Part shown: positions 1-64,000 of the stretch, piece by piece | Numbering within the stretch: the first letter of the stretch is position 1 | Layout: the number at the start of each line of letters is the position of its first letter | Source of the DNA: Halarcobacter sp. | GTDB lineage: Bacteria > Campylobacterota > Campylobacteria > Campylobacterales > Arcobacteraceae | NCBI GenBank assembly: GCA_963676565.1 | Contig: OY781089.1 | Coordinates: 1,792,001 to 1,856,000 of the forward strand | Reading direction: 5' to 3' | Length of the DNA stretch: 64,000 nucleotides | Position numbers and translations under genes: made by a program | Notes under the pieces: model-generated | Told to the model about the DNA's origin: nothing | The model's input: the letters and a program-made list of their open reading frames with translations, nothing else | Databases searched by the model: none

Positions 1-755
1 TTGATGAATATTTGTCTTTTAATAGTGAATCAGATTTAGAAAAAATTGGCTTAGATTTAAAAGATTTTATTGATATTAGTTTTGAAAATGATTTTCATAA
101 TATTGGAAAAGCATATAATAGATTTATTGCCCTAACAAATTCTCCTTCTTTTAAAGCAGGTAAAAAAAATAAAAGATTAAACACTAATTTAGATTTTAAA
201 AATATTTGTGAAGATAGCAAATATACATTTAATGTTGATTCAAATGAGGAATCAAAGGAAGCTTATGGCTGGGCAAAAAATGTTAAATATGCAAATAATT
301 TTTATGAAACGGGACCACTTGCAAGAGCTGTAATAAATGAAAGAAAATTTATCTCTAAGTTAAATAAAAAATTTGATGATTCTGTTTTAACAAGGGTACT
401 AGCTAGAATGGATGAGTTTGCATACTTAATACAAGAAACAAAAAAATTAATAAAACAAATTGATATATCTGAACAAAGTTTTATTAAACCAAAATTCACA
501 TTTAACATGGTAGATGAAGTAATAGGTGTATCCTCTGTTGAAGCAACAAGAGGCTCTTTATATCATGAAGTAAAAATTAAATATGGAAAAATTGATTCAT
601 ATAATGTAATTACTCCAACTGTATGGAATTTAGGTCCTGGAGATAAAGATAATTATTCAATTGCACAAAAAGCAATTATAGGAAATGATTCAATTGAAAA
701 AGCAAAAATTATATTAAGAAGTTTTGATGTGTGTTCTGTATGCACAACTCATTAA
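1..755 (+). CDS. [NiFe]-hydrogenase large subunit, cytosolic group 2d/HupV-like, 5'-truncated by the window edge
   Basis: Frame open from the window edge; ETGPLAR, EATRGSLYH, VITPTVWN and terminal SFDVCSVCTTH-stop (L2 motif with no cleavable C-terminal extension). Confidence 0.85.
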   Translation, partial: DEYLSFNSESDLEKIGLDLKDFIDISFENDFHNIGKAYNRFIALTNSPSFKAGKKNKRLNTNLDFKNICEDSKYTFNVDSNEESKEAYGWAKNVKYANNFYETGPLARAVINERKFISKLNKKFDDSVLTRVLARMDEFAYLIQETKKLIKQIDISEQSFIKPKFTFNMVDEVIGVSSVEATRGSLYHEVKIKYGKIDSYNVITPTVWNLGPGDKDNYSIAQKAIIGNDSIEKAKIILRSFDVCSVCTTH

Positions 756-914
756 TTAAAAATTGTGTTAATAGGTAACACTTTAAATATAAAATTAAAC
801 TTAAAAAGTAACTCTTAAAATTATCATAGAAAATAGACAAAATTAGTCTTATTTTCTCCTAACTCCAACAAAAACGACACTTTTGTGTCACAAATCCCTT
901 TTTTCGGCAACTTT

Positions 915-926
915 ATGAATATTCAT
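915..926. promoter_or_regulatory. Palindromic operator ATGAATATTCAT (TetR-like)
   Basis: Perfect 12-bp palindrome, repeated at 990-1009 and approximately at 7201-7216. Confidence 0.55.
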
Positions 927-989
927 TCAATTTTTTTAGTTTAAAAAATTAAGTTTCAGCTAAGTCTAAACGCGTTAATTTACAATTAA

Positions 990-1009
990 TTAAATGAATA
1001 TTCATTTAA
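990..1009. promoter_or_regulatory. 20-bp perfect palindrome TTAAATGAATATTCATTTAA, probable repressor operator for hyd operon 1
   Basis: Perfect inverted repeat 28 nt upstream of the hydA start, just after a TACAAT -10-like box (981-986). Confidence 0.65.
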
Positions 1010-1037
1010 ATAAGACTTTTGGACTAAGGAGCGGTAT

Positions 1038-2282
1038 ATGGTTGATTCTCATGATATGGTAAAAAAAGTTTTTACCACCAATTCTTCAAGAATTGATACA
1101 AATAAAGGTGATGCATACTATAACAATTTGTTTGAACAGGCAAAGGCAAGGTTAAGCGCATTAAAAAAACAACCACCACTAAAAGATGTTGATATTATTG
1201 ACGTTGTAGAGAGTGAAGGTGTAGATAGAAGAGATTTCATGAAGTGGGCAAGTGCAACAACAGCAACACTTATGTTACCTCCTATGTTTACTCCACTTGT
1301 TGCAGAAGCTACAGAGCTTATGAATAGAGTTCCTGTTATTTGGATTGAGTTACAAGATTGTGCAGGAAATTCAGAAGCAATTTTAAGGTCTGCAACTCCA
1401 ACTGTTGATGATCTAATTTTCGATGTTTTATCTTTAGAATATCATCATACACTTCAAGCAGCATCTGGTCATCAAGCAGAAGCTCAACTTGAAGATGCAG
1501 TTCATCATTTTAAAGGAAAATATTTACTTTTTGTTGAAGGTGCTATTCCTACAGCAATGAATGGTGGTTATGGAACAATTGGACCTAGTGGTGAAACTTA
1601 TATTGATAACTTAAAAAGATTATCAAATGACGCAGCAGCAGTTGTAGCAGTTGGTACATGTGCAACATTTGGTGGAATCCCTGCAGCTGCTCCAAATCCA
1701 ACAGGTGCAGTTGGTGTTATGGATATTGTAAAGGGTAAACCTATTATAAATATTCCAGCATGTCCAGCTAATCCAGCAAATATGGTTGGGGTTGTATTAC
1801 ACTATGTTTTAACAGGACAAATTCCTGAGTTAGACTCACTACTTAGACCAAAATTTGCATTTGGTTATAGAATCCATGATAACTGTGAAAGAAGAGCACA
1901 CTTTGATGCTGGTGAATTTGTTGAAGAGTGGGGAGATGTTGGAGCACAAAACAACTTCTGTTTATATAAAATGGGTTGTAAAGGTCCTATGACTTTTAAC
2001 AACTGTTCAATTATTAGATATAACGAAGGTGCAAACTGGCCTATTGGAGTTGGTCGAGGATGTATTGGATGTTCAGAACCTGATTTTTGGGATAAATATG
2101 CTTATGAAAGACCAATGGCTGGAGCTAATATTAAAGCACCAACTGGTGGAGTAGAAAAAACTGTAGATGAGTTTGGTCTTGGATTATTAACAGCAACGGC
2201 AATTGGTATTGGTGTACATGCAGTTACAAGTGCAGCAATTGGAAAAAAATCAGAACATAAACATAGTGAAGATGGAGAATAA
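1038..2282 (+). CDS. hydA: Membrane-bound [NiFe] uptake hydrogenase small subunit (group 1b), copy 1
   Basis: AAGGAG SD; Tat motif RRDFMK; DCAGNS, GTCATFGG, CPANP, IHDNCERR, CLYKMGCKGP, CIGCSEP; C-terminal membrane anchor. Confidence 0.95.
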   Translation: MVDSHDMVKKVFTTNSSRIDTNKGDAYYNNLFEQAKARLSALKKQPPLKDVDIIDVVESEGVDRRDFMKWASATTATLMLPPMFTPLVAEATELMNRVPVIWIELQDCAGNSEAILRSATPTVDDLIFDVLSLEYHHTLQAASGHQAEAQLEDAVHHFKGKYLLFVEGAIPTAMNGGYGTIGPSGETYIDNLKRLSNDAAAVVAVGTCATFGGIPAAAPNPTGAVGVMDIVKGKPIINIPACPANPANMVGVVLHYVLTGQIPELDSLLRPKFAFGYRIHDNCERRAHFDAGEFVEEWGDVGAQNNFCLYKMGCKGPMTFNNCSIIRYNEGANWPIGVGRGCIGCSEPDFWDKYAYERPMAGANIKAPTGGVEKTVDEFGLGLLTATAIGIGVHAVTSAAIGKKSEHKHSEDGE

Positions 2283-2284
2283 GA

Positions 2285-4021
2285 ATGAGTAAACATGTAG
2301 TAATTGACCCAATAACAAGAATTGAGGGACACTTAAGAATAGAAGCAGTGATTGATGAGAATAATGTAATCACTGAGGCTTTCAGTTCTTCAACTATGTT
2401 TAGAGGTATTGAAACAATCTTACAAGGTAGAGATCCAAGAGACTGTGGTCTTTTAGCTATGAGAATCTGTGGTGTTTGTACAGGTACTCACTATCAAAGA
2501 TCAATTGAGGCTGTTGAACATGCATTTGATGTAACAATTCCAAAAAATGCTAGACTTGTTAGAAATCTAATGCAAGGTGCATTATATTTACATGACCACG
2601 TTGTTCACTTCTATCACTTACATGCTTTAGATTTTGTTGATATTACAAAAGCTTTAGAAGCAGATCCAAAGAAAACAGTAGAGGAAGCTCAAAAATGGGC
2701 AAAACTTTCAGGTCAAAGATCTTGGAAAGCAAGTGAAGATACTTTTATTGAAGTTCAAGAAAGAGTTACTAAATATGTAAAACAAGGAAGACTTGGTATT
2801 TTTGGAAACGCTTATTGGGGATCAAAAGCATATAAGCTAACTCCTGAGCAAAATCTAATTGGTTTATATCACTATTTAGAAGCACTTGAGCTACAAAGAA
2901 GAATAGCGAAGGCTCAAGCAATTTTTGGTGGTAAAAACCCACATCCACAATCGATTGTTGTTGGTGGTGTAACTTGTGTTCAAGATTTAAAAAATCCTGC
3001 TAGAATTGCTGAATTTAAAGATATTATTCAATTAGCACAAAAATTTATTAAAGAAGCTTATCTTCCAGATATTTATATGGCTGGGACTATGTATGCAGAT
3101 GAAGCATTAGCTGGAATTGGTGGAGGTTTAGGAAACTTCATGTCTTATGGTGACTTTAGATTAGATGATTTACCATTCTATGAATCTTCTAAATTATTCC
3201 CAAGTGGAATAGTAATGAACAAAGATTTATCTAAAGTTTATGAATTAGATCAAACTAAAATCACAGAAGATGTAACACATGCTTGGTATGAAGGTAATAC
3301 AAACCTACACCCTTATGATGGTGTTACTCATCCAAAATATACTGGTTTTGCTAAAAAAGAAAATAATATTGCCTACTTAGATACAGAAGGTAAATATTCT
3401 TGGATTAAATCACCATTATATGATGATGAAAGAATGGAAGTAGGTCCATTGGCAAGAATGGTTGTAGGAGTTGCAAAAGGTGATGAGAGAATTACCAAGT
3501 ATGTTACAACATTCTTAAAAAATGGAAACTTACCAACAAAAGTTTTATTCTCAACAATTGGTAGAACAGCGGCAAGAGCTATTGAATCTGAAATGATGGC
3601 TGATGAGATTATAAAATGGTGTGATGAACTTGCAGTTAATGTTGCTTCAGGAGACTTATCTACATGGACTGAGTTTGATTTTGATAAAGTTTCTAAAGAT
3701 ACTCAAGGTTTTGGTATGGCAGAAGCTCCAAGAGGTGGTTTAGGTCACTGGGTAAAAATTAAAGATGGAAAAGTAGAAAACTATCAAGCTGTTGTTCCAT
3801 CTACTTGGAATGCAGCACCAAAAGATTATAAAGGTAGACTTGGAGCATATGAGGCATCTTTAATAGGTACTCCTGTAGTTAATCCAGATGAGCCATTAGA
3901 GATTATTAGAACAGTTCATAGTTTTGACCCTTGTATTGCATGTGCAGTTCACATTGTAGATACAAATGGTAAAGAATTAGCAGTTTATAAAGTAGATCCA
4001 ATAGGAGGAAGCTGTGCCTAA
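2285..4021 (+). CDS. hydB: [NiFe] hydrogenase large subunit, copy 1
   Basis: DPITRIEGH, RICGVC, DPCIACAVH followed by a cleavable tail. Confidence 0.97.
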   Translation: MSKHVVIDPITRIEGHLRIEAVIDENNVITEAFSSSTMFRGIETILQGRDPRDCGLLAMRICGVCTGTHYQRSIEAVEHAFDVTIPKNARLVRNLMQGALYLHDHVVHFYHLHALDFVDITKALEADPKKTVEEAQKWAKLSGQRSWKASEDTFIEVQERVTKYVKQGRLGIFGNAYWGSKAYKLTPEQNLIGLYHYLEALELQRRIAKAQAIFGGKNPHPQSIVVGGVTCVQDLKNPARIAEFKDIIQLAQKFIKEAYLPDIYMAGTMYADEALAGIGGGLGNFMSYGDFRLDDLPFYESSKLFPSGIVMNKDLSKVYELDQTKITEDVTHAWYEGNTNLHPYDGVTHPKYTGFAKKENNIAYLDTEGKYSWIKSPLYDDERMEVGPLARMVVGVAKGDERITKYVTTFLKNGNLPTKVLFSTIGRTAARAIESEMMADEIIKWCDELAVNVASGDLSTWTEFDFDKVSKDTQGFGMAEAPRGGLGHWVKIKDGKVENYQAVVPSTWNAAPKDYKGRLGAYEASLIGTPVVNPDEPLEIIRTVHSFDPCIACAVHIVDTNGKELAVYKVDPIGGSCA

Positions 4022-4727
4022 AATGAAACGGGTTATGAGAATGACTCCAATGATGCGAACCATTCACTGGGTGAATGCGATTTGCATGGTTGTTGCAGTC
4101 ATAACCGGTCTTTACATAGGATATCCATACTATCAAACATTAATTGCTGATCCAGCAGTTGACAAATATGTGATGGCGTGGAATAGATGGGGGCATTTTA
4201 TTGCAGCAATTATTTTTGATGTTTCTGCAATTTTAATTGGTTATTTATATCTTTTTTCAAGATTTGAAAAACCATATAAAAAGATTTTGCCAACTAAGAA
4301 AAATTTTATTGAGTTTTGTGAAGTATTTTTTAACCTACTTACTTTTAATAGAAGAAAAAAGTTTGATTCAACATATAGTGATTCTTATAACATTATGTTT
4401 TTTACACTTTTTCATATTCTATTGGTATTTATGTTATTAACGGGACTTCAATTATATGTTCATGGTTTAGCATCTGGACATAGTTCTATTGGAGCTTGGT
4501 GGCCATGGCTGTTACATTTTATGACAGATTGGACATTAGATGTATTTGGTGGGAATATGGGTGTTAGAATTGCACACCATACAGCTATGTATTTGATTTT
4601 AATGTGGGTAATGTCTCATATATATTATCAAATATGGAGAACTATCTTCTGGAGAGAAGGTGATATTAATATCGTATTTGGTGGTTATAAATTTGCAAAT
4701 AAATCATCAAAAGGTGAAGATAAGTAG
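4014..4727 (+). CDS. hydC: Hydrogenase b-type cytochrome subunit, copy 1
   Basis: GTG start after AGGAGG; RTIHW, four hydrophobic helices with His heme ligands; follows hydB. Confidence 0.9.
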   Translation: MPKMKRVMRMTPMMRTIHWVNAICMVVAVITGLYIGYPYYQTLIADPAVDKYVMAWNRWGHFIAAIIFDVSAILIGYLYLFSRFEKPYKKILPTKKNFIEFCEVFFNLLTFNRRKKFDSTYSDSYNIMFFTLFHILLVFMLLTGLQLYVHGLASGHSSIGAWWPWLLHFMTDWTLDVFGGNMGVRIAHHTAMYLILMWVMSHIYYQIWRTIFWREGDINIVFGGYKFANKSSKGEDK

Positions 4728-4749
4728 TAAGTTTATACAAAATTGACAC

Positions 4750-4785
4750 AATAGGCTGTAGTTTTAGCTACAGCCTATTTTTTTT
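4750..4785 (+). terminator. Intrinsic terminator after hydC
   Basis: AATAGGCTGTAG/CTACAGCCTATT stem followed by a T-run. Confidence 0.85.
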
Positions 4786-4827
4786 CTTATAATATAAGAA
4801 TATGAGAATTTAAAGCTAGGAAAATTG

Positions 4828-5403
4828 ATGAGAAATATTGTAATTGGTGTTGGAAATGTACTATTTAAAGATGAAGGTGTAGGTATTTTTGCATCTAAAT
4901 ATTTAGAAAAAAACTATGACTTTGAAGGTGATTTAGAAATTATTGAGGGTGGGACTTTAGGTTTTAAACTTATGACATATTTCCAAGAATATGATAATGT
5001 AATCATTTTAGATACAGTTTCAATTGAGGATAAGCCAGGTGAGATTTTTAGATTACCATCTGACGTATTACTTGGACTTGGACAATATAGAAAAACAGCC
5101 CATGAAGTTGAGATTATTGAGATGCTTGAGATAGTATCTGTTTTAGATAGCCATGCAGAGGTAACTATTTTAGGAATAGTTCCAGAAGATATAGTAAGTG
5201 TAGAAATTGGACTTACTAAAAAAATTGAAGATAGATTTGAAGAGTTTATTTTACAAACTATAAAAGAACTTGATAGTATAGGTGTAAAAGCAGTTAAAAA
5301 AGATAATAAAAGTGTAAAAGATATAGGACTTCAATTAATTGGAAGTTATAATGGGGAGCATTTAAATAGAATCCCAAATGAGGAAGATACAACATGGAGT
5401 TAA
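4828..5403 (+). CDS. hydD: Hydrogenase maturation endopeptidase, copy 1
   Basis: GVGNVLFKDEGVG, EGGT, TAHE motifs of the HyaD/HybD family. Confidence 0.92.
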   Translation: MRNIVIGVGNVLFKDEGVGIFASKYLEKNYDFEGDLEIIEGGTLGFKLMTYFQEYDNVIILDTVSIEDKPGEIFRLPSDVLLGLGQYRKTAHEVEIIEMLEIVSVLDSHAEVTILGIVPEDIVSVEIGLTKKIEDRFEEFILQTIKELDSIGVKAVKKDNKSVKDIGLQLIGSYNGEHLNRIPNEEDTTWS

Positions 5404-6929
5404 TTTATAAGATAAATTTCAATAGTACAAATTTTTATTTTAAAGATATAATTGATTGTTTAATAAAAGAATCTCAAGTTTTGGCACAAACAAAAATGTA
5501 TAAAGGCTTTATTCTTATTATTTGTAATGATACACAAGAAAATATAGAAGTATTTTTCAAAATCTTAGAGCAGAAACTTCCTTTATCAATCTTTTTAGAA
5601 AGTGCAGAAGTTATTGAGTCTTTTAATTATAATGATTATGAAGAATTGGAAGATAAAGATGTTAAAATTAATCTTTCTTTATTAACTAATGATGAGATTA
5701 AAACTATTATAACTGAAAATAATATAGATTTTACAAACGATATAGAAAAGATAAAAGATGGTGGAGTATCTAGGTTTGAAACCCACAATGGGTTAAAAGA
5801 TATCTTTTTACCTTCTGTTGAAAATAGAGAATTTTTTGAAAAAAAAGGTAAAGAGGTTAAACTTTTAATTACAGATATAAATTCACTTACAAACTTAGTT
5901 GAAATCTCACAAAAAGATTTACAACTTCTTTGCTCAATTGAAAGACCTTTAATTAAGTTAAAGTTTAAACTTTTACAAAATTCAAAGGGTGAATATTCAA
6001 GTACTAGATTTATACATGCAAAAATCCCAGATGATAAAGAAACACTACTATTTGCTGATGCATTAAAAAAACATGGAATCAATGCTGTTTTATATGTAAA
6101 TGATGATGTTTATCAAGATGGACTAAAGTTAAGTTATAATGAAAAACAAAATATTATAACTCATGGGGAAAAAGGGATTTTTCCAAAGTATGATTATCAA
6201 TTAAATAGACAGGTTAATTCTTCTGCAGATTTTTTTGAAGAGTATGGTTCTGTATTTAAAGCTTCAATTGCACAATTAAATAAAAGAGTAGTACCAACTA
6301 TTGGTATTTATTTTTCATATGAAAGTGATGAATCAGCAATTAAAATAAATGTTCCTACAGTTGGAGAGAAAGATGTGATTCTTATTCCAAATGTGGTAAA
6401 TAATGTAGAAAATTGTTTAGAAGATATTGCATCAATAGATGAACATTGTGAGAGGTTGATTTCTAATTATAAAGATAAATTTCCACAATATTTTGAAAAA
6501 GAGTTTATAAATAAAGATGTGGATGGTTTTGAATCAATTCTAAATTTATTAGCTTATATGTTAGGCATGAGAAATAGAAAACAGTTTGAAGATACAGCTT
6601 TAATGTTTGGTGGTAAAAGTGGTCTACAAGTTGATATGAAAATTATGCAAATTGATGGGAAAAACTACTTAGACTATAGAAGAGTTATCCAAAGTATAAT
6701 GAGTTATAAAATGGCAGACGTAGATGAAACTATGTTAGCATATTCATTTTATGAATCTTTGGTAGACTTTATAGAAGAAAATATATCAAAAATATCTGAA
6801 GAGATTAAGGCAAAAGATTTAATCCTTTGTGGAAACATGTTCTCTAACTCAATACTACTATCTAAATTAGATAAAAAACTAAGTAATATCAATATTCTTA
6901 TCCCTAAAGAATATCCAATAGACTTATAA
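5394..6929 (+). CDS. hydE: HydE-like hydrogenase accessory protein (degenerate HypF-like), copy 1
   Basis: Position after hydD; LLCSIERP, QSIMSYKMA, LILCGNMF resemble Campylobacterota HydE and the HypF C-terminus. Confidence 0.7.
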   Translation: MELIYKINFNSTNFYFKDIIDCLIKESQVLAQTKMYKGFILIICNDTQENIEVFFKILEQKLPLSIFLESAEVIESFNYNDYEELEDKDVKINLSLLTNDEIKTIITENNIDFTNDIEKIKDGGVSRFETHNGLKDIFLPSVENREFFEKKGKEVKLLITDINSLTNLVEISQKDLQLLCSIERPLIKLKFKLLQNSKGEYSSTRFIHAKIPDDKETLLFADALKKHGINAVLYVNDDVYQDGLKLSYNEKQNIITHGEKGIFPKYDYQLNRQVNSSADFFEEYGSVFKASIAQLNKRVVPTIGIYFSYESDESAIKINVPTVGEKDVILIPNVVNNVENCLEDIASIDEHCERLISNYKDKFPQYFEKEFINKDVDGFESILNLLAYMLGMRNRKQFEDTALMFGGKSGLQVDMKIMQIDGKNYLDYRRVIQSIMSYKMADVDETMLAYSFYESLVDFIEENISKISEEIKAKDLILCGNMFSNSILLSKLDKKLSNINILIPKEYPIDL

Positions 6930-6959
6930 TAAAAATATAATCAAAAGTAAACTTAACAC

Positions 6960-7001
6960 AAAAGAGAATTATTAGTTTATCTAATAATTCTCTTTTTTTT
7001 T
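6960..7001 (+). terminator. Intrinsic terminator after hydE
   Basis: AAAAGAGAATTATTAG/CTAATAATTCTCTTTT stem plus T-run. Confidence 0.85.
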
Positions 7002-7025
7002 AAATCCATATAATAAATTATAATT

Positions 7026-7052
7026 ATGTAAATTTTATGTAAAAAAAATGTA
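7026..7052 (-). promoter_or_regulatory. OmpR-type direct-repeat box, 11-bp period
   Basis: ATGTAAA at 7026 and 7037, ATGTA at 7048; same motif as in the menK-psrA intergenic region. Confidence 0.45.
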
Positions 7053-7200
7053 TTGAATGTTTGTCTACATGGGCATTTGTGACATTAATATGACATTTAT
7101 AAAAGAGAAAAGAATTATAATTTCAAATAAATTTAATAAAAAGATTATAATTTTAGTTAAAGTTAAGTTTAAGTCATGTAAGATTTGTTAAGTTAAACAA

Positions 7201-7216
7201 AAATGAATGTTCATTT
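7201..7216. promoter_or_regulatory. Near-palindrome AAATGAATGTTCATTT, same operator family as 990-1009
   Basis: One mismatch from the hyd1 palindrome core; a weaker copy lies at 7272-7285. Confidence 0.55.
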
Positions 7217-7303
7217 GTTAATAGAATTTGTAAGTTTAATTTAAACTTACTTAAATGATGCTTTTATTATGAATGAATGTTTATTAATCGAAAGGAAAAA
7301 AGA

Positions 7304-8470
7304 GTGAAAGATTTAGGTTTATTTCAACAGCTCTCTCAAAGATTAGAGAAACTTGAAAAATTACCAAAAATGGATGAGTCAAAATCTATCCCTAAGGTAT
7401 TAGAAGAAAAAGGTATCTCAAGAAGAGATTTTATGAAGTGGGCAACTGCTGTTACTGCAATGTTAGCATTACCAGGTAACTTTACTCCACTTGTTGCAAA
7501 AGCTGCTGAGTTAAGTGATAGACTGCCTGTAATTTGGTTACATATGGCAGAGTGTACGGGATGTTCTGAATCATTATTAAGAACAGATGCACCAACTATT
7601 GATTCATTAATTTTTGATTTTATTTCATTACAATATCATGAAACATTAATGGCAAGTGCAGGTTGGCAAGCAGAAGATAATTTAGAACATGCAATCGAAA
7701 AATATAAGGGTAACTATATTTTAATGGTTGAAGGTGGAATTCCACAAGGTCAAAATGATTTTTATTTAACAATTGGTGGAAAAGGTCACACAGGTGAACA
7801 TTCTGCAAAACATGCATCTGAACATGCAAAAGCTATTTTTGCTATTGGTACATGTTCTTCATTTGGTGGTGTTCAAGCTGCAATTCCAAATCCAACAGGA
7901 GCAGTTGCTCTTTCAAAAATCACTGATAAACCAGTGATTAATGTTCCAGGATGTCCTCCAAGTGAGAAAAATATTGTTGGTACATTATTACACTTTATTT
8001 TATTTGGAACACTTCCAGCTTTAGATGCATATAATAGACCAAAATGGGCTTATGGACTTAGAATTCACGACTTATGTGAAAGAAGAGGTCACTTTGATGC
8101 AGGTGAATTTGTAGAAGAATTTGGTGATGAAGGTGCTAAAAAAGGTTACTGTTTATATAAAGTAGGTTGTAAAGGACCTTATACTTTTAATAACTGTGGT
8201 AAAAATAGATTTAACCAACATACTTCTTGGCCAATTCAAGCAGGTCACGGATGTATTGGATGTTCTGAACCAGATTTCTGGGATACTATGGGACCATTTG
8301 AAGAGCCAGTTGCAGATAGATTATATAACACAGTATTTGGTGGTCTTGGAGCAGATGCAACAGCCGATAAGGTTGGAACTGGATTATTAGCTGTAACTGG
8401 TATTGGTATAGCAGCACACGCAGCACTATCAACATTTAGAAAACCAAGAACAGAAGAAGAGGAACATTAA
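7304..8470 (+). CDS. hydA: Membrane-bound [NiFe] hydrogenase small subunit (group 1b), copy 2
   Basis: GTG at 7304 after AAAGGA SD (in frame with ORF 7277); RRDFMK Tat motif, ECTGCSES, CPPS, CKGP, CIGCSEP. Confidence 0.95.
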   Translation: MKDLGLFQQLSQRLEKLEKLPKMDESKSIPKVLEEKGISRRDFMKWATAVTAMLALPGNFTPLVAKAAELSDRLPVIWLHMAECTGCSESLLRTDAPTIDSLIFDFISLQYHETLMASAGWQAEDNLEHAIEKYKGNYILMVEGGIPQGQNDFYLTIGGKGHTGEHSAKHASEHAKAIFAIGTCSSFGGVQAAIPNPTGAVALSKITDKPVINVPGCPPSEKNIVGTLLHFILFGTLPALDAYNRPKWAYGLRIHDLCERRGHFDAGEFVEEFGDEGAKKGYCLYKVGCKGPYTFNNCGKNRFNQHTSWPIQAGHGCIGCSEPDFWDTMGPFEEPVADRLYNTVFGGLGADATADKVGTGLLAVTGIGIAAHAALSTFRKPRTEEEEH

Positions 8471-8471
8471 G

Positions 8472-10202
8472 ATGGCAAATAAAAGAGTAATAGTAGACCC
8501 AATTACAAGAATTGAAGGACACTTAAGAATTGAGGTTGAAGTTGATGAAAATAATGTAATTCAAAATGCTTTTTCTTCAGCAACTTTATGGAGAGGACTT
8601 GAAACTATTGTAAAAAATAGAGATCCAAGGGATGCAGGTTTTCTTATGGGAAGAATTTGTGGTGTTTGTACATACTCTCACTACAGAGCTGGAATTGAAG
8701 CTGTTGAAGATGCATTAGGGATTCAAATCCCATTAAATGCACAATTAACAAGATCATTAATGAATCAAGCATTATTTATCCATGACCACCCAGTACATTT
8801 TTATCATTTACATGGACTTGACTGGTGTGATGTTGTTTCAGCACTTGATGCAGATCCTGCACTTGCTGCTAAAGAAGCTTTTAAATATGCTAAATATCCT
8901 GTTGCAGCAGGAGAAGGTGATTTATTAAAAGTAAAAGATAAATTAAAAGCTTTTGTTGATAAAGGTGATTTAGGACCATTTGCTAATGCATATTGGGGAC
9001 ATAGTACTTTTAGATTAACACCTGAGCAAAATTTAATTGTAGCTTCTCACTATCTTAAAGCTTTAGAAATTCAAAGAACTGCTGCACAATTAATGGCAAT
9101 CTTTGGTGGTAAACAACCACACCCTCAAAGTTTAACTGTTGGTGGTGTAACTTGTATTATGGACTTATTAGATCCTAGTAGAATGGGTGAGTTCTTAGTT
9201 AAGTTTAAAGAGGTTGCAAACTTTGTAGAAAATGCTTATTATGCAGATATTAAAATGGCTGGTGCAGCATATATAACTGAACCAACTGTAACTGCTGAAG
9301 CTGGTGTAATGAACTTTATGGCACATAATACTATGCAATTAAATCAAACAGAACATTTATTTGATGCAGGTATTATATTAAATGGTGACCTTACAAAAGT
9401 TTATGAGATTGATGAGAGTTTAATTACAGAAGAAGCTACTCACGCATGGTATGAAGATGATGAACCTTTACATCCATATGATGGTAGAACAAATCCAAAA
9501 TATACTGGTTTACAAGATAGAATGACAGTTGGACCTGAAGGTGAAGATGTTGCTTCTAAATCAGTAGATGATAAAGGTAAATATTCTTGGATTAAATCAC
9601 CTCGATATGATGGTAAAGCAATGGAAGTTGGACCTTTAGCATCAATGTTAGTTTCATATGCAAAAGGGAATCCAAAAATTAAAAAAATTGTTGATGATTT
9701 CTTAGGCGAAACAGGATTACCTGCGGCTGCATTATTCACAACTTTAGGTAGAACAGCAGCTAGATGTTTACAAACTAAAGCAATTATTGACCATGGATTA
9801 GAAACATTTAATACATTAATTGAAAATTTAAAGGTAGACCAAGAAACTTGTGCTCCATATTCTATTGATAAAAATAAAGAGTATAAAGGAAGATTTATTG
9901 GCGATGTTCCAAGAGGTATGTTATCTCACTGGGTTAGAATCAAAAATGGTGTAATTGAAAACTACCAAGCTGTTGTTCCTTCAACATGGAATGCTGGTCC
10001 TGAAGATTCAAAAGGGATTAAAGGTCCTTATGAAGCTAATTTAATTGGTATGAAAGTTCAAGATGTTTCTCAACCATTAGAAATTATTAGAGTTATTCAT
10101 AGTATGGATCCTTGTATTGCTTGTGCTGTTCATGTAATGGATGTAAAAGGGAACGATTTAGGTGTTTATAAAGTAGACCCTATGTATGGAACTAGCTGCT
10201 AG
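8472..10202 (+). CDS. hydB: [NiFe] hydrogenase large subunit, copy 2
   Basis: DPITRIEGH, RICGVC, DPCIACAVH plus tail. Confidence 0.97.
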   Translation: MANKRVIVDPITRIEGHLRIEVEVDENNVIQNAFSSATLWRGLETIVKNRDPRDAGFLMGRICGVCTYSHYRAGIEAVEDALGIQIPLNAQLTRSLMNQALFIHDHPVHFYHLHGLDWCDVVSALDADPALAAKEAFKYAKYPVAAGEGDLLKVKDKLKAFVDKGDLGPFANAYWGHSTFRLTPEQNLIVASHYLKALEIQRTAAQLMAIFGGKQPHPQSLTVGGVTCIMDLLDPSRMGEFLVKFKEVANFVENAYYADIKMAGAAYITEPTVTAEAGVMNFMAHNTMQLNQTEHLFDAGIILNGDLTKVYEIDESLITEEATHAWYEDDEPLHPYDGRTNPKYTGLQDRMTVGPEGEDVASKSVDDKGKYSWIKSPRYDGKAMEVGPLASMLVSYAKGNPKIKKIVDDFLGETGLPAAALFTTLGRTAARCLQTKAIIDHGLETFNTLIENLKVDQETCAPYSIDKNKEYKGRFIGDVPRGMLSHWVRIKNGVIENYQAVVPSTWNAGPEDSKGIKGPYEANLIGMKVQDVSQPLEIIRVIHSMDPCIACAVHVMDVKGNDLGVYKVDPMYGTSC

Positions 10203-10211
10203 GAGCAAATT

Positions 10212-10886
10212 ATGATAAAAAAACATTATGAATTTTCGTATTGGCTAAGAATCACTCACTGGGTGAGAGCCCTTGCAATAGTAATTTTAACAGTATCGGG
10301 TTTTTATATAGCATATCCATTTATATCACCTGCTCACTCTGGTGGTGAGCCTGTGTTATTTTTAAATGCTTTATTTAGATCTTGGCATGTTATTTTTGGA
10401 TTTATGTTAATTGCTGTTACAATTGGAAAATTTTATTTATTTATTTTTGATAAACAAAGTAAACCTGAAAGAGATTCTTTTTGGGATTTTATTAATCCTA
10501 AAGTTTGGATTCAACAAATTGGGTATTATTTGTTAATCACAAAGCACCCTCATGGAAAAGGTGTTTATAACCCACTTCAGTTTATGGCTTATGTTGGGGT
10601 GTATGTAGCAATTGTTATGATCTCATTAACAGGATTAATCCTTTATGTTCATGTATATCATGAAGGTATGGGTGGTTTTTTGTTTGATTTTATGCGATCA
10701 TTAGAAGTAATGATGGGCGGTTTAGCGTTTGTTAGAGAGTTACACCACATTTTTATGTGGATTTTCATAATCTTCTTACCTATTCACGTATATCTTGCAG
10801 TATTTAACTCTGTACATGGAAAACAAGGAGCAATGGACTCTATTATTTCTGGTTACAGATGGGTAAAAGAGGATACAAAGCACTAA
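10212..10886 (+). CDS. hydC: Hydrogenase b-type cytochrome subunit, copy 2
   Basis: RITHW, YNPLQ, RELHH, HVYLA. Confidence 0.93.
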   Translation: MIKKHYEFSYWLRITHWVRALAIVILTVSGFYIAYPFISPAHSGGEPVLFLNALFRSWHVIFGFMLIAVTIGKFYLFIFDKQSKPERDSFWDFINPKVWIQQIGYYLLITKHPHGKGVYNPLQFMAYVGVYVAIVMISLTGLILYVHVYHEGMGGFLFDFMRSLEVMMGGLAFVRELHHIFMWIFIIFLPIHVYLAVFNSVHGKQGAMDSIISGYRWVKEDTKH

Positions 10887-10887
10887 T

Positions 10888-11451
10888 ATGAATATATTAA
10901 TTTTAGGAATAGGAAATATCCTATTCCAAGATGAAGGAATTGGAGCTCATTTTATTCATTATCTTGATGAAAAATATGAGTACAGTTCTGATAAACATAC
11001 TATTAGTATTGTTGATGGTGGAACATTAGCCCACAGGCTAATTCCACTCATCATCAAATATGATAAAGTTTTTGTTGTTGATTGTATTGACGCATTAGAT
11101 TCAAAACCTGGTGATATTTATTTTTTTGATTATTTAAAAGCTCCTGCGGAAGTTGATTGGCAAGGTAGTGCCCATGAACTTGAGATGCTTCAAACTTTAA
11201 ATATGATTAAAATGAATGGAGACTTACCAAGTACAAATGTTCTTGGAATTATCCCTAAAAGAATTGCCGATGATACTACTTTTGAATTAAGTGAAGAGAT
11301 TATAAAAGCTATTCCTACAATGGAAAATACAATAATCAATGCAATAAAAGATTTAGGTGTAAATGTTTCACTTAGAAATGAAAATTTATCAATCATTGAA
11401 ATAGCTAACAGCTCATATAAAAGAGAGATTATAAATGGTCCTGCAATATAA
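10888..11451 (+). CDS. hydD: Hydrogenase maturation endopeptidase, copy 2
   Basis: GIGNILFQDEGIG, DGGT, GSAHE. Confidence 0.92.
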   Translation: MNILILGIGNILFQDEGIGAHFIHYLDEKYEYSSDKHTISIVDGGTLAHRLIPLIIKYDKVFVVDCIDALDSKPGDIYFFDYLKAPAEVDWQGSAHELEMLQTLNMIKMNGDLPSTNVLGIIPKRIADDTTFELSEEIIKAIPTMENTIINAIKDLGVNVSLRNENLSIIEIANSSYKREIINGPAI

Positions 11452-13048
11452 ATTTAAGTATACATCTAACAATAATAGTTTAATAACTATTTTAGATAAT
11501 ATTTTAGCAAAAAAAGAAACCACTTATAATCTTTATAAAGAGGATGATTTTCTTTTTTTATATGTAGATGATGAAGAAGAAAAACTATTAAAAATTTCAG
11601 ATGAAATATCAACTGAACTTCCTATGTCAATATTTTTGGAAGATTATACATTAGAAGTTGTGCCACAGTTTCCAATTGTCAACTATCAATATACTCCTGA
11701 TAGTCTCAGAAAGTCTTACTGTTCAAATTGTTTAACCAAAGTAGAAAATAATGAGTCTAAATTTTTCTACGACCCCTTTTTAAATTGTGAAATTTGTGGT
11801 ACAACTTGTGATGTAGAAAAAATAGAAATAAGTTCAAAAGATGAAGAGTTTACTTACTCAAACTATAAAGAGTTTTTTGAAAAACTTGCATTAGCAATCT
11901 CTTCAAATAAAAAAGTAAAAATAAATAATTATGTATTTACAAAGTTTAAAAAACTTGAAAAAGAAAATGAAAAAATACTTTGTACAAATCTTGATAAATT
12001 GCCAAATATTGTAGTTGGTTCAAAGCAAAAGATTGCGCTTTTATTAAGTTTAGAAAAACCAACAATCTGTTTTAATGTAAACGCTATATATAAAACAAAC
12101 AATAATTGCTTAGTTAATAAAGTTGATATTAAAGCACCTTGGAATATTTTTTATCATCTATTAGCAAAAGAACTTTTAGCTTTAAATATAGATTTTGTAA
12201 AGTTTGAAGAGGATGAAGATTTTGATTTAGAAATCAATTTTAATGATATCGAAAACAAGACAAAAATATCAGTAACTCAAAGTAAGATACATTTTTTAGA
12301 AAATAGTTTTTATGATAAAGCTTTAGATGAGTTATATAATAAATTTGATGAAAAAGCAAAATCACAATTTATGGTTTTATTAAGTGAAAATAAGTTATTC
12401 GAAAAATCTATAATCAACATCTATGCCTCATCTAAATATGATATGGCGATATCTTTATATTCTCCAAAAATTGATGGTGTTGTTGATTTAGTATCTTTTA
12501 AAATGCCAAAAAGTGTTAATGAGATTTTTGAAGGTATCAAAAAAGAAGAAAATGGTGAAAGATTATTAGAAAATTTCAAAAATAAATTTGAAAAAGAGTA
12601 TGAAAATGCTTTAAATTCAGATATCTCTTTTATTAAAGATTGTTCTTTAAATTCATTATTAAAAATACCTGGAACTATTTTAGGAATAGATAATATTTAT
12701 AAAGATGCTTCAAGTGCCTTACTTCAAAAAGGCCCAAGATTAGATTTTAAAATTATAAATAAAGAGAAACTATTTAATAAAGAGTTTGATTTTATTAAAC
12801 TTGTAAAAAGTGGAATTAGTTTTAAACTTGCAGGGGTAGATAAAAAAACTTTAGCCTTAGGATATGTAGAGAGTTTTATCTATTTCTTATCTGATCTAAT
12901 TGATGATGTTAATGAAAACTTTCCTATTGATGGAATATCTTTAAGTGGTGATTTAATAGCAGATGAATTTTTCAATAAAATCTTAAAATTAGCATTAACA
13001 ACAAACTTTAAATTATATTACAATAAGGATTTTCCAATACAATTATAA
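11435..13048 (+). CDS. hydE: HydE-like accessory protein, copy 2 (retains CxxC pairs)
   Basis: LPMSIF, CSNC/CEIC, LLLSLEKP, SGISFKLAG, SLSGDL. Confidence 0.7.
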   Translation: MVLQYKFKYTSNNNSLITILDNILAKKETTYNLYKEDDFLFLYVDDEEEKLLKISDEISTELPMSIFLEDYTLEVVPQFPIVNYQYTPDSLRKSYCSNCLTKVENNESKFFYDPFLNCEICGTTCDVEKIEISSKDEEFTYSNYKEFFEKLALAISSNKKVKINNYVFTKFKKLEKENEKILCTNLDKLPNIVVGSKQKIALLLSLEKPTICFNVNAIYKTNNNCLVNKVDIKAPWNIFYHLLAKELLALNIDFVKFEEDEDFDLEINFNDIENKTKISVTQSKIHFLENSFYDKALDELYNKFDEKAKSQFMVLLSENKLFEKSIINIYASSKYDMAISLYSPKIDGVVDLVSFKMPKSVNEIFEGIKKEENGERLLENFKNKFEKEYENALNSDISFIKDCSLNSLLKIPGTILGIDNIYKDASSALLQKGPRLDFKIINKEKLFNKEFDFIKLVKSGISFKLAGVDKKTLALGYVESFIYFLSDLIDDVNENFPIDGISLSGDLIADEFFNKILKLALTTNFKLYYNKDFPIQL

Positions 13049-13068
13049 AAAAACTAATTTGGAAAAGA

Positions 13069-15300
13069 ATGAAATCTATACAAATACAAGTAAAGGGTAT
13101 TGTTCAAGGTGTTGGATTTAGACCATATGTTTATAATTTAGCTTTAAAAAATAAGCTTTTTGGCTGGGTAAATAATGATGATCAAGGTGTAAATATCGTA
13201 TTAGAGGGTGATGAGTTAAATCTTGAGAGTTTTTTAGATACTTTAAAAAACTCCCCACCACCCCTTGCTAAAATAGATTCTATTACAATTGAAGAAAAAA
13301 AACTCCAAAATTTTAAAAGTTTTGAAATAATTGAGAGTAAAACTACTTCAAATAAATCTACTATTATTAGTCCTGATATGGCTATTTGTGATGATTGTAT
13401 TGAGGATATAAATAATCCTGAAAACTTTAGATATGAATATGCACTTACAAATTGTACAAATTGTGGACCTAGATATTCAATTATAAATACAGTTCCCTAT
13501 GATAGATGTAATACTTCAATGGCTAAATTTAAAATGTGTTCTAAATGTGAAGAGGAGTACAAAAATCCATTAAATAGAAGATATCATGCACAACCAGTTT
13601 CTTGTGAGGTTTGTGGTCCTAAAATTGCTTTATTTAATAATAAGAATGAACAATTATCAAAAGATATTCAAAGTATAATTGATATAGCACAAAAGATTAA
13701 AGAAGGTTCAATAGTCGCAATAAAAGGTTTAGGTGGCTTTCATTTAGTTTGTAATGCTTTAGATGATAATGCAGTATATGAATTAAGAACTAGGAAAAAT
13801 AGACCAACAAAACCCTTTGCTGTAATGTTTAAAAATCTTGAGCAAATAAAAAATCACACATTATTAACTAAAAAAGAAGAAGAGATTATAACTTCAAAAG
13901 AAAAACCAATTACATTAGTTAAAACAAAAAATATTAATAAAACAAAATTAAGTAAATATATTGCCCCAAATATTGATAGACTTGGTTGTTTTATTGCTTA
14001 TACTCCATTACATCATCTATTATTTAAATATTTAGATACTCCTATAGTTGCAACAAGTGCAAACTTATCAGATGAACCAATATTAAGGTTCAAAGATGAA
14101 GTTATAGAAAAATTAGGTGGTGTAGTAGATTTCATACTTGATTTTGATAGAGATATAATAAATGCCTGTGATGATTCTGTAGTTCAAGTTGCAAATGATG
14201 ATATCCTAGTTTTAAGAAATGCAAGGGGATATGCTCCAACAAGTTTGAAACTTTCTAAAAAAACTAATAAAAAAATTTTAGCCCTTGGTGCAAATCAAAA
14301 ATCAACAATAGCTTTGGCTTTTGAAGATAATCTAATTTTATCGCCTCATATTGGAGATTTAGGTTCAATAACTTCAATAGAATACTTTAATAGGACAATT
14401 GAGACTTTTAAAAGGTTTTATGATTTTGAACCTGATTTAATAGTTTGTGATAAGCATCCAAATTATGAAAGTTCAAAATGGGCAAGAGAACAAGATATTA
14501 AAGTAGTAGAGATACAACACCATTATTCTCATGTTTTATCAACTATGGCAGAATACAATTTAGATGAAAAAGTTTTAGCTTTTTCATTTGATGGAACTGG
14601 CTTTGGGGATGATGGAAATATTTGGGGTGGTGAAGTTTTTATTGCTACAAATAAAGAGTATGAAAGGGTTTATCATTTAAACTATTTTAAACTTTTAGGA
14701 GGAGAAAAATCAATTAAAGAGCCAAAAAGAGTCGCTTTATCTTTACTTTTTGATTGTTTTTCATTGGATGAAGTTTTAAATTTAAATAATCCAACAGTAA
14801 ATGCTTTTTCCCAAAGTGAAATAAAAATCATGTATACCATGTGGCAAAAGGGATTAAATGCCCCAAAAACTAGCTCAATGGGTAGAGTTTTTGATGCAAT
14901 AGCAAGTTTATGTGATATCTCACAAACTCAAAGTTATGAAGGGGAAACCGGTTTGCAAATAGAAATGGCTTATGATGAATCATTTAAAGAGGCATATTCC
15001 TATGAAATAAAAGATGGAAAAATTGATTTTTTAAAAGCTATTAAAGAGATAATTAAAGATAAAGATAAAAAATTAGTTTGTAGTAAATTTTTAAATATGT
15101 TAGTTGAATTGATCTCTCAAATATCAAAAAAACATAATGATTTACCGATTATATTGACAGGTGGGGTTTTCCAAAATAAGACTTTATTACAGTTAGTAAG
15201 TAAAAGACTTGAAAAAGAGAATAGAAGGTATTATTATTCAAAAAAGATACCACTAAATGATGGTGGTATCTCTATTGGGCAAGTTTATTTTATGCTATAG
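13069..15300 (+). CDS. hypF: Carbamoyltransferase HypF
   Basis: GIVQGVGFRP, Zn fingers CDDC/CTNCGPR/CSKC/CEVCGP, KGLGGFHL, ATSAN, QHH, DGTGFG, NDGGISIGQ. Confidence 0.98.
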   Translation: MKSIQIQVKGIVQGVGFRPYVYNLALKNKLFGWVNNDDQGVNIVLEGDELNLESFLDTLKNSPPPLAKIDSITIEEKKLQNFKSFEIIESKTTSNKSTIISPDMAICDDCIEDINNPENFRYEYALTNCTNCGPRYSIINTVPYDRCNTSMAKFKMCSKCEEEYKNPLNRRYHAQPVSCEVCGPKIALFNNKNEQLSKDIQSIIDIAQKIKEGSIVAIKGLGGFHLVCNALDDNAVYELRTRKNRPTKPFAVMFKNLEQIKNHTLLTKKEEEIITSKEKPITLVKTKNINKTKLSKYIAPNIDRLGCFIAYTPLHHLLFKYLDTPIVATSANLSDEPILRFKDEVIEKLGGVVDFILDFDRDIINACDDSVVQVANDDILVLRNARGYAPTSLKLSKKTNKKILALGANQKSTIALAFEDNLILSPHIGDLGSITSIEYFNRTIETFKRFYDFEPDLIVCDKHPNYESSKWAREQDIKVVEIQHHYSHVLSTMAEYNLDEKVLAFSFDGTGFGDDGNIWGGEVFIATNKEYERVYHLNYFKLLGGEKSIKEPKRVALSLLFDCFSLDEVLNLNNPTVNAFSQSEIKIMYTMWQKGLNAPKTSSMGRVFDAIASLCDISQTQSYEGETGLQIEMAYDESFKEAYSYEIKDGKIDFLKAIKEIIKDKDKKLVCSKFLNMLVELISQISKKHNDLPIILTGGVFQNKTLLQLVSKRLEKENRRYYYSKKIPLNDGGISIGQVYFML

Positions 15301-15589
15301 ATTCTTTTGGTTTAACCTTTTTTTCTATAAAAAAGGCACCAAAAGGGATTAGTGATAAAACAAAAAGTTGGAAAACAAAGCCAACATCCCAAGATTTTCT
15401 TAATTTTGTTTCAAATAAAGATACCATAAAAATTATAAACAAAACTCCATGAATCATACCAAAGACTTTAACAGGATAAGGATTCTCTCCAATATATTTT
15501 ACAGGCATAGCTATAAAAACTAAAAGTAAATAAGATAATCCCTCAATTGCAGAAATAACTCTAAAACGGCTTAACGCATCTTTTATCAT
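15290..15589 (-). CDS. DUF3817-family small membrane protein
   Basis: FRVISAIEGLSYLLL..AMP, GMIHGVLF, SLIPFGAF. Confidence 0.8.
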   Translation of the reverse strand: MIKDALSRFRVISAIEGLSYLLLVFIAMPVKYIGENPYPVKVFGMIHGVLFIIFMVSLFETKLRKSWDVGFVFQLFVLSLIPFGAFFIEKKVKPKESIA

Positions 15590-15699
15590 AATAAATTCCC
15601 TAAAATTTTTTGCAATTATATATAAATTTATTTATATTTTCTTTAGTTTTTAATCTTGTTATTTTTATTAACTGTTTTTAAATTTTTCTTTTTAAATTT

Positions 15700-16359
15700 T
15701 CATTTATATTTATAAAAAATAGTTTTTAATATCTCAATTTGTTTATTTTGTAAGTAAGTGAATTTAAACTCACACTCTTTTAGATAATAAAAGAAATTGC
15801 TTTCATTTACCCCTTTATATTTTTTTAAATTCTCTTCTAAGTATTTCCAAAAAACATTTAGTGGAGTTGAGTAAGAGTATTGGGAGTAGATTCTATGCCA
15901 CTTCAAATATTTTTCAAACTCCTTATCATCTTCTATTGTGTTATGTCTTGGAAGTTTTGGCATTAATAAAGTGAAAATTCTTTTGTTTGAATAAAAACCT
16001 AAGATATTTATAGCATTATAAAGGGATCTCTTTTTATTCTTTTTTTCTCTATTTGTAAAATAGTAAAACTCTTCATATGAACTATTATCATTTATACTAT
16101 TATAATGTTCATTCTCTAAAAAATTTGCAATCAACTTTCTAAAAAACATATATCTGTTTTGAACAGTTCTATAATTAATTTTAAGTATTTTAGCACATCT
16201 ATTAGCACTTATATTATTACAAAAAAATTCAATTATTCTGTGATCAGTTTCAATTTTTCTTGTAGAGAATTTTCTATTACATGAACTACATTTTTTATAA
16301 TTATCTTGAAGATTATAAAGTCTTTTTGAATCACAATAGGGACAATATTTAATTTCCAT
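15700..16359 (-). CDS. IS1595/IS1016-family transposase-derived protein with a degenerate catalytic core
   Basis: Zn ribbon CPYC..CSSC, HTH (ISANRCAKILKINYRTV), C-terminal FW..LKKYKGV..F..YLKECEFKF; DDE residues not recognisable; no terminal inverted repeats seen. Confidence 0.7.
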   Translation of the reverse strand: MEIKYCPYCDSKRLYNLQDNYKKCSSCNRKFSTRKIETDHRIIEFFCNNISANRCAKILKINYRTVQNRYMFFRKLIANFLENEHYNSINDNSSYEEFYYFTNREKKNKKRSLYNAINILGFYSNKRIFTLLMPKLPRHNTIEDDKEFEKYLKWHRIYSQYSYSTPLNVFWKYLEENLKKYKGVNESNFFYYLKECEFKFTYLQNKQIEILKTIFYKYK

Positions 16360-16528
16360 TTTAAAACCATCTTTAATATTTTTATATTTAAAAGAATAAC
16401 TTAATATAACTAATAGTTTACTTGTTCTAAAAATACATAAGATGTGCTTACTATTAGTTTGAATAAAGTTTCATTAGACTACACTTTCTAAAATGAACAA
16501 TAATTCACAAGAATTTAAAGGATAATAT

Positions 16529-17332
16529 ATGTGTAAAGATTGCGGTTGTACAATAGCAGGTGATGCTCATCACCATCATCATGATCATGACCATTCACAC
16601 AGTCATGACCATTCTCACCCAGAAGGTAGTGCTTCACATCAAGCAGCTCATGAAACTCTTCATCATAACCCACAACTAAATGATGCAAAAACAGTTTCTG
16701 TAATTCAAAAAATATTAGATAAAAATGACCATGAAGCAGCTCACAATAGAGCTCATTTTGATAGTCATAAAGTTTTAGGAATAAATCTTATGTCAAGTCC
16801 TGGAAGTGGTAAAACAACACTTTTAGAACATATGGCTGATATTGCTGACTTTAAATATGGAGTTGTTGAAGGTGATTTAGAAACTAATAGAGATGCAGAT
16901 AGATTAATTGCAAAAGATATTAAAGCTGTTCAAATTCAAACAGGAAGTGCCTGTCATTTAGATGCATTTATGGTTCACAAAGGATTACATGATATGCCTT
17001 TAGATGATTTAGATGTATGTTTTGTTGAAAATGTAGGTAATCTTGTATGTCCTGCATCTTATGATGTTGGAACTCATTTAAACATTGTATTGGTTAGTAT
17101 TCCTGAAGGTGAAGATAAAATTGCTAAATATCCAGTTATGTTTAGAGCCGCAGATTTAATTCTTTTTACAAAAACAGATCTACTTCCTTATTTTGAATAT
17201 GATTTAGAAAAAGAGAAAGAAACAGCTAGAAAACTAAAACCAAACGTAGATATTTTGGAAGTTTCAACAAAAGATGAAGCGAGTTTAAAAGCTGTTGTTG
17301 AGTGGATTAATTTTAAAAGGAGAATGAGATAA
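16529..17332 (+). CDS. hypB: Ni-insertion GTPase HypB with His-rich N-terminus
   Basis: MCKDCGC, His tract, SSPGSGKTT, ACH, ENVGNLVCPA, TKTD. Confidence 0.98.
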   Translation: MCKDCGCTIAGDAHHHHHDHDHSHSHDHSHPEGSASHQAAHETLHHNPQLNDAKTVSVIQKILDKNDHEAAHNRAHFDSHKVLGINLMSSPGSGKTTLLEHMADIADFKYGVVEGDLETNRDADRLIAKDIKAVQIQTGSACHLDAFMVHKGLHDMPLDDLDVCFVENVGNLVCPASYDVGTHLNIVLVSIPEGEDKIAKYPVMFRAADLILFTKTDLLPYFEYDLEKEKETARKLKPNVDILEVSTKDEASLKAVVEWINFKRRMR

Positions 17333-17613
17333 TGTGTCTTTCTATACCTTCTAAAATTAAAAAAATAGACAAAGAAAATAATGTATGTACTGTTGATACT
17401 ATGGGAGTTGAGAGAAATGCTTCTTTAGATTTAATTGACCAACCAGTAGAAGTTGGAGATTATGTATTAATTCACATAGGTTTTGCAATGAATAAAATTG
17501 ATGAAAATGATGCTTTAGAATCCTTAGCTATTTATCGTGAAATAATCGAAAAAATGGAAGAAGAGGATAGGCAACAAGCAATTTTAGATGGGGATAATTG
17601 CCCTAATAGGTGA
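17332..17613 (+). CDS. hypC: Hydrogenase chaperone HypC
   Basis: MCLSIP, VGDYVLIHIGFA. Confidence 0.97.
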   Translation: MCLSIPSKIKKIDKENNVCTVDTMGVERNASLDLIDQPVEVGDYVLIHIGFAMNKIDENDALESLAIYREIIEKMEEEDRQQAILDGDNCPNR

Positions 17614-17620
17614 GAAAAAT

Positions 17621-18754
17621 ATGAGTGAATTAAAATTAAAAGATCTTTACGATGGATTTCGTGATCCTAAAACAGTAAAAGCTTTAAAATCTTTGGTTGA
17701 TAAAGAAGCTTCAAAAATTGATAAAACAATTAGGGTTATGGAAGTTTGTGGTGGACATACTCATACTATTATGAAATACGGTATTAACCAATTGATGCCA
17801 GAAAATGTAGAGTTTATTCATGGTCCAGGTTGTCCTGTATGTGTAATGCCTAAAGAAAGAATCGACCATGCATATATTTTATCTTTACAAGATGATGTAA
17901 TTCTTGTAACTTTAGGGGATATGATTAAAGTTCCTGGTTCAAAGGGAAGTTTACAAGATGCAAGAAGTAAAGGTGCTGATGTAAGATTTGTTTACTCACC
18001 ACTGGATACAATTAAAATAGCACAAGAAAACCCAAATAAGAAAATTATCTTTTTTGCAATAGGTTTTGAAACTACTACACCTATGACAGCTGCACTACTT
18101 GAACATGTTACAAAAAATAAAATTGAAAATGTATATTTTCATATAAATCATATAACAGTTCCAGAACCTATGAGAGCCTTACTTGATAGTGATGATTGTA
18201 AGATTGATGCTTTTATAGGTCCTTCTCATGTGAGTGTAATAACAGGTAGTAAAATCTACCAAGAGTTTATTGATATATATAATAAGCCAGTTGTTGTAAG
18301 TGGTTTTGAACCAGTTGATGTTATGCAATCAATTTTAAGTATTCTAAAGCAGTTTAGTGAAAATAGATGTGAATTAGAAACACAGTATTCAAGAGCTGTA
18401 TCTTATGATGGTAACTTAGCTGCACAAAAATTAATTGATAAGTATTTTGAAAAAGCTGAACATTTTAGATGGAGAGGATTAGGTGATATTGCTGATTCTG
18501 CACTAAAACTAAGAGATGAATATTCTTCAATTGATGCAGAGATTATATATAAAGATATTTTACCAACTCAAAAAATTGATGACCATAAACTTTGTATTTG
18601 TGGAAGTATTATGCGAGGAGTTGCAAAACCACATGAATGTAGTGTATTTGGAACAGCATGTAAACCAAGTTCTCCATTGGGTTCTTGTATGGTTAGTAGT
18701 GAAGGTGCTTGTAGTGCATACTACAAGTATGGGAACCTTCTACAAAAAAAGTAA
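17621..18754 (+). CDS. hypD: Hydrogenase maturation protein HypD
   Basis: MEVCGGHT, GPGCPVC, GFETT, PSHVS, CMVSSEGAC; likely start ATG 17621. Confidence 0.97.
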   Translation: MSELKLKDLYDGFRDPKTVKALKSLVDKEASKIDKTIRVMEVCGGHTHTIMKYGINQLMPENVEFIHGPGCPVCVMPKERIDHAYILSLQDDVILVTLGDMIKVPGSKGSLQDARSKGADVRFVYSPLDTIKIAQENPNKKIIFFAIGFETTTPMTAALLEHVTKNKIENVYFHINHITVPEPMRALLDSDDCKIDAFIGPSHVSVITGSKIYQEFIDIYNKPVVVSGFEPVDVMQSILSILKQFSENRCELETQYSRAVSYDGNLAAQKLIDKYFEKAEHFRWRGLGDIADSALKLRDEYSSIDAEIIYKDILPTQKIDDHKLCICGSIMRGVAKPHECSVFGTACKPSSPLGSCMVSSEGACSAYYKYGNLLQKK

Positions 18755-18766
18755 AAAAGGATTGAT

Positions 18767-19762
18767 ATGAAAACAGTTACATTAGCCCATGGAAATGGTG
18801 GACAAGAAAATAATGAACTCATATCAAAGGTTTTTTATAAAGCTTTTAAAAATGATATTTTAGAAAAAAGTGAAGATGCTGCAGTTATCCAAAATGGTAC
18901 ATTGGCTTTTTCAACTGATTCTTTTACAGTTAGTCCAATAGAGTTCGCTGGTGCAGATATTGGAAAACTAGCAGTTTGTGGAACTTGTAATGACTTAGCT
19001 ATGATGGGGGCAAAACCAAAATATTTAACTTGTAGTGTTATTATTGAAGAGGGTTTCGAAGTTGAAACATTAAAAAGAATTGTAAATAGTATGAAAATAG
19101 AATTGGAAAAAAATGGCGCTCATGTTGTTTCTGGAGATACAAAAGTGGTACCACGAGGAAGTGTTGATAAAATTTTTATAAATACAACTGGAATTGGTGA
19201 AATTAAACAAAAAGGTATCTCTTCAAATAATATTTTAGAAGATGATGTGATTATTGTTTCAAATTCAGTTGGAAAACATGGTGCAACAATATTTGCAGCA
19301 AGAGAAGGTATTGATTTCTCATCTTCATTGGAATCGGATTGTGCTTCTCTTTGGCCAGTTGTAGAAAAACTTATTGAAAGTGGTATAAAAATTAGAGCCT
19401 TAAGAGATGCAACAAGAGGTGGTGTTAGTGCTGTACTTAATGAGTGGGCAAAGCAATCAAATATCTGTGTTGAAATTGATGAAGAAAAGATTCCCGTAAC
19501 TGATGAGGTTAATGGAGTTTGTGAAATGCTTGGCTTTGAAGCATTAAGTTTAGCAAATGAGGGTACCTTTGTCATGGCTATTTCAAAAGACCAAGTTGAA
19601 AAAGCAATGGATATTTTAAAATCGATTGATACTTCAAAAGAAGCAACTATTCTTGGAACAGTAAGTTCTAAACATCTAGGAAAAGTTGTGTTAAACTCTC
19701 CTTGGGGTACAGCTAGATTTATTGATTTGCCAACTGGTGAATTGTTACCAAGGATTTGTTAA
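18767..19762 (+). CDS. hypE: Carbamoyl dehydratase HypE
   Basis: LAHGNGG, GDTKVV, RDATRGG, ANEG, terminal LPRIC. Confidence 0.98.
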   Translation: MKTVTLAHGNGGQENNELISKVFYKAFKNDILEKSEDAAVIQNGTLAFSTDSFTVSPIEFAGADIGKLAVCGTCNDLAMMGAKPKYLTCSVIIEEGFEVETLKRIVNSMKIELEKNGAHVVSGDTKVVPRGSVDKIFINTTGIGEIKQKGISSNNILEDDVIIVSNSVGKHGATIFAAREGIDFSSSLESDCASLWPVVEKLIESGIKIRALRDATRGGVSAVLNEWAKQSNICVEIDEEKIPVTDEVNGVCEMLGFEALSLANEGTFVMAISKDQVEKAMDILKSIDTSKEATILGTVSSKHLGKVVLNSPWGTARFIDLPTGELLPRIC

Positions 19763-20103
19763 TGCATGAGTACTCAATAGTTCAATCTTTATTAGAAACA
19801 TGTGAAGAACATGCAAGACAAAATGACTCAAAACAAGTGACAAAAGTAATTGTTAAAATTGGAGTTTTATCTGGAGTAGAACCAGATTTACTTCAAACTG
19901 CCTTTGATACTTTTAAAGAAAAGACTGTTTGTGATGGTGCAGAATTTATTATTAATCATCAAAAAGTAGTCATTTCCTGTACTAATTGCCAAGAAGAATC
20001 TACATTAGAAAAACATGAATTTTCTTGTCCTAAATGTGAATCTACTCAAGTGAAAGTTATTGATGGTGAAGATATGTATTTAATGTCCCTTGAAATGGAA
20101 TAG
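19762..20103 (+). CDS. hypA: Nickel metallochaperone HypA
   Basis: MHEYS, CTNC/CPKC, C-terminal GEDMYLMSLEME; ATG overlaps the hypE stop. Confidence 0.97.
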   Translation: MHEYSIVQSLLETCEEHARQNDSKQVTKVIVKIGVLSGVEPDLLQTAFDTFKEKTVCDGAEFIINHQKVVISCTNCQEESTLEKHEFSCPKCESTQVKVIDGEDMYLMSLEME

Positions 20104-20162
20104 CCTATAAGCCCCCAAAATATGGGATTTAGTAAAAGTATAAATAACAAATTCCTCTAAAA

Positions 20163-20197
20163 TGTAGTATATTTTAATATCATTTGTAGTATATTTT
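20163..20197 (+). repeat. Direct repeat TGTAGTATATTTT x2 (22-bp period)
   Basis: Exact 13-mers at 20163-20175 and 20185-20197. Confidence 0.8.
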
Positions 20198-20240
20198 TTA
20201 CCGATTTAAATTTTTTAAAGCTTTAATATCAGGATAGTAT

Positions 20241-21785
20241 ATGACTCAAGAAGAATTAGCTTCATTACAAAAAAAGATTGATGAATCATTAGATACAAAA
20301 GATATTAATGAAATAAACAAAATCATTTCAGAAATTGAAAATAATATTGATTCAATAGATGATTTACATATGAAAACCAATTTATATTATTTGTTAGGAA
20401 ATTGCTATCGTGAGTTACACGATATTAAAAATGATGAAGATAATTCTACTATCTGGCATTATGAACAAAAGAATTTATTTAAAAGTATTTATTTTTATAG
20501 AAAATCAATAAGTGAAGAAAAATTTGAAGACTTTCAACTGCAATTGAAAGTGGGTCTTTTAACAAATCTTGCAAATTCCTTTAGTCATTATGGGAGACCT
20601 ATTGAAGCATTAAGATATTATAATCTTGCATTACTTGAAGATAAAAAAGAAAAAGTTTTAAAGAATAATAGCTATTTATATCCAAACTATTTTATGCTAT
20701 TGGCTAATAAAGGATGGTGTTTTCAAAACTATTCTAAGATAATATACGATAATTCTCATTCCCATTTACTTAACAAAGAGGCATATAGTTTTTTTCAAAA
20801 AGCAATTAAAAAGGTAGCTTTTTTTATTGAAAATACTAATTATGAATTTAGTTATGACTATTATAAGGAATTTAAAAATATTTTAGAAAGTAATTGTACT
20901 AGTTTAGAAAAATTTTATGGATTAGATTTTTTAAATAAAGATGAAAACTATAATGAGTACGAACTTTCAGAAAATGAAAATGAATCAAAATATCAAAAAT
21001 GGTGTTTACTTAATCAATTATATTTAAATCCAATGAATGATTTAGGAAATATAAATATTGCTGCACACGATATATTAGGATTACCAAATTTAAAAACTCC
21101 AATAAAAAATGGTTTTCCAATTTATATAACTTATTTCAATCAAATAAAACAAGAATTTATATTTAATAGAAGTCTTTTATTTGAAGGATTAAACAAGTTA
21201 ACTGAAAATTTTTATGATAATGATAAGAATATAATTGATGATTTTGATTATAACTTGTTTAATATGGATATTGAAAAAATTAAAATTGTATTTAGAGGCT
21301 TTTATGGTTTATTTGACAAAATTGCATATTTATTAAATGAATATTTGGAGTTAGGTTGGGATGATAGAAATATTGATTTTAATAAAATTTGGAAAAACCC
21401 AAATAACAAAAAACAATTAAGTTTAAAGCTTTTAAGTTTAGAGAATTATGCAATTAGAGGATTATATTTAATTAATAAAGATATATCATTTAATACTGAT
21501 GAAGAATTTGAGCAATCATTAGAACCTTATTCTAAAGATATGGCAAAAATAAGAAATCATTTGGAACATAAATTTTTAATGGTGAAGATTCTTAAACCTA
21601 TTAGAGATAATGATAGGGAGAGAAAATATTATCAAATCATAGAAGATGAATTAATTGAAAAAACAATAAGACTTGCTCAACTTGCAAGAGAAGCAATAAT
21701 TTATACTTCATTAGCAATTTACATTGAAGAAGAAAAAAAATATAAAGATGAATTAGTAATAGAACGGAAGTTAAATATTTATTAA
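20241..21785 (+). CDS. TPR + LA2681-like HEPN domain protein (predicted RNase/defence effector)
   Basis: TPR-like helices (YYLLGNCY, TNLANSFSHYGRPIEALRYY); LYLNPMND, FNQIKQEF, FDKIAY and HEPN Rx4H motif RNHLEH. Confidence 0.8.
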   Translation: MTQEELASLQKKIDESLDTKDINEINKIISEIENNIDSIDDLHMKTNLYYLLGNCYRELHDIKNDEDNSTIWHYEQKNLFKSIYFYRKSISEEKFEDFQLQLKVGLLTNLANSFSHYGRPIEALRYYNLALLEDKKEKVLKNNSYLYPNYFMLLANKGWCFQNYSKIIYDNSHSHLLNKEAYSFFQKAIKKVAFFIENTNYEFSYDYYKEFKNILESNCTSLEKFYGLDFLNKDENYNEYELSENENESKYQKWCLLNQLYLNPMNDLGNINIAAHDILGLPNLKTPIKNGFPIYITYFNQIKQEFIFNRSLLFEGLNKLTENFYDNDKNIIDDFDYNLFNMDIEKIKIVFRGFYGLFDKIAYLLNEYLELGWDDRNIDFNKIWKNPNNKKQLSLKLLSLENYAIRGLYLINKDISFNTDEEFEQSLEPYSKDMAKIRNHLEHKFLMVKILKPIRDNDRERKYYQIIEDELIEKTIRLAQLAREAIIYTSLAIYIEEEKKYKDELVIERKLNIY

Positions 21786-21806
21786 TAATAACTAAAAAAA
21801 GTGAAT

Positions 21807-21841
21807 AGTAGTATATGTTTTTTATGAATGTCGTATAAATT
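21807..21841 (+). repeat. Degenerate direct repeats AGTAGTATAT / TGTCGTATAA (22-bp period)
   Basis: Copies at 21807 and 21829 match the left-end repeat consensus WGTMGTATA. Confidence 0.5.
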
Positions 21842-21921
21842 AGTAGTTTTTCTTATAATTTTGAATATTTAAAGAAACAAATCCCTTAACAAAAGGAATT
21901 AAAGATATGTTTACATCAGTT

Positions 21922-21954
21922 GATATGTTTCTTATGAGCTTGGAGATGGAATAA
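21922..21954 (+). pseudogene. Displaced second copy of the hypA 3' end (DMFLMSLEME-stop)
   Basis: 9/10 aa and 24/33 nt identical to hypA 20071-20103, stop codon in the same register. Confidence 0.8.
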
Positions 21955-22046
21955 CTTAAGAAAGAAAATTAAAAAATACAATTAATATATAACTATCATG
22001 TTATTTTGTTATAATAATTGCCAAAGTGCCTAATAAAGGGTTCTCT

Positions 22047-23951
22047 ATGAGCAAAATAACATTAAAAAAACTTATATATAAAAATTATTTAAAAACAGCA
22101 TTAACTTCAATCTTATTTATTGAAATTATGCTTGTTTTTTTATATTTTAGTTCAAATAAAAGGGTTGTTAATTCAACTGTTGATTTTGCATTAAACGACT
22201 TGAAATTAAGTGTTTTAGATAGAGTTAATTCCACAACCTCTATTATTAATGAAAAATTTAACAACCTTGAAAATCAAGCAGCTCTTTTACAAAATGAACA
22301 TCAAAACTTCTTTTTATATAAAGATAATATAACTATAAATAATAAACCAAAGTTTGGTTTTGCATCTAATGGAATGTATTATAAAACTGAAAATAATGGA
22401 GGTTCATCAGTTGTAGTCTCAAAAAATACAACAATTGATAAAAACTTAAAAGATAAACTTACAAAAACAGAGATTTTTGATAAAAACTTTAAATCTATAG
22501 TTAGTAACAATAAAATAGTAGAAGCTGTATACTTTAATTCATATGATGATATTTGTAGATATTATCCATTTTTAGAAGATAGTTTTAATGTTTTCCCCTC
22601 TGATATAAAAATGGAAAACTATAATTTTTATTATGAAGCTGATAAAAAACATAATCCTAAAAAAGAACCAGTATGGACTGATGTTTATTTAGATCCTGCA
22701 GGTAAAGGTTGGATGATTAGTTTAATTGCACCTATTTATAAAAATGACTTTTTAGAAGGTGTAACTGGAATTGATGTAACACTATCTACAATTATTGATA
22801 CTCTTTTGAGTCTTAAACTTCCTTTTGATGGCTCATCAATGATATTGAATAAAGATGGAGATATTGTTGTAATGGGTGAAAAAATGGAAGGTTTTTTGAA
22901 AATAAAAGAAAACTACACATATGATTACAAAAATAAAAAAATTGAAAAAACAGTCTTAAAAAATGACAAAAGCAACATACTTAATTATAAAGATAAAAAT
23001 TTTGTGGAAGTATTAAAAAATGTAATTGGGAATAAATCATATCCCTATGAAATTACTTTAAATGAAAAAAAATATATGTTATTTATTAAAAAAATTGAGA
23101 TTACCGATTGGTTTTTAATTTCACTTATTCCAGAAGAAAATATTATATCCGAGGTAAAAAAACTAGAAGAGCAAAATCTATATTTAGGATATTTTATTAT
23201 TGGTTTTATTATAGTCTTTTATATTTTGTTCTTTATATATTTATATAAAAAAGCAAAAAACTTTGTAGAAACAATAAATAATCCTCTTTTAAAAATAGTA
23301 TATTTTACAAAATTCCTTGGAAGTAAAAAAAATATAAAGCAATTAGAACATTGCGGAATAGAAGAGATTGATTCTTTAAATGACAACTTTAATAATCTTG
23401 CCCAAGAATTAGATAAAAGAACAAAAAGACTTATTCAATCTGAAAGTAAAAGAAAAGAGAATGAAAAACTTGCAAATACGGATCAACTAACAAAGGTTTA
23501 TAATAGAAGATTTTTAGAAGATTTTTCAAATCGTTATATGAAAATTGTAAAAAGAGAACATAATACTTTATCTTTATTACTTATTGATATAGATGATTTT
23601 AAAACTGTAAATGATACTTATGGTCATGATGTTGGTGATAGGGTAATCAAACTTTTAGTTAAAAGACTTAAAACAAGTATACGAGATAATGATATTATTG
23701 TTAGACTTGGTGGTGATGAATTTTTAGTTTTACTTCCAAGTACACCCCTTGAAAATGCCAAAAAAGTTGGTAAAAAAATTTTAGATGTAGTAAATTCTTT
23801 AAATGAATTTGAAAATGAAGAACTTAAATTTACTATAACAATAGGTTCATCAGAGTATAAAAAAAGTGATTTACATATCAATGAAATGATCAATAGAGCT
23901 GATAATGCTTTGTATAAAGCAAAAAAACTTGGGAAAAATCAGGTTATATAG
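22047..23951 (+). CDS. dCache-sensor diguanylate cyclase
   Basis: TM, Cache motif WTDVYLDPAGKG, TM, HAMP-like linker, RLGGDEF with RDND I-site; TGTTATAAT promoter at 22007-22015. Confidence 0.9.
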   Translation: MSKITLKKLIYKNYLKTALTSILFIEIMLVFLYFSSNKRVVNSTVDFALNDLKLSVLDRVNSTTSIINEKFNNLENQAALLQNEHQNFFLYKDNITINNKPKFGFASNGMYYKTENNGGSSVVVSKNTTIDKNLKDKLTKTEIFDKNFKSIVSNNKIVEAVYFNSYDDICRYYPFLEDSFNVFPSDIKMENYNFYYEADKKHNPKKEPVWTDVYLDPAGKGWMISLIAPIYKNDFLEGVTGIDVTLSTIIDTLLSLKLPFDGSSMILNKDGDIVVMGEKMEGFLKIKENYTYDYKNKKIEKTVLKNDKSNILNYKDKNFVEVLKNVIGNKSYPYEITLNEKKYMLFIKKIEITDWFLISLIPEENIISEVKKLEEQNLYLGYFIIGFIIVFYILFFIYLYKKAKNFVETINNPLLKIVYFTKFLGSKKNIKQLEHCGIEEIDSLNDNFNNLAQELDKRTKRLIQSESKRKENEKLANTDQLTKVYNRRFLEDFSNRYMKIVKREHNTLSLLLIDIDDFKTVNDTYGHDVGDRVIKLLVKRLKTSIRDNDIIVRLGGDEFLVLLPSTPLENAKKVGKKILDVVNSLNEFENEELKFTITIGSSEYKKSDLHINEMINRADNALYKAKKLGKNQVI

Positions 23952-24048
23952 AACTATTTTTTTACAACTTTTTTATAATTTATACACAATTTATCAAAAT
24001 TTTTTGTTTTTATATGCTAATATTTAATATATTTTTTAAGGAGTGTGA

Positions 24049-25164
24049 ATGAAAAAATTAATTAGTTTAGCTGTTGCTTCTGCATTAACTTGTGGAATTG
24101 CATTAGCAAAAGAGGTTAAAGTTGGTGCTGTAATGCCTATGTCTGGACCACTTGCAGCTTATGGACAAGTTACATATTTAGGTTTGGAATTAGCGAATAA
24201 ATTACAACCAACATTAGCTAATGGTGATACAGTGAAAATTGTATTAGTAGATAATAAAGGTGATAAGGTTGAAACTGCAACTGCAACAACAAGACTTATC
24301 TCTTCTGATAAAGTTACTGCTATTTTAGGAGCTTTAACATCAACAAATACTGCTCAAACAATTGCAATTGCTGACAAGAAAAAAGTACCTGTTATTGCTT
24401 CTGTTGCAACTAATGATAAATTAACTGCAAAAAGAGAATATGCAAATAGAGTTTGTTTTACTGACTCTTTCCAAGGTGAAGTTGTTGCAAATTATGCAAA
24501 AGATCAAGGTTACAAAACTGCAGTTGTTATTGTTGACCAAGCACAAGTATATTCTTTAGGTCTTGCAAAAGCTTTCCAAAAAGCATTCAAGAAAAATGGT
24601 GGGAAACTACTTAAAAAGATTATGGTAACTTCAGGAGATAAAGATTTTAAAGCTGTTGTTTCTCAAGTTAAATCATTAAATCCTGATTTTATGTTCTTAC
24701 CTTTATATCACCCAGAAGCATCAATGATTGCTAGACAATCTAAACAATTAGGTCTTTCTAAACCAATGTTTAGTGGTGATGGTGTTGCAAACCAAACATT
24801 TATTGATTTAGGTGGAGATTCTGTTGAAGGGTATATGTTTACAGACTTCTTTGATTATTCAAATCCTCCATCAAAAAAATCAGCTGATTTCGTTGCTTTC
24901 CATGAAAAAGAGACTGGTAAAAAAGAGATGAATTCATTTACTGCATTAGGAGCAGATACTTATAATGTATTAATTGCTGCAATGAACAGATGTGAAGATC
25001 CAACTGACTCAGTATGCGTAAACAAAGAGATTAAAAATACAACAAACTTTGATGGTGTATCTGGTTCAATTACTATAGATAAAGATGGTAATGCAACTAG
25101 ATCGGCAGTTATCAAAGAGATTAAAGAAGGAAAAGCAGGCTTCAAAGCTACTGTTAATCCATAA
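24049..25164 (+). CDS. livK: Branched-chain amino acid ABC transporter substrate-binding protein
   Basis: Signal peptide, VGAVMPMSGP, RVCFTDSFQG; heads the liv operon. Confidence 0.88.
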   Translation: MKKLISLAVASALTCGIALAKEVKVGAVMPMSGPLAAYGQVTYLGLELANKLQPTLANGDTVKIVLVDNKGDKVETATATTRLISSDKVTAILGALTSTNTAQTIAIADKKKVPVIASVATNDKLTAKREYANRVCFTDSFQGEVVANYAKDQGYKTAVVIVDQAQVYSLGLAKAFQKAFKKNGGKLLKKIMVTSGDKDFKAVVSQVKSLNPDFMFLPLYHPEASMIARQSKQLGLSKPMFSGDGVANQTFIDLGGDSVEGYMFTDFFDYSNPPSKKSADFVAFHEKETGKKEMNSFTALGADTYNVLIAAMNRCEDPTDSVCVNKEIKNTTNFDGVSGSITIDKDGNATRSAVIKEIKEGKAGFKATVNP

Positions 25165-25183
25165 TTAGTTTTTTATTGTTTAT

Positions 25184-25218
25184 AAAGTCTAGCAAGCTTT
25201 TTGCTAGACTTTTTTTTT
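25184..25218 (+). terminator. Terminator or stabilising hairpin between livK and livH
   Basis: AAAGTCTAGCAA/TTGCTAGACTTT stem plus T-run. Confidence 0.8.
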
Positions 25219-25297
25219 ATCTTTTTATCATAAGAAAAGTAAAAGACTATTTCTTTTCTTATGGTAAAAGTTTTTTAATTAAATTTTTGGAGACTTA

Positions 25298-26194
25298 ATG
25301 GATATTTTAACGTTTATGCAACAAATGGTAAATGGGTTCTCTTTAGGATCTATGTATGCCTTGATTGCAATAGGTTATACAATGGTATACGGTGTATTAA
25401 GGTTAATAAACTTTGCACATGGTGATATTATGATGGTTGGTGCCTTTTTAGGTTATTTATTTATGGCTGTATTTGAATTGCCATTTGCATTTTCAATTCT
25501 TTTAGCTGTTGGTATTTCAGCTGCTTTAGGTATGTTAATGGACAAAATTGCCTATAAACCTTTAAGGGAAGCTCCAAAAATTTCATTACTTATTACAGCA
25601 ATTGGTATCTCATTTTTTTTAGAAAATGCTTTTACTGTTTTTGCAGGTGGTGTTCCAAGAGCATTTCCAGTTCCTGCTTATATGGAAAATATCTTTAATG
25701 TTGCTGGTATTACTTTTTCAGTTTCATCTGTTGCAGTTCCTGTTGTAACACTTATTTTATTATCTGCAATTTTATATGTTTTATATAAAACAAAATATGG
25801 TATGGCAATTCGTGCACTTTCATTTGATATTAAAACTGTAAACTTAATGGGTGTTGATGCTAATATGATTATTGCAATTGTTTTTGCACTAGGATCAGCA
25901 CTTGCTGCAGTTGGAGGTTTATTTTGGGCTATTAATTATCCTTCTGTTGAACCTATGATGGGAGTTTTAGTTGGACTTAAAGCTTTCGCTGCTGCTGTTG
26001 TTGGTGGAATTGGTTCAGTAACGGGTGCAGTTTTAGGTGGATTTATTATTGGCTTTACTGAAGTTGTAGTTATTGCATTTTTCCCAGAACTTGGTGGATA
26101 TAAGGATGCCTTTGCCTTTGTCTTTTTAATTCTAGTATTATTATTTAAACCAACTGGAATTATGGGTGAAGATTTAGAAAAGAGTAGGTTTTAA
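25298..26194 (+). CDS. livH: BCAA ABC permease
   Basis: YALIAIGYTMVYG, INFAHG, KAFAAAVVGGIGS. Confidence 0.95.
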   Translation: MDILTFMQQMVNGFSLGSMYALIAIGYTMVYGVLRLINFAHGDIMMVGAFLGYLFMAVFELPFAFSILLAVGISAALGMLMDKIAYKPLREAPKISLLITAIGISFFLENAFTVFAGGVPRAFPVPAYMENIFNVAGITFSVSSVAVPVVTLILLSAILYVLYKTKYGMAIRALSFDIKTVNLMGVDANMIIAIVFALGSALAAVGGLFWAINYPSVEPMMGVLVGLKAFAAAVVGGIGSVTGAVLGGFIIGFTEVVVIAFFPELGGYKDAFAFVFLILVLLFKPTGIMGEDLEKSRF

Positions 26195-26196
26195 TT

Positions 26197-27243
26197 ATGA
26201 TAGAAGATAAAATATTTACAAAACAAAGATTAATTAATCTTGCAATTATAATTACTGCAATTTGGTTTACATGGTTTGCTCAAAACTTTTTTGATGAATA
26301 TACAGTTAGAATTATCAACAATGTTGCGATTTTTATAATTTTAGCAGTTTCATATAACCTAATTAATGGGGTTACTGGACAGTTTTCACTAGAACCAAAT
26401 GGTTTTGTAGCAATTGGTGCTTATGTAGTTGCAATTTTAACAGTTGATGCAGAAGGGATGCTTTATCAATATGATATTGAAGACCCATCAGAATGGATTC
26501 TTGCTATGCAAGCAGAGTTTATTTGGGCCTTATTACTTGCTGGTATTATCTCTGCACTTTTAGCACTATCTTTATCTTTCCCTGTATTTAGAGTAAGGGG
26601 AGATTATCTTGCTATTGTTACACTTGGATTTGGTTTTATTATTAGAATTTTAGCTATTAATAACCCACACATTACAAATGGTTCACTTGGAATTAATGAT
26701 ATCCCTGAATTTTCAAATCTATATTGGACTGGTGGAGCTGCTATTATAACAGTAATGGCCATATTAAATATTATATATTCAAAATATGGACGTGCTATGA
26801 AAGCGGTTAGGGATGATGAAGATGCAGCTACAGCTATGGGTGTTAATACTTTTAAGATAAAAACTTTAGCTTTTACAACTTCAGCATTCTTTGAAGGTAT
26901 TGGTGGTGGTTTATTAGCTGCATTATTAACATCAATTTCACCTGATTTATTTACATTCTTCTTAACATTCCAATTATTAATTATAATTGTTTTAGGTGGT
27001 CTTGGAAGTACAACTGGAGCAATTTTAGGAACTATTTTTGTGATGGCTGGTTTAGAATGGATGAGATTCTTAGATGAACCAATGAATCTATTTGGTTATG
27101 AAACAGAAGGACTTCCTGGAATGAGAATGGTTGTATTCTCTCTTATTTTAATTATTGTAATGCTTTTTGCAAGAGAAGGACTGATGGGTAAAAAAGAACT
27201 TTTCGAATTGAAGTTCTTTAAAAAGAAAAAGGATGTTAAATGA
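26197..27243 (+). CDS. livM: BCAA ABC permease
   Basis: GQFSL, RGDYLAIVTLGF, AVRDDE, VLGGLGS. Confidence 0.93.
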   Translation: MIEDKIFTKQRLINLAIIITAIWFTWFAQNFFDEYTVRIINNVAIFIILAVSYNLINGVTGQFSLEPNGFVAIGAYVVAILTVDAEGMLYQYDIEDPSEWILAMQAEFIWALLLAGIISALLALSLSFPVFRVRGDYLAIVTLGFGFIIRILAINNPHITNGSLGINDIPEFSNLYWTGGAAIITVMAILNIIYSKYGRAMKAVRDDEDAATAMGVNTFKIKTLAFTTSAFFEGIGGGLLAALLTSISPDLFTFFLTFQLLIIIVLGGLGSTTGAILGTIFVMAGLEWMRFLDEPMNLFGYETEGLPGMRMVVFSLILIIVMLFAREGLMGKKELFELKFFKKKKDVK

Positions 27244-28007
27244 TTTTAGAAGTATGTAACGTAACAAAAAAATTTGGTGGTGTTACAGCTATAAAAGATA
27301 CATCTTTTCATGTAAATGCCAAAGAAATTTATGGTTTAATTGGTCCAAATGGTGCTGGTAAAACTACAATGTTTAATATCATTACTGGAAATTATGAGCC
27401 AACTGATGGGCAAATAAAATTTCATGGACAAAGAATTGATGGAATTAAACCCCATAAAATTGTACATAGAGGAATAGCTAGAACATTTCAAAATATTAGA
27501 TTATTTACTTCAATGACTGTACTAGAGAATATTTTGATTGGCTTTGATTATCAAGCAGAGTACACTTACTTAGAAGCTATTTTAAGATTACCTAGGTTTT
27601 TTAAAGAGGAAAAAAGAGTTAAAAAAAGAGCTATAGAGATTATGGAAGTACTTGGAATTGCAGATTATGCCAATGAAATGGCAACTTCTCTTTCATATGG
27701 ACAGCAAAGAAAAGTAGAAATTGCAAGAGCATTAGCTGCTTCTCCTCAGCTTCTTTTATTAGATGAACCAGCTGCTGGTATGAACCCTCAAGAAACTGAT
27801 GAACTAGCAGAGCTTTTCTTTAAAATTAGGGATGAGTTTGATGTTACAATTTTATTAATTGAACATGATATGAAGTTTGTAAATAAACTATGTGATAGAG
27901 TTATGGTTTTAGATTATGGAAAAACAATCTTTGAGGGTGATATTAAAGATGCAATTAAAGATGAAGAAGTTATAAGAGCTTACCTTGGAGATTTTAAACA
28001 TGCTTAG
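27240..28007 (+). CDS. livG: BCAA ABC ATPase
   Basis: GPNGAGKTT, RTFQN, LSYGQQR, LDEPAAG, AYLG. Confidence 0.95.
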   Translation: MILEVCNVTKKFGGVTAIKDTSFHVNAKEIYGLIGPNGAGKTTMFNIITGNYEPTDGQIKFHGQRIDGIKPHKIVHRGIARTFQNIRLFTSMTVLENILIGFDYQAEYTYLEAILRLPRFFKEEKRVKKRAIEIMEVLGIADYANEMATSLSYGQQRKVEIARALAASPQLLLLDEPAAGMNPQETDELAELFFKIRDEFDVTILLIEHDMKFVNKLCDRVMVLDYGKTIFEGDIKDAIKDEEVIRAYLGDFKHA

Positions 28008-28695
28008 TGTAAAGAATTTAGAAGTATTTTACGGTTTAATTAAAGCTGTAAAGGGAGTTGATTTTGAAGTAAAAGCTGGACAAATTGTTTCACTTATTGG
28101 AAGTAATGGTGCAGGAAAAACTTCTACACTTCAATCAATTGTAAATGATGTAAAGAAAACAGGTGAGATTATTTTTAATGATTTAGATATCTCAAATCAC
28201 AAAACCCATAAAATTATAAAAGAGGGTATATCTTTAGTTCCAGAAGGAAGAAGAGTTTTCCAAAACTTAACAATTGAAGAGAATCTTAGAATGGGTGCTT
28301 TTAATCAAGATGAACTTTATGAAGAGTATCAAGAAAGAATGTTTAAATTGTTTCCACGACTTATTGATAAAAAAGGTCAATTAGGTGGAACAATGAGTGG
28401 TGGGGAACAACAAATGCTTGCAATTGCAAGGGCTTTAATGTCTTCTCCAAAACTTTTGATGCTTGATGAACCTTCACTTGGACTTGCCCCTAAAATCGTA
28501 GGTGAATTATTTGAAACAATAGTTAAGTTAAAAGAGGATGGAATTACTATTTTATTAGTAGAACAAAACGCCTTTGCTGCTTTAGAAATTTCAAATTATG
28601 CCTATGTTTTAGAAAATGGGAAAGTGGCTTTAGAAGATGATGCCAAAAATTTAATTACTTCAGATGAAATAAGAAAAAAATATTTAGGTGGATAA
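28000..28695 (+). CDS. livF: BCAA ABC ATPase
   Basis: GSNGAGKT, VPEGR, MSGGEQQM, LDEPSLGL; likely start ATG 28000. Confidence 0.95.
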   Translation: MLSVKNLEVFYGLIKAVKGVDFEVKAGQIVSLIGSNGAGKTSTLQSIVNDVKKTGEIIFNDLDISNHKTHKIIKEGISLVPEGRRVFQNLTIEENLRMGAFNQDELYEEYQERMFKLFPRLIDKKGQLGGTMSGGEQQMLAIARALMSSPKLLMLDEPSLGLAPKIVGELFETIVKLKEDGITILLVEQNAFAALEISNYAYVLENGKVALEDDAKNLITSDEIRKKYLGG

Positions 28696-28710
28696 TCCAT
28701 CTAAATATTT
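28678..28710. terminator. Hairpin spanning the livF stop codon
   Basis: AAATATTTAGGTGGA-TAA-TCCATCTAAATATTT. Confidence 0.55.
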
Positions 28711-28772
28711 GCTATTTAACAAATATTAACCTTTTTAAAATATAATACGATTACAAACTTATTAGGAAAACT

Positions 28773-29174
28773 ATGCTTTTAATGAAATTAAAACCAAAAG
28801 AAAAATTTGCATTTTTACAACTTGCCCACTATTTAGCAAGAATTGATAATGATTATGGAGAAAAAGAAGAAGAGATAATCTTAGAATACTGTGCAGAAAT
28901 GGGAATTGAAAATGACAACGACTTTGAAATTGAGTATTTTTCTTTAGAAGATACATTAGAAACATTTAAATCTAAAAAAAGTAAAAAGATAGTTGTTATG
29001 GAATTAATGATTTTAATCCATGCAGATGATAGATTTGATATACAGGAAAAAGCTTTAATTTCGCAGATAAATGACACATTTCAATTATCAAGTGAAAATT
29101 TAGAATTTTGCTCATCATGGGGAAAAGGTGTTGCAGCCTTGTATGCTCAGGGCAAACTTTTTATTCATGGATAG
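28773..29174 (+). CDS. TerB-like family protein
   Basis: LARIDND...E and LIHADDRF..QE helical TerB-type motifs. Confidence 0.65.
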   Translation: MLLMKLKPKEKFAFLQLAHYLARIDNDYGEKEEEIILEYCAEMGIENDNDFEIEYFSLEDTLETFKSKKSKKIVVMELMILIHADDRFDIQEKALISQINDTFQLSSENLEFCSSWGKGVAALYAQGKLFIHG

Positions 29175-29237
29175 TTAATTGTTTTAATTTTTATATTTAA
29201 ATAATTTTACTAGGATAAATTAGATAGAATACCTACT

Positions 29238-29441
29238 ATGGAAATCATCGAGAAATTAAATTTAAAAATTGATAAGCTAGTACATGAATATGAACTCTTA
29301 AAAAGAGAGAATAATATGTTGCGTCAAGATTTAGAAGATTTGAAAAATAAAAACGATGAATTGGAAAGAAATAATCAAGATATGCTTTTAAGAATTGATA
29401 GTACTTTAACCTTTGTAGAGGCTAAACACATTGCAAAATAA
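29238..29441 (+). CDS. Short coiled-coil protein, ZapB-like
   Basis: Heptad-rich 67 aa, directly upstream of a ZapA-like ORF. Confidence 0.5.
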   Translation: MEIIEKLNLKIDKLVHEYELLKRENNMLRQDLEDLKNKNDELERNNQDMLLRIDSTLTFVEAKHIAK

Positions 29442-29640
29442 ACTCACTTTTCATATTAATAATATGGCTTATACAATTGTTGTTGATGAAAAGATAGAAA
29501 AAGAGATAAGAAAATATCTTGAACCTGATAAAAACTCTGATACAAGAGAGCTATTAGCTGCATATATCAGACTTGCTCAAGAGTATACAATTTTCAAAGA
29601 AGAGTTAGAACAGATTTCAGAAAAAATACCAAAACTTTAA
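29431..29640 (+). CDS. Small ZapA-like hypothetical protein
   Basis: N-terminal strands (LTFHINNMAYTI) followed by coiled coil. Confidence 0.4.
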   Translation: MQNKLTFHINNMAYTIVVDEKIEKEIRKYLEPDKNSDTRELLAAYIRLAQEYTIFKEELEQISEKIPKL

Positions 29641-29642
29641 TT

Positions 29643-30074
29643 ATGAAAAAAGCTTTTTCTTTATTTGAGATAATTATTGTAATTTTGATTATCTCAATAG
29701 TCTCAACTTTTTTAATTATAAAAACATCATCAAGTATAGAGTTTACAAATAAAACATCTGTTAAAGGTGATATCTCTTTAATAAGAAGTTCTTTATCAAA
29801 AGAAAACTCAAAAAATATCCTTAGTGGTGATGATTATATTTCAAAGCTTGATGATGCAAATATAGATGAGGAAAAAAGTTTATTGTTTTCAAATATTTTA
29901 GATAAACCCTTAATCTCAACAAATAGTTTAAAAAAAGAGATTGGAAAGTGGATTAAAAGCTCCTCTACAAAATATAAGATTTACATTACAAATGAACAAT
30001 ACTTAGAATTTGAATTTATAAATAATAGTTTTAAATGTCTAAATAGTATTGAATTATGCAAGGATTTTGAGTGA
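29643..30074 (+). CDS. Prepilin-type N-terminal cleavage (pseudopilin-like) protein
   Basis: KKAFSLFEIIIVILII class III signal. Confidence 0.8.
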   Translation: MKKAFSLFEIIIVILIISIVSTFLIIKTSSSIEFTNKTSVKGDISLIRSSLSKENSKNILSGDDYISKLDDANIDEEKSLLFSNILDKPLISTNSLKKEIGKWIKSSSTKYKIYITNEQYLEFEFINNSFKCLNSIELCKDFE

Positions 30075-31918
30075 ATTATTATGAAGTAAGTTTTTTAAAG
30101 TCACCCTTAAACCCTTTGACATATGAAAGTTTAGAAGAGATAAAAGTTGGTACAAAGGTTTTAGTTCCCCTTGGCAATAGAAAAAAACAAACTCCTGCAG
30201 TTGTAATAAAAAAAGTTGCTAAACCTGATTTTAAATGTGTAAAGATTTTAGAGGTTTTACCTTTTTATTATGATGAAAAGATGTTTGAAATTGCAAAATT
30301 TATATCTCAATATTATGTATGTTCATTTGGTGAAGCCTTAAGTGTTTATGTTCCCTTTGATGAAAATATAAAAGAGGAAGAAAACAAAATTGAATTTGAT
30401 TCTAAAATCTGCTTATCTAAAGAACAAGAAAAAGCATTTGCTTTTTGTCAAGAGAAAAAACAAGCTTTACTTTTTGCAAATACAGGAAGTGGAAAAACAG
30501 AAATCTATATTAAAACCATTGAAAAAGTTTTAAATGAAAATGGCAATGCAATTTTATTGATGCCTGAAATCTCTTTAAGTCCACAAATGCAAAAGCGTTT
30601 AGAAAAAGTATTTGGAGAAAGTGTTGCTATTTGGCATTCAAAAATCACAAAGAAGAAAAAAGAAAAAATTCTTGAAGGAATCTATAAAGGGGAAATAAAA
30701 TTAGTTGCAGGTGCTAGATCAGCTTTATTTTTACCCTTTAAAAACCTAAAACTGATAGTTGTAGATGAAGAGCACGATGAATCATATAAAAGTGATTCTA
30801 AACCAAGATATAATGCAAAAGATTTATCTTTGTATATTGCAAAAAAGTTTGATATCAATCTTATCTTAGGAAGTGCAACAGCATCTATCTCTTCTTTTCA
30901 TAAATTGCCTTTTTATAGATTAAAAGAAACTTTTTTTGAAACAAAAAAACAATTAACATTTGATGATTCCTCAACAGAATTATCAAATTTAATCTTAAAT
31001 AAAATTGCAAATGTTTTAGAAAATAAAAACCAAGTTATTGTATTTTTACCAACAAGGGCAAATTTTAAATATCAAATTTGCACTTCCTGCGGAAAATCAG
31101 TTGAATGTCCATATTGTTCAGTTTCAATGAGTTTACATAAAAATGATTTAGCCTTAAAATGTCATTATTGTGGATATGCTCAAAAAATTCCTGAACAATG
31201 CCCTTCTTGTAATAATGGGATAATTCATAATATAAGAGTTGGAACAGCAGAGGTTGAAGAGAGACTAAAAGAGTTTTTCCCTGAAAAAATCATAAAAAGA
31301 TTTGATAGAGATGAGATAAAAACAGATAGCAAATTAAGAAAAGTTTTAAATGATTTTAATGCAAATAAAATAGATATTTTAGTTGGTACACAAATGCTTT
31401 CAAAAGGGCATGATTATCATAATGTAAAACTTGCAGTTGTTTTAGGAATTGATTCAGTTTTAAATATGAGCTCATATAAAGCAAGGGAGAGAGCCTTATC
31501 TTTACTTATTCAAATATCAGGAAGAAGTGGTAGAAAAGGTGAGGGTGAAGTGATAATTCAAACACAAAATGAAGATTTATTAAGTTATTACTTACAAGAG
31601 TGTGATTATGAAGATTTCTTAAACCAAGAATTAGAATTTCGAGAAGGACTTTATCCACCTTTTATTAAAATGGCTAAGGTTATTTTTGCCCATGAAAATG
31701 GTTTAAAAGTAAAAGAGGAATTGGATAAATATGTAAAGATTTTAAAAGAGTATGAAGATATAGAAGTTGTTGGCTTTGGACAAAGTCCTATTTTTAAAAT
31801 GGCAAATAAATATCGATATGAAATTATACTTCGTTCACCAACGGCTAAGGCTCTTTTAGTTGCTCTTCACTCAATTAATTCAACTATGGCAACAATAGAT
31901 ATGGATAGCTCTTTTTAA
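30071..31918 (+). CDS. priA: Primosomal protein N'
   Basis: TGSGKTE, MPEISL, DEEHD, four CxxC pairs, GTQMLSKG, QISGRSGR, YPPF. Confidence 0.96.
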   Translation: MNYYEVSFLKSPLNPLTYESLEEIKVGTKVLVPLGNRKKQTPAVVIKKVAKPDFKCVKILEVLPFYYDEKMFEIAKFISQYYVCSFGEALSVYVPFDENIKEEENKIEFDSKICLSKEQEKAFAFCQEKKQALLFANTGSGKTEIYIKTIEKVLNENGNAILLMPEISLSPQMQKRLEKVFGESVAIWHSKITKKKKEKILEGIYKGEIKLVAGARSALFLPFKNLKLIVVDEEHDESYKSDSKPRYNAKDLSLYIAKKFDINLILGSATASISSFHKLPFYRLKETFFETKKQLTFDDSSTELSNLILNKIANVLENKNQVIVFLPTRANFKYQICTSCGKSVECPYCSVSMSLHKNDLALKCHYCGYAQKIPEQCPSCNNGIIHNIRVGTAEVEERLKEFFPEKIIKRFDRDEIKTDSKLRKVLNDFNANKIDILVGTQMLSKGHDYHNVKLAVVLGIDSVLNMSSYKARERALSLLIQISGRSGRKGEGEVIIQTQNEDLLSYYLQECDYEDFLNQELEFREGLYPPFIKMAKVIFAHENGLKVKEELDKYVKILKEYEDIEVVGFGQSPIFKMANKYRYEIILRSPTAKALLVALHSINSTMATIDMDSSF

Positions 31919-31987
31919 GTTTATTAACTTAGCTTTTGGTGAAATTTAAGTATAATCCACAAAAAATTTTTAAAAGGATAACTAGGA

Positions 31988-33175
31988 ATGGCATTTACAA
32001 AAGATGATTTTAAAAGCAAAATAGAAGAGATTCAATCTCAATCTTGGTATAAAAACCCAATCGGTTTTGGTATTGCAAGAGTTGATAGAGGACAATTAAA
32101 TCCTGAAAAAGTTTTACAAGCAACATATCCAGTAATGAACTGGGAAGAAAACTATGGTTCTGCTGCAGTATTTCTTAATGCACTAAAAGAAGCAGGTGTT
32201 GAAGTTGATACTTCTAAGTCTGAATTAGTTGCATCTGTTAGTGATGTTTTTTTAACTTCTTGTATTGAGGTATTTAGACCTTATATCCCTGAAGCAAAAG
32301 GACAAGATCATAAAAATGTTCAAGTAATTTCACAATTAGCATCTTTACCAATTGATTCTGGATTTACAGCTGAAGATTATAAAGTTGTATTTATTTTTGA
32401 AGATGAAGCTCCACAAAGTGCTGAAACAGTGTACTTAAAACTTTATGCATTATCAACAGGAAAAGCTAAATTAAGAGGACTTAATCTTAATGGGGCATTT
32501 GGACAATTAGAAAATTGTGCATGGGTTGGTAATCAACCAATTGAATTAGACTGGTTAAGAGAAAATGAAATTGCATTAAAACTTTCTGGAAAATATCCAT
32601 CAATTACAAAAGTTGATAAATTCCCTCAATTCTTAGATCATGTAATCCCTGCAGATAACACAAGAATCTTAGATACTAACAAAGTTAGAATGGGTGCTCA
32701 ATTAGCTGCTGGAACTACTGTTATGCCTGGAGCTGCTTATATTAACTTTAACGCAGGAACTGAAGGTGCAGTTATGGTTGAAGGTAGAATCTCTTCATCT
32801 GCAAAAGTTGGAAAAGGTTCTGATGTTGGTGGAGGAGCTTCAATTCTTGGAGTTTTATCTGGAACTGATGGTGTTCCTGTAACAATTGGAGATAACACTT
32901 TATTAGGTGCTAACTCTTGTACTGGTACAAGTATTGCTGATGGATGTATTTTAGATGCAGGTGTAACAATTTTACCAGGTACTAAAATTACACTTTCTGA
33001 AAAAGCAGTTGCAGCCTTAAAAGAGATTAATCCAGATAAAGAGATTAAAGAGCTTATGAGAGGTATGGATTTCCAAGGTGTAAATGGAGTTCATTTTAGA
33101 CAAAACTCAGTAACAGGTCAAATTATTGCTATGAGAAGTACTAGAGAAGTAAAACTTAACGAAGATTTACACTAG
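31988..33175 (+). CDS. dapD: Tetrahydrodipicolinate N-succinyltransferase
   Basis: VDKFP, VRMGA, INFNAGT, MVEGRISS, GGGASILGVLSG. Confidence 0.93.
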   Translation: MAFTKDDFKSKIEEIQSQSWYKNPIGFGIARVDRGQLNPEKVLQATYPVMNWEENYGSAAVFLNALKEAGVEVDTSKSELVASVSDVFLTSCIEVFRPYIPEAKGQDHKNVQVISQLASLPIDSGFTAEDYKVVFIFEDEAPQSAETVYLKLYALSTGKAKLRGLNLNGAFGQLENCAWVGNQPIELDWLRENEIALKLSGKYPSITKVDKFPQFLDHVIPADNTRILDTNKVRMGAQLAAGTTVMPGAAYINFNAGTEGAVMVEGRISSSAKVGKGSDVGGGASILGVLSGTDGVPVTIGDNTLLGANSCTGTSIADGCILDAGVTILPGTKITLSEKAVAALKEINPDKEIKELMRGMDFQGVNGVHFRQNSVTGQIIAMRSTREVKLNEDLH

Positions 33176-33189
33176 TTTTTTAGTATATT

Positions 33190-33225
33190 AAAAAAAGGGG
33201 TGGCAAGTTTTGTCACCCCTTTTTT
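33190..33225. terminator. Bidirectional terminator between convergent dapD and GGDEF gene
   Basis: A-run, GGGGTGGCA/TGTCACCCC stem, T-run. Confidence 0.85.
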
Positions 33226-33253
33226 ATTGGATATTTAAAATTTCTTTTACTTT

Positions 33254-35101
33254 TTAAAACAAGTCAACGCTACTAACTTGTTCTTCATGAAATCTTACTA
33301 CTTTATCTCTACCACTGCTTTTTGCTTCATATAAAGCAATATCTGCATTTTTAAGAACTGAATCAAAATTTTTACCATCTTGTGGGAACATAGATAAACC
33401 AATACTAATAGTTTTTTTAAGTTTTGCTCCTGCATAAACATCAATCTCATTTTCTCTAACTTTTTTACCAATATTATTTGCAATTTTTAGAGCATTTTCT
33501 TCACTATTTACACCAACAAGTAAAACTATAAACTCTTCTCCTCCATATCTTACTACAAGGTCAGATTCTCTAACAGATTCTTCTAGAATAGTTCCAAGTT
33601 CTTTTAATACTTTATCTCCAATATCATGTCCATATTCATCATTAACAGCTTTAAAGTGATCCATATCTAACATAAGCACACCAATATTTGTATTATCTCT
33701 TTTAACTTGAGGAATTAATTTTTTAGAGTGTTCATCTAAAAATTTTCTATTATAAAGACCAGTAAGGCCATCTCTGAATGCTGAGTTTTTTAAAGCATTC
33801 ATTAATAGATTAACTTCAAGGGAAGGTGAAGCTTCTTTTAAATAGTTTTTTATAAATACAGTTTTTTGTTTTAATTCTTCAAACTCTTCTTTCGTATCTA
33901 CAACACAATGAATTATTAGATATAAACTTTTTACTACATTTATATTAAAACAATAATAGTATTTATCCTTTTTATCAAAATATTGACAGCTATTGTGTAA
34001 ATCAATTGAATGAACATCACTTTTGGTTCTAGCACTTCTACATAATTCTGGAGATTCACAAAGGGTTTTATAACAATAAAACGATTCACCTTTTTCAATA
34101 ACCTTGGTGATTTTATTATTTAGCATATCTATTTCAGAAAATGTAAAATTATGTAGTTCAAACTCATTTTCCATAACATCAGCAAGTCTTTGGTAAATCT
34201 CTTCTTTTGAACTATCTTGTTCAACCTCTTTTTTAAATTGATATAGGTTTGAAAGTTTTTTGATGATTTCCCTTGATTCACTTAAAGGGTTTCTATTTGT
34301 TGAAAATTCAGTTCTATAACCAATAAATCCTTGAAGTTTTTTATCTATCTCTTCTGTAGTATCTTTAAAAGTTACCATTAAATTATTATAATTATTAGTT
34401 AAATCTTGAATATCCTTTGACAATCCAATTGGGGCTTCTACTTTTTTAAAGTTACCATTTAAAGCATAACTTAGATTGCTTTTAAATAGGGTTAATAAAA
34501 AAGTATAAGGGGCTAATATTTTTCTACTAATAAATATAAAAATTAATATTGTTAATAAAACAATAAAGATAGTTAAGTAAAGAGATTCTATACCAATCTC
34601 TTTAATAGAACTAATATCTAATTGCATAGAAACAGCACCTAAGGTTTCACCTTGAGATACATTATGACATTTAAGGCAATCAATTCCTTTGTCTGCTTGT
34701 GCAATATAAGGAATTGAAATTCTAATTTTTGAAGTTGTTAAACCTTCATCAATTTTATATGTGATTTTACCAGTTTTTAAAACCTCTTCATCTATTTTAT
34801 CCCTTGGAATATTAAATGAGGTAGTATTAAATTGTTCATTGATTTTTTCACTTCTTATAAGCCATAGTTTATCAATATTTCTAATGTTAGAAACAGATTG
34901 AATAAAGGTATCAACATCATCCATATTATTGTTTACCATATGGGAAGTTAGACCACTTTTAATAACTTCAGAGATAGAATTAGCATTATGTATTGCAGAC
35001 TTTATTCCAACATTTCGTAGATTATATAAACTATAAAAGGTTATAAGAATTGATAAAATAATTATTATTAAAAATGAAAGTGTTAATATATTTTTCTTCA
35101 T
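33254..35101 (-). CDS. Diguanylate cyclase with periplasmic CxxCH and Cys-rich GAF-like region
   Basis: Two TM segments flanking CLKCH; RYGGEEF with RESD I-site. Confidence 0.88.
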   Translation of the reverse strand: MKKNILTLSFLIIIILSILITFYSLYNLRNVGIKSAIHNANSISEVIKSGLTSHMVNNNMDDVDTFIQSVSNIRNIDKLWLIRSEKINEQFNTTSFNIPRDKIDEEVLKTGKITYKIDEGLTTSKIRISIPYIAQADKGIDCLKCHNVSQGETLGAVSMQLDISSIKEIGIESLYLTIFIVLLTILIFIFISRKILAPYTFLLTLFKSNLSYALNGNFKKVEAPIGLSKDIQDLTNNYNNLMVTFKDTTEEIDKKLQGFIGYRTEFSTNRNPLSESREIIKKLSNLYQFKKEVEQDSSKEEIYQRLADVMENEFELHNFTFSEIDMLNNKITKVIEKGESFYCYKTLCESPELCRSARTKSDVHSIDLHNSCQYFDKKDKYYYCFNINVVKSLYLIIHCVVDTKEEFEELKQKTVFIKNYLKEASPSLEVNLLMNALKNSAFRDGLTGLYNRKFLDEHSKKLIPQVKRDNTNIGVLMLDMDHFKAVNDEYGHDIGDKVLKELGTILEESVRESDLVVRYGGEEFIVLLVGVNSEENALKIANNIGKKVRENEIDVYAGAKLKKTISIGLSMFPQDGKNFDSVLKNADIALYEAKSSGRDKVVRFHEEQVSSVDLF

Positions 35102-35189
35102 TCATGCATCCCAGTGAGTATAAAATAATAGCGATTTTATTATTTTTGATTATATTATCATAATAATCTTTTTATTTCAAAGTCAAAAA

Positions 35190-36488
35190 TTAGATTTTGA
35201 AAAGATCTTTTGGATTAATATGCATCTCATTTTTTGTTGCTTGGAAAGTTAGTGTATCATTTACTCTTCCAACCACATAACCTTTTTTTATCCATCTTCC
35301 AACTTTTAAAGATGGAGAGATCTTATCAAGGTGTGAATATACTGTGTGCAAGCCATTTTGATGGGCTATAATCACAACATTTTCAAGCATTCCAGCATCT
35401 TTTTTTGCGTATACTATTTTTCCATTAAATATTGCTTTTACTTTTGCTTGTGGTTTTTTAGATTTTAAAACTACAGATTCATTGAAAAGTTCAATTTTAT
35501 AAACGGGGTCGTAATATGTACCAAACTTTTTAATTACATCAAATGAATCAAGGGGAGCAATGGTTCTTCTTCCTTTATATCTAGAAATTTTAATCCCTGA
35601 AGTTGATGAACCAATCATTCTTACATCAATATCAATATTATTGGCATATTTTTCATTTCTTGTATCATCTACATTATAGTTTTCTTTTTTTGTTTTGGTT
35701 GATTGGTTCTTTTTTTTACTTTCAGCTAATTTTTTTGCCCTTGCAATTCTTTCCTCTTTTTGTTTTTCTAATTCCTCTTTTTTAAGGATATTTAATTTTC
35801 CAAGTAAGGTCTTTAAGGATTCTTGTTTTTGTAAAGTTTTTTTCAATTCTTCTTGATAAACTTTATGTTTTTTCTCTAAAGATACTAAAGATTTAGAGTG
35901 TTTTGTTTTTAGTTCATTTAACTCTTTTTTTCTTTTTTTCCTATCTTCTATATATGAAGCAATTTTTTTGATTCTATTTTGATTCTCTTTTTTATTTTGT
36001 GTAATTAAGTCATAAGAATTATTAAGTTTTAAAATCTCATCTTTAGAACTTTGAGACAAAATTGTATATATCTCTGAGTCTATCAATTCTTCTAGCGAGC
36101 TTTCATCTGCAAGTTTTAATGCAATTGCAGAAGAGAATTCATCTATAATAACTTTTACTATTTGTCTTTCATTCTCTTTTTTTTCTTTTATTAAAGTTTT
36201 AGAGTTTTTTTGCAAGTTTGTAAGTTGGCTTCTTGCGTCTTTTAATTGAGCTTCATGTTTTATTATATCATCATTTACAATATCAATATCTTTTTCAAGA
36301 TCTGTTAATTCTTTATTTTGTTTTGATATTTGTTTAGCCAAGATTTTGATTAAAAAATCTGTTTTCATTTGTGTTGATTTACTTTTTTCAAGTATTTTTT
36401 TATTACTAGTTATTTTCTTATCGATGTTTTTTGTTGAGGAGTCTAAAAAACTAAATAGTATTAATGATAAAAATAAAAGTCTAATCAT
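35190..36488 (-). CDS. envC: Murein hydrolase activator EnvC-like (coiled coil + degenerate M23)
   Basis: Signal peptide, long coiled coil, HQNGLHTVYSHL; follows ftsEX. Confidence 0.8.
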   Translation of the reverse strand: MIRLLFLSLILFSFLDSSTKNIDKKITSNKKILEKSKSTQMKTDFLIKILAKQISKQNKELTDLEKDIDIVNDDIIKHEAQLKDARSQLTNLQKNSKTLIKEKKENERQIVKVIIDEFSSAIALKLADESSLEELIDSEIYTILSQSSKDEILKLNNSYDLITQNKKENQNRIKKIASYIEDRKKRKKELNELKTKHSKSLVSLEKKHKVYQEELKKTLQKQESLKTLLGKLNILKKEELEKQKEERIARAKKLAESKKKNQSTKTKKENYNVDDTRNEKYANNIDIDVRMIGSSTSGIKISRYKGRRTIAPLDSFDVIKKFGTYYDPVYKIELFNESVVLKSKKPQAKVKAIFNGKIVYAKKDAGMLENVVIIAHQNGLHTVYSHLDKISPSLKVGRWIKKGYVVGRVNDTLTFQATKNEMHINPKDLFKI

Positions 36489-37299
36489 ATTTCATTTTGT
36501 ATTTTAAAAGTACACCTACTATTGTTAGTATTGAAATTCCAAAAGAAAGTAAGAAAATCTTAATAAGTGAATTGTTTATTGTAAGAGTAACAATAACAAT
36601 TTTTTCTAAGTCTTTTGGTAATAATACGCCAATATCTCCAACTAAATATATAAAAATTCCTGAAACAATTAAAAAAGATAATAAAGAACTCATAATAGCA
36701 TATTTTAAAATTGTAGATGAACTATATAAAATAGAAGCACCGTGTAGTTTTAAAATAGTTATTTTTTCATGATGTTCATGGAACCATATTCTAATTTGTT
36801 TAGAAATCATAATAATTGCGAAAATTAAAATTATAGAAAAAAGAATCAAACTAATTTGATTTAAAAGTAATAGTAATAGATATACACTATTATGGTTTTT
36901 AGAAAACATCTCAACTTTTCTAATATTTTTATTTTGATAAAGTTGATTTTTTATAATCTCCAATTGACTAGTTGTAGGGAAAACTTCAAGTTTAATTTTA
37001 TAAAAATGGGGTAATTTTTGTTTTAACAAATCAATAGAAGATTTTGATAAACTTGACTTTATATTGTTTATAATCTTGTTGTTTTCAAGGGTAATAATCT
37101 TTTCAACTCTTATATCACCAAGTTCAGTTATCTCCTCTTTTATTAAAGGTGTATTTGTAATTACAACAATTGAGTAATCATTTGCAATGGTCTTTTTATA
37201 GTTGTCTAAAATATTAGAAGAAAAAAGATAAATTGTAAAAGATATTAACATTGCTGTTAATGGAATAACAAAGGCAAAAGTATTTTTAAGAAACTTCAT
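36481..37299 (-). CDS. ftsX: Cell division permease FtsX
   Basis: Four TM segments, ITILKLHGAS, downstream of ftsE. Confidence 0.85.
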   Translation of the reverse strand: MKFLKNTFAFVIPLTAMLISFTIYLFSSNILDNYKKTIANDYSIVVITNTPLIKEEITELGDIRVEKIITLENNKIINNIKSSLSKSSIDLLKQKLPHFYKIKLEVFPTTSQLEIIKNQLYQNKNIRKVEMFSKNHNSVYLLLLLLNQISLILFSIILIFAIIMISKQIRIWFHEHHEKITILKLHGASILYSSSTILKYAIMSSLLSFLIVSGIFIYLVGDIGVLLPKDLEKIVIVTLTINNSLIKIFLLSFGISILTIVGVLLKYKMKYD

Positions 37300-37948
37300 A
37301 TATTATTCCATCCTCAATAGATAACTGTCTAAACCTAATACCAAAGTTTTTTGGAACTCTATGGGTTACAACAACAACTGTAATTCCCAATTGTTCATTT
37401 GCACCTTTTAATAAATTCCAAACTACATCCGCAGAATAGTCATCTAGATTTCCAGTAGGTTCATCTGCAATGATTATTTTTGGATTATGGGCTAAAGCCC
37501 TTGCAACTGCAACTCTTTGTTGCTCTCCTCCACTAAGTTCATTTGGATAATATCCTTCTCTATGACTTAGTTTTACATGGGCAAGAAGCTTTTTTGCTTG
37601 TTCCTTTGAAATATCATGGGAATATCCATTGATTTTTAATGGAATCATGATATTCTCTTCTATAGTCCATTCTTTGATTAGTTTATAATCTTGGAAGATA
37701 ATCCCTATATCTTTTCGCAAGCGTCTAAGGGCTTTTCCTTTTATACCAAAAACCTCTTGACCGGCAATATTTAAGTTTCCATGCTTTAATGGAATTTCAC
37801 CATAAAACGATTTTAATAAAGTAGATTTACCACTACCACTTGTTCCCCCAATGAATATAAACTCTCTTTCTCTAATGGAAAAATTACCTTTTTTTATAAT
37901 GTATTTATTCTCATCATATGAAAGATATATATTCTTGGCATTAATCAT
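37286..37948 (-). CDS. ftsE: Cell division ATPase FtsE
   Basis: [34 protein letters not shown]. Confidence 0.93.
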
Positions 37949-39137
37949 TTTTTAGCATCTCTTTTAATTGATTATGTGCTTTTATATTTGCACTTGTAGG
38001 TAAAGGAAGGTCTTGAAAATATTTTGCTTTTTTATCTTTAATCAAAATATATTTATTTAATGGTCTATCAAAACTTCCAAAGGTTACTTGTATTAAACCT
38101 GAATTATTCTCTTCAATAGTAAATATATCTTCAATATGAATAAAGTAGTCATCTTTTACAACAGCTTTTGTACTGATATTATTTATAATTTTATCAAATT
38201 CAATCTCTTCATCAAATGAGAAGTCATAATTAAAGTTAATTTCCTTATCCTCTTGGGCACATTTTAATATGACATCATAAATATGTTTACCTTGTTTTTT
38301 CCATCTATCTTCATACTTACTTGAAATCGCTAAGTCTTTGTTGATATCAATTGTTATTTGTCCAGATGGTAAGTTTGTTAAAAGATCAACACAATAATCA
38401 AAATATTTTCTACTATCGGTTCTAAGTTCTAAAGTTCCTTCTTTTTTTAGTACTCTTAAGGCTTCGTTGATAAAAGCATTTGAATAGATTCTTCTATGGG
38501 GTTTTTTATCCCAAGGTACAGGAAAGTGAACAAATATTCTTCCAACTTTATTTGATTTGATAAACTCCATAAATAATCTTGCATCATAATTAACTACTAA
38601 AATATTTTCAATCCCTTGAATCTCAACTTGTTTTAGTAATTGTTCAATTGATGGTGTGTGTATCTCAAGACCAATATATTGAATATCTGGATTTTCTTTT
38701 GCTTGGTGTAAAAGGTGCCTTCCACTACCAAAGCCAATCTCAATATTTATCTCTTTATTTGTATCAAAATCATTTACAAAATAATCAATATCTTTTAAAT
38801 ATTTTTGTGTAGGCTTGATTTTTTGGTTTATACTTTGAGTATTTGAAAATAGAATATTTGCATCAATCTCATTAACATATGCATTTAAAGCATCTTTTAC
38901 CAGTTGAACTGGAGTCACTCTAGTAACTTTATCAACCTTTAGAAGATGGTTTTCATCTTTTTGTTTTAATGTAAGTAGAAAATCTTTATTCTCTTTTTCT
39001 ACACAAATTTTATATTCTGTTTTTCTAGGTTTACTAGTAAAATTAAATGATTTTGCTATAAATTTAAAAGTAACATCTTCATTTTTTGAAGGTGTTACTA
39101 AATCTTTGTTAAAACTGTCAAATATGATGTGCGGCAT
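37941..39137 (-). CDS. trmB: tRNA (guanine-N7)-methyltransferase
   Basis: EIGFGSG, GLEI, HFPVPWDKKPHRR, LRTD, SKYE. Confidence 0.93.
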   Translation of the reverse strand: MPHIIFDSFNKDLVTPSKNEDVTFKFIAKSFNFTSKPRKTEYKICVEKENKDFLLTLKQKDENHLLKVDKVTRVTPVQLVKDALNAYVNEIDANILFSNTQSINQKIKPTQKYLKDIDYFVNDFDTNKEINIEIGFGSGRHLLHQAKENPDIQYIGLEIHTPSIEQLLKQVEIQGIENILVVNYDARLFMEFIKSNKVGRIFVHFPVPWDKKPHRRIYSNAFINEALRVLKKEGTLELRTDSRKYFDYCVDLLTNLPSGQITIDINKDLAISSKYEDRWKKQGKHIYDVILKCAQEDKEINFNYDFSFDEEIEFDKIINNISTKAVVKDDYFIHIEDIFTIEENNSGLIQVTFGSFDRPLNKYILIKDKKAKYFQDLPLPTSANIKAHNQLKEMLKND

Positions 39138-39140
39138 TTA

Positions 39141-40418
39141 TTAATTCAACTCTTGTAATTTAGGTAATACTAATTCTGTTTTATCAGTAATTTCAGATAA
39201 GATCCCATTTTTATCAACAGCTTGAATTGAGTAGCTATAAACTACTCCTCTTACAATATCTTTATCTTCAAATCTTAAAGCATTGATATTTTCAATTTTT
39301 TCTTTTTTTGTTTTGAAGAAGTTTTCTTTGATACTTTTATGAATCACATAAGAAACAGCTCTTCTATCTCCAGGTTGCCAATTTAAAATTGCTTTTTCAC
39401 CTTGAATTTGTGCTAAAGTGATAACTGGTTTTGCTAATTTCCCTAATGTTAAACCCATTACAGAATTGATATTTAAATCACTTTCTAATCCATCTTTATC
39501 AACTGAACTTATTTTATAAAAATATGCTTTGCCATCTTCATTTACAAAATCTTGGAATTCTAAAACATTTGTATCTACAGTTTTTATAACATCAAAACCA
39601 TTATCTGCATCTGCACTTCTGTAAATATTGTATTTAATCACATCAGAAGATTGTGAAGGTTCCCAAGTTAATACAATTTTTCTTGGTAAATCTCTAGATG
39701 CTTTTAAGCTTAAAATACCTTCTGGTAAGGGTTTTGTTTGAGCTTTTACAATTGTACTTGGTTGTGATTCTAAACCATCAAAACTTAAAGCTGTAACTCT
39801 ATAATTATAAACTACATTGTCATCTAAATCTAAATCTATGTATTCAGCTTGTAATCTCCCATCAACTGTATCAAGTTTTTCCCATTCACTTGTTGAAGGT
39901 GAACTTCTTTCAATTTTGTATGATTCAATTCTTTCGTTTGAATGAGGTCTCCAGATAATTTTAATTTGTCTAGGTAAATTTGAAATTGCTTGAATAAAAC
40001 TAACACCTTCCATTTTTGGCAGTGTTGATACAATATAATCATTTGTAGTTCTAGATTCAACTTCCCCTTTTGTAGCTGAAGATATTTTGTAAACATATTT
40101 TGTATTTGGTTTTAAGTCTTCATCAACATAGTGCGTAGTGTATCTATTTTTAATAGTGTCAATTAATTTTAGTTTTTCACCATCTTCTTGAAGATTAGCT
40201 CTATAAAAGTGATACCCAACAACTCTTGGGTCATCAACTTTTCTCCATTCAAAGGCAATATTGTTTATATCAGAAATAGTTCTAATAGAAGCAGAATCAA
40301 CGACCTCTAGAGTATCATCGATTTTTGGAAGATTTGGTTGAGATAAATTACCATTTGTACATCCACTAACTAGTAAAATCAAAGCAGTTAATGATGTTAG
40401 TTTCATCAATTTTGTCAT
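39141..40418 (-). CDS. Fibronectin type III repeat lipoprotein (FlpA-like)
   Basis: Lipobox LVSGC; four W...Y...Y FnIII repeats; GGAGAG SD before ATG 40418. Confidence 0.85.
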   Translation of the reverse strand: MTKLMKLTSLTALILLVSGCTNGNLSQPNLPKIDDTLEVVDSASIRTISDINNIAFEWRKVDDPRVVGYHFYRANLQEDGEKLKLIDTIKNRYTTHYVDEDLKPNTKYVYKISSATKGEVESRTTNDYIVSTLPKMEGVSFIQAISNLPRQIKIIWRPHSNERIESYKIERSSPSTSEWEKLDTVDGRLQAEYIDLDLDDNVVYNYRVTALSFDGLESQPSTIVKAQTKPLPEGILSLKASRDLPRKIVLTWEPSQSSDVIKYNIYRSADADNGFDVIKTVDTNVLEFQDFVNEDGKAYFYKISSVDKDGLESDLNINSVMGLTLGKLAKPVITLAQIQGEKAILNWQPGDRRAVSYVIHKSIKENFFKTKKEKIENINALRFEDKDIVRGVVYSYSIQAVDKNGILSEITDKTELVLPKLQELN

Positions 40419-41352
40419 ATACACTCTCCATGTTAAAGTTTTTTTCTAAAAATTCTTGCATATCGTTATTAAGCTTTGCTGTAAAACTCATTGGTTTATT
40501 TGTAATTGGGTGAATTAAATATAAATTATATGCATGTAAATAAAATCTATTTATTTTATTTAATTCGCCCTTAAATCCATATAAATTATCTCCAAGTATA
40601 TGCCTATTTATCGAAGCTAGATGGACTCTTATTTGATGAGTTCTTCCTGTGAAAAGTTTAGCTGCTATTAAATCATATTTTTCATTATTTGATGTAACAA
40701 GCTTACTAAAAGCAGATTTTGCATTTTTACCATTTTCTAAAATTGTCATTTTAAGTCTATTTGTTGGATTTCTTCCAATAGGTTTTTCAATAATTAAATT
40801 TTCTTTTAAAGGTAAATCTATAATTGCAAGATAATACCTTCCCATGGTTTTATCTTCTAGTTGTTTTGCAAGTCCCACATGAGCTTCATTGCTTTTTGCT
40901 ACAACCATAACTCCACTAGTTCCTTTATCTAATCTGTGAACAATTCCATGCCTTTCTTCACCTGAAATTGTTGAAAGGGATATGTTTTTTAGTTTAAGCC
41001 AATCAACTAATGTTGCATCTTTTACACTTGGCGCATCATGGATTGTAAGATTATAGGGTTTATTTAAAACCAATATGTGTTCATCTTCATAGATGATTCC
41101 CACTTCTTTATCTTTCAAAGATTCTTGTATAAATTTCTCATCTTTTATAGGGTTTATTTGTGCTTCAGGGAAGAATACTTCTATTTCCTGATCCTCTTTT
41201 AATTTTATTCCTGGTTTTTTTACAATTTTACCATCTACTTTTACATATTCTTTTTTTATTAGTTGTTCAAGTTGGTTTCTTGAAGCCTCAATATTAAGGC
41301 TTAGAAACTTATCTAACCTATTTGGCTCTTGGACAATAAAAATTTTATTCAT
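40366..41352 (-). CDS. RluA/RluD-family pseudouridine synthase
   Basis: S4-like RLDKFL, HRLDKGTSG, TGRTHQIRVH, LHAY; likely start ATG 41352. Confidence 0.93.
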   Translation of the reverse strand: MNKIFIVQEPNRLDKFLSLNIEASRNQLEQLIKKEYVKVDGKIVKKPGIKLKEDQEIEVFFPEAQINPIKDEKFIQESLKDKEVGIIYEDEHILVLNKPYNLTIHDAPSVKDATLVDWLKLKNISLSTISGEERHGIVHRLDKGTSGVMVVAKSNEAHVGLAKQLEDKTMGRYYLAIIDLPLKENLIIEKPIGRNPTNRLKMTILENGKNAKSAFSKLVTSNNEKYDLIAAKLFTGRTHQIRVHLASINRHILGDNLYGFKGELNKINRFYLHAYNLYLIHPITNKPMSFTAKLNNDMQEFLEKNFNMESVYDKIDETNIINCFDFTS

Positions 41353-41371
41353 ATTTGGATACTCTTTCATT

Positions 41372-42481
41372 ATGCGTTTATTTGACAAAAGAATTATATC
41401 TCATTTTGACTATTTATTAATAATATTCATTTTACCTTTGGTTTTGCTTTCTTATAATTTGATAAGCGAAACAAACACAGCTTTAGCGAATAAGCAATTG
41501 GTGTATTTTTCTCTTTCACTAATTGCATTTTTTTTAGTTTTTATTTTACCTATTAGACGTCATATTAGGTTGATTCCTCTTTTGTATTGGCTAGGTATTA
41601 TACTTTTACTGGCTGTTGAGTTTTTTGGAGAAACAAGACTTGGTGCTAAAAGGTGGCTTTCTTTACCAATTACTGGGATGACAATACAACCAAGTGAACT
41701 TTTTAAACCTGTATTTATTTTGATGATGGGTTACTTGATTCAAAATAGGGAGCCTGAAAAAGGTGGATATAATTTTAAAGATTTCGTTTATTTCTCTTTT
41801 TATATTCTTTTACCTTTTGTTTTAATAGCAAAAGAACCAGACTTAGGAACAGCCTTAGTTTTACTTTTAGTTGGTTATGGGATATTATTTATTATTGGTG
41901 TAAATTGGAGAATATGGGCTGGTATTATTATTACTATTGCTTTAGCTTCTCCTTTAATATATTCAAATTTAATTAAAGATTATCAGAAAAAAAGGATAAA
42001 AGATTTTTTATCTGAAAAGCCAAGTTATCAAGTTCAACAATCTATTATTGCCATTGGTAATGGAGGAGTTGTAGGGAAAGATACAGAAGAAGCAACACAA
42101 ACACAATTAAAGTTTTTACCAATCGCCACAAGTGATTTTATTTTTGCTTATTTTGTTGAAAGATATGGTTTCTTAGGAGCATTTGGTTTAATCTTTGTTT
42201 ATGGATTATTGATATTTCACCTTTTATCTTTAAACTATTATTTCCATGATGATTATATTATTCGTGCCTTTGCCTCCGGATTAGGGTTTTTGATATTTTT
42301 TAATATGAGTGTAAATATTTTGATGGTTATAGGTTATGCACCTGTTGTAGGCCTACCTCTACCTATGTTTTCATATGGAGGTAGTTCTTTTATTAACTTT
42401 ATTGTTTTATTTGCAATATTGGAAAATCTTCTAGCCTTTAGGTTTATGGATTCTTATCAATTTGAAAGAAGACTAAAATAG
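41372..42481 (+). CDS. rodA: SEDS peptidoglycan polymerase RodA
   Basis: GAKRW, QPSELFK, EPDLGTA, SDFIF, PVVGLPLPMFSYGGSS. Confidence 0.9.
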   Translation: MRLFDKRIISHFDYLLIIFILPLVLLSYNLISETNTALANKQLVYFSLSLIAFFLVFILPIRRHIRLIPLLYWLGIILLLAVEFFGETRLGAKRWLSLPITGMTIQPSELFKPVFILMMGYLIQNREPEKGGYNFKDFVYFSFYILLPFVLIAKEPDLGTALVLLLVGYGILFIIGVNWRIWAGIIITIALASPLIYSNLIKDYQKKRIKDFLSEKPSYQVQQSIIAIGNGGVVGKDTEEATQTQLKFLPIATSDFIFAYFVERYGFLGAFGLIFVYGLLIFHLLSLNYYFHDDYIIRAFASGLGFLIFFNMSVNILMVIGYAPVVGLPLPMFSYGGSSFINFIVLFAILENLLAFRFMDSYQFERRLK

Positions 42482-42508
42482 TTGAATTAGAAAATTAATT
42501 CAACTGTT
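42477..42508. terminator. Hairpin between convergent rodA and menK
   Basis: AATAGTTGAATTAG/TTAATTCAACTGTT. Confidence 0.65.
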
Positions 42509-43779
42509 TAGTCAAATAAATGGCCTTTATTTCTAAATAAAGCTCTAACTTTATCCATTTGAGAGTAAAAGCTTGACATCATTACAGTAAGAATATATCT
42601 TCCTTTTTTTGTTAAATTAATAACATCATCTTCAATATAAATAATTCCAAAATTTTTAAGTACAAATAGTTCTTTCCCTAAAATATTTTCTAAACTTACA
42701 TTGAATTTTTTATTATAAGCTTTTATGTCAAAAGTCCCAGAAAATAAAGTGCATAAAATGTAATATTGAATTATATTTTTTTCACTAAATTCACTTTTTG
42801 CCAAAATTGTGTCTTTTTTTGTTTTTAATAACTCTTCATATTTTTCTAAATCAAAGGCATTAATAAATAGCTTTCCTTCTAGATAAGAAAAAGCACCACT
42901 TCCAAGGCCTATATATTCGTTATGAGTTGAGATATATTCATCGTTCATATTAACTTTATCTCTTGAAAATGACCACATATTATTAGCATGATAATCTTTT
43001 AATTCATCATTTATAATATTGTAAAAATGCTCCTTATTATTGTTAGGCTCGAATCTATTTGTAAATCTTGAATTAAGTGTTGAGCTCATAAGTGGATATG
43101 TAACTATTTGTTCAACACCTAGAGATTTCGCTATATCTAAATCATCTCTTAACATTTTCTCTGTTTGATTTGGTAGATTAAATATTAAATCTATATTCGT
43201 CATAGGTAAGATACCTTTAACAGCTTTAATTTTTTTTATTAATGATTTAGAATCACCAAATTTGTCAAATCTGCCCAATTCTTTTAATAAAGTATCATTA
43301 AAACTTTGAACTCCAATGGATAATCTTCTCACATAAGCTTTTAATTTTTTTATAGTTTCAACTTCAATATGATTTGGATCTGTTTCAATGGAGACATCTT
43401 CAACATTAAAAGATTCTTTTAAAAGTTTTAATGTTTTTAGTAGTTCAACATCATTTATTAAAGGACTTCCCCCTCCAATATATATGGAGTCAATTTTTAC
43501 ATTATATGATTTAAGTATTTTTATCTCTTCCCTTAAATTTTGAAAATATTTTGTGGAAATTTTCATATTATGATTATATTTATGGAAGGTACAAAATGGG
43601 CATAGATTATCGCAAAATGGAACATGTAAATATAAAAGATATGAAACATCTTTTTTGATATGATTAAATTTAGAATCATTTTTTTCTGTTTTTACAATCT
43701 TAACAGACGACTCAAAAGTTTTATTAACTATATTATTTACAATGTTATTAAAAAGTATATTTTTCATATTATTAATCAT
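42508..43779 (-). CDS. menK: HemN-like class C radical SAM menaquinone methyltransferase (MenK/MqnK)
   Basis: LYLHVPFCDNLCPFC, YIGGG, QIVTYPLM (MenK/MqnK-type QxxxYPLM); divergent from psrABC. Confidence 0.8.
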   Translation of the reverse strand: MINNMKNILFNNIVNNIVNKTFESSVKIVKTEKNDSKFNHIKKDVSYLLYLHVPFCDNLCPFCTFHKYNHNMKISTKYFQNLREEIKILKSYNVKIDSIYIGGGSPLINDVELLKTLKLLKESFNVEDVSIETDPNHIEVETIKKLKAYVRRLSIGVQSFNDTLLKELGRFDKFGDSKSLIKKIKAVKGILPMTNIDLIFNLPNQTEKMLRDDLDIAKSLGVEQIVTYPLMSSTLNSRFTNRFEPNNNKEHFYNIINDELKDYHANNMWSFSRDKVNMNDEYISTHNEYIGLGSGAFSYLEGKLFINAFDLEKYEELLKTKKDTILAKSEFSEKNIIQYYILCTLFSGTFDIKAYNKKFNVSLENILGKELFVLKNFGIIYIEDDVINLTKKGRYILTVMMSSFYSQMDKVRALFRNKGHLFD

Positions 43780-43812
43780 TTTTAATCCTTTGTGAAATTT
43801 TATATCTACTCA

Positions 43813-43829
43813 GTAAATTTAATGTAAAT
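43813..43829 (-). promoter_or_regulatory. OmpR-type box ATTTACATTAAATTTAC facing menK
   Basis: Exact reverse complement of 43917-43933. Confidence 0.65.
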
Positions 43830-43916
43830 ATAAACTTATGAAGAATTATATTTAACATTAGGGGGAAAAAAGGGTTTAAATATATTATATAAACTTAAAA
43901 TGAGATTTAATATGTG

Positions 43917-43935
43917 ATTTACATTAAATTTACAT
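43917..43935 (+). promoter_or_regulatory. OmpR-type box ATTTACAT-N3-ATTTACAT facing psrA
   Basis: 11-bp-period direct repeat ending 43 nt before the psrA start. Confidence 0.65.
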
Positions 43936-43978
43936 ACAAGTATTAAGATTCGGTTAACAATATTTAAAAGGATCAAAA

Positions 43979-46273
43979 ATGAGTAGTACATTTAATAGAA
44001 GAGATTTTCTAAAAGCTACTTCTGCAACAGCTGCTATTGCAGGTACATCTTGTATGGCAGGTAAGTTAGGTTCTCTTGATAATCCAGTATTCTCAGGGGG
44101 AAACAAAACTGTTAACTCATATTGCGAGATGTGTAGTAGTAGATGTCAGATTCAAGCTAAAGTTGAAAATGGAAAAGTAAAATTCATCCAAGGTAATAAA
44201 CATTCAAAAGGAATGAAAACTTCTGTTTGTGCTAGAGGAGCTTCTGGTCACTCTCAACTTTATGATAATGAAAGATTAGTAAAACCTTTAATTAGAGTAG
44301 GGCAAAGGGGTGAAAACAAATGGATGGAAGTTTCAACTGAAGAAGCTTTAGATTTTATTGCAAAAAAATTAGCAAAAATTAAAGAGGAACATGGGGCAAA
44401 ATCTGTTATCTTTTCTGCAAAAACTGGTGATCATCATCATAATATGACCACTTTTGCAAGTGCATATGGAAGTCCAAATATTTTTTCACATTATAGTTCA
44501 TGTCCAATCACTTACAAAGTTGCTTTCCCTCATACATATGGAACAAGTTTAGCTAGAGATTTTGGAAATGCTAATTATATTCTTAACTTTGGGCACAATT
44601 TATTTGAAGGTATTGCAGTTAGTAAAACTAAGAAACTAGCCCATGTGGCAAATTCTGATAAAACAAAACTTGTTGTATTAGATCCAAGATTTTCAATTGT
44701 AGCATCAAAAGCAGATGAGTGGCATGCTGTCAAACCAGGAACAGATTTAGCTTTTGTTTTAGCTTTAACTCATGTTTGGTTAAGGGATGGAACTTATGAT
44801 AAAGAGTTTGTTGATAAATACACAATTGGAATAGAAAAACTTGTAGAAAGTACAAAAGATACAACACCACAATGGCAAGAAAAAATTACAGGTATTAAAG
44901 CTGAAGTTGTAGAAAGAATTGCAAAAGAGATTTATGCAGCAGCACCAAAGGTTATTATTGATTGGGGGCATAAAACAACAACGGGTCCATCTGAATACCA
45001 AAGAACAAGAGCAATTTTAGTTGCAAATGCACTAATGGGTAATCTTGAAAAAGAGGGTGGAGTTTATATGAAGAAAAAAGCTAAAACTGTAAATAAGTTA
45101 GCAAAAATGGATATAGCACCAACTACAGGAAATCCTGATAAAGGAATAAAAGTCTTAAAGGAATTAAGAATTGATAAATCTGCTGAAAAGGGTGAAGCAA
45201 ATGTATTTATTTCAAGAAAACATGGAGTTTTACAAGATATCCCAAAAGCTATATTAACAGGTATTCCATATGAAGTAAAAGGATGGTTCCTAACAAGACA
45301 TAATCCATTAATTACAGTAGCGGACACAACTAAAACTAGACAAGCTATGAATAAACTTGATTTAATAGTTGTAAATGATATTTATATGTCTGAAACTGCA
45401 TTGATGGCAGATGTGATTATTCCTGAAGCTACATATTTAGAAAGGGATGAAGGTATCCTAGATGTTTCATCTAAAGCACCTGCTTATATGATGAGAAATA
45501 AAGTTGTAGACCCAATTAATAATACTTTATCAACTTCTCAAATATTTAGAAGCTTAGCAAAAAAATTAAATATTGACAGTTTATATAAATGGGATAATAT
45601 GACTCAATATAGAGTTCAACAAGCAAAAGGAAACACTGACTTTTTAGAAAAATTAGCGAAAGATGGATATGTATCATTTGGTATTCCTTCATTATTAATG
45701 AGAGAAAAAACTTATGTTGATAATTTTGTATCAAAATACCCAAGTGCAGCAGAAAATTTAGATGAAGATGGTTTATTTGCAGGAAAAATGAAATTTAAAA
45801 CACCAAGTGGAAAAATTGAAATTTTCTCTGAAAAAGTTGAAGCAGAATTCCCTGGGTATGGAGTTCCTAGAATTGATGATATGGATTTACAAAAAGGATT
45901 TCCTTATATTATTACTTCAGGTAAAACAGCAATTCATACAAATGGACATACACAAAATGTTCCTTATTTAAATAGCTTAATGAGTGATAATCCAGTTTGG
46001 ATTAATCCAGTTACAGCAAAAAAAGAGGGAATAAAAACTGGAGATAAAATATTTATTGAAAGTTATGTTGGAAAAGAAAAAGCTACAGCTTTTGTAACAG
46101 AAGGTATTAGGCCTGATACTTTATTCGTTTATATGGGATTTGGTAGAGAATCTGAGAGGTTAACAAGAACAAATGGAGTTGGAACTAGTCAATCAAAATT
46201 ATTGTCTTTAAATAAAGGGACAGTTTGTTCAACAATGATTACAAACATTGGTGCAAGAATAATTAAGGCGTAA
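43979..46273 (+). CDS. psrA: Polysulfide/thiosulfate reductase molybdopterin catalytic subunit
   Basis: Tat RRDFLK, CEMCSSRC..CARG [4Fe-4S], HYSSCP, PGTD, MADVIIP..YLER. Confidence 0.88.
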   Translation: MSSTFNRRDFLKATSATAAIAGTSCMAGKLGSLDNPVFSGGNKTVNSYCEMCSSRCQIQAKVENGKVKFIQGNKHSKGMKTSVCARGASGHSQLYDNERLVKPLIRVGQRGENKWMEVSTEEALDFIAKKLAKIKEEHGAKSVIFSAKTGDHHHNMTTFASAYGSPNIFSHYSSCPITYKVAFPHTYGTSLARDFGNANYILNFGHNLFEGIAVSKTKKLAHVANSDKTKLVVLDPRFSIVASKADEWHAVKPGTDLAFVLALTHVWLRDGTYDKEFVDKYTIGIEKLVESTKDTTPQWQEKITGIKAEVVERIAKEIYAAAPKVIIDWGHKTTTGPSEYQRTRAILVANALMGNLEKEGGVYMKKKAKTVNKLAKMDIAPTTGNPDKGIKVLKELRIDKSAEKGEANVFISRKHGVLQDIPKAILTGIPYEVKGWFLTRHNPLITVADTTKTRQAMNKLDLIVVNDIYMSETALMADVIIPEATYLERDEGILDVSSKAPAYMMRNKVVDPINNTLSTSQIFRSLAKKLNIDSLYKWDNMTQYRVQQAKGNTDFLEKLAKDGYVSFGIPSLLMREKTYVDNFVSKYPSAAENLDEDGLFAGKMKFKTPSGKIEIFSEKVEAEFPGYGVPRIDDMDLQKGFPYIITSGKTAIHTNGHTQNVPYLNSLMSDNPVWINPVTAKKEGIKTGDKIFIESYVGKEKATAFVTEGIRPDTLFVYMGFGRESERLTRTNGVGTSQSKLLSLNKGTVCSTMITNIGARIIKA

Positions 46274-46283
46274 GGGGTAAGTT

Positions 46284-46853
46284 ATGAAAAAGAATTATAG
46301 AATGATACATGATGAGAATTTATGTATTGGATGTCAAGCATGTAGTGTAGCTTGTAGAAGTGAAAATAATATTCATGATGATGTATTTAGATTACAAGTT
46401 AGAATTAATACAGAAGGAACTTTCCCTAATCTTAAAATGGATATGAAAAGACAATCTTGTGCAATGTGTGAAGATGCACCATGTGTTGATGTTTGTCCAA
46501 CAGGTGCGTCGTTCCAAACAAAAGATGGACTTGTTCTGTTAGATAATCAGCTTTGTGTCTCTTGTAAATATTGTGTAGTTGCTTGTCCTTATGAAGCAAG
46601 ATACACAGATCCAGTTACAAAAAATATTGACAAGTGTACTTTTTGTTACTCAAATAGAGTTTCAAAAGGGCAAGATCCAGCATGTGTTACAGTGTGTCCA
46701 ACTGATGCATTAGTATTTGGTGATATGAATGATAAAGAATCTGAGGTTTATAAAAAAGCTAATGAAAATATTTTGACATATCCAAAAGCACACTTAGGTA
46801 CTAAAACTAAATTAGCATTTGTTCCAAATAAAAAAGGAGTAAGTTATGAATAA
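46284..46853 (+). CDS. psrB: Polysulfide reductase Fe-S subunit
   Basis: CIGCQACSVAC, CAMCEDAPCVDVCP, CVSCKYCVVACPY, KCTFC, PACVTVCP. Confidence 0.9.
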   Translation: MKKNYRMIHDENLCIGCQACSVACRSENNIHDDVFRLQVRINTEGTFPNLKMDMKRQSCAMCEDAPCVDVCPTGASFQTKDGLVLLDNQLCVSCKYCVVACPYEARYTDPVTKNIDKCTFCYSNRVSKGQDPACVTVCPTDALVFGDMNDKESEVYKKANENILTYPKAHLGTKTKLAFVPNKKGVSYE

Positions 46854-47835
46854 TATGTGGGGAAGCATGGCTCAATATGAAGTCATTAATTGGCCTTGGC
46901 CAATTGCAGTTTATCTGTTTTTAGCAGGTATTAGTGCAGGTTCAATAATAGTTGCATTATTAGTAAAATGGAATAGACATAATCATGAATCTGAAACCTC
47001 TTCTATTTGGGATGCAATGGTAAAAGCAGGAGCTATTATTTCTCCTATAGCAATCATCATTGGTTTAGGATTATTGATAATAGATTTAGGTAAACCATTA
47101 TCATTTTATTGGTTGTTAATTAGTTATAATTTTACTTCTGTAATGACCCTTGGTGTTATAGCATTATTTTTGTACACACCATTTGCATTAATTTTTACAG
47201 GTATAATTTTTGAAGATACAATCAAAAAAATACCTCTTATAAAAATGTTTGCGCCTATCATAGCTTATATTAAAAGTTATACAGAATATGCTAAAAAAGC
47301 AGAATATTTCTTATTCTTTTTAGCTTTAGTTGTTGGAGCTTATACCGGGTTCCTTTTATCAGCAAATATGAGTATTCCAATGTGGAACTCTCCAATATTA
47401 CCTGTATTGTTTCTAGCATCAGGGATTTCAGCTGGTATTGCAGGAAATATTTTGGTGGGGATGTTATTTTTCAAAAGTAGTGTTAATAAAGAGAGCATTA
47501 AATATCTTTTAATGCTAGATTTAAGAGTTATCATGGTTGAGATACCACTTTTAATTATGTTATTTGTTGGTATGTTATATTCAGGTGGAGAAGCAAAAAT
47601 TGCTGCAATTGACGCTTTAAGTACAGGTAGTTGGGCAGCTGTATTTTGGTTAGGTGTAATTTTTCTAGGATTAATTCTACCAGTAATTATTGCTTTTACA
47701 GCTTTAAAAAACCATGCTTATAAAGTTAAATTTATTATGATTAACTCTATTGTTGTTTTAGTTGGTGTAGCACTACTAAGATTCTATGTAGTTTATGCAG
47801 GACAGTTATTTACTGGTTCTTCTGCTATAGCTTAA
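46846..47835 (+). CDS. psrC: NrfD/PsrC membrane anchor
   Basis: WPWPIAVYLFLAG, DLGKP, SVM, YTGFLLS. Confidence 0.9.
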   Translation: MNNMWGSMAQYEVINWPWPIAVYLFLAGISAGSIIVALLVKWNRHNHESETSSIWDAMVKAGAIISPIAIIIGLGLLIIDLGKPLSFYWLLISYNFTSVMTLGVIALFLYTPFALIFTGIIFEDTIKKIPLIKMFAPIIAYIKSYTEYAKKAEYFLFFLALVVGAYTGFLLSANMSIPMWNSPILPVLFLASGISAGIAGNILVGMLFFKSSVNKESIKYLLMLDLRVIMVEIPLLIMLFVGMLYSGGEAKIAAIDALSTGSWAAVFWLGVIFLGLILPVIIAFTALKNHAYKVKFIMINSIVVLVGVALLRFYVVYAGQLFTGSSAIA

Positions 47836-47853
47836 AAAATTATAAAAAAAGAA

Positions 47854-47888
47854 ATATAATTAGAAAGTTTTAATCTTTCTAATTATAT
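47854..47888. terminator. 14-bp hairpin after psrC, overlapping the next promoter
   Basis: ATATAATTAGAAAG/CTTTCTAATTATAT; no clear U-tract. Confidence 0.5.
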
Positions 47889-47897
47889 ACTTAAATT

Positions 47898-48563
47898 ATG
47901 AAAATTTTACTTTTAGAAGACGATTATATATATAACGAAAGTGTTACAGAATATTTAGAAGAGATTGGATATGAAGTTGATAGCTTCTATGATGGAGAAT
48001 CAGCTTTAGATGCTTTAGTTGAAAATAAATATTATTTAGCAATACTTGATATAAAGGTGCCAAAATTAAATGGTCACGAGGTTATTAGATATCTAAAAGA
48101 TATAGGTAATGATACTCCAATTATAATAACAACTTCGCTAGTTGATATTGATAATATTACAATTGGTTATCAACTAGGTTGTAATGATTATCTTAAAAAA
48201 CCCTATGAACTAAAAGAATTGGAATTAAGAATTAATAGTTTAATTAGTACTAAATATAATACTGCAGAGAATTCTTTGTGTAATTTAATGAATGAATATA
48301 CATTTAGTTTGCAAAATGGAACATTGAAATTAAAAGACAAAGAGATAGATTTAACTTTAAAAGAAAAAGAGTTAGTTGAGTTTTTAGTTAGTAATGCAAA
48401 CTGTTTTTGTGATATGGAAACAATTAGAGAAAATGTTTGGGAAGGGAAAGAGATTCATTATGCTGATATTAGAATGTATATTAGAAAAATTAGAATTAAA
48501 ACCCATAAAGATTTTATTATATCCTCTAGGGGATTAGGATACAAAATTGAAGCAACAAAATGA
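47898..48563 (+). CDS. OmpR-family response regulator
   Basis: LLEDD, LDIKVP, DYLKKP, winged helix ending RGLGY. Confidence 0.93.
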   Translation: MKILLLEDDYIYNESVTEYLEEIGYEVDSFYDGESALDALVENKYYLAILDIKVPKLNGHEVIRYLKDIGNDTPIIITTSLVDIDNITIGYQLGCNDYLKKPYELKELELRINSLISTKYNTAENSLCNLMNEYTFSLQNGTLKLKDKEIDLTLKEKELVEFLVSNANCFCDMETIRENVWEGKEIHYADIRMYIRKIRIKTHKDFIISSRGLGYKIEATK

Positions 48564-49713
48564 TGAGAAAAAATATGCTTATATTTATACCTTGTTATTG
48601 ATGGTATTATTTACTATACCAGTTTATTTTGCTTTATCTTATGCCTATGAAAATGAATTGATTTTAAAAGAGATGTCATTGGAAAAATATTCCAATGATC
48701 TAGAAAATCAAATTTACTCCGAAAAAATTAACTTAACAAGAAGTGTCAAAATAAGATATGCTTTTTTAAATAAAATGGGAGAGGAACAACTTTATGATTT
48801 ATCAAAGGACTTAGAAAATTATGATTTTAAAACCTTTGTTGATTATCCATATTTCTATTATAAAAAACATGTAAACAAAAATATTTATGGCATATCAACT
48901 ATAATTTGTGAAACAAAAATTGATTACTCAAAGGTTATTTTACTTGCAACAATTTTGTTTTTCTCTGTTCTTATTAATATTATATTATTAAATAGAAGTA
49001 TTATTAGAAATATATCAAAACCCTATGAATTAGTTCAAAGATATACAAATATACTATTTAACGACACAATGCATGAATTAAAAACTCCCCTTGGAATAAT
49101 AAATTTAAATTTAGATTTACTAGTTAGGAAAAATGGAGAGAATAAACATATAAATAGAATGAAAATTGCATTAAAGCAAATACAAATCAATTATGAATCT
49201 ATTGAATATTATATTAAAAATCATAAGGTTAAATATTCAAAGGACAAAATAAACCTTTCTGAATATCTCTTAACAAGAGTTGATTTTTTTGAAGATATTG
49301 CTAAATCAAAATTTATGGCAATAGAAACTAATATAGAAAATGAAATATTTATCTATATGAATCTTTTAGAACTTCAAAGAATCATAGACAATACAATTAT
49401 AAATGCAATTAAATATTCTAAACCACAAAGTAAAATAGAAGTTTCTCTTAAATCGGAGTTTGATACTTGTTTTCTAACAATTAAAGATTATGGTTACGGA
49501 ATAAAAGATACAAAAAGTGTTTTTCAAAGATTCACAAGAGAGGATCAAACTCAAGGGGGTTTTGGTTTAGGTTTAAATATTATAAAAACTATTTGTGACA
49601 AAAATGGTATTGAAGTTAAGTTAGAATCAAAAGAGGATGTTGGCTCAAGTTTCACCTATGAAATTGAAATTTATAAAGAAAAGTTTTTGGATAGGTTAGA
49701 AGATGGACAATAA
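48547..49713 (+). CDS. Sensor histidine kinase
   Basis: Two TM segments, HELKTPL, NAIKYS, DYGYGI, GFGLGL. Confidence 0.93.
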   Translation: MKQQNDEKKYAYIYTLLLMVLFTIPVYFALSYAYENELILKEMSLEKYSNDLENQIYSEKINLTRSVKIRYAFLNKMGEEQLYDLSKDLENYDFKTFVDYPYFYYKKHVNKNIYGISTIICETKIDYSKVILLATILFFSVLINIILLNRSIIRNISKPYELVQRYTNILFNDTMHELKTPLGIINLNLDLLVRKNGENKHINRMKIALKQIQINYESIEYYIKNHKVKYSKDKINLSEYLLTRVDFFEDIAKSKFMAIETNIENEIFIYMNLLELQRIIDNTIINAIKYSKPQSKIEVSLKSEFDTCFLTIKDYGYGIKDTKSVFQRFTREDQTQGGFGLGLNIIKTICDKNGIEVKLESKEDVGSSFTYEIEIYKEKFLDRLEDGQ

Positions 49714-50521
49714 GAATTTTTTTAAAATTACACTATTTGTTGTATTTAGTTGTATTACTTTAATTTGGGTATTTGATAATTATTTAACAACTCAAAAACA
49801 AGAGAAAATTGAGATAAGAATAGACTCATATCTAAAGGAGTTAACTGATTTAGTAGATAAGAATAAAAATCTTGTGATGACAGCTTCAGTTTTACTTTCA
49901 AAGGATGAAAGTATAAAAAGATGTTTAAGAACAAAGGAACAATGTAATTGTTTAAAATATCTTAGTAAATCGAAGGAATCATTGCTAAATACTTATCTTT
50001 TTGATGATTTTAAAATCCACGTTCATGATAAGGATTTAAATAGTTTTTATAGACTTTGGGATCCAAATAGAGAAAATGATTCCTTAGACTCCTTTAGACA
50101 CTCTTTAAAAATTGTAAAAAAACATAAAACTCCTATCTCATGTATCGAGATTGGAAGATTCTCTATGCTTATTAGAGGAATCTCACCAGTTATTGATGAT
50201 GGCAAGTATTTAGGTTCAATTGAAGCAATAACTAACTTTAATTCTTTAATAGAGGAGTTTGAACAAAAAGGGGTGAAATTATATATTCTTATGAATAGAG
50301 AGTATCAATCTGTCGCCTCAAAAGTTGAGTTTTCAAAGGAACAAGAACTTAGAGACTTTGTACTTTTAAATAAAACAAATGAAGATATAAGTTTTTTAAA
50401 TGATGTAGATTTTAATGGAACACAATATCATAAAATGGGCTATTATTATATAGTAAACACACCAATTTATGATATCTCTAGGCAGGTGATAGGTTATTAT
50501 GTTTTAAAAGTTTATTTATGA
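49703..50521 (+). CDS. Stand-alone membrane-anchored Cache-type sensor protein
   Basis: One N-terminal TM; KIHVHD..SFYRLW..DSL..FR, EIGR..IRGISP..YLGSIE; no output domain. Confidence 0.7.
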   Translation: MDNKNFFKITLFVVFSCITLIWVFDNYLTTQKQEKIEIRIDSYLKELTDLVDKNKNLVMTASVLLSKDESIKRCLRTKEQCNCLKYLSKSKESLLNTYLFDDFKIHVHDKDLNSFYRLWDPNRENDSLDSFRHSLKIVKKHKTPISCIEIGRFSMLIRGISPVIDDGKYLGSIEAITNFNSLIEEFEQKGVKLYILMNREYQSVASKVEFSKEQELRDFVLLNKTNEDISFLNDVDFNGTQYHKMGYYYIVNTPIYDISRQVIGYYVLKVYL

Positions 50522-51435
50522 TTTTTGATAATCTTTTTAACTTCATCTAGAAGTTCAACTGAAGCATCAATTTCAGCTTTTCTAATTGCAACACTTTCAA
50601 TATTACAACCAATAGGAATCCCTTTTTTAAGTCCAAAGGTATATAACTCTTCAAAAATATCTTTTGATAATTTTACTGAGTCTTGTAAAATATCACCTGA
50701 TTCTTTTAATTCCTCTTCTAAATAGTTGGGTACATTTATCCCTAGCCATTTCATAAAATCTAAAGTTTTTGCACTTCCACAAGGTGTGAGTGTAAAAATT
50801 ATAGGTACAAGTTCAAGTGAGTTTTCTTTTGCATATTTTACATAGTCAGTTAAAAAAGTTTTTGCTGCATGAACATCATAAACACATTGTGTAATAAAAT
50901 ATTCACAGCCAGATTTTTGTTTAGATACAACTCTAGTATGTTCATTATGTTTTGACATGTGTCTCTCAGGGATTGCAATTCCTCCAAGACAGAGATTATT
51001 ATTAACTTCCCTTTTTAAAGAGTAGGCTTCTTTTAAAGTTAAAGGGTTTTTTTGTTCATGGGAAGCAGCCCCAACAAATACAGAGTGAACTTGATTTTGT
51101 CTAGTAAATTCTAACCATTTTGAAAAGGTTTCCGTTGTGTAGTTACCAACAGCCCTGTAGACAATTCTAGGTGTTTTTAGTTCTTGTAAATAATTATGTG
51201 AATATTCACATGGGTCTAAGGTTTTAATAAAAGGGAAAGGTCTTTCTTCATCAGTTCTTTCTGATTCATCTTGAATATCATATAAAACCAATCCATCTAC
51301 ATCTAATTTAGAAATTCTATCAACATGCCTTGAAGCAATCTCTTTTATCTCTTCTTGAGTATGTTTTACTTTTGGAGGAGTGATTCCATAAAGAACTATA
51401 CCACTTTGTTTATTTCTAATTTTTTCCGTTAACAT
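50512..51435 (-). CDS. Methylenetetrahydrofolate reductase-like FAD oxidoreductase
   Basis: YGITPPK, YDIQDE..RPFPF, IPERH, YFITQCVYD, KWLG. Confidence 0.75.
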   Translation of the reverse strand: MLTEKIRNKQSGIVLYGITPPKVKHTQEEIKEIASRHVDRISKLDVDGLVLYDIQDESERTDEERPFPFIKTLDPCEYSHNYLQELKTPRIVYRAVGNYTTETFSKWLEFTRQNQVHSVFVGAASHEQKNPLTLKEAYSLKREVNNNLCLGGIAIPERHMSKHNEHTRVVSKQKSGCEYFITQCVYDVHAAKTFLTDYVKYAKENSLELVPIIFTLTPCGSAKTLDFMKWLGINVPNYLEEELKESGDILQDSVKLSKDIFEELYTFGLKKGIPIGCNIESVAIRKAEIDASVELLDEVKKIIKNHK

Positions 51436-51475
51436 TAAAAACCTTGAGCTATTTAATAATTTTTTTGTATTTTAC

Positions 51476-52288
51476 TTAATACAACTTGTAATAAACATAA
51501 ATTTTTACTTTTGTTTTTGTTTTAGGTCTAGGATAATCTTTATATGCAATCTCAATTGTTTCAATTGTATTTTTATCTAAACTTGTATAGCCTGAAGAGT
51601 TTGAAAGTTTTAAATCACTAATATCTCCATTTGGATGTAAAAAAAATTCAACTATGTTCATCCCTTGTTGACCTGTTCTTATGGCAATTCTTGGATATTT
51701 TAAATATTTTTGAGTAATTCTACCAATATTTTTTAAGTTTTTTTGTAAATAAACCTTTTGAACCTTTGTAAAAGAGTTGTATTCTTCCCCATAAAGTCTT
51801 AAATAGCTTTTTGTTATATCATCTAACATATTTTTATCAAGGGGTACTGGCTCTGCTAATAAAAAGTTTTCCAAAGATTTTTTAGGAATTGTTTTTCTTT
51901 TTTCTTGGGGTTTTATTTCAACTTTTTTAGGAATTTGTTTTATAGGTGTAGGTTTTACTTCAACTTTTTTTACTGGCTTAGGAATGATTTTTTTTGCTTC
52001 TTTAGTAATAGGCTTTTTTTGTTGAGGTACTATTTTTTTCTTATCAACTACTTTATAATTTTTAGGTTTTGTCTTTTTTACCTCTGGTTTTTTTATCTCT
52101 TTTTTTGTTTGTTTTTCAACTGGTTTTTGAACTTTTTTTGGCATTAACTTTACATAGTTTATTGATGATTTATTTATTTTTTTTGATGTAGATGCACTTT
52201 GTTTAATCTCTTCTTTTTTTTCTAAGGAAGAAAAGAATAAAAAATGTAAAGAAAGTGATAAAATAAAGGCAAGTATAATAAGTTTCAT
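51476..52288 (-). CDS. tonB: Energy transducer TonB
   Basis: N-terminal TM with SLSLH, Lys/Pro-rich linker, YPRIA..GQQG, SSG..LD. Confidence 0.88.
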
Positions 52289-52341
52289 ACTCCTATTATA
52301 GTAGAATGTTGCTTTTAAAATATATAGATATAGGACCGATA

Positions 52342-53625
52342 ATGTTTGAAAAATCAATCAATGCATATGAAGAAGCAAAACAAGTTATACCTGGGGGTGT
52401 TGATTCTCCAGTAAGAGCATTTACAAGTGTAGGTGGAACACCTCCTTTTATTGACAGAGGTGAGGGTGCATATTTAATTGATATAGATGGAAATAAGTAT
52501 TTAGATTTTGTACAAAGCTGGGGTCCATTAATTTTTGGACATTGTAATGAAGAGATTGAAAAAGCTGTAATTGAAACAGTAAAAAAAGGTTTATCTTTTG
52601 GTGCACCAAGTGTTTTAGAGACTGAACTTGCATCAGAAATTGTTGAGATGTACGATCACATTGATAAAGTTAGATTTGTAAGTTCTGGTACTGAAGCAAC
52701 TATGTCAGCTATTAGATTAGCAAGAGGTGTAACTGGAAGAAATGATATTATCAAATTTGTTGGAAACTACCATGGACATTCAGATTCATTATTAGTTCAA
52801 GCTGGATCAGGTTTAGCAACTTTTGGAACACCAAGTTCTCCAGGAGTTCCTGCTGATTTAACAAAACATACAATAGTTTGTGAATATAACAATCTCGAAG
52901 ATTTAAGAAAATGTTTTGAACAATCAAATGACATCGCTTGTGTTATTATGGAACCAATTGCTGGAAATATGGGATTAGTTCCTGCTTCAGCAGAGTTTTT
53001 AAAAGAGTGCAGAGAACTTTGTGATAAAAATGGAACATTATTGATTTTAGATGAAGTTATGACAGGGTTCAGAACTTCTTTAACTGGAGCACATGGACTA
53101 ATTGATGTTAAAGGTGATATTATTACTTTTGGTAAAGTTATTGGTGCAGGTATGCCTGTTGGTGCCTTTGCCGCTTCAAAAGAGATTATGGGACATTTAA
53201 GTCCAGAGGGAGCAGTTTATCAAGCAGGTACATTAAGTGGGAATCCAGTTGCCATGGCAGCAGGTTTAACAAGTCTTAGAAAGCTTAAAGCTAATCCAGA
53301 GATTTATGAAGAGTTAAATAAAAAAGCTGTTAGATTAACAAGTGGATTAAAAAAAGTAGCAGAAAATAATGGTATTGGTTTACAAGTTGATACTAGAGGT
53401 TCTATGTTTGGTTTCTTCTTTGCTGATAAAATGCCTACAAACTTTAAAGAAGTAAGTGAATATTGTGATTTTGATAGATTCTGTAAATTCCACCATGAGA
53501 TGATTAAAAGAGGTTTTTACTTTGCTTGTTCACAATATGAAGCAGGTTTTATGTGTACTGTAATTACTGATGAAATGATTGATGAGTGTATTGCAGCTGC
53601 AAATGAAGTGATGAAAGATTTATAA
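52342..53625 (+). CDS. hemL: Glutamate-1-semialdehyde 2,1-aminomutase
   Basis: [42 protein letters not shown]. Confidence 0.97.
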
Positions 53626-53649
53626 AGATAGGGAAGGGGATATTTCAAG

Positions 53650-53970
53650 ATGGAACATTTAATTGAAAAAAACGTTGATTTGTTAAAAAAAGCAAACATA
53701 TACTTTGATGGAAGAGTTACAAGTAGAAATTATACTGACAATGAAGGTGTAATTAAATCTTTAGGTGTGATGTTACCAGGTGAATATACTTTTGGTACAA
53801 AAGCAGCAGAAAAAATGGAAATTATTTCAGGAAAAGTTGAAGTTTTATTTGCAGGAGTAGAGAGTAATTGGGAAAGATTCGAAGAGGGTGATACTTTTGA
53901 AGTACCTGCTAACTCTTCTTTTGAAATAAAAGTTGAAGAGATTACAGATTATTTATGTACTTACATGTAA
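53650..53970 (+). CDS. ppnP: Pyrimidine/purine nucleoside phosphorylase (DUF1255)
   Basis: KANIYFDGRVTSR, LGVMLPGEYTFGT, YLC. Confidence 0.88.
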   Translation: MEHLIEKNVDLLKKANIYFDGRVTSRNYTDNEGVIKSLGVMLPGEYTFGTKAAEKMEIISGKVEVLFAGVESNWERFEEGDTFEVPANSSFEIKVEEITDYLCTYM

Positions 53971-53981
53971 GATAGGAAAAA

Positions 53982-54290
53982 ATGGAAAATAAACAAGAAA
54001 AAGTAGTACCAAAACATAGAGGTAAGCTTGAAGCTTTAGATAACCTTTCTTTAGGGATTTCTATTGTTGCGGCTATTGCAATTGGTTTTGGAATTGGATA
54101 TGGTCTAAAAACATGGACAGGTTATACATGGACTTTATGGTTAGGTATATTTTGGGGTATTGCAGCAGCAGGTTTAAATATCTATAAGGCATATAAAAGA
54201 GCTCAAAAACAATTTGAGGGAATGGAAAATGACCCAAGATATGCCCATAGAGCAAAATATGGGGATAAGTCTTACGACGAAGATGAATAA
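53982..54290 (+). CDS. AtpZ/AtpI-family small membrane protein
   Basis: LSLGISIV..G.GIGYG..LGIFWGIAAA. Confidence 0.8.
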   Translation: MENKQEKVVPKHRGKLEALDNLSLGISIVAAIAIGFGIGYGLKTWTGYTWTLWLGIFWGIAAAGLNIYKAYKRAQKQFEGMENDPRYAHRAKYGDKSYDEDE

Positions 54291-54846
54291 AAAAGAGATT
54301 TTAAATTTTGCAAAGGTTTTTTTTATTGTTGACCTTTGCATTATTATTTATGTATTACTAGCTTATGATAAGATTTGGGTTTTAAATACTCAAGTAGCTT
54401 TCTTAGGCTCTTTGTTTGTAACTTTAGCTTCATATTTTTCATATCAAAGAAATATAAAAAATAGATTATCTAATTTTGATTCTTCAGATGAAAAAAAAAT
54501 ATTAGATGATAGAGACAAGGTTGATGAGATAGATGATCCTTTTGATTTATATTCTGAAGATGTAGAGCCTATTGCTGAAGAGGATTTAACCCCTGAAAAG
54601 ATTAAAGAGATTATCAAAGAAGAGAAATCAAAAGTAAAAAAGAACTCATTAAAAAATACAGTGTTTTCTGCAGGTGGATTTATTTCTATTTATAGAATAT
54701 TTGGTTACGGGTTTTTAATATTTGGATTTTTTGCTTTAAATAACAATAAGATATTTTTACCAATCCCATTTTTAGTGGGATTAGCAATTGTTCCAATATC
54801 AGTTTTATTAGCTAAGTTTACTCTGAGATTAATGGAAGATCAATAG
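54283..54846 (+). CDS. Four-TM hypothetical membrane protein (AtpI-like partner)
   Basis: Overlaps the atpZ-like stop; DEIDDPFDLY loop; likely start ATG 54283. Confidence 0.6.
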   Translation: MNKKEILNFAKVFFIVDLCIIIYVLLAYDKIWVLNTQVAFLGSLFVTLASYFSYQRNIKNRLSNFDSSDEKKILDDRDKVDEIDDPFDLYSEDVEPIAEEDLTPEKIKEIIKEEKSKVKKNSLKNTVFSAGGFISIYRIFGYGFLIFGFFALNNNKIFLPIPFLVGLAIVPISVLLAKFTLRLMEDQ

Positions 54847-55504
54847 TTATCTTGTCTTCATCTTTTGTAACTATAAATGATGCATTTTCATCTTTATAGT
54901 TAAAGTTTTCAGTAGAACATTTAGTACTTGAAAATACTTCTACACTAATTATAGAGTGTTTCTTACCCTCTAGTCTAATATATTCCCCAATTTTAAGAAT
55001 TACAGATGTTGTTAACATCTCTGATTCTTGAAAGTTATCGTAAATAAGATTTAATGCCTTAATAAACTCACTTGCATTAATCTTAAATTCTGGAATAGAA
55101 GGGTCATAGTTTTTAATAAACTTTGCATTAGATTTAATTTTTTTAGTTGAGATAGCTAAATCAACTAGAGTAAAAATATTTGTGATATTTGTGTTTTTTG
55201 TACTTAATTCTGAGTCTTTTTTAACCATTGCACTTTTGTAAAGTTTCATATGAATTTCATCTTCATTTTCGTACTTTACAGTAATAGCATAAAAAGAATA
55301 GTTTTTTAAACTCAAATCAAAGTATGTTGTTTCGATTCCAAAAGTTTTTGGAGCATGCTTTAGAGTTAAATCAAAAAGCTCTTTTTGCTTAATACGGCTA
55401 AGCAAAAATTGAGCTTCTTGATTTGAATAAGTGATTTTACCATTTGATGAAAATGATATTATAGGATTTAAATCTATTTCGACCCAATCTTCATAAAAAT
55501 TCAT
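54818..55504 (-). CDS. PAS + degenerate HATPase protein (NtrB-like remnant)
   Basis: PAS-like NPIISFSSNGKITYSNQEAQFLL; KNYDPSIPEF; no H-box or G-boxes; 3 nt after the rpoD stop. Confidence 0.55.
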   Translation of the reverse strand: MNFYEDWVEIDLNPIISFSSNGKITYSNQEAQFLLSRIKQKELFDLTLKHAPKTFGIETTYFDLSLKNYSFYAITVKYENEDEIHMKLYKSAMVKKDSELSTKNTNITNIFTLVDLAISTKKIKSNAKFIKNYDPSIPEFKINASEFIKALNLIYDNFQESEMLTTSVILKIGEYIRLEGKKHSIISVEVFSSTKCSTENFNYKDENASFIVTKDEDKITIDLPLISE

Positions 55505-55507
55505 CTA

Positions 55508-57361
55508 TTAACTTTCTACATAATTTTTTAAGTTTTTACCAACTTTTGGATGCTTCAATTTCTTAATAGCACTTGATTCAATTTGTCTTACTCTTTCTCT
55601 TGTTACAGAAAGTTCTTTTCCAATCTCTTCAAGTGTTCTATCAGATGCATCATCCATAAGTCCAAATCTCATTCTAACAACAGCCTGTTCTCTTTCATTT
55701 AATTGTGCAAGAATTTGATCAATTTGTCCTTGTAAATCCTCTTTCATAATGTTATCAACTGGTGTTGGAGCTTTTTCATCAGGAACAAAGTCCCCAAATT
55801 TACCATCATCATCAGAACCAATCGGTGCTTCAAGTGATACAGGCTCTTTTGTAATTTTGATTACTTGTTTAACTTTATCAACAGGTAAAGCTACTTCTTT
55901 TGCAATCTCATCTACATCTGGCTCTTTACCATTTTCTTGAATACCTTTTCTAATGATTTTATTAATTCTATTAATAGTTTCAATCATATGAATTGGAATT
56001 CTAATAGTTCTTGCTTGGTCAGCAATTGCTCTTGAAATTGCCTGTCTAATCCACCATGTTGCATAAGTAGAGAATTTATAACCTTTTTTATACTCAAACT
56101 TATCAACTGCTTTCATAAGACCAATATTACCCTCTTGAATTAAATCTAGGAATGGTAAACCTCTATTTGTATATCTTTTTGCAATAGATACAACAAGTCT
56201 AAGGTTTGATTTAGCCATTCTAGTTTTAGCCTCATCAGTAATTTTTTTACCTCTTTTAATTTGTTCTAAAACATCTTTTAATTCTTCTGGTTCTAAATCA
56301 AAGCCACCTTTAGATGCTTCTGCTGTTTGGAAAAGTTTTTTAATCTCCATATAAGTAGAAACCATAGTTGCTTCTGGAACCATTGAAGTAATTTGTACTT
56401 TAGATAAATTGATGATATTATCTAAAATCTTTTGGTGATTTTTTAATAAAATATCATTAAATAAAGGTAATTTATACTCTAGTTTTTTTAATTCAGTTTC
56501 AAAACCAGTATCTGATTTAAGTGCAGTCTCCATAGCTTTTACAATTTCTGTAATAAGTTTTGAAGTTGGACCTAAGTCTAATAATGCTTCTTTTAAAACT
56601 TTTTTCTTAAATGCAACTGCTAAATTAAATTGCATTACATCTACTTCATCATCAGAAGCAGCTGATTCTTTAGCTTGAAATTTTAACCAATCTTTTTTTG
56701 CTTTTTCCAAAACTTTGAAAGCAGCAATAATAGTTTCAGCTCTTTTATCAAGTTTTTTTATTTTAGGTGTATCTTCATCTTCTTCTAATTCTTCATCTTC
56801 TTCAACTTCATCCTCTGAATCATCATTATCTGAATCCTCATCATCAAAGTTTCTGAAAAGCTCTTTTACTTTTCTTTCTCTATTTACTAATGGTTCTCTA
56901 TACTCAAGAATAAAATCTATTAAGTAAGGAACATAACAAATAGCATCAAGAATTACATCTTCACCCATTTCTATTTTTTTAGAGATTTCTATTTCTTCCT
57001 CTTTTGTTAATAAAGGAATCTGTCCCATTTCTCTAAGGTACATTCTAACCGGAGAATCAGATCTTGACCATTCTAAAAGCTCTTTATTTTTTAAAAGGTC
57101 AAATACATCTTCATCATTGTCTTTTAACTTGTTTCTTAAATCTTCTTTTTTCTTAGCCTCTTCAGCATTCATTCTTTTTGCTTGTTCTTGACCAGTAATA
57201 AGTGTTACATTATATAATTGAACAAGTGCAATAAGTTTTTTGATATTTGCTGATGTAGGAGCTTTTGGAAAGATTTTAATAAGTTTTTCATATGTAAGTA
57301 TTGAGTCTTTGTATTCTTTTACAATAATCTCAATATCTTTATTTAAATCTTTTACGCTCAT
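55508..57361 (-). CDS. rpoD: RNA polymerase primary sigma factor
   Basis: DSPVRMYLREMG, NLRLVVSIAKRY, DLIQEGNIGL, KFSTYATWWIRQAI, TRERVRQIE; likely start ATG 57361. Confidence 0.98.
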   Translation of the reverse strand: MSVKDLNKDIEIIVKEYKDSILTYEKLIKIFPKAPTSANIKKLIALVQLYNVTLITGQEQAKRMNAEEAKKKEDLRNKLKDNDEDVFDLLKNKELLEWSRSDSPVRMYLREMGQIPLLTKEEEIEISKKIEMGEDVILDAICYVPYLIDFILEYREPLVNRERKVKELFRNFDDEDSDNDDSEDEVEEDEELEEDEDTPKIKKLDKRAETIIAAFKVLEKAKKDWLKFQAKESAASDDEVDVMQFNLAVAFKKKVLKEALLDLGPTSKLITEIVKAMETALKSDTGFETELKKLEYKLPLFNDILLKNHQKILDNIINLSKVQITSMVPEATMVSTYMEIKKLFQTAEASKGGFDLEPEELKDVLEQIKRGKKITDEAKTRMAKSNLRLVVSIAKRYTNRGLPFLDLIQEGNIGLMKAVDKFEYKKGYKFSTYATWWIRQAISRAIADQARTIRIPIHMIETINRINKIIRKGIQENGKEPDVDEIAKEVALPVDKVKQVIKITKEPVSLEAPIGSDDDGKFGDFVPDEKAPTPVDNIMKEDLQGQIDQILAQLNEREQAVVRMRFGLMDDASDRTLEEIGKELSVTRERVRQIESSAIKKLKHPKVGKNLKNYVES

Positions 57362-57578
57362 ATACGGAAGTTCCTCGTTTGTTTTGAAAGATAAGGCATG
57401 TATTATACCGAAATTATTTAAAAAGTTCATTAATTCATTCTATTTAATCTATTATTTTTAAACTTTTGGATAAAATGCAAGACTTTAGAAAATTTCTAAA
57501 TTAGAAAAAAAGTAAAAAATTTAGAGTAATACTAGAATTTAAAAGTCTACTTAATAGACTATTTTAAGGAAAATTAAT

Positions 57579-58079
57579 ATGAACGAAATTACTGGAAAAG
57601 TATGGAACTTTGGAGCAAATATAGATACTGATGTTATTATTGCTGCTAGATATTTAAATAGTTCTGACCCTGAACACTTAGCAAAATATGTTATGGAAGA
57701 TGCAGATCCTGATTTCCCAAAAAAGTTACAAAAGGGTGATATTATAGTTGCTGGAGAGAACTTTGGATGTGGATCAAGTAGAGAACATGCCCCAATCGCG
57801 CTTAAAGCTGCTGGAGTAGCTGCAGTTGTAGCACCATCTTTTGCAAGAATTTTTTATAGAAATGCATTTAATATGGGATTACCAATTTTTGAATTACCTG
57901 AATCTTTAGAGATTAAAGAAGGTGAAGAGATTTCAATTAATCTTGATGAAGGAATTATTACAAACAATACAACTAATAAAACATATAAATTTATTCCAAT
58001 TCCTCCATTTATGCAAGAATTAATTGCAACTGGTGGATTAATTAACTATGCAAAAGCTGAAATGGGAGTTAATAAATAA
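57579..58079 (+). CDS. leuD: 3-isopropylmalate dehydratase small subunit
   Basis: [28 protein letters not shown]. Confidence 0.95.
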
Positions 58080-59146
58080 TGAAAAAATATGATATTTCAA
58101 TTATCAAAGGTGATGGGATTGGTCCAGAGATTGTAGATGAAGCAATTAAAGTTTTAGATGCTGTTTCTTATTCTTGTGGATTTTCTTTAGAGTATAAAGA
58201 ATATTTAATGGGTGGTATTGCTATTGACGAAACAGGAACTCCACTTCCTCAAGAAACTATTGATGGAGTATTAAATTCAGATGCTTGTTTATTTGGAGCA
58301 ATTGGTGGAGAAAAATGGGATACTTTACCAAGAGAATTAAGACCTGAAACAGGACTTTTAAAGTTCAGAGAAGCAATGGAAGTTTATGCAAACTTAAGAC
58401 CTGCAATTATTTATGATGAGTTAGTAAATGCTTCAACACTTAAACCTGAGGTTATAGAAGGTGTTGATATTATGATTGTAAGAGAACTTATTGGTGGTAT
58501 CTATTTTGGAAAACCAAGGGAAAATGATGGATTCAAAGCATTTAATACTATGGTTTATACTAAACCTGAGATTGAAAGAATTGGTAAACAAGCATTTGAA
58601 CTAGCAATGAAAAGAGATAAAAGAGTTTGTTCTGTTGATAAAGCTAATGTTTTAGAAGTTTCTCAATTATGGAGAGACACAATGGAAGAGATAGCAAAAG
58701 ATTATCCAGAAGTTGAACTTTCTCATATGTATGTTGATAATGCTGCAATGCAACTTGTAAGAAATCCTAAACAATTTGATGTTATTGTAACTGGAAATAT
58801 TTTTGGAGATATTCTTTCTGATACAGCTTCTATGGTTGTTGGTTCTATTGGATTATTACCATCTGCTTCAACAGGTGATAAAACAGCAATATATGAGCCA
58901 ATCCATGGCTCTGCTCCTGATATTGCAGGACAAGGTATCGCAAATCCAATTGCAACTATTGAAAGTGCAGGAATGATGTTAAGATACTCTTTAGGTGAAA
59001 TAGAAGCTGCTGATAAAATTGATGCTGCTATTAAAAAAGCACTTAAAGATGGATATAGAACAAAAGATTTAGCTGCCTTTGATGCTAAAGAGGTTGTTAC
59101 AACTTCTGAAATGGGTGATATTATCGCTAATAATATTAATCAATAA
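58079..59146 (+). CDS. leuB: 3-isopropylmalate dehydrogenase
   Basis: [41 protein letters not shown]. Confidence 0.97.
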
Positions 59147-59147
59147 T

Positions 59148-59172
59148 AAAAAAGGCTCTTTTGAGCCTTTTT
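59148..59172 (+). terminator. Intrinsic terminator after leuB
   Basis: AAAAAAGGCTC-TTTT-GAGCCTTTTTT. Confidence 0.85.
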
Positions 59173-59251
59173 CACTTTTCTCTCAACTTACTAAAAAATA
59201 ATGAGTTTTATGATAAACTCTCTACTACTTTTAAATTAGGATGTTTTATAA

Positions 59252-61861
59252 ATGAAGGGTCTAGATACTTTAGAAAAAATTTTAATACCAGTTATCTTAA
59301 CAGGTTTTATTTTCATTATTAGTTTATATATTGGTATTGATTATGCTTTAGGTGCATATTTAGATATGCAAACAAAAAATTTTATGGCATTTTACATGAC
59401 CCTTTTATTGATAACTCTTGTAATAATTGCAGTTTTTGTTTCAAATCGATTTGTAAAAAAACCAATGATTGAATTAACAGAATTTCTTGATAAAATAGAA
59501 AATGACCAGTACCAAACATTTGAAAAAAGTTTTGCCAATAAAGATATAGATAACTTTGTTATTCAAGTTAATAAATTAATTAACTACTTAGAAAATAAGG
59601 ATAAAGAAACTAATTCTTTAATCGAAAACTTATCAGAATCAAATAAATTCTTAGAAGAGTATCAAAAAGCAGTAGATGCTTCTGCTATGATTTCAAAATT
59701 TGATAAATTTGGGAAAATCACCCATGTAAATGATAAGTATTTAGAAAAGTCTTTATATAAAGAAGATGAGCTTTTAGGTGAAGAGTACAATATTTTAAGT
59801 TATAAAAATTTCAATGAAGATTTTTTTAATGCATTATTTACAAAGATTTCAAAAAACAATATTTGGTCTGGAGAGATAAAAAATTTAGATAAAAATGGAG
59901 AAGCTTTTTATACTTCAACTATTATTGTGCCTATTTTAGATTCAAAAAACAATATTCTGGAGTTTTTATCATTTTCAATAGATATTACAGAACATATTAT
60001 GTCTTTAAAAAAAGCAAAAGAAGCAGAAGCCTCTAAGTCAGTATTCCTAGCTACAATGTCTCACGAAATAAGAACACCTTTAAATGGTATATTAGGTTTT
60101 GCGAAACTTTTAGAAAATTCAGATGTTCCAAAAAAAGAGAAAGGTTATATTAATATTATAAATAGTAGTGCTAAGTCGCTTCTTGGAATTATAAATGATA
60201 TTCTAGATATTTCAAAAATAGAAAGTGGAAAATTTGAATTAGAAAAAAGGGCATTTAATCCTTTTAAAGAGTTTGAACCAGCAATTGAACTTTTTGTTGC
60301 AAAAGCTAGTGAAAAAAATATTGATATTCTGTTTTTTATCGATCCTAAACTTCCAAGTAATTTAATCGGAGATTCATTAAAAATAAAACAAGTTTTAACA
60401 AATCTAATAGGTAATGCTATAAAGTTTACTCCAAATGAAGGGAATATCTCAATTAGGATTGAACAAGTTCAAAGAAGTGAAAAAACAGCAAAGATTTTAT
60501 TTAGTATAAAAGATTCTGGTATAGGAATATCTAAAGAATATCAAAAAGTTATATTTAATCCATTCTCTCAAGCTGATTCAAGTGTAACAAGAAAATTTGG
60601 AGGTACAGGACTTGGTTTATCTATTAGTTCAAATATTATTAGTATTATGGGCTCAAAAATCGAGTTACATAGTGAAGAGAATAAAGGAAGTGAATTTTAT
60701 TTTGAATTAGAGATGGAATATGAGAAAAGTAAAAACTTATATCCACAAATTGATACAAATTCTAAAATTGCAATTTTTTGTCATGAATATGATTGTACCT
60801 CTCAACTTGGTATGGTTAAAAAGTATCTAACAAACTATAGCGAACCAGAGATAACTTATGATAGTGAAAATTTAAATGAATTTAGTTTAATAATTGGAAA
60901 ATATAATGATTTAATTAAATTAGATTTGACAAAAATCAATGTTCCATTAATATTTATTGCAGAATATAATGATAAAGAGATAGATATTCCAAATGAACAT
61001 AGAATAATAAAATCACCTATAAATCAATCAAAACTTTATGATGGTATAGTTGATATATTAAATCCAAATATAGAAGATGAAATAAAAATTGATAGGGAAC
61101 TAATCAAACATTCTAATATTTGTTGTTTAATTGTTGAAGATAATCCTGTTAATCAATACCTAATGGAAGCGATGCTTACACAAAAACAGATTCGTTGTAA
61201 ACTTCTTGAAAATGGACAATTAGCTGTTGATGAAATAAAATCTGGAAACAAATATGAACTTATTTTCATGGATATAAATATGCCAGTTATGAATGGTATA
61301 GATGCAACAAAAGAGATTTTAAAATTTGAAAAAGAAAATAATTTAAAACATACTCCTATTGTAGCATTAACTGCAAATGCAGTTGCTGGAGACAAAGAAA
61401 GATTTTTAAGTGAAGGGATGGATGATTATATTCCAAAACCATTTGAAGAACATATGCTAGATGAAATTTTAACAAAATACATAAAAGCAAATAATGAAAC
61501 TAAATTAGATGATAGTAAAAATAGTGAAAAAAGTGTAATAGAAGAAAAATATTCTTTAGAGAAAGTGGCAAAATCTTTAGGTTTGAAATTAGAAATATTT
61601 AAAAATATTTTTAAAACATTTATCTCTACTATTGATAAAGATTTAGAGAAATTAAAAGCATCAATTGAAAATGAAGATTTTGAAGCTATTGTACAGGATG
61701 CTCATAAAATAAAAGGTGCTTCTGCAAATCTTAAGATAAATGATGTATTTGAGATATCTAAAAATATAGAGTTAAGTGCAAGAGAAAGTTCAAAAATTGA
61801 TTATAATAGTGAATTTAATAAACTTTGCAAATGTGTAGAAAGTTTAAAAAAGGTAGATTAA
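59252..61861 (+). CDS. Hybrid histidine kinase (TM-HAMP-PAS-HisKA-HATPase-REC-Hpt)
   Basis: SHEIRTPLNG, NAIKFT, GGTGLGL, VEDN..MDINMP, AHKIKGAS. Confidence 0.93.
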   Translation: MKGLDTLEKILIPVILTGFIFIISLYIGIDYALGAYLDMQTKNFMAFYMTLLLITLVIIAVFVSNRFVKKPMIELTEFLDKIENDQYQTFEKSFANKDIDNFVIQVNKLINYLENKDKETNSLIENLSESNKFLEEYQKAVDASAMISKFDKFGKITHVNDKYLEKSLYKEDELLGEEYNILSYKNFNEDFFNALFTKISKNNIWSGEIKNLDKNGEAFYTSTIIVPILDSKNNILEFLSFSIDITEHIMSLKKAKEAEASKSVFLATMSHEIRTPLNGILGFAKLLENSDVPKKEKGYINIINSSAKSLLGIINDILDISKIESGKFELEKRAFNPFKEFEPAIELFVAKASEKNIDILFFIDPKLPSNLIGDSLKIKQVLTNLIGNAIKFTPNEGNISIRIEQVQRSEKTAKILFSIKDSGIGISKEYQKVIFNPFSQADSSVTRKFGGTGLGLSISSNIISIMGSKIELHSEENKGSEFYFELEMEYEKSKNLYPQIDTNSKIAIFCHEYDCTSQLGMVKKYLTNYSEPEITYDSENLNEFSLIIGKYNDLIKLDLTKINVPLIFIAEYNDKEIDIPNEHRIIKSPINQSKLYDGIVDILNPNIEDEIKIDRELIKHSNICCLIVEDNPVNQYLMEAMLTQKQIRCKLLENGQLAVDEIKSGNKYELIFMDINMPVMNGIDATKEILKFEKENNLKHTPIVALTANAVAGDKERFLSEGMDDYIPKPFEEHMLDEILTKYIKANNETKLDDSKNSEKSVIEEKYSLEKVAKSLGLKLEIFKNIFKTFISTIDKDLEKLKASIENEDFEAIVQDAHKIKGASANLKINDVFEISKNIELSARESSKIDYNSEFNKLCKCVESLKKVD

Positions 61862-61873
61862 AGTTTTTAAACT

Positions 61874-62239
61874 TTAATCTTTAAATAACTCTTTTACTTT
61901 TTCACAAAACTCATCAAAAGATGGTAAATCTAGTTTTCCATCTCTTTGCTTTTTCCCCCACATTGGTTCAGGGAAATATGAATCCTCTTTGAATCTTGCC
62001 ATTATATGAAAATGAACATGTGGCACATAATTTCCAAATGATGCAAGATTTATTTTTTCAGGCTTATAATAATCAATCATAAGTTTCTCTATTTTATTTA
62101 AAGCTTCAAAGATTTCAAGTCTAATTTCATCTGAACAATCAGATAACTCTTTATAGTTTTCATTTGTAAATATTTTTAACCAAGGGATTTCACTTTGCTC
62201 AACTTGGATATTAATGTTTTTTTTAGTGATAAGTGTCAT
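61874..62239 (-). CDS. HIT-family nucleotide hydrolase
   Basis: GNYVPHVHFHI histidine triad. Confidence 0.88.
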   Translation of the reverse strand: MTLITKKNINIQVEQSEIPWLKIFTNENYKELSDCSDEIRLEIFEALNKIEKLMIDYYKPEKINLASFGNYVPHVHFHIMARFKEDSYFPEPMWGKKQRDGKLDLPSFDEFCEKVKELFKD

Positions 62240-63260
62240 GTATTTGTTTTACCTCTTCTATAGATTCAACAAAAAGGTCAACCAGTTTTGGATCAAAATG
62301 TTTACCTTTTTCTTTTAATAGTAATAATACTGCATCTTGTATAGACCAAGATTTCTTGTATGGTCTAACTGAAGTTAATGCATCAAAAACATCTGCAATT
62401 GTAACAATTCTTGCACTTATTGGAATATCTTCCCCTTTTATTCCAAGTGGATACCCTGAACCATCATATTTTTCATGGTGGTTTTGTGCAATTATTTGAC
62501 CTTCTATTAAATATGCACTATTGGTATCTTTTAATATCTCACTACCAATATGTACATGGCTTTTCATTATATCAAATTCATCATTATTAAGTTTCCCTTC
62601 TTTTAAAAGAATAGAATCTGCAATACCAACTTTTCCTATATCATGGAATGGTGCAGAATAATAGATTACATTTTGTCTATCTTCATCTAAACCAATTTTT
62701 TTTGCAAGAAGTTTTGAATAATGAGCAACCCTTATTGTATGATTAGCAGTTTCTGCATCTTTGTACTCAGCAGTTCTCGCAAGTACCATTAATGTTTCAT
62801 GCTCTCTATTTTGTATCTCTTTGGTTGCTTTTTTTACTTCATCTTCCAATAATAAAGCTTTATCTTTTAATTTTAATTGGGCTAATCTAAGAGTAAGTAG
62901 ATTAATTGTCCTTGCTTTAAATTCTGATATATCAATAGGTTTAGTTAAGAAATCTGTGGCTCCTGCTTCTAAAGCATTTATTTTTAGCTCTTGGTCATCG
63001 CCTGCTGCAGTTATAACAACAACTGGAATTTCATCATATTTTTCTCTAAATTTTTTTATTAATTCTATACCATCAATATTTGGCATCATATAATCTGTGA
63101 ATAAAATGTCAATATCATTATTTAATATGTAGTCTAATCCCTTTTGAGAATCATCAAAACATTTAATATTTAAACCAAATTCTTGTCCATAAGCTTCTAC
63201 TAACATTAGATTAATTGCTTCATCGTCAATATAAACTGCATTTAAATTATTAAGTTCCAT
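62223..63260 (-). CDS. REC + HD-GYP response regulator (RpfG-like c-di-GMP phosphodiesterase)
   Basis: IDDE, TDYMMP, HDIGK, HHEKYDGSGYP, ADVFDAL..RPYK. Confidence 0.93.
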   Translation of the reverse strand: MELNNLNAVYIDDEAINLMLVEAYGQEFGLNIKCFDDSQKGLDYILNNDIDILFTDYMMPNIDGIELIKKFREKYDEIPVVVITAAGDDQELKINALEAGATDFLTKPIDISEFKARTINLLTLRLAQLKLKDKALLLEDEVKKATKEIQNREHETLMVLARTAEYKDAETANHTIRVAHYSKLLAKKIGLDEDRQNVIYYSAPFHDIGKVGIADSILLKEGKLNNDEFDIMKSHVHIGSEILKDTNSAYLIEGQIIAQNHHEKYDGSGYPLGIKGEDIPISARIVTIADVFDALTSVRPYKKSWSIQDAVLLLLKEKGKHFDPKLVDLFVESIEEVKQIHDTYH

Positions 63261-63409
63261 TAAATAACCACCTTTTTAACTAGTTAGTAAAAAAATTATT
63301 ATAGCTGAAATTTTTTAAGATTTAGTAAACTAAATTTAAGAAATGAAGCCAAAACTGCTAACTTCTTCCATATAATAGCTAGTTAAAGTATCTTTAAGCA
63401 AAAATTAAT

Positions 63410-63415
63410 TATAAT
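63410..63415 (+). promoter_or_regulatory. Sigma70 -10 box for the rpmJ-rpsM operon
   Basis: TATAAT 6 nt before the start of the structured leader. Confidence 0.55.
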
Positions 63416-63421
63416 CCGTTT

Positions 63422-63626
63422 CCATTTTTCCAAGCAAGAAGGAATTTTTTATAAAATTTTTGTGTTTTATAAAGAGTTGGGAAGAACCTAAAAAAACAAT
63501 TATAAACTAAGCAGATGTCTAGTTTGTCTTTGTTTGGTTCCAAAGGTTTTCATATGAAAATCTTAGTTACGGCAAAAAAACAAAGAATTTTGTTTTTTTA
63601 TGCAGTTCTCCCCTGTTGGATAGTGG
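63422..63626 (+). ncRNA. Candidate structured 5' leader (r-leader) of rpmJ-rpsM
   Basis: Basal stem CCATTTTTCCAA/TTGGATAGTGG enclosing several hairpins. Confidence 0.5.
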
Positions 63627-63651
63627 GTAAAAACACAAAAAGGACAGACTG

Positions 63652-63765
63652 ATGAAAGTAAGAGCTTCAGTAAAGAAAATGTGTGATAAATGTAAAGTTA
63701 TCAAAAGAAAAGGTATCGTAAGAGTAATCTGCGAAAACAAAAAACATAAACAGAGACAAGGATAA
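63652..63765 (+). CDS. rpmJ: 50S ribosomal protein L36 (Zn-ribbon type)
   Basis: Translated by hand: [37 protein letters not shown]; below the ORF-track length cutoff. Confidence 0.97.
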
Positions 63766-63767
63766 TC

Positions 63768-64000
63768 ATGGCAAGAATTGCAGGTGTTGATTTACCAAAT
63801 AAAAAAAGAATGGAATACGCTTTAACGTATATCTACGGAATTGGTTTACATAACTCTAGATTAATCTTAGATGCTGTTGGAATTGATTACAACAAAAGAG
63901 CACACGAATTAACAGAAGATGAAGCGGCAGCTATCAGAAAAGAAATCCAAGAAAACTACATGGTAGAAGGGGATTTAAGAAAAAAAGTTGCTATGGATAT
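63768..64000 (+). CDS. rpsM: 30S ribosomal protein S13, 3'-truncated by the window edge
   Basis: [26 protein letters not shown]...VEGDLRKKV. Confidence 0.97.

Follow-up and report, generated by a model that had tools for sequence, protein, structure and literature searches.

A probable integrase-less, att-flanked element at the 3' end of hypA in Halarcobacter sp., with relatives in other Arcobacteraceae

The 64-kb window analyzed here is part of a genome of 3.34 Mb (G000; other G numbers denote the Arcobacteraceae genomes compared with it). An interval directly behind hypA (about 20104..21921), together with a displaced hypA end (21922..21954), most probably represents an integrase-less, att-flanked element of the CIME type that belongs to a family of tyrosine-integrase islands in marine relatives of Arcobacter; we put the probability of this reading at roughly 0.8. 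The assignment as a CIME-type relic or cassette is based on the repeated gene end, the existence of empty and occupied sites, an integrase-bearing version of the element, the repeats in its arms, and the lack of a helper.

The target gene hypA (19762..20103, + strand, from the ORF list) encodes a protein of 113 aa that matches the full Pfam HypA model (E 1.7e-34). Its last 33 nt (20071..20103, +) are the left copy of a repeat (attL side) and form the working 3' end of the gene, with a serine codon (TCC) of the element type; the right copy (21922..21954, +; attR side) is an untranslated hypA 3' end of the native type, with the serine codon AGC. The two copies are 1851 nt apart and agree in 24 of 33 nt and in 9 of 10 aa (counted by hand), and a loosened pattern of the peptide gave two matches when all six frames of the 3.34-Mb genome were scanned, both of them the repeat copies. 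The recoded repeat described in an earlier, sequence-only reading is thereby confirmed as unique in the genome, and a remnant of a longer hypA duplication is excluded, since no similarity to hypA was found 5' of 21922. The right copy is 91-94% identical to native hypA ends (G023, G006, G092 and G014) and runs on into native downstream DNA; the empty sites of G014 and G010 are collinear with it, their hypA end running directly into the DNA that follows 21954 here. The right flank, outside the element, contains a gene for a dCache-GGDEF diguanylate cyclase (22047..23951, +; Pfam GGDEF, E 2.4e-46), which is found directly behind hypA in these two empty sites.

The interval contains a single ORF of at least 40 aa with a family match, the cargo gene (20241..21785, +), which encodes a 514-aa TPR and LA2681-type HEPN protein (Pfam HEPN_LA2681, E 6e-56; PF18733, 189 bits at a cut-off of 27). 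The sequence RNHLEH at residues 438-443 fits the HEPN Rx4-6H motif, and the TPR matches fall under the cut-off (19.6 vs 27); the LA2681 HEPN family is described in passages of PMC3710099 as fused to TPR. A total of 132 homologues were found, some of which are named LA2681 family HEPN, and the GC content of the gene is 22%, compared with 28.4% for the genome. No PADLOC or NCBIfam match was obtained for the cargo protein. A candidate paralogue with a nearby integrase at 1.243 Mb (74% DNA match) was rejected; a tblastn search with the cargo finds only the cargo itself. Because of the HEPN LA2681 family and the defence cargo of sister elements (below), the protein is most likely a single-gene anti-phage or abortive-infection factor of the predicted RNase type.

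As the sequence-only reading had proposed, the element holds a single cargo gene and no integrase: no PF00589 match was obtained in 20104-21921, and the seven PF00589 matches of the genome are all located elsewhere. Furthermore, no cognate integrase was found in G000, where the best match to either family integrase reaches 25% identity (E 2e-6), and any mobility of the element is therefore hypothetical.

Occupied hypA sites were found in ten genomes (G000, G001, G007, G024, G097, G098, G185, G149, G150 and G151) among the 184 family genomes searched, 137 of which gave a hypA match; short matches beyond the hypA stop in G052, G013 and G012 were left out of this count. In the nine other species, homologous arms at this junction enclose different cargo. 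All ten sites have the duplicated gene end, and nine of them lack an integrase. The cargo of the sister elements includes DRT UG17 with SLATT, Upx, a PtuA-like ATPase, and type I-like and type III restriction-modification (RM) genes. Besides the HEPN protein described here, five of the ten cargo sets gave PADLOC or Pfam matches of defence type (G001, G024, G098, G149 and G150), a count that excludes G007, G097, G151 and G185; the cargo of G185 consists of a TetR regulator and an EamA transporter, i.e. not of defence genes. Two pairs of sister species (G150/G151 and G001/G007) have a common junction and unlike cargo, and the arms of the G150 element are mosaic.

The one integrase-bearing site, in G149, contains an 11.9-kb element, in which hypA is followed by a gene for a 493-aa tyrosine integrase (Pfam E 2.6e-16) that starts about 140 nt behind hypA, and then by a type III RM system, a rep-like gene, three arm repeats and the hypA remnant. 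The remnant starts at the same nucleotide as the remnant in the window, and the empty sites of G130 and G154 are collinear with it and its flank. No conjugation genes were seen, including in this integrase-bearing relative. The use of the hypA 3' end as an integration site, as predicted from the window, was thus borne out by the empty sites, the other cargo and the integrase-bearing version sought in relatives.

The left arm (20104..20240, +) comprises a weak hairpin, two GTAGTATAT repeats (20164-20172 and 20186-20194, +) at a spacing of 22 nt, and then the ribosome-binding site of the cargo gene. The right arm (21786..21921, +) comprises a repeat pair, also at 22-nt spacing (GTAGTATAT, 21808-21816; GTCGTATAA, 21830-21838; +), a weak hairpin, and an extra GATATGT (21904-21910), the third in the region. 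The hairpins beside the repeats scored no better than shuffles in the window (z -0.34 and -0.90), and a scan of the arms for promoters and terminators yielded nothing above shuffles. The left arm is 80-87% identical to the left arms of G001, G007, G024, G185 and G097, and the right arm is homologous to those of G097, G150, G024 and G149 (72.5% identity over 80 nt for G149); other copies of either arm were not found in the genome itself.

Both arms thus hold paired GTNGTATAW repeats 22 nt apart. Of five matches to the loose motif on the window's + strand (64 kb), the two arm pairs account for four. The exact repeat pair occurs once in the whole G000 genome and in seven of the 184 family genomes, vs one for the reversed control; G041, G157 and G193 have it upstream of integrase genes, whereas in G133 the paired repeat falls within an ORF of 630 aa and probably arose by chance. 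In islands at the xth site the repeat pair is located just 5' of the integrase gene, and tandem variants of the repeat precede the integrase gene in all four tRNA-site islands examined; in integrase-bearing relatives at hypA, xth and tRNA sites alike the repeats adjoin the integrase gene. The 22-nt spacing is common to the arms in the window, G149 and the xth island of G041. From their position, the GTNGTATAW repeats are putative arm-type integrase sites. An integron gene cassette was considered and rejected: the element is bounded by direct repeats of a gene end instead of an attC palindrome, and the family integrases score 21-31 bits against integron-integrase models, the cut-off of which is 265.

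Two exact blocks are contained in the duplicated gene end. The first, GATATGT (20071..20077, +; again at 21922-21928), is the left limit of the duplication and the candidate integrase overlap; the second, ATGGAATA (20095..20102, +; again at 21946-21953), marks the limits of a presence/absence difference of 1851 nt (below). Similarity of the remnant to hypA begins at GATATGT in seven of the ten elements, behind four unlike right-arm sequences, and begins one base inside the block in G098; in G001 and G007 it extends 3-8 nt further to the left, which counts against a fixed junction. The attR of G149 has a perfect 8-nt inverted repeat on either side of GATATGT, and in the window the 9 nt before 21922 agree with the reverse complement of the 9 nt after 20077 at 6 of 9 positions (by eye). 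Arm repeats combined with an inverted repeat around a short core are the usual layout of lambda-type att sites. The sequence-only reading had taken GATATGT as the recombination core; it is supported as the fixed point at which the duplication starts on the left, but a second exact block exists, and it is there that the difference between strains resolves.

For the polarity of the two ends, i.e. which is native and which was introduced, the comparison across the family points to the working end as the one introduced. Between genera the left copy shares 94-97% identity, which starts sharply at GATATGT: with G097 and G007 the left copy (20071-20103) shares 97%, and the preceding 29 nt share 66-79%. 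Along the gene, identity to hypA of G097 rises from 66% (nt 281-309) to 97% (nt 310-342), whereas G014, the closest species relative, shows a drop from 83% to 76% across the same two stretches. A serine codon of the TCN type is found in nine of ten left copies, one of ten right copies and 6 of 34 element-free ends; the exceptions among the elements are the left copy of G024 (AGT-type) and the right copy of G007 (TCT-type). In genus g29, element-free hypA ends encode Gln in 9 of 12 cases and the remnants in three of three, whereas the working ends of the occupied genes encode Ser in three of three. Overall, the remnants fit the local native type in nine of ten elements (Gln in g29, AGY elsewhere), and in three genera the remnant and the DNA behind it line up with empty sites of congeners. 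A replacement hypA 3' end carried by the element, as had been proposed, is supported by these patterns at the level of the family.

Near-identical strains were compared through assembled contigs only, for which uncovered parts are uninformative. In four of four runs, from four studies, contigs with flanks 97.6-100% identical to the window skip exactly 1851 nt. The joint in all four leads from 20094 to 21946 with eight ambiguous letters, i.e. it falls within ATGGAATA and not within GATATGT, and the empty sites of these four strains hold the codons of the left copy, which counts against the main reading; empty sites with the same codons were found in G009 and G016. Such a joint with left-copy codons indicates either a second, non-canonical loss event or an insertion at the stop codon. 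Under the latter, the polarity would be reversed here: the working hypA end would be native, and an element with 24 hypA-like nt at its right end would have inserted at the stop codon via the 8-nt ATGGAATA. We regard this as unlikely. It has in its favour that the left-copy codons are joined to the DNA after 21945 in all four runs, a difference from G000 by a single step, and that G009 and G016 have the same codons; however, the fit of the remnants to the native type, the TCN codons of the left copies, the high identity of the left copy across genera with its sharp start, and the collinearity with congeneric empty sites all argue against it, and the codons would still require an earlier event at GATATGT. 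With the working end taken as element-borne, several empty sites retain element-type codons as "scars".

An ordinary hotspot flanked by core genes, in which homologous recombination following DNA uptake is the sole means of cargo exchange, the arms are no more than conserved intergenic DNA and site-specific recombination plays no part, would account for the lack of an integrase at nine of ten sites, for the common junctions with unlike cargo in sister species, and for the mosaic arms of G150. This explanation is very improbable, however: the duplicated gene end, which homologous recombination alone cannot produce, starts at a fixed point behind unlike arms, the integrase of G149 is located directly at the junction, and the same repeats adjoin integrase genes at the xth and tRNA sites. 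Since the repeat is short (33 nt) and the DNA AT-rich, one might suspect that 21922..21954 resembles the hypA end by chance or was left behind when hypA was duplicated locally; this is already refuted by the two sole occurrences of the peptide, the lack of hypA similarity upstream of 21922, the contigs of the near-identical strains, and the same arrangement in nine other species.

In the preferred reading of a CIME-type element, tyrosine-integrase islands of Arcobacteraceae would recombine at the GATATGT block, 33 nt ahead of the hypA stop, and would bring a substitute for the final 33 nt of hypA, displacing the native end downstream. The integrase may then have been lost; alternatively, accretion and deletion, or homologous recombination, may have exchanged the cargo between conserved arms. 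With no helper, the element would now be immobile. The near-identical strains would have lost it through recombination in ATGGAATA, leaving element codons in hypA as a scar.

The closest known counterparts are the streptococcal CIMEs, which are derived from ICEs or IMEs. The hypA element shares with this type the att-type repeats of a gene end, the lack of an integrase, and kinship with an integrase-bearing element at its site; the mosaic arms observed here fit the accretion-and-deletion route described for CIMEs. In contrast to these, the elements are from another phylum, target hypA, show no conjugation genes, and at nine of ten sites lack an integrase and in most cases have conserved arms around one or two defence genes. 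Conserved arms with small cargo look more like a cassette frame than like random decay. Staphylococcal pseudo-SCC elements at the 3' end of rlmH (orfX) lack ccr, are bounded by repeats, and are presumed to rely on the recombinases of related elements. They resemble the hypA element as recombinase-less, repeat-bounded units at the 3' end of a conserved gene, but SCC elements use serine recombinases, are found in another phylum, and carry resistance cargo.

Islands and prophages inserted by tyrosine integrases at gene 3' ends also leave the native end displaced downstream and keep the gene intact with an element-borne end; the fixed start of the duplication, the repeats on both arms and the inverted repeat around the 7-nt block in G149 are further likenesses. 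The hypA element differs in that it has no integrase, that its replacement end is recoded (24 of 33 nt), and that a residue is changed from Gln to Ser in g29. An example of an ICE in a protein-coding gene is Tn5253 in rbgA (PMC8571831). Variable anti-phage cargo at a fixed site between conserved genes is also a feature of the core defence hotspots of Pseudomonas aeruginosa (PMC10250203); the hypA site differs from these by its hallmarks of mobility, namely the duplication of the gene end, the repeats in the arms, and, in one member, an integrase. No report of hypA as an attachment site, or of defence hotspots in Arcobacter or Campylobacter, was found in the literature searched (for hypA mostly, and for the hotspots throughout, at the level of listings), and the passages of PMC5495459 consulted hold no link between hypA and an island.

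These observations add hypA, and also xth, to the protein-coding genes that serve as attachment sites, and define an integrase family of Arcobacteraceae with recognizable arm repeats that could be used for the finding of islands. The TPR-HEPN cargo, at a site with mostly anti-phage occupants, is therefore a reasonable candidate for single-gene defence. Cassettes of one or two genes that lack an integrase and lie between conserved arms make up the majority of the occupants, which raises the question whether integrases encoded elsewhere can service them. It is possible, though we consider it doubtful, that the integrase-less elements constitute a working cassette system, in which conserved arm modules frame single defence genes that are moved or swapped in trans, by integrases at xth or tRNA genes or on incoming larger islands, each visit being able to leave codons in hypA. 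The empty sites with element codons imply that a mobile element can permanently rewrite the end of a host gene; if the cassette system were real, the changed C-terminal residues in g29 would represent hit-and-run rewriting of a host gene.

The hypA gene (19762-20103; Pfam HypA, E 1.7e-34) is the last gene of the hyp row, and its terminal 33 nt (20071-20103) are present again at 21922-21954; the two copies have 24 of their 33 nt in common, and 9 of the 10 residues they encode (counted by hand). When all six frames of the entire 3.34-Mb genome were scanned with a loosened hypA-end peptide, only these two places were located, which bears out the recurrence described in the sequence-only reading, and the DNA around 21922-21954 shows no hypA similarity beyond the 33-nt copy, i.e. 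the second copy is not part of a longer hypA duplication. GATATGT, previously named as the identical stretch, is present at the start of both copies; a second exact block, ATGGAATA directly before the stop, had been missed. A single gene (20241-21785; product of 514 aa) lies between the copies, flanked by a left arm (20104-20240) and a right arm (21786-21921); the G+C content of the insert is 21.9%, versus 28.4% genome-wide, and the next gene 3' of the insert is a dCache-GGDEF gene. A third GATATGT is located in the right arm (21904-21910, as GATATGTTT), 18 nt ahead of the downstream copy, and is kept in two other genomes with an occupied hypA site (G024 and G097).

The region was searched against 40 relatives, of which G014 (about 90% identity) and G010 represent the closest species. 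The empty sites that had been expected were found in both, where hypA leads directly into DNA matching the window after 21954, followed by the GGDEF gene; adjoining matches suggested that G004, G006, G009, G003 and G022 are empty as well. Furthermore, contigs from four public runs of four studies (one isolate labelled organism B, and three metagenomes) were compared with window positions 19000-23000, and in all four runs contigs join 20094 to 21946, with 1851 nt absent and 8 letters assignable to either side. In one run the two flanks show 5 differences from the window in 1095 positions and 25 in 1055, and those of the isolate's bridging contig show 1 in 276 and 0 in 450; the segment is therefore present or absent among near-identical strains.

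For other occupants of the junction, 184 family genomes were searched with four queries (hypA plus left arm, right arm, and a second type of each arm), and the matching loci were inspected; hypA was matched in 137 genomes. At least ten sites are occupied, i.e. in the window's own genome (G000) and G001, G007 and G024 of the same genus, in G097 and G098, in G185, and in G149, G150 and G151; further sites may exist, since the searches could recover only ends similar to known ones. The layout is the same in all ten (hypA, left arm, cargo, right arm, second hypA-end copy), and the nine further sites carry the unlike cargo that had been predicted: a UG17-type reverse transcriptase with SLATT (DRT) in G001, a 1215-aa protein with a PADLOC Upx match (E 3e-191) in G024, DUF6471, a methyltransferase and a specificity subunit in G098, a PtuA-like ATPase in G150, TetR and an EamA transporter in G185, an integrase with type III restriction-modification and further genes in G149, and proteins with no informative matches in G007, G097 and G151. 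The sister genomes G001/G007 and G150/G151 have junction sequences in common and cargo unlike; in the latter pair, which shares both junctions, G150 (locus L036, 1606-3883) carries the ATPase and G151 (L072) an 841-aa protein with no informative match, and the arms of G150 are mixed, the left with GGTTGTAT repeats and the right with GTAGTATAT-type repeats of the other class. These features point to a putative exchange of cargo or arms within a resident frame.

Past the hypA remnant of G001 (L022, 6576-7988), an ORF of 457 aa with no Pfam match was observed, along with 16 nt that exactly match the left-arm repeat region; they may be what is left of a second element in tandem. A gene of 547-552 codons that looks HypX-like by eye was observed between hypE and hypA in G001, G007 and G024 (L021, 1149-2792; L022, 1258-2901; L023, 1069-2727) and, judged by spacing, in about eight more genomes of the genus; it is absent from the window and its closest relatives.

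The integrase-bearing version anticipated at this junction is represented by the 11.9-kb element of G149, whose integrase gene (PF00589, E 2.6e-16) begins about 140 nt behind hypA. The element also encodes the methyltransferase and restriction enzyme of a type III system and a product that weakly matches replication proteins, and it contains small ORFs; its far end comprises three repeats, a hairpin and the hypA remnant. Over 80 nt, its right arm and that of the window share 72.5% identity, and the remnant begins at the same GATATGT, which in G149 lies between the halves of a perfect 8-nt inverted repeat. The integrase shares 52% identity with a 510-aa tyrosine integrase of G041, full-length relatives of which were found in only seven other family genomes (including G157, where the gene is cut at the contig end). 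In G041 (L034/L073), G157 (L050) and G193 (L051) the islands target xth (exonuclease III) at its 3' end; that of G041, about 20 kb long, encodes the integrase and a type III restriction subunit, and at its far end the last ~38 codons of xth recur in recoded form. The remaining four full-length integrases adjoin tRNA gene ends (G010, L076; G085, L077; G099, L078; G044, L079), each gene with two tandem repeats, GTAGTATAA or GTTGTATAA, just upstream.

The arms of the window's element are marked by repeats of this kind too. Of five + strand matches to the loose motif GTNGTATAW in the 64 kb, four form two pairs, one per arm, with a spacing of 22 nt; paired GTAGTATA repeats with the same spacing are found on each arm of the G041 xth island, one pair adjoining the integrase gene, and G149, G150 and G151 carry the variant GGTTGTAT. 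The exact pair occurs once in G000, and in seven of the 184 family genomes, versus one for the reversed control: three in hypA elements, three between an xth end and a G041-type integrase gene, and one, probably a chance occurrence, within an ORF of G133. Because of their position and recurrence, the repeats are candidate arm-type binding sites.

Four observations indicate that the end now in use by hypA is element-borne and the downstream copy native, as had been proposed. First, the last 33 nt of hypA in G000 are 97% identical to those of G097 and G007, and the preceding 29 nt 66-79%; relative to the close relative G014, identity falls from 83% to 76% over the same two stretches. Second, in three genera the right copy and its flank are collinear with the empty sites of congeners (G000 with G014 and G010; G097 and G098 with G095; G149 with G130 and G154). 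Third, in genus g29 a Gln stands in place of the Ser seen elsewhere in 9 of 12 element-free hypA ends and in all three remnants, and the three occupied genes all have Ser in their working ends. Fourth, the serine codon is of the TCN type in nine of ten left copies, one of ten right copies and 6 of 34 element-free ends, counts that leave out G003, G011 and G019 (same genus, with hypA) and for which 60-600 nt downstream of most element-free ends were covered. In addition, the hypA similarity of the remnant starts at GATATGT in seven of ten elements, behind four unlike arm sequences, a pattern that site-specific recombination yields; it starts one base within GATATGT in G098 and extends 3-8 nt further left in G001 and G007.

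The near-identical empty strains carry left-copy (element-type) codons as far as ATGGAATA, followed by the native stop and flank. The element-type last 33 nt (TCN) are also present at the empty sites of G009 (L014), G016 (L004) and G099 (L067), and less clearly of G004 (L006); identity to the window over these 33 nt is 97% for G009 and 94% for G016, and upstream about 80-85%. The preferred reading is that elements enter at GATATGT and that their loss through recombination further right in the repeat can leave element codons in hypA. Alternatively, the element may have entered an already scarred site via ATGGAATA, bearing a native-type fragment acquired from an earlier host; the sole difference between loss and entry at ATGGAATA is the direction of one event. 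An integron cassette and a core-gene hotspot without mobile hallmarks were both ruled out by membership tests.

The feature is real, and the sequence-only reading is correct in the main. Mobilisation apart, the hypA arrangement agrees with the published definition of a CIME (PMC5704250), and a literature search of partial texts returned no report of hypA as attachment site. In G000 seven tyrosine recombinase matches were obtained; a search for a family integrase gave no match at E 0.001, and the best tblastn match of the family integrases showed 25% identity over 250 residues (E 2e-6). Since all seven recombinases are distant from the family integrases, the element most likely cannot move unless a helper comes in. 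No full-length family integrase was found in the other genomes with integrase-less elements at hypA; G010, a congener of G000, carries one at a tRNA site, with similar repeats.

The 514-aa cargo protein contains an LA2681-type HEPN domain (PF18733, E 6e-56) with RNHLEH at residues 438-443; its TPR matches are weak and fall under the Pfam cut-off, and no match was obtained in PADLOC or NCBIfam. Among the candidates scored, 132 relatives were found at E 0.001 or better, many from Campylobacterota and some named LA2681 family HEPN domain-containing protein; a table in PMC3710099 lists the LA2681 family as retaining the HEPN motif, fused to TPR. From the HEPN family and the cargo of the other elements at the hypA site, we infer a putative role in defence. 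The wider interest lies in a cassette-like, mostly integrase-less population at the hypA site, and in a hypA end that has been lastingly rewritten.
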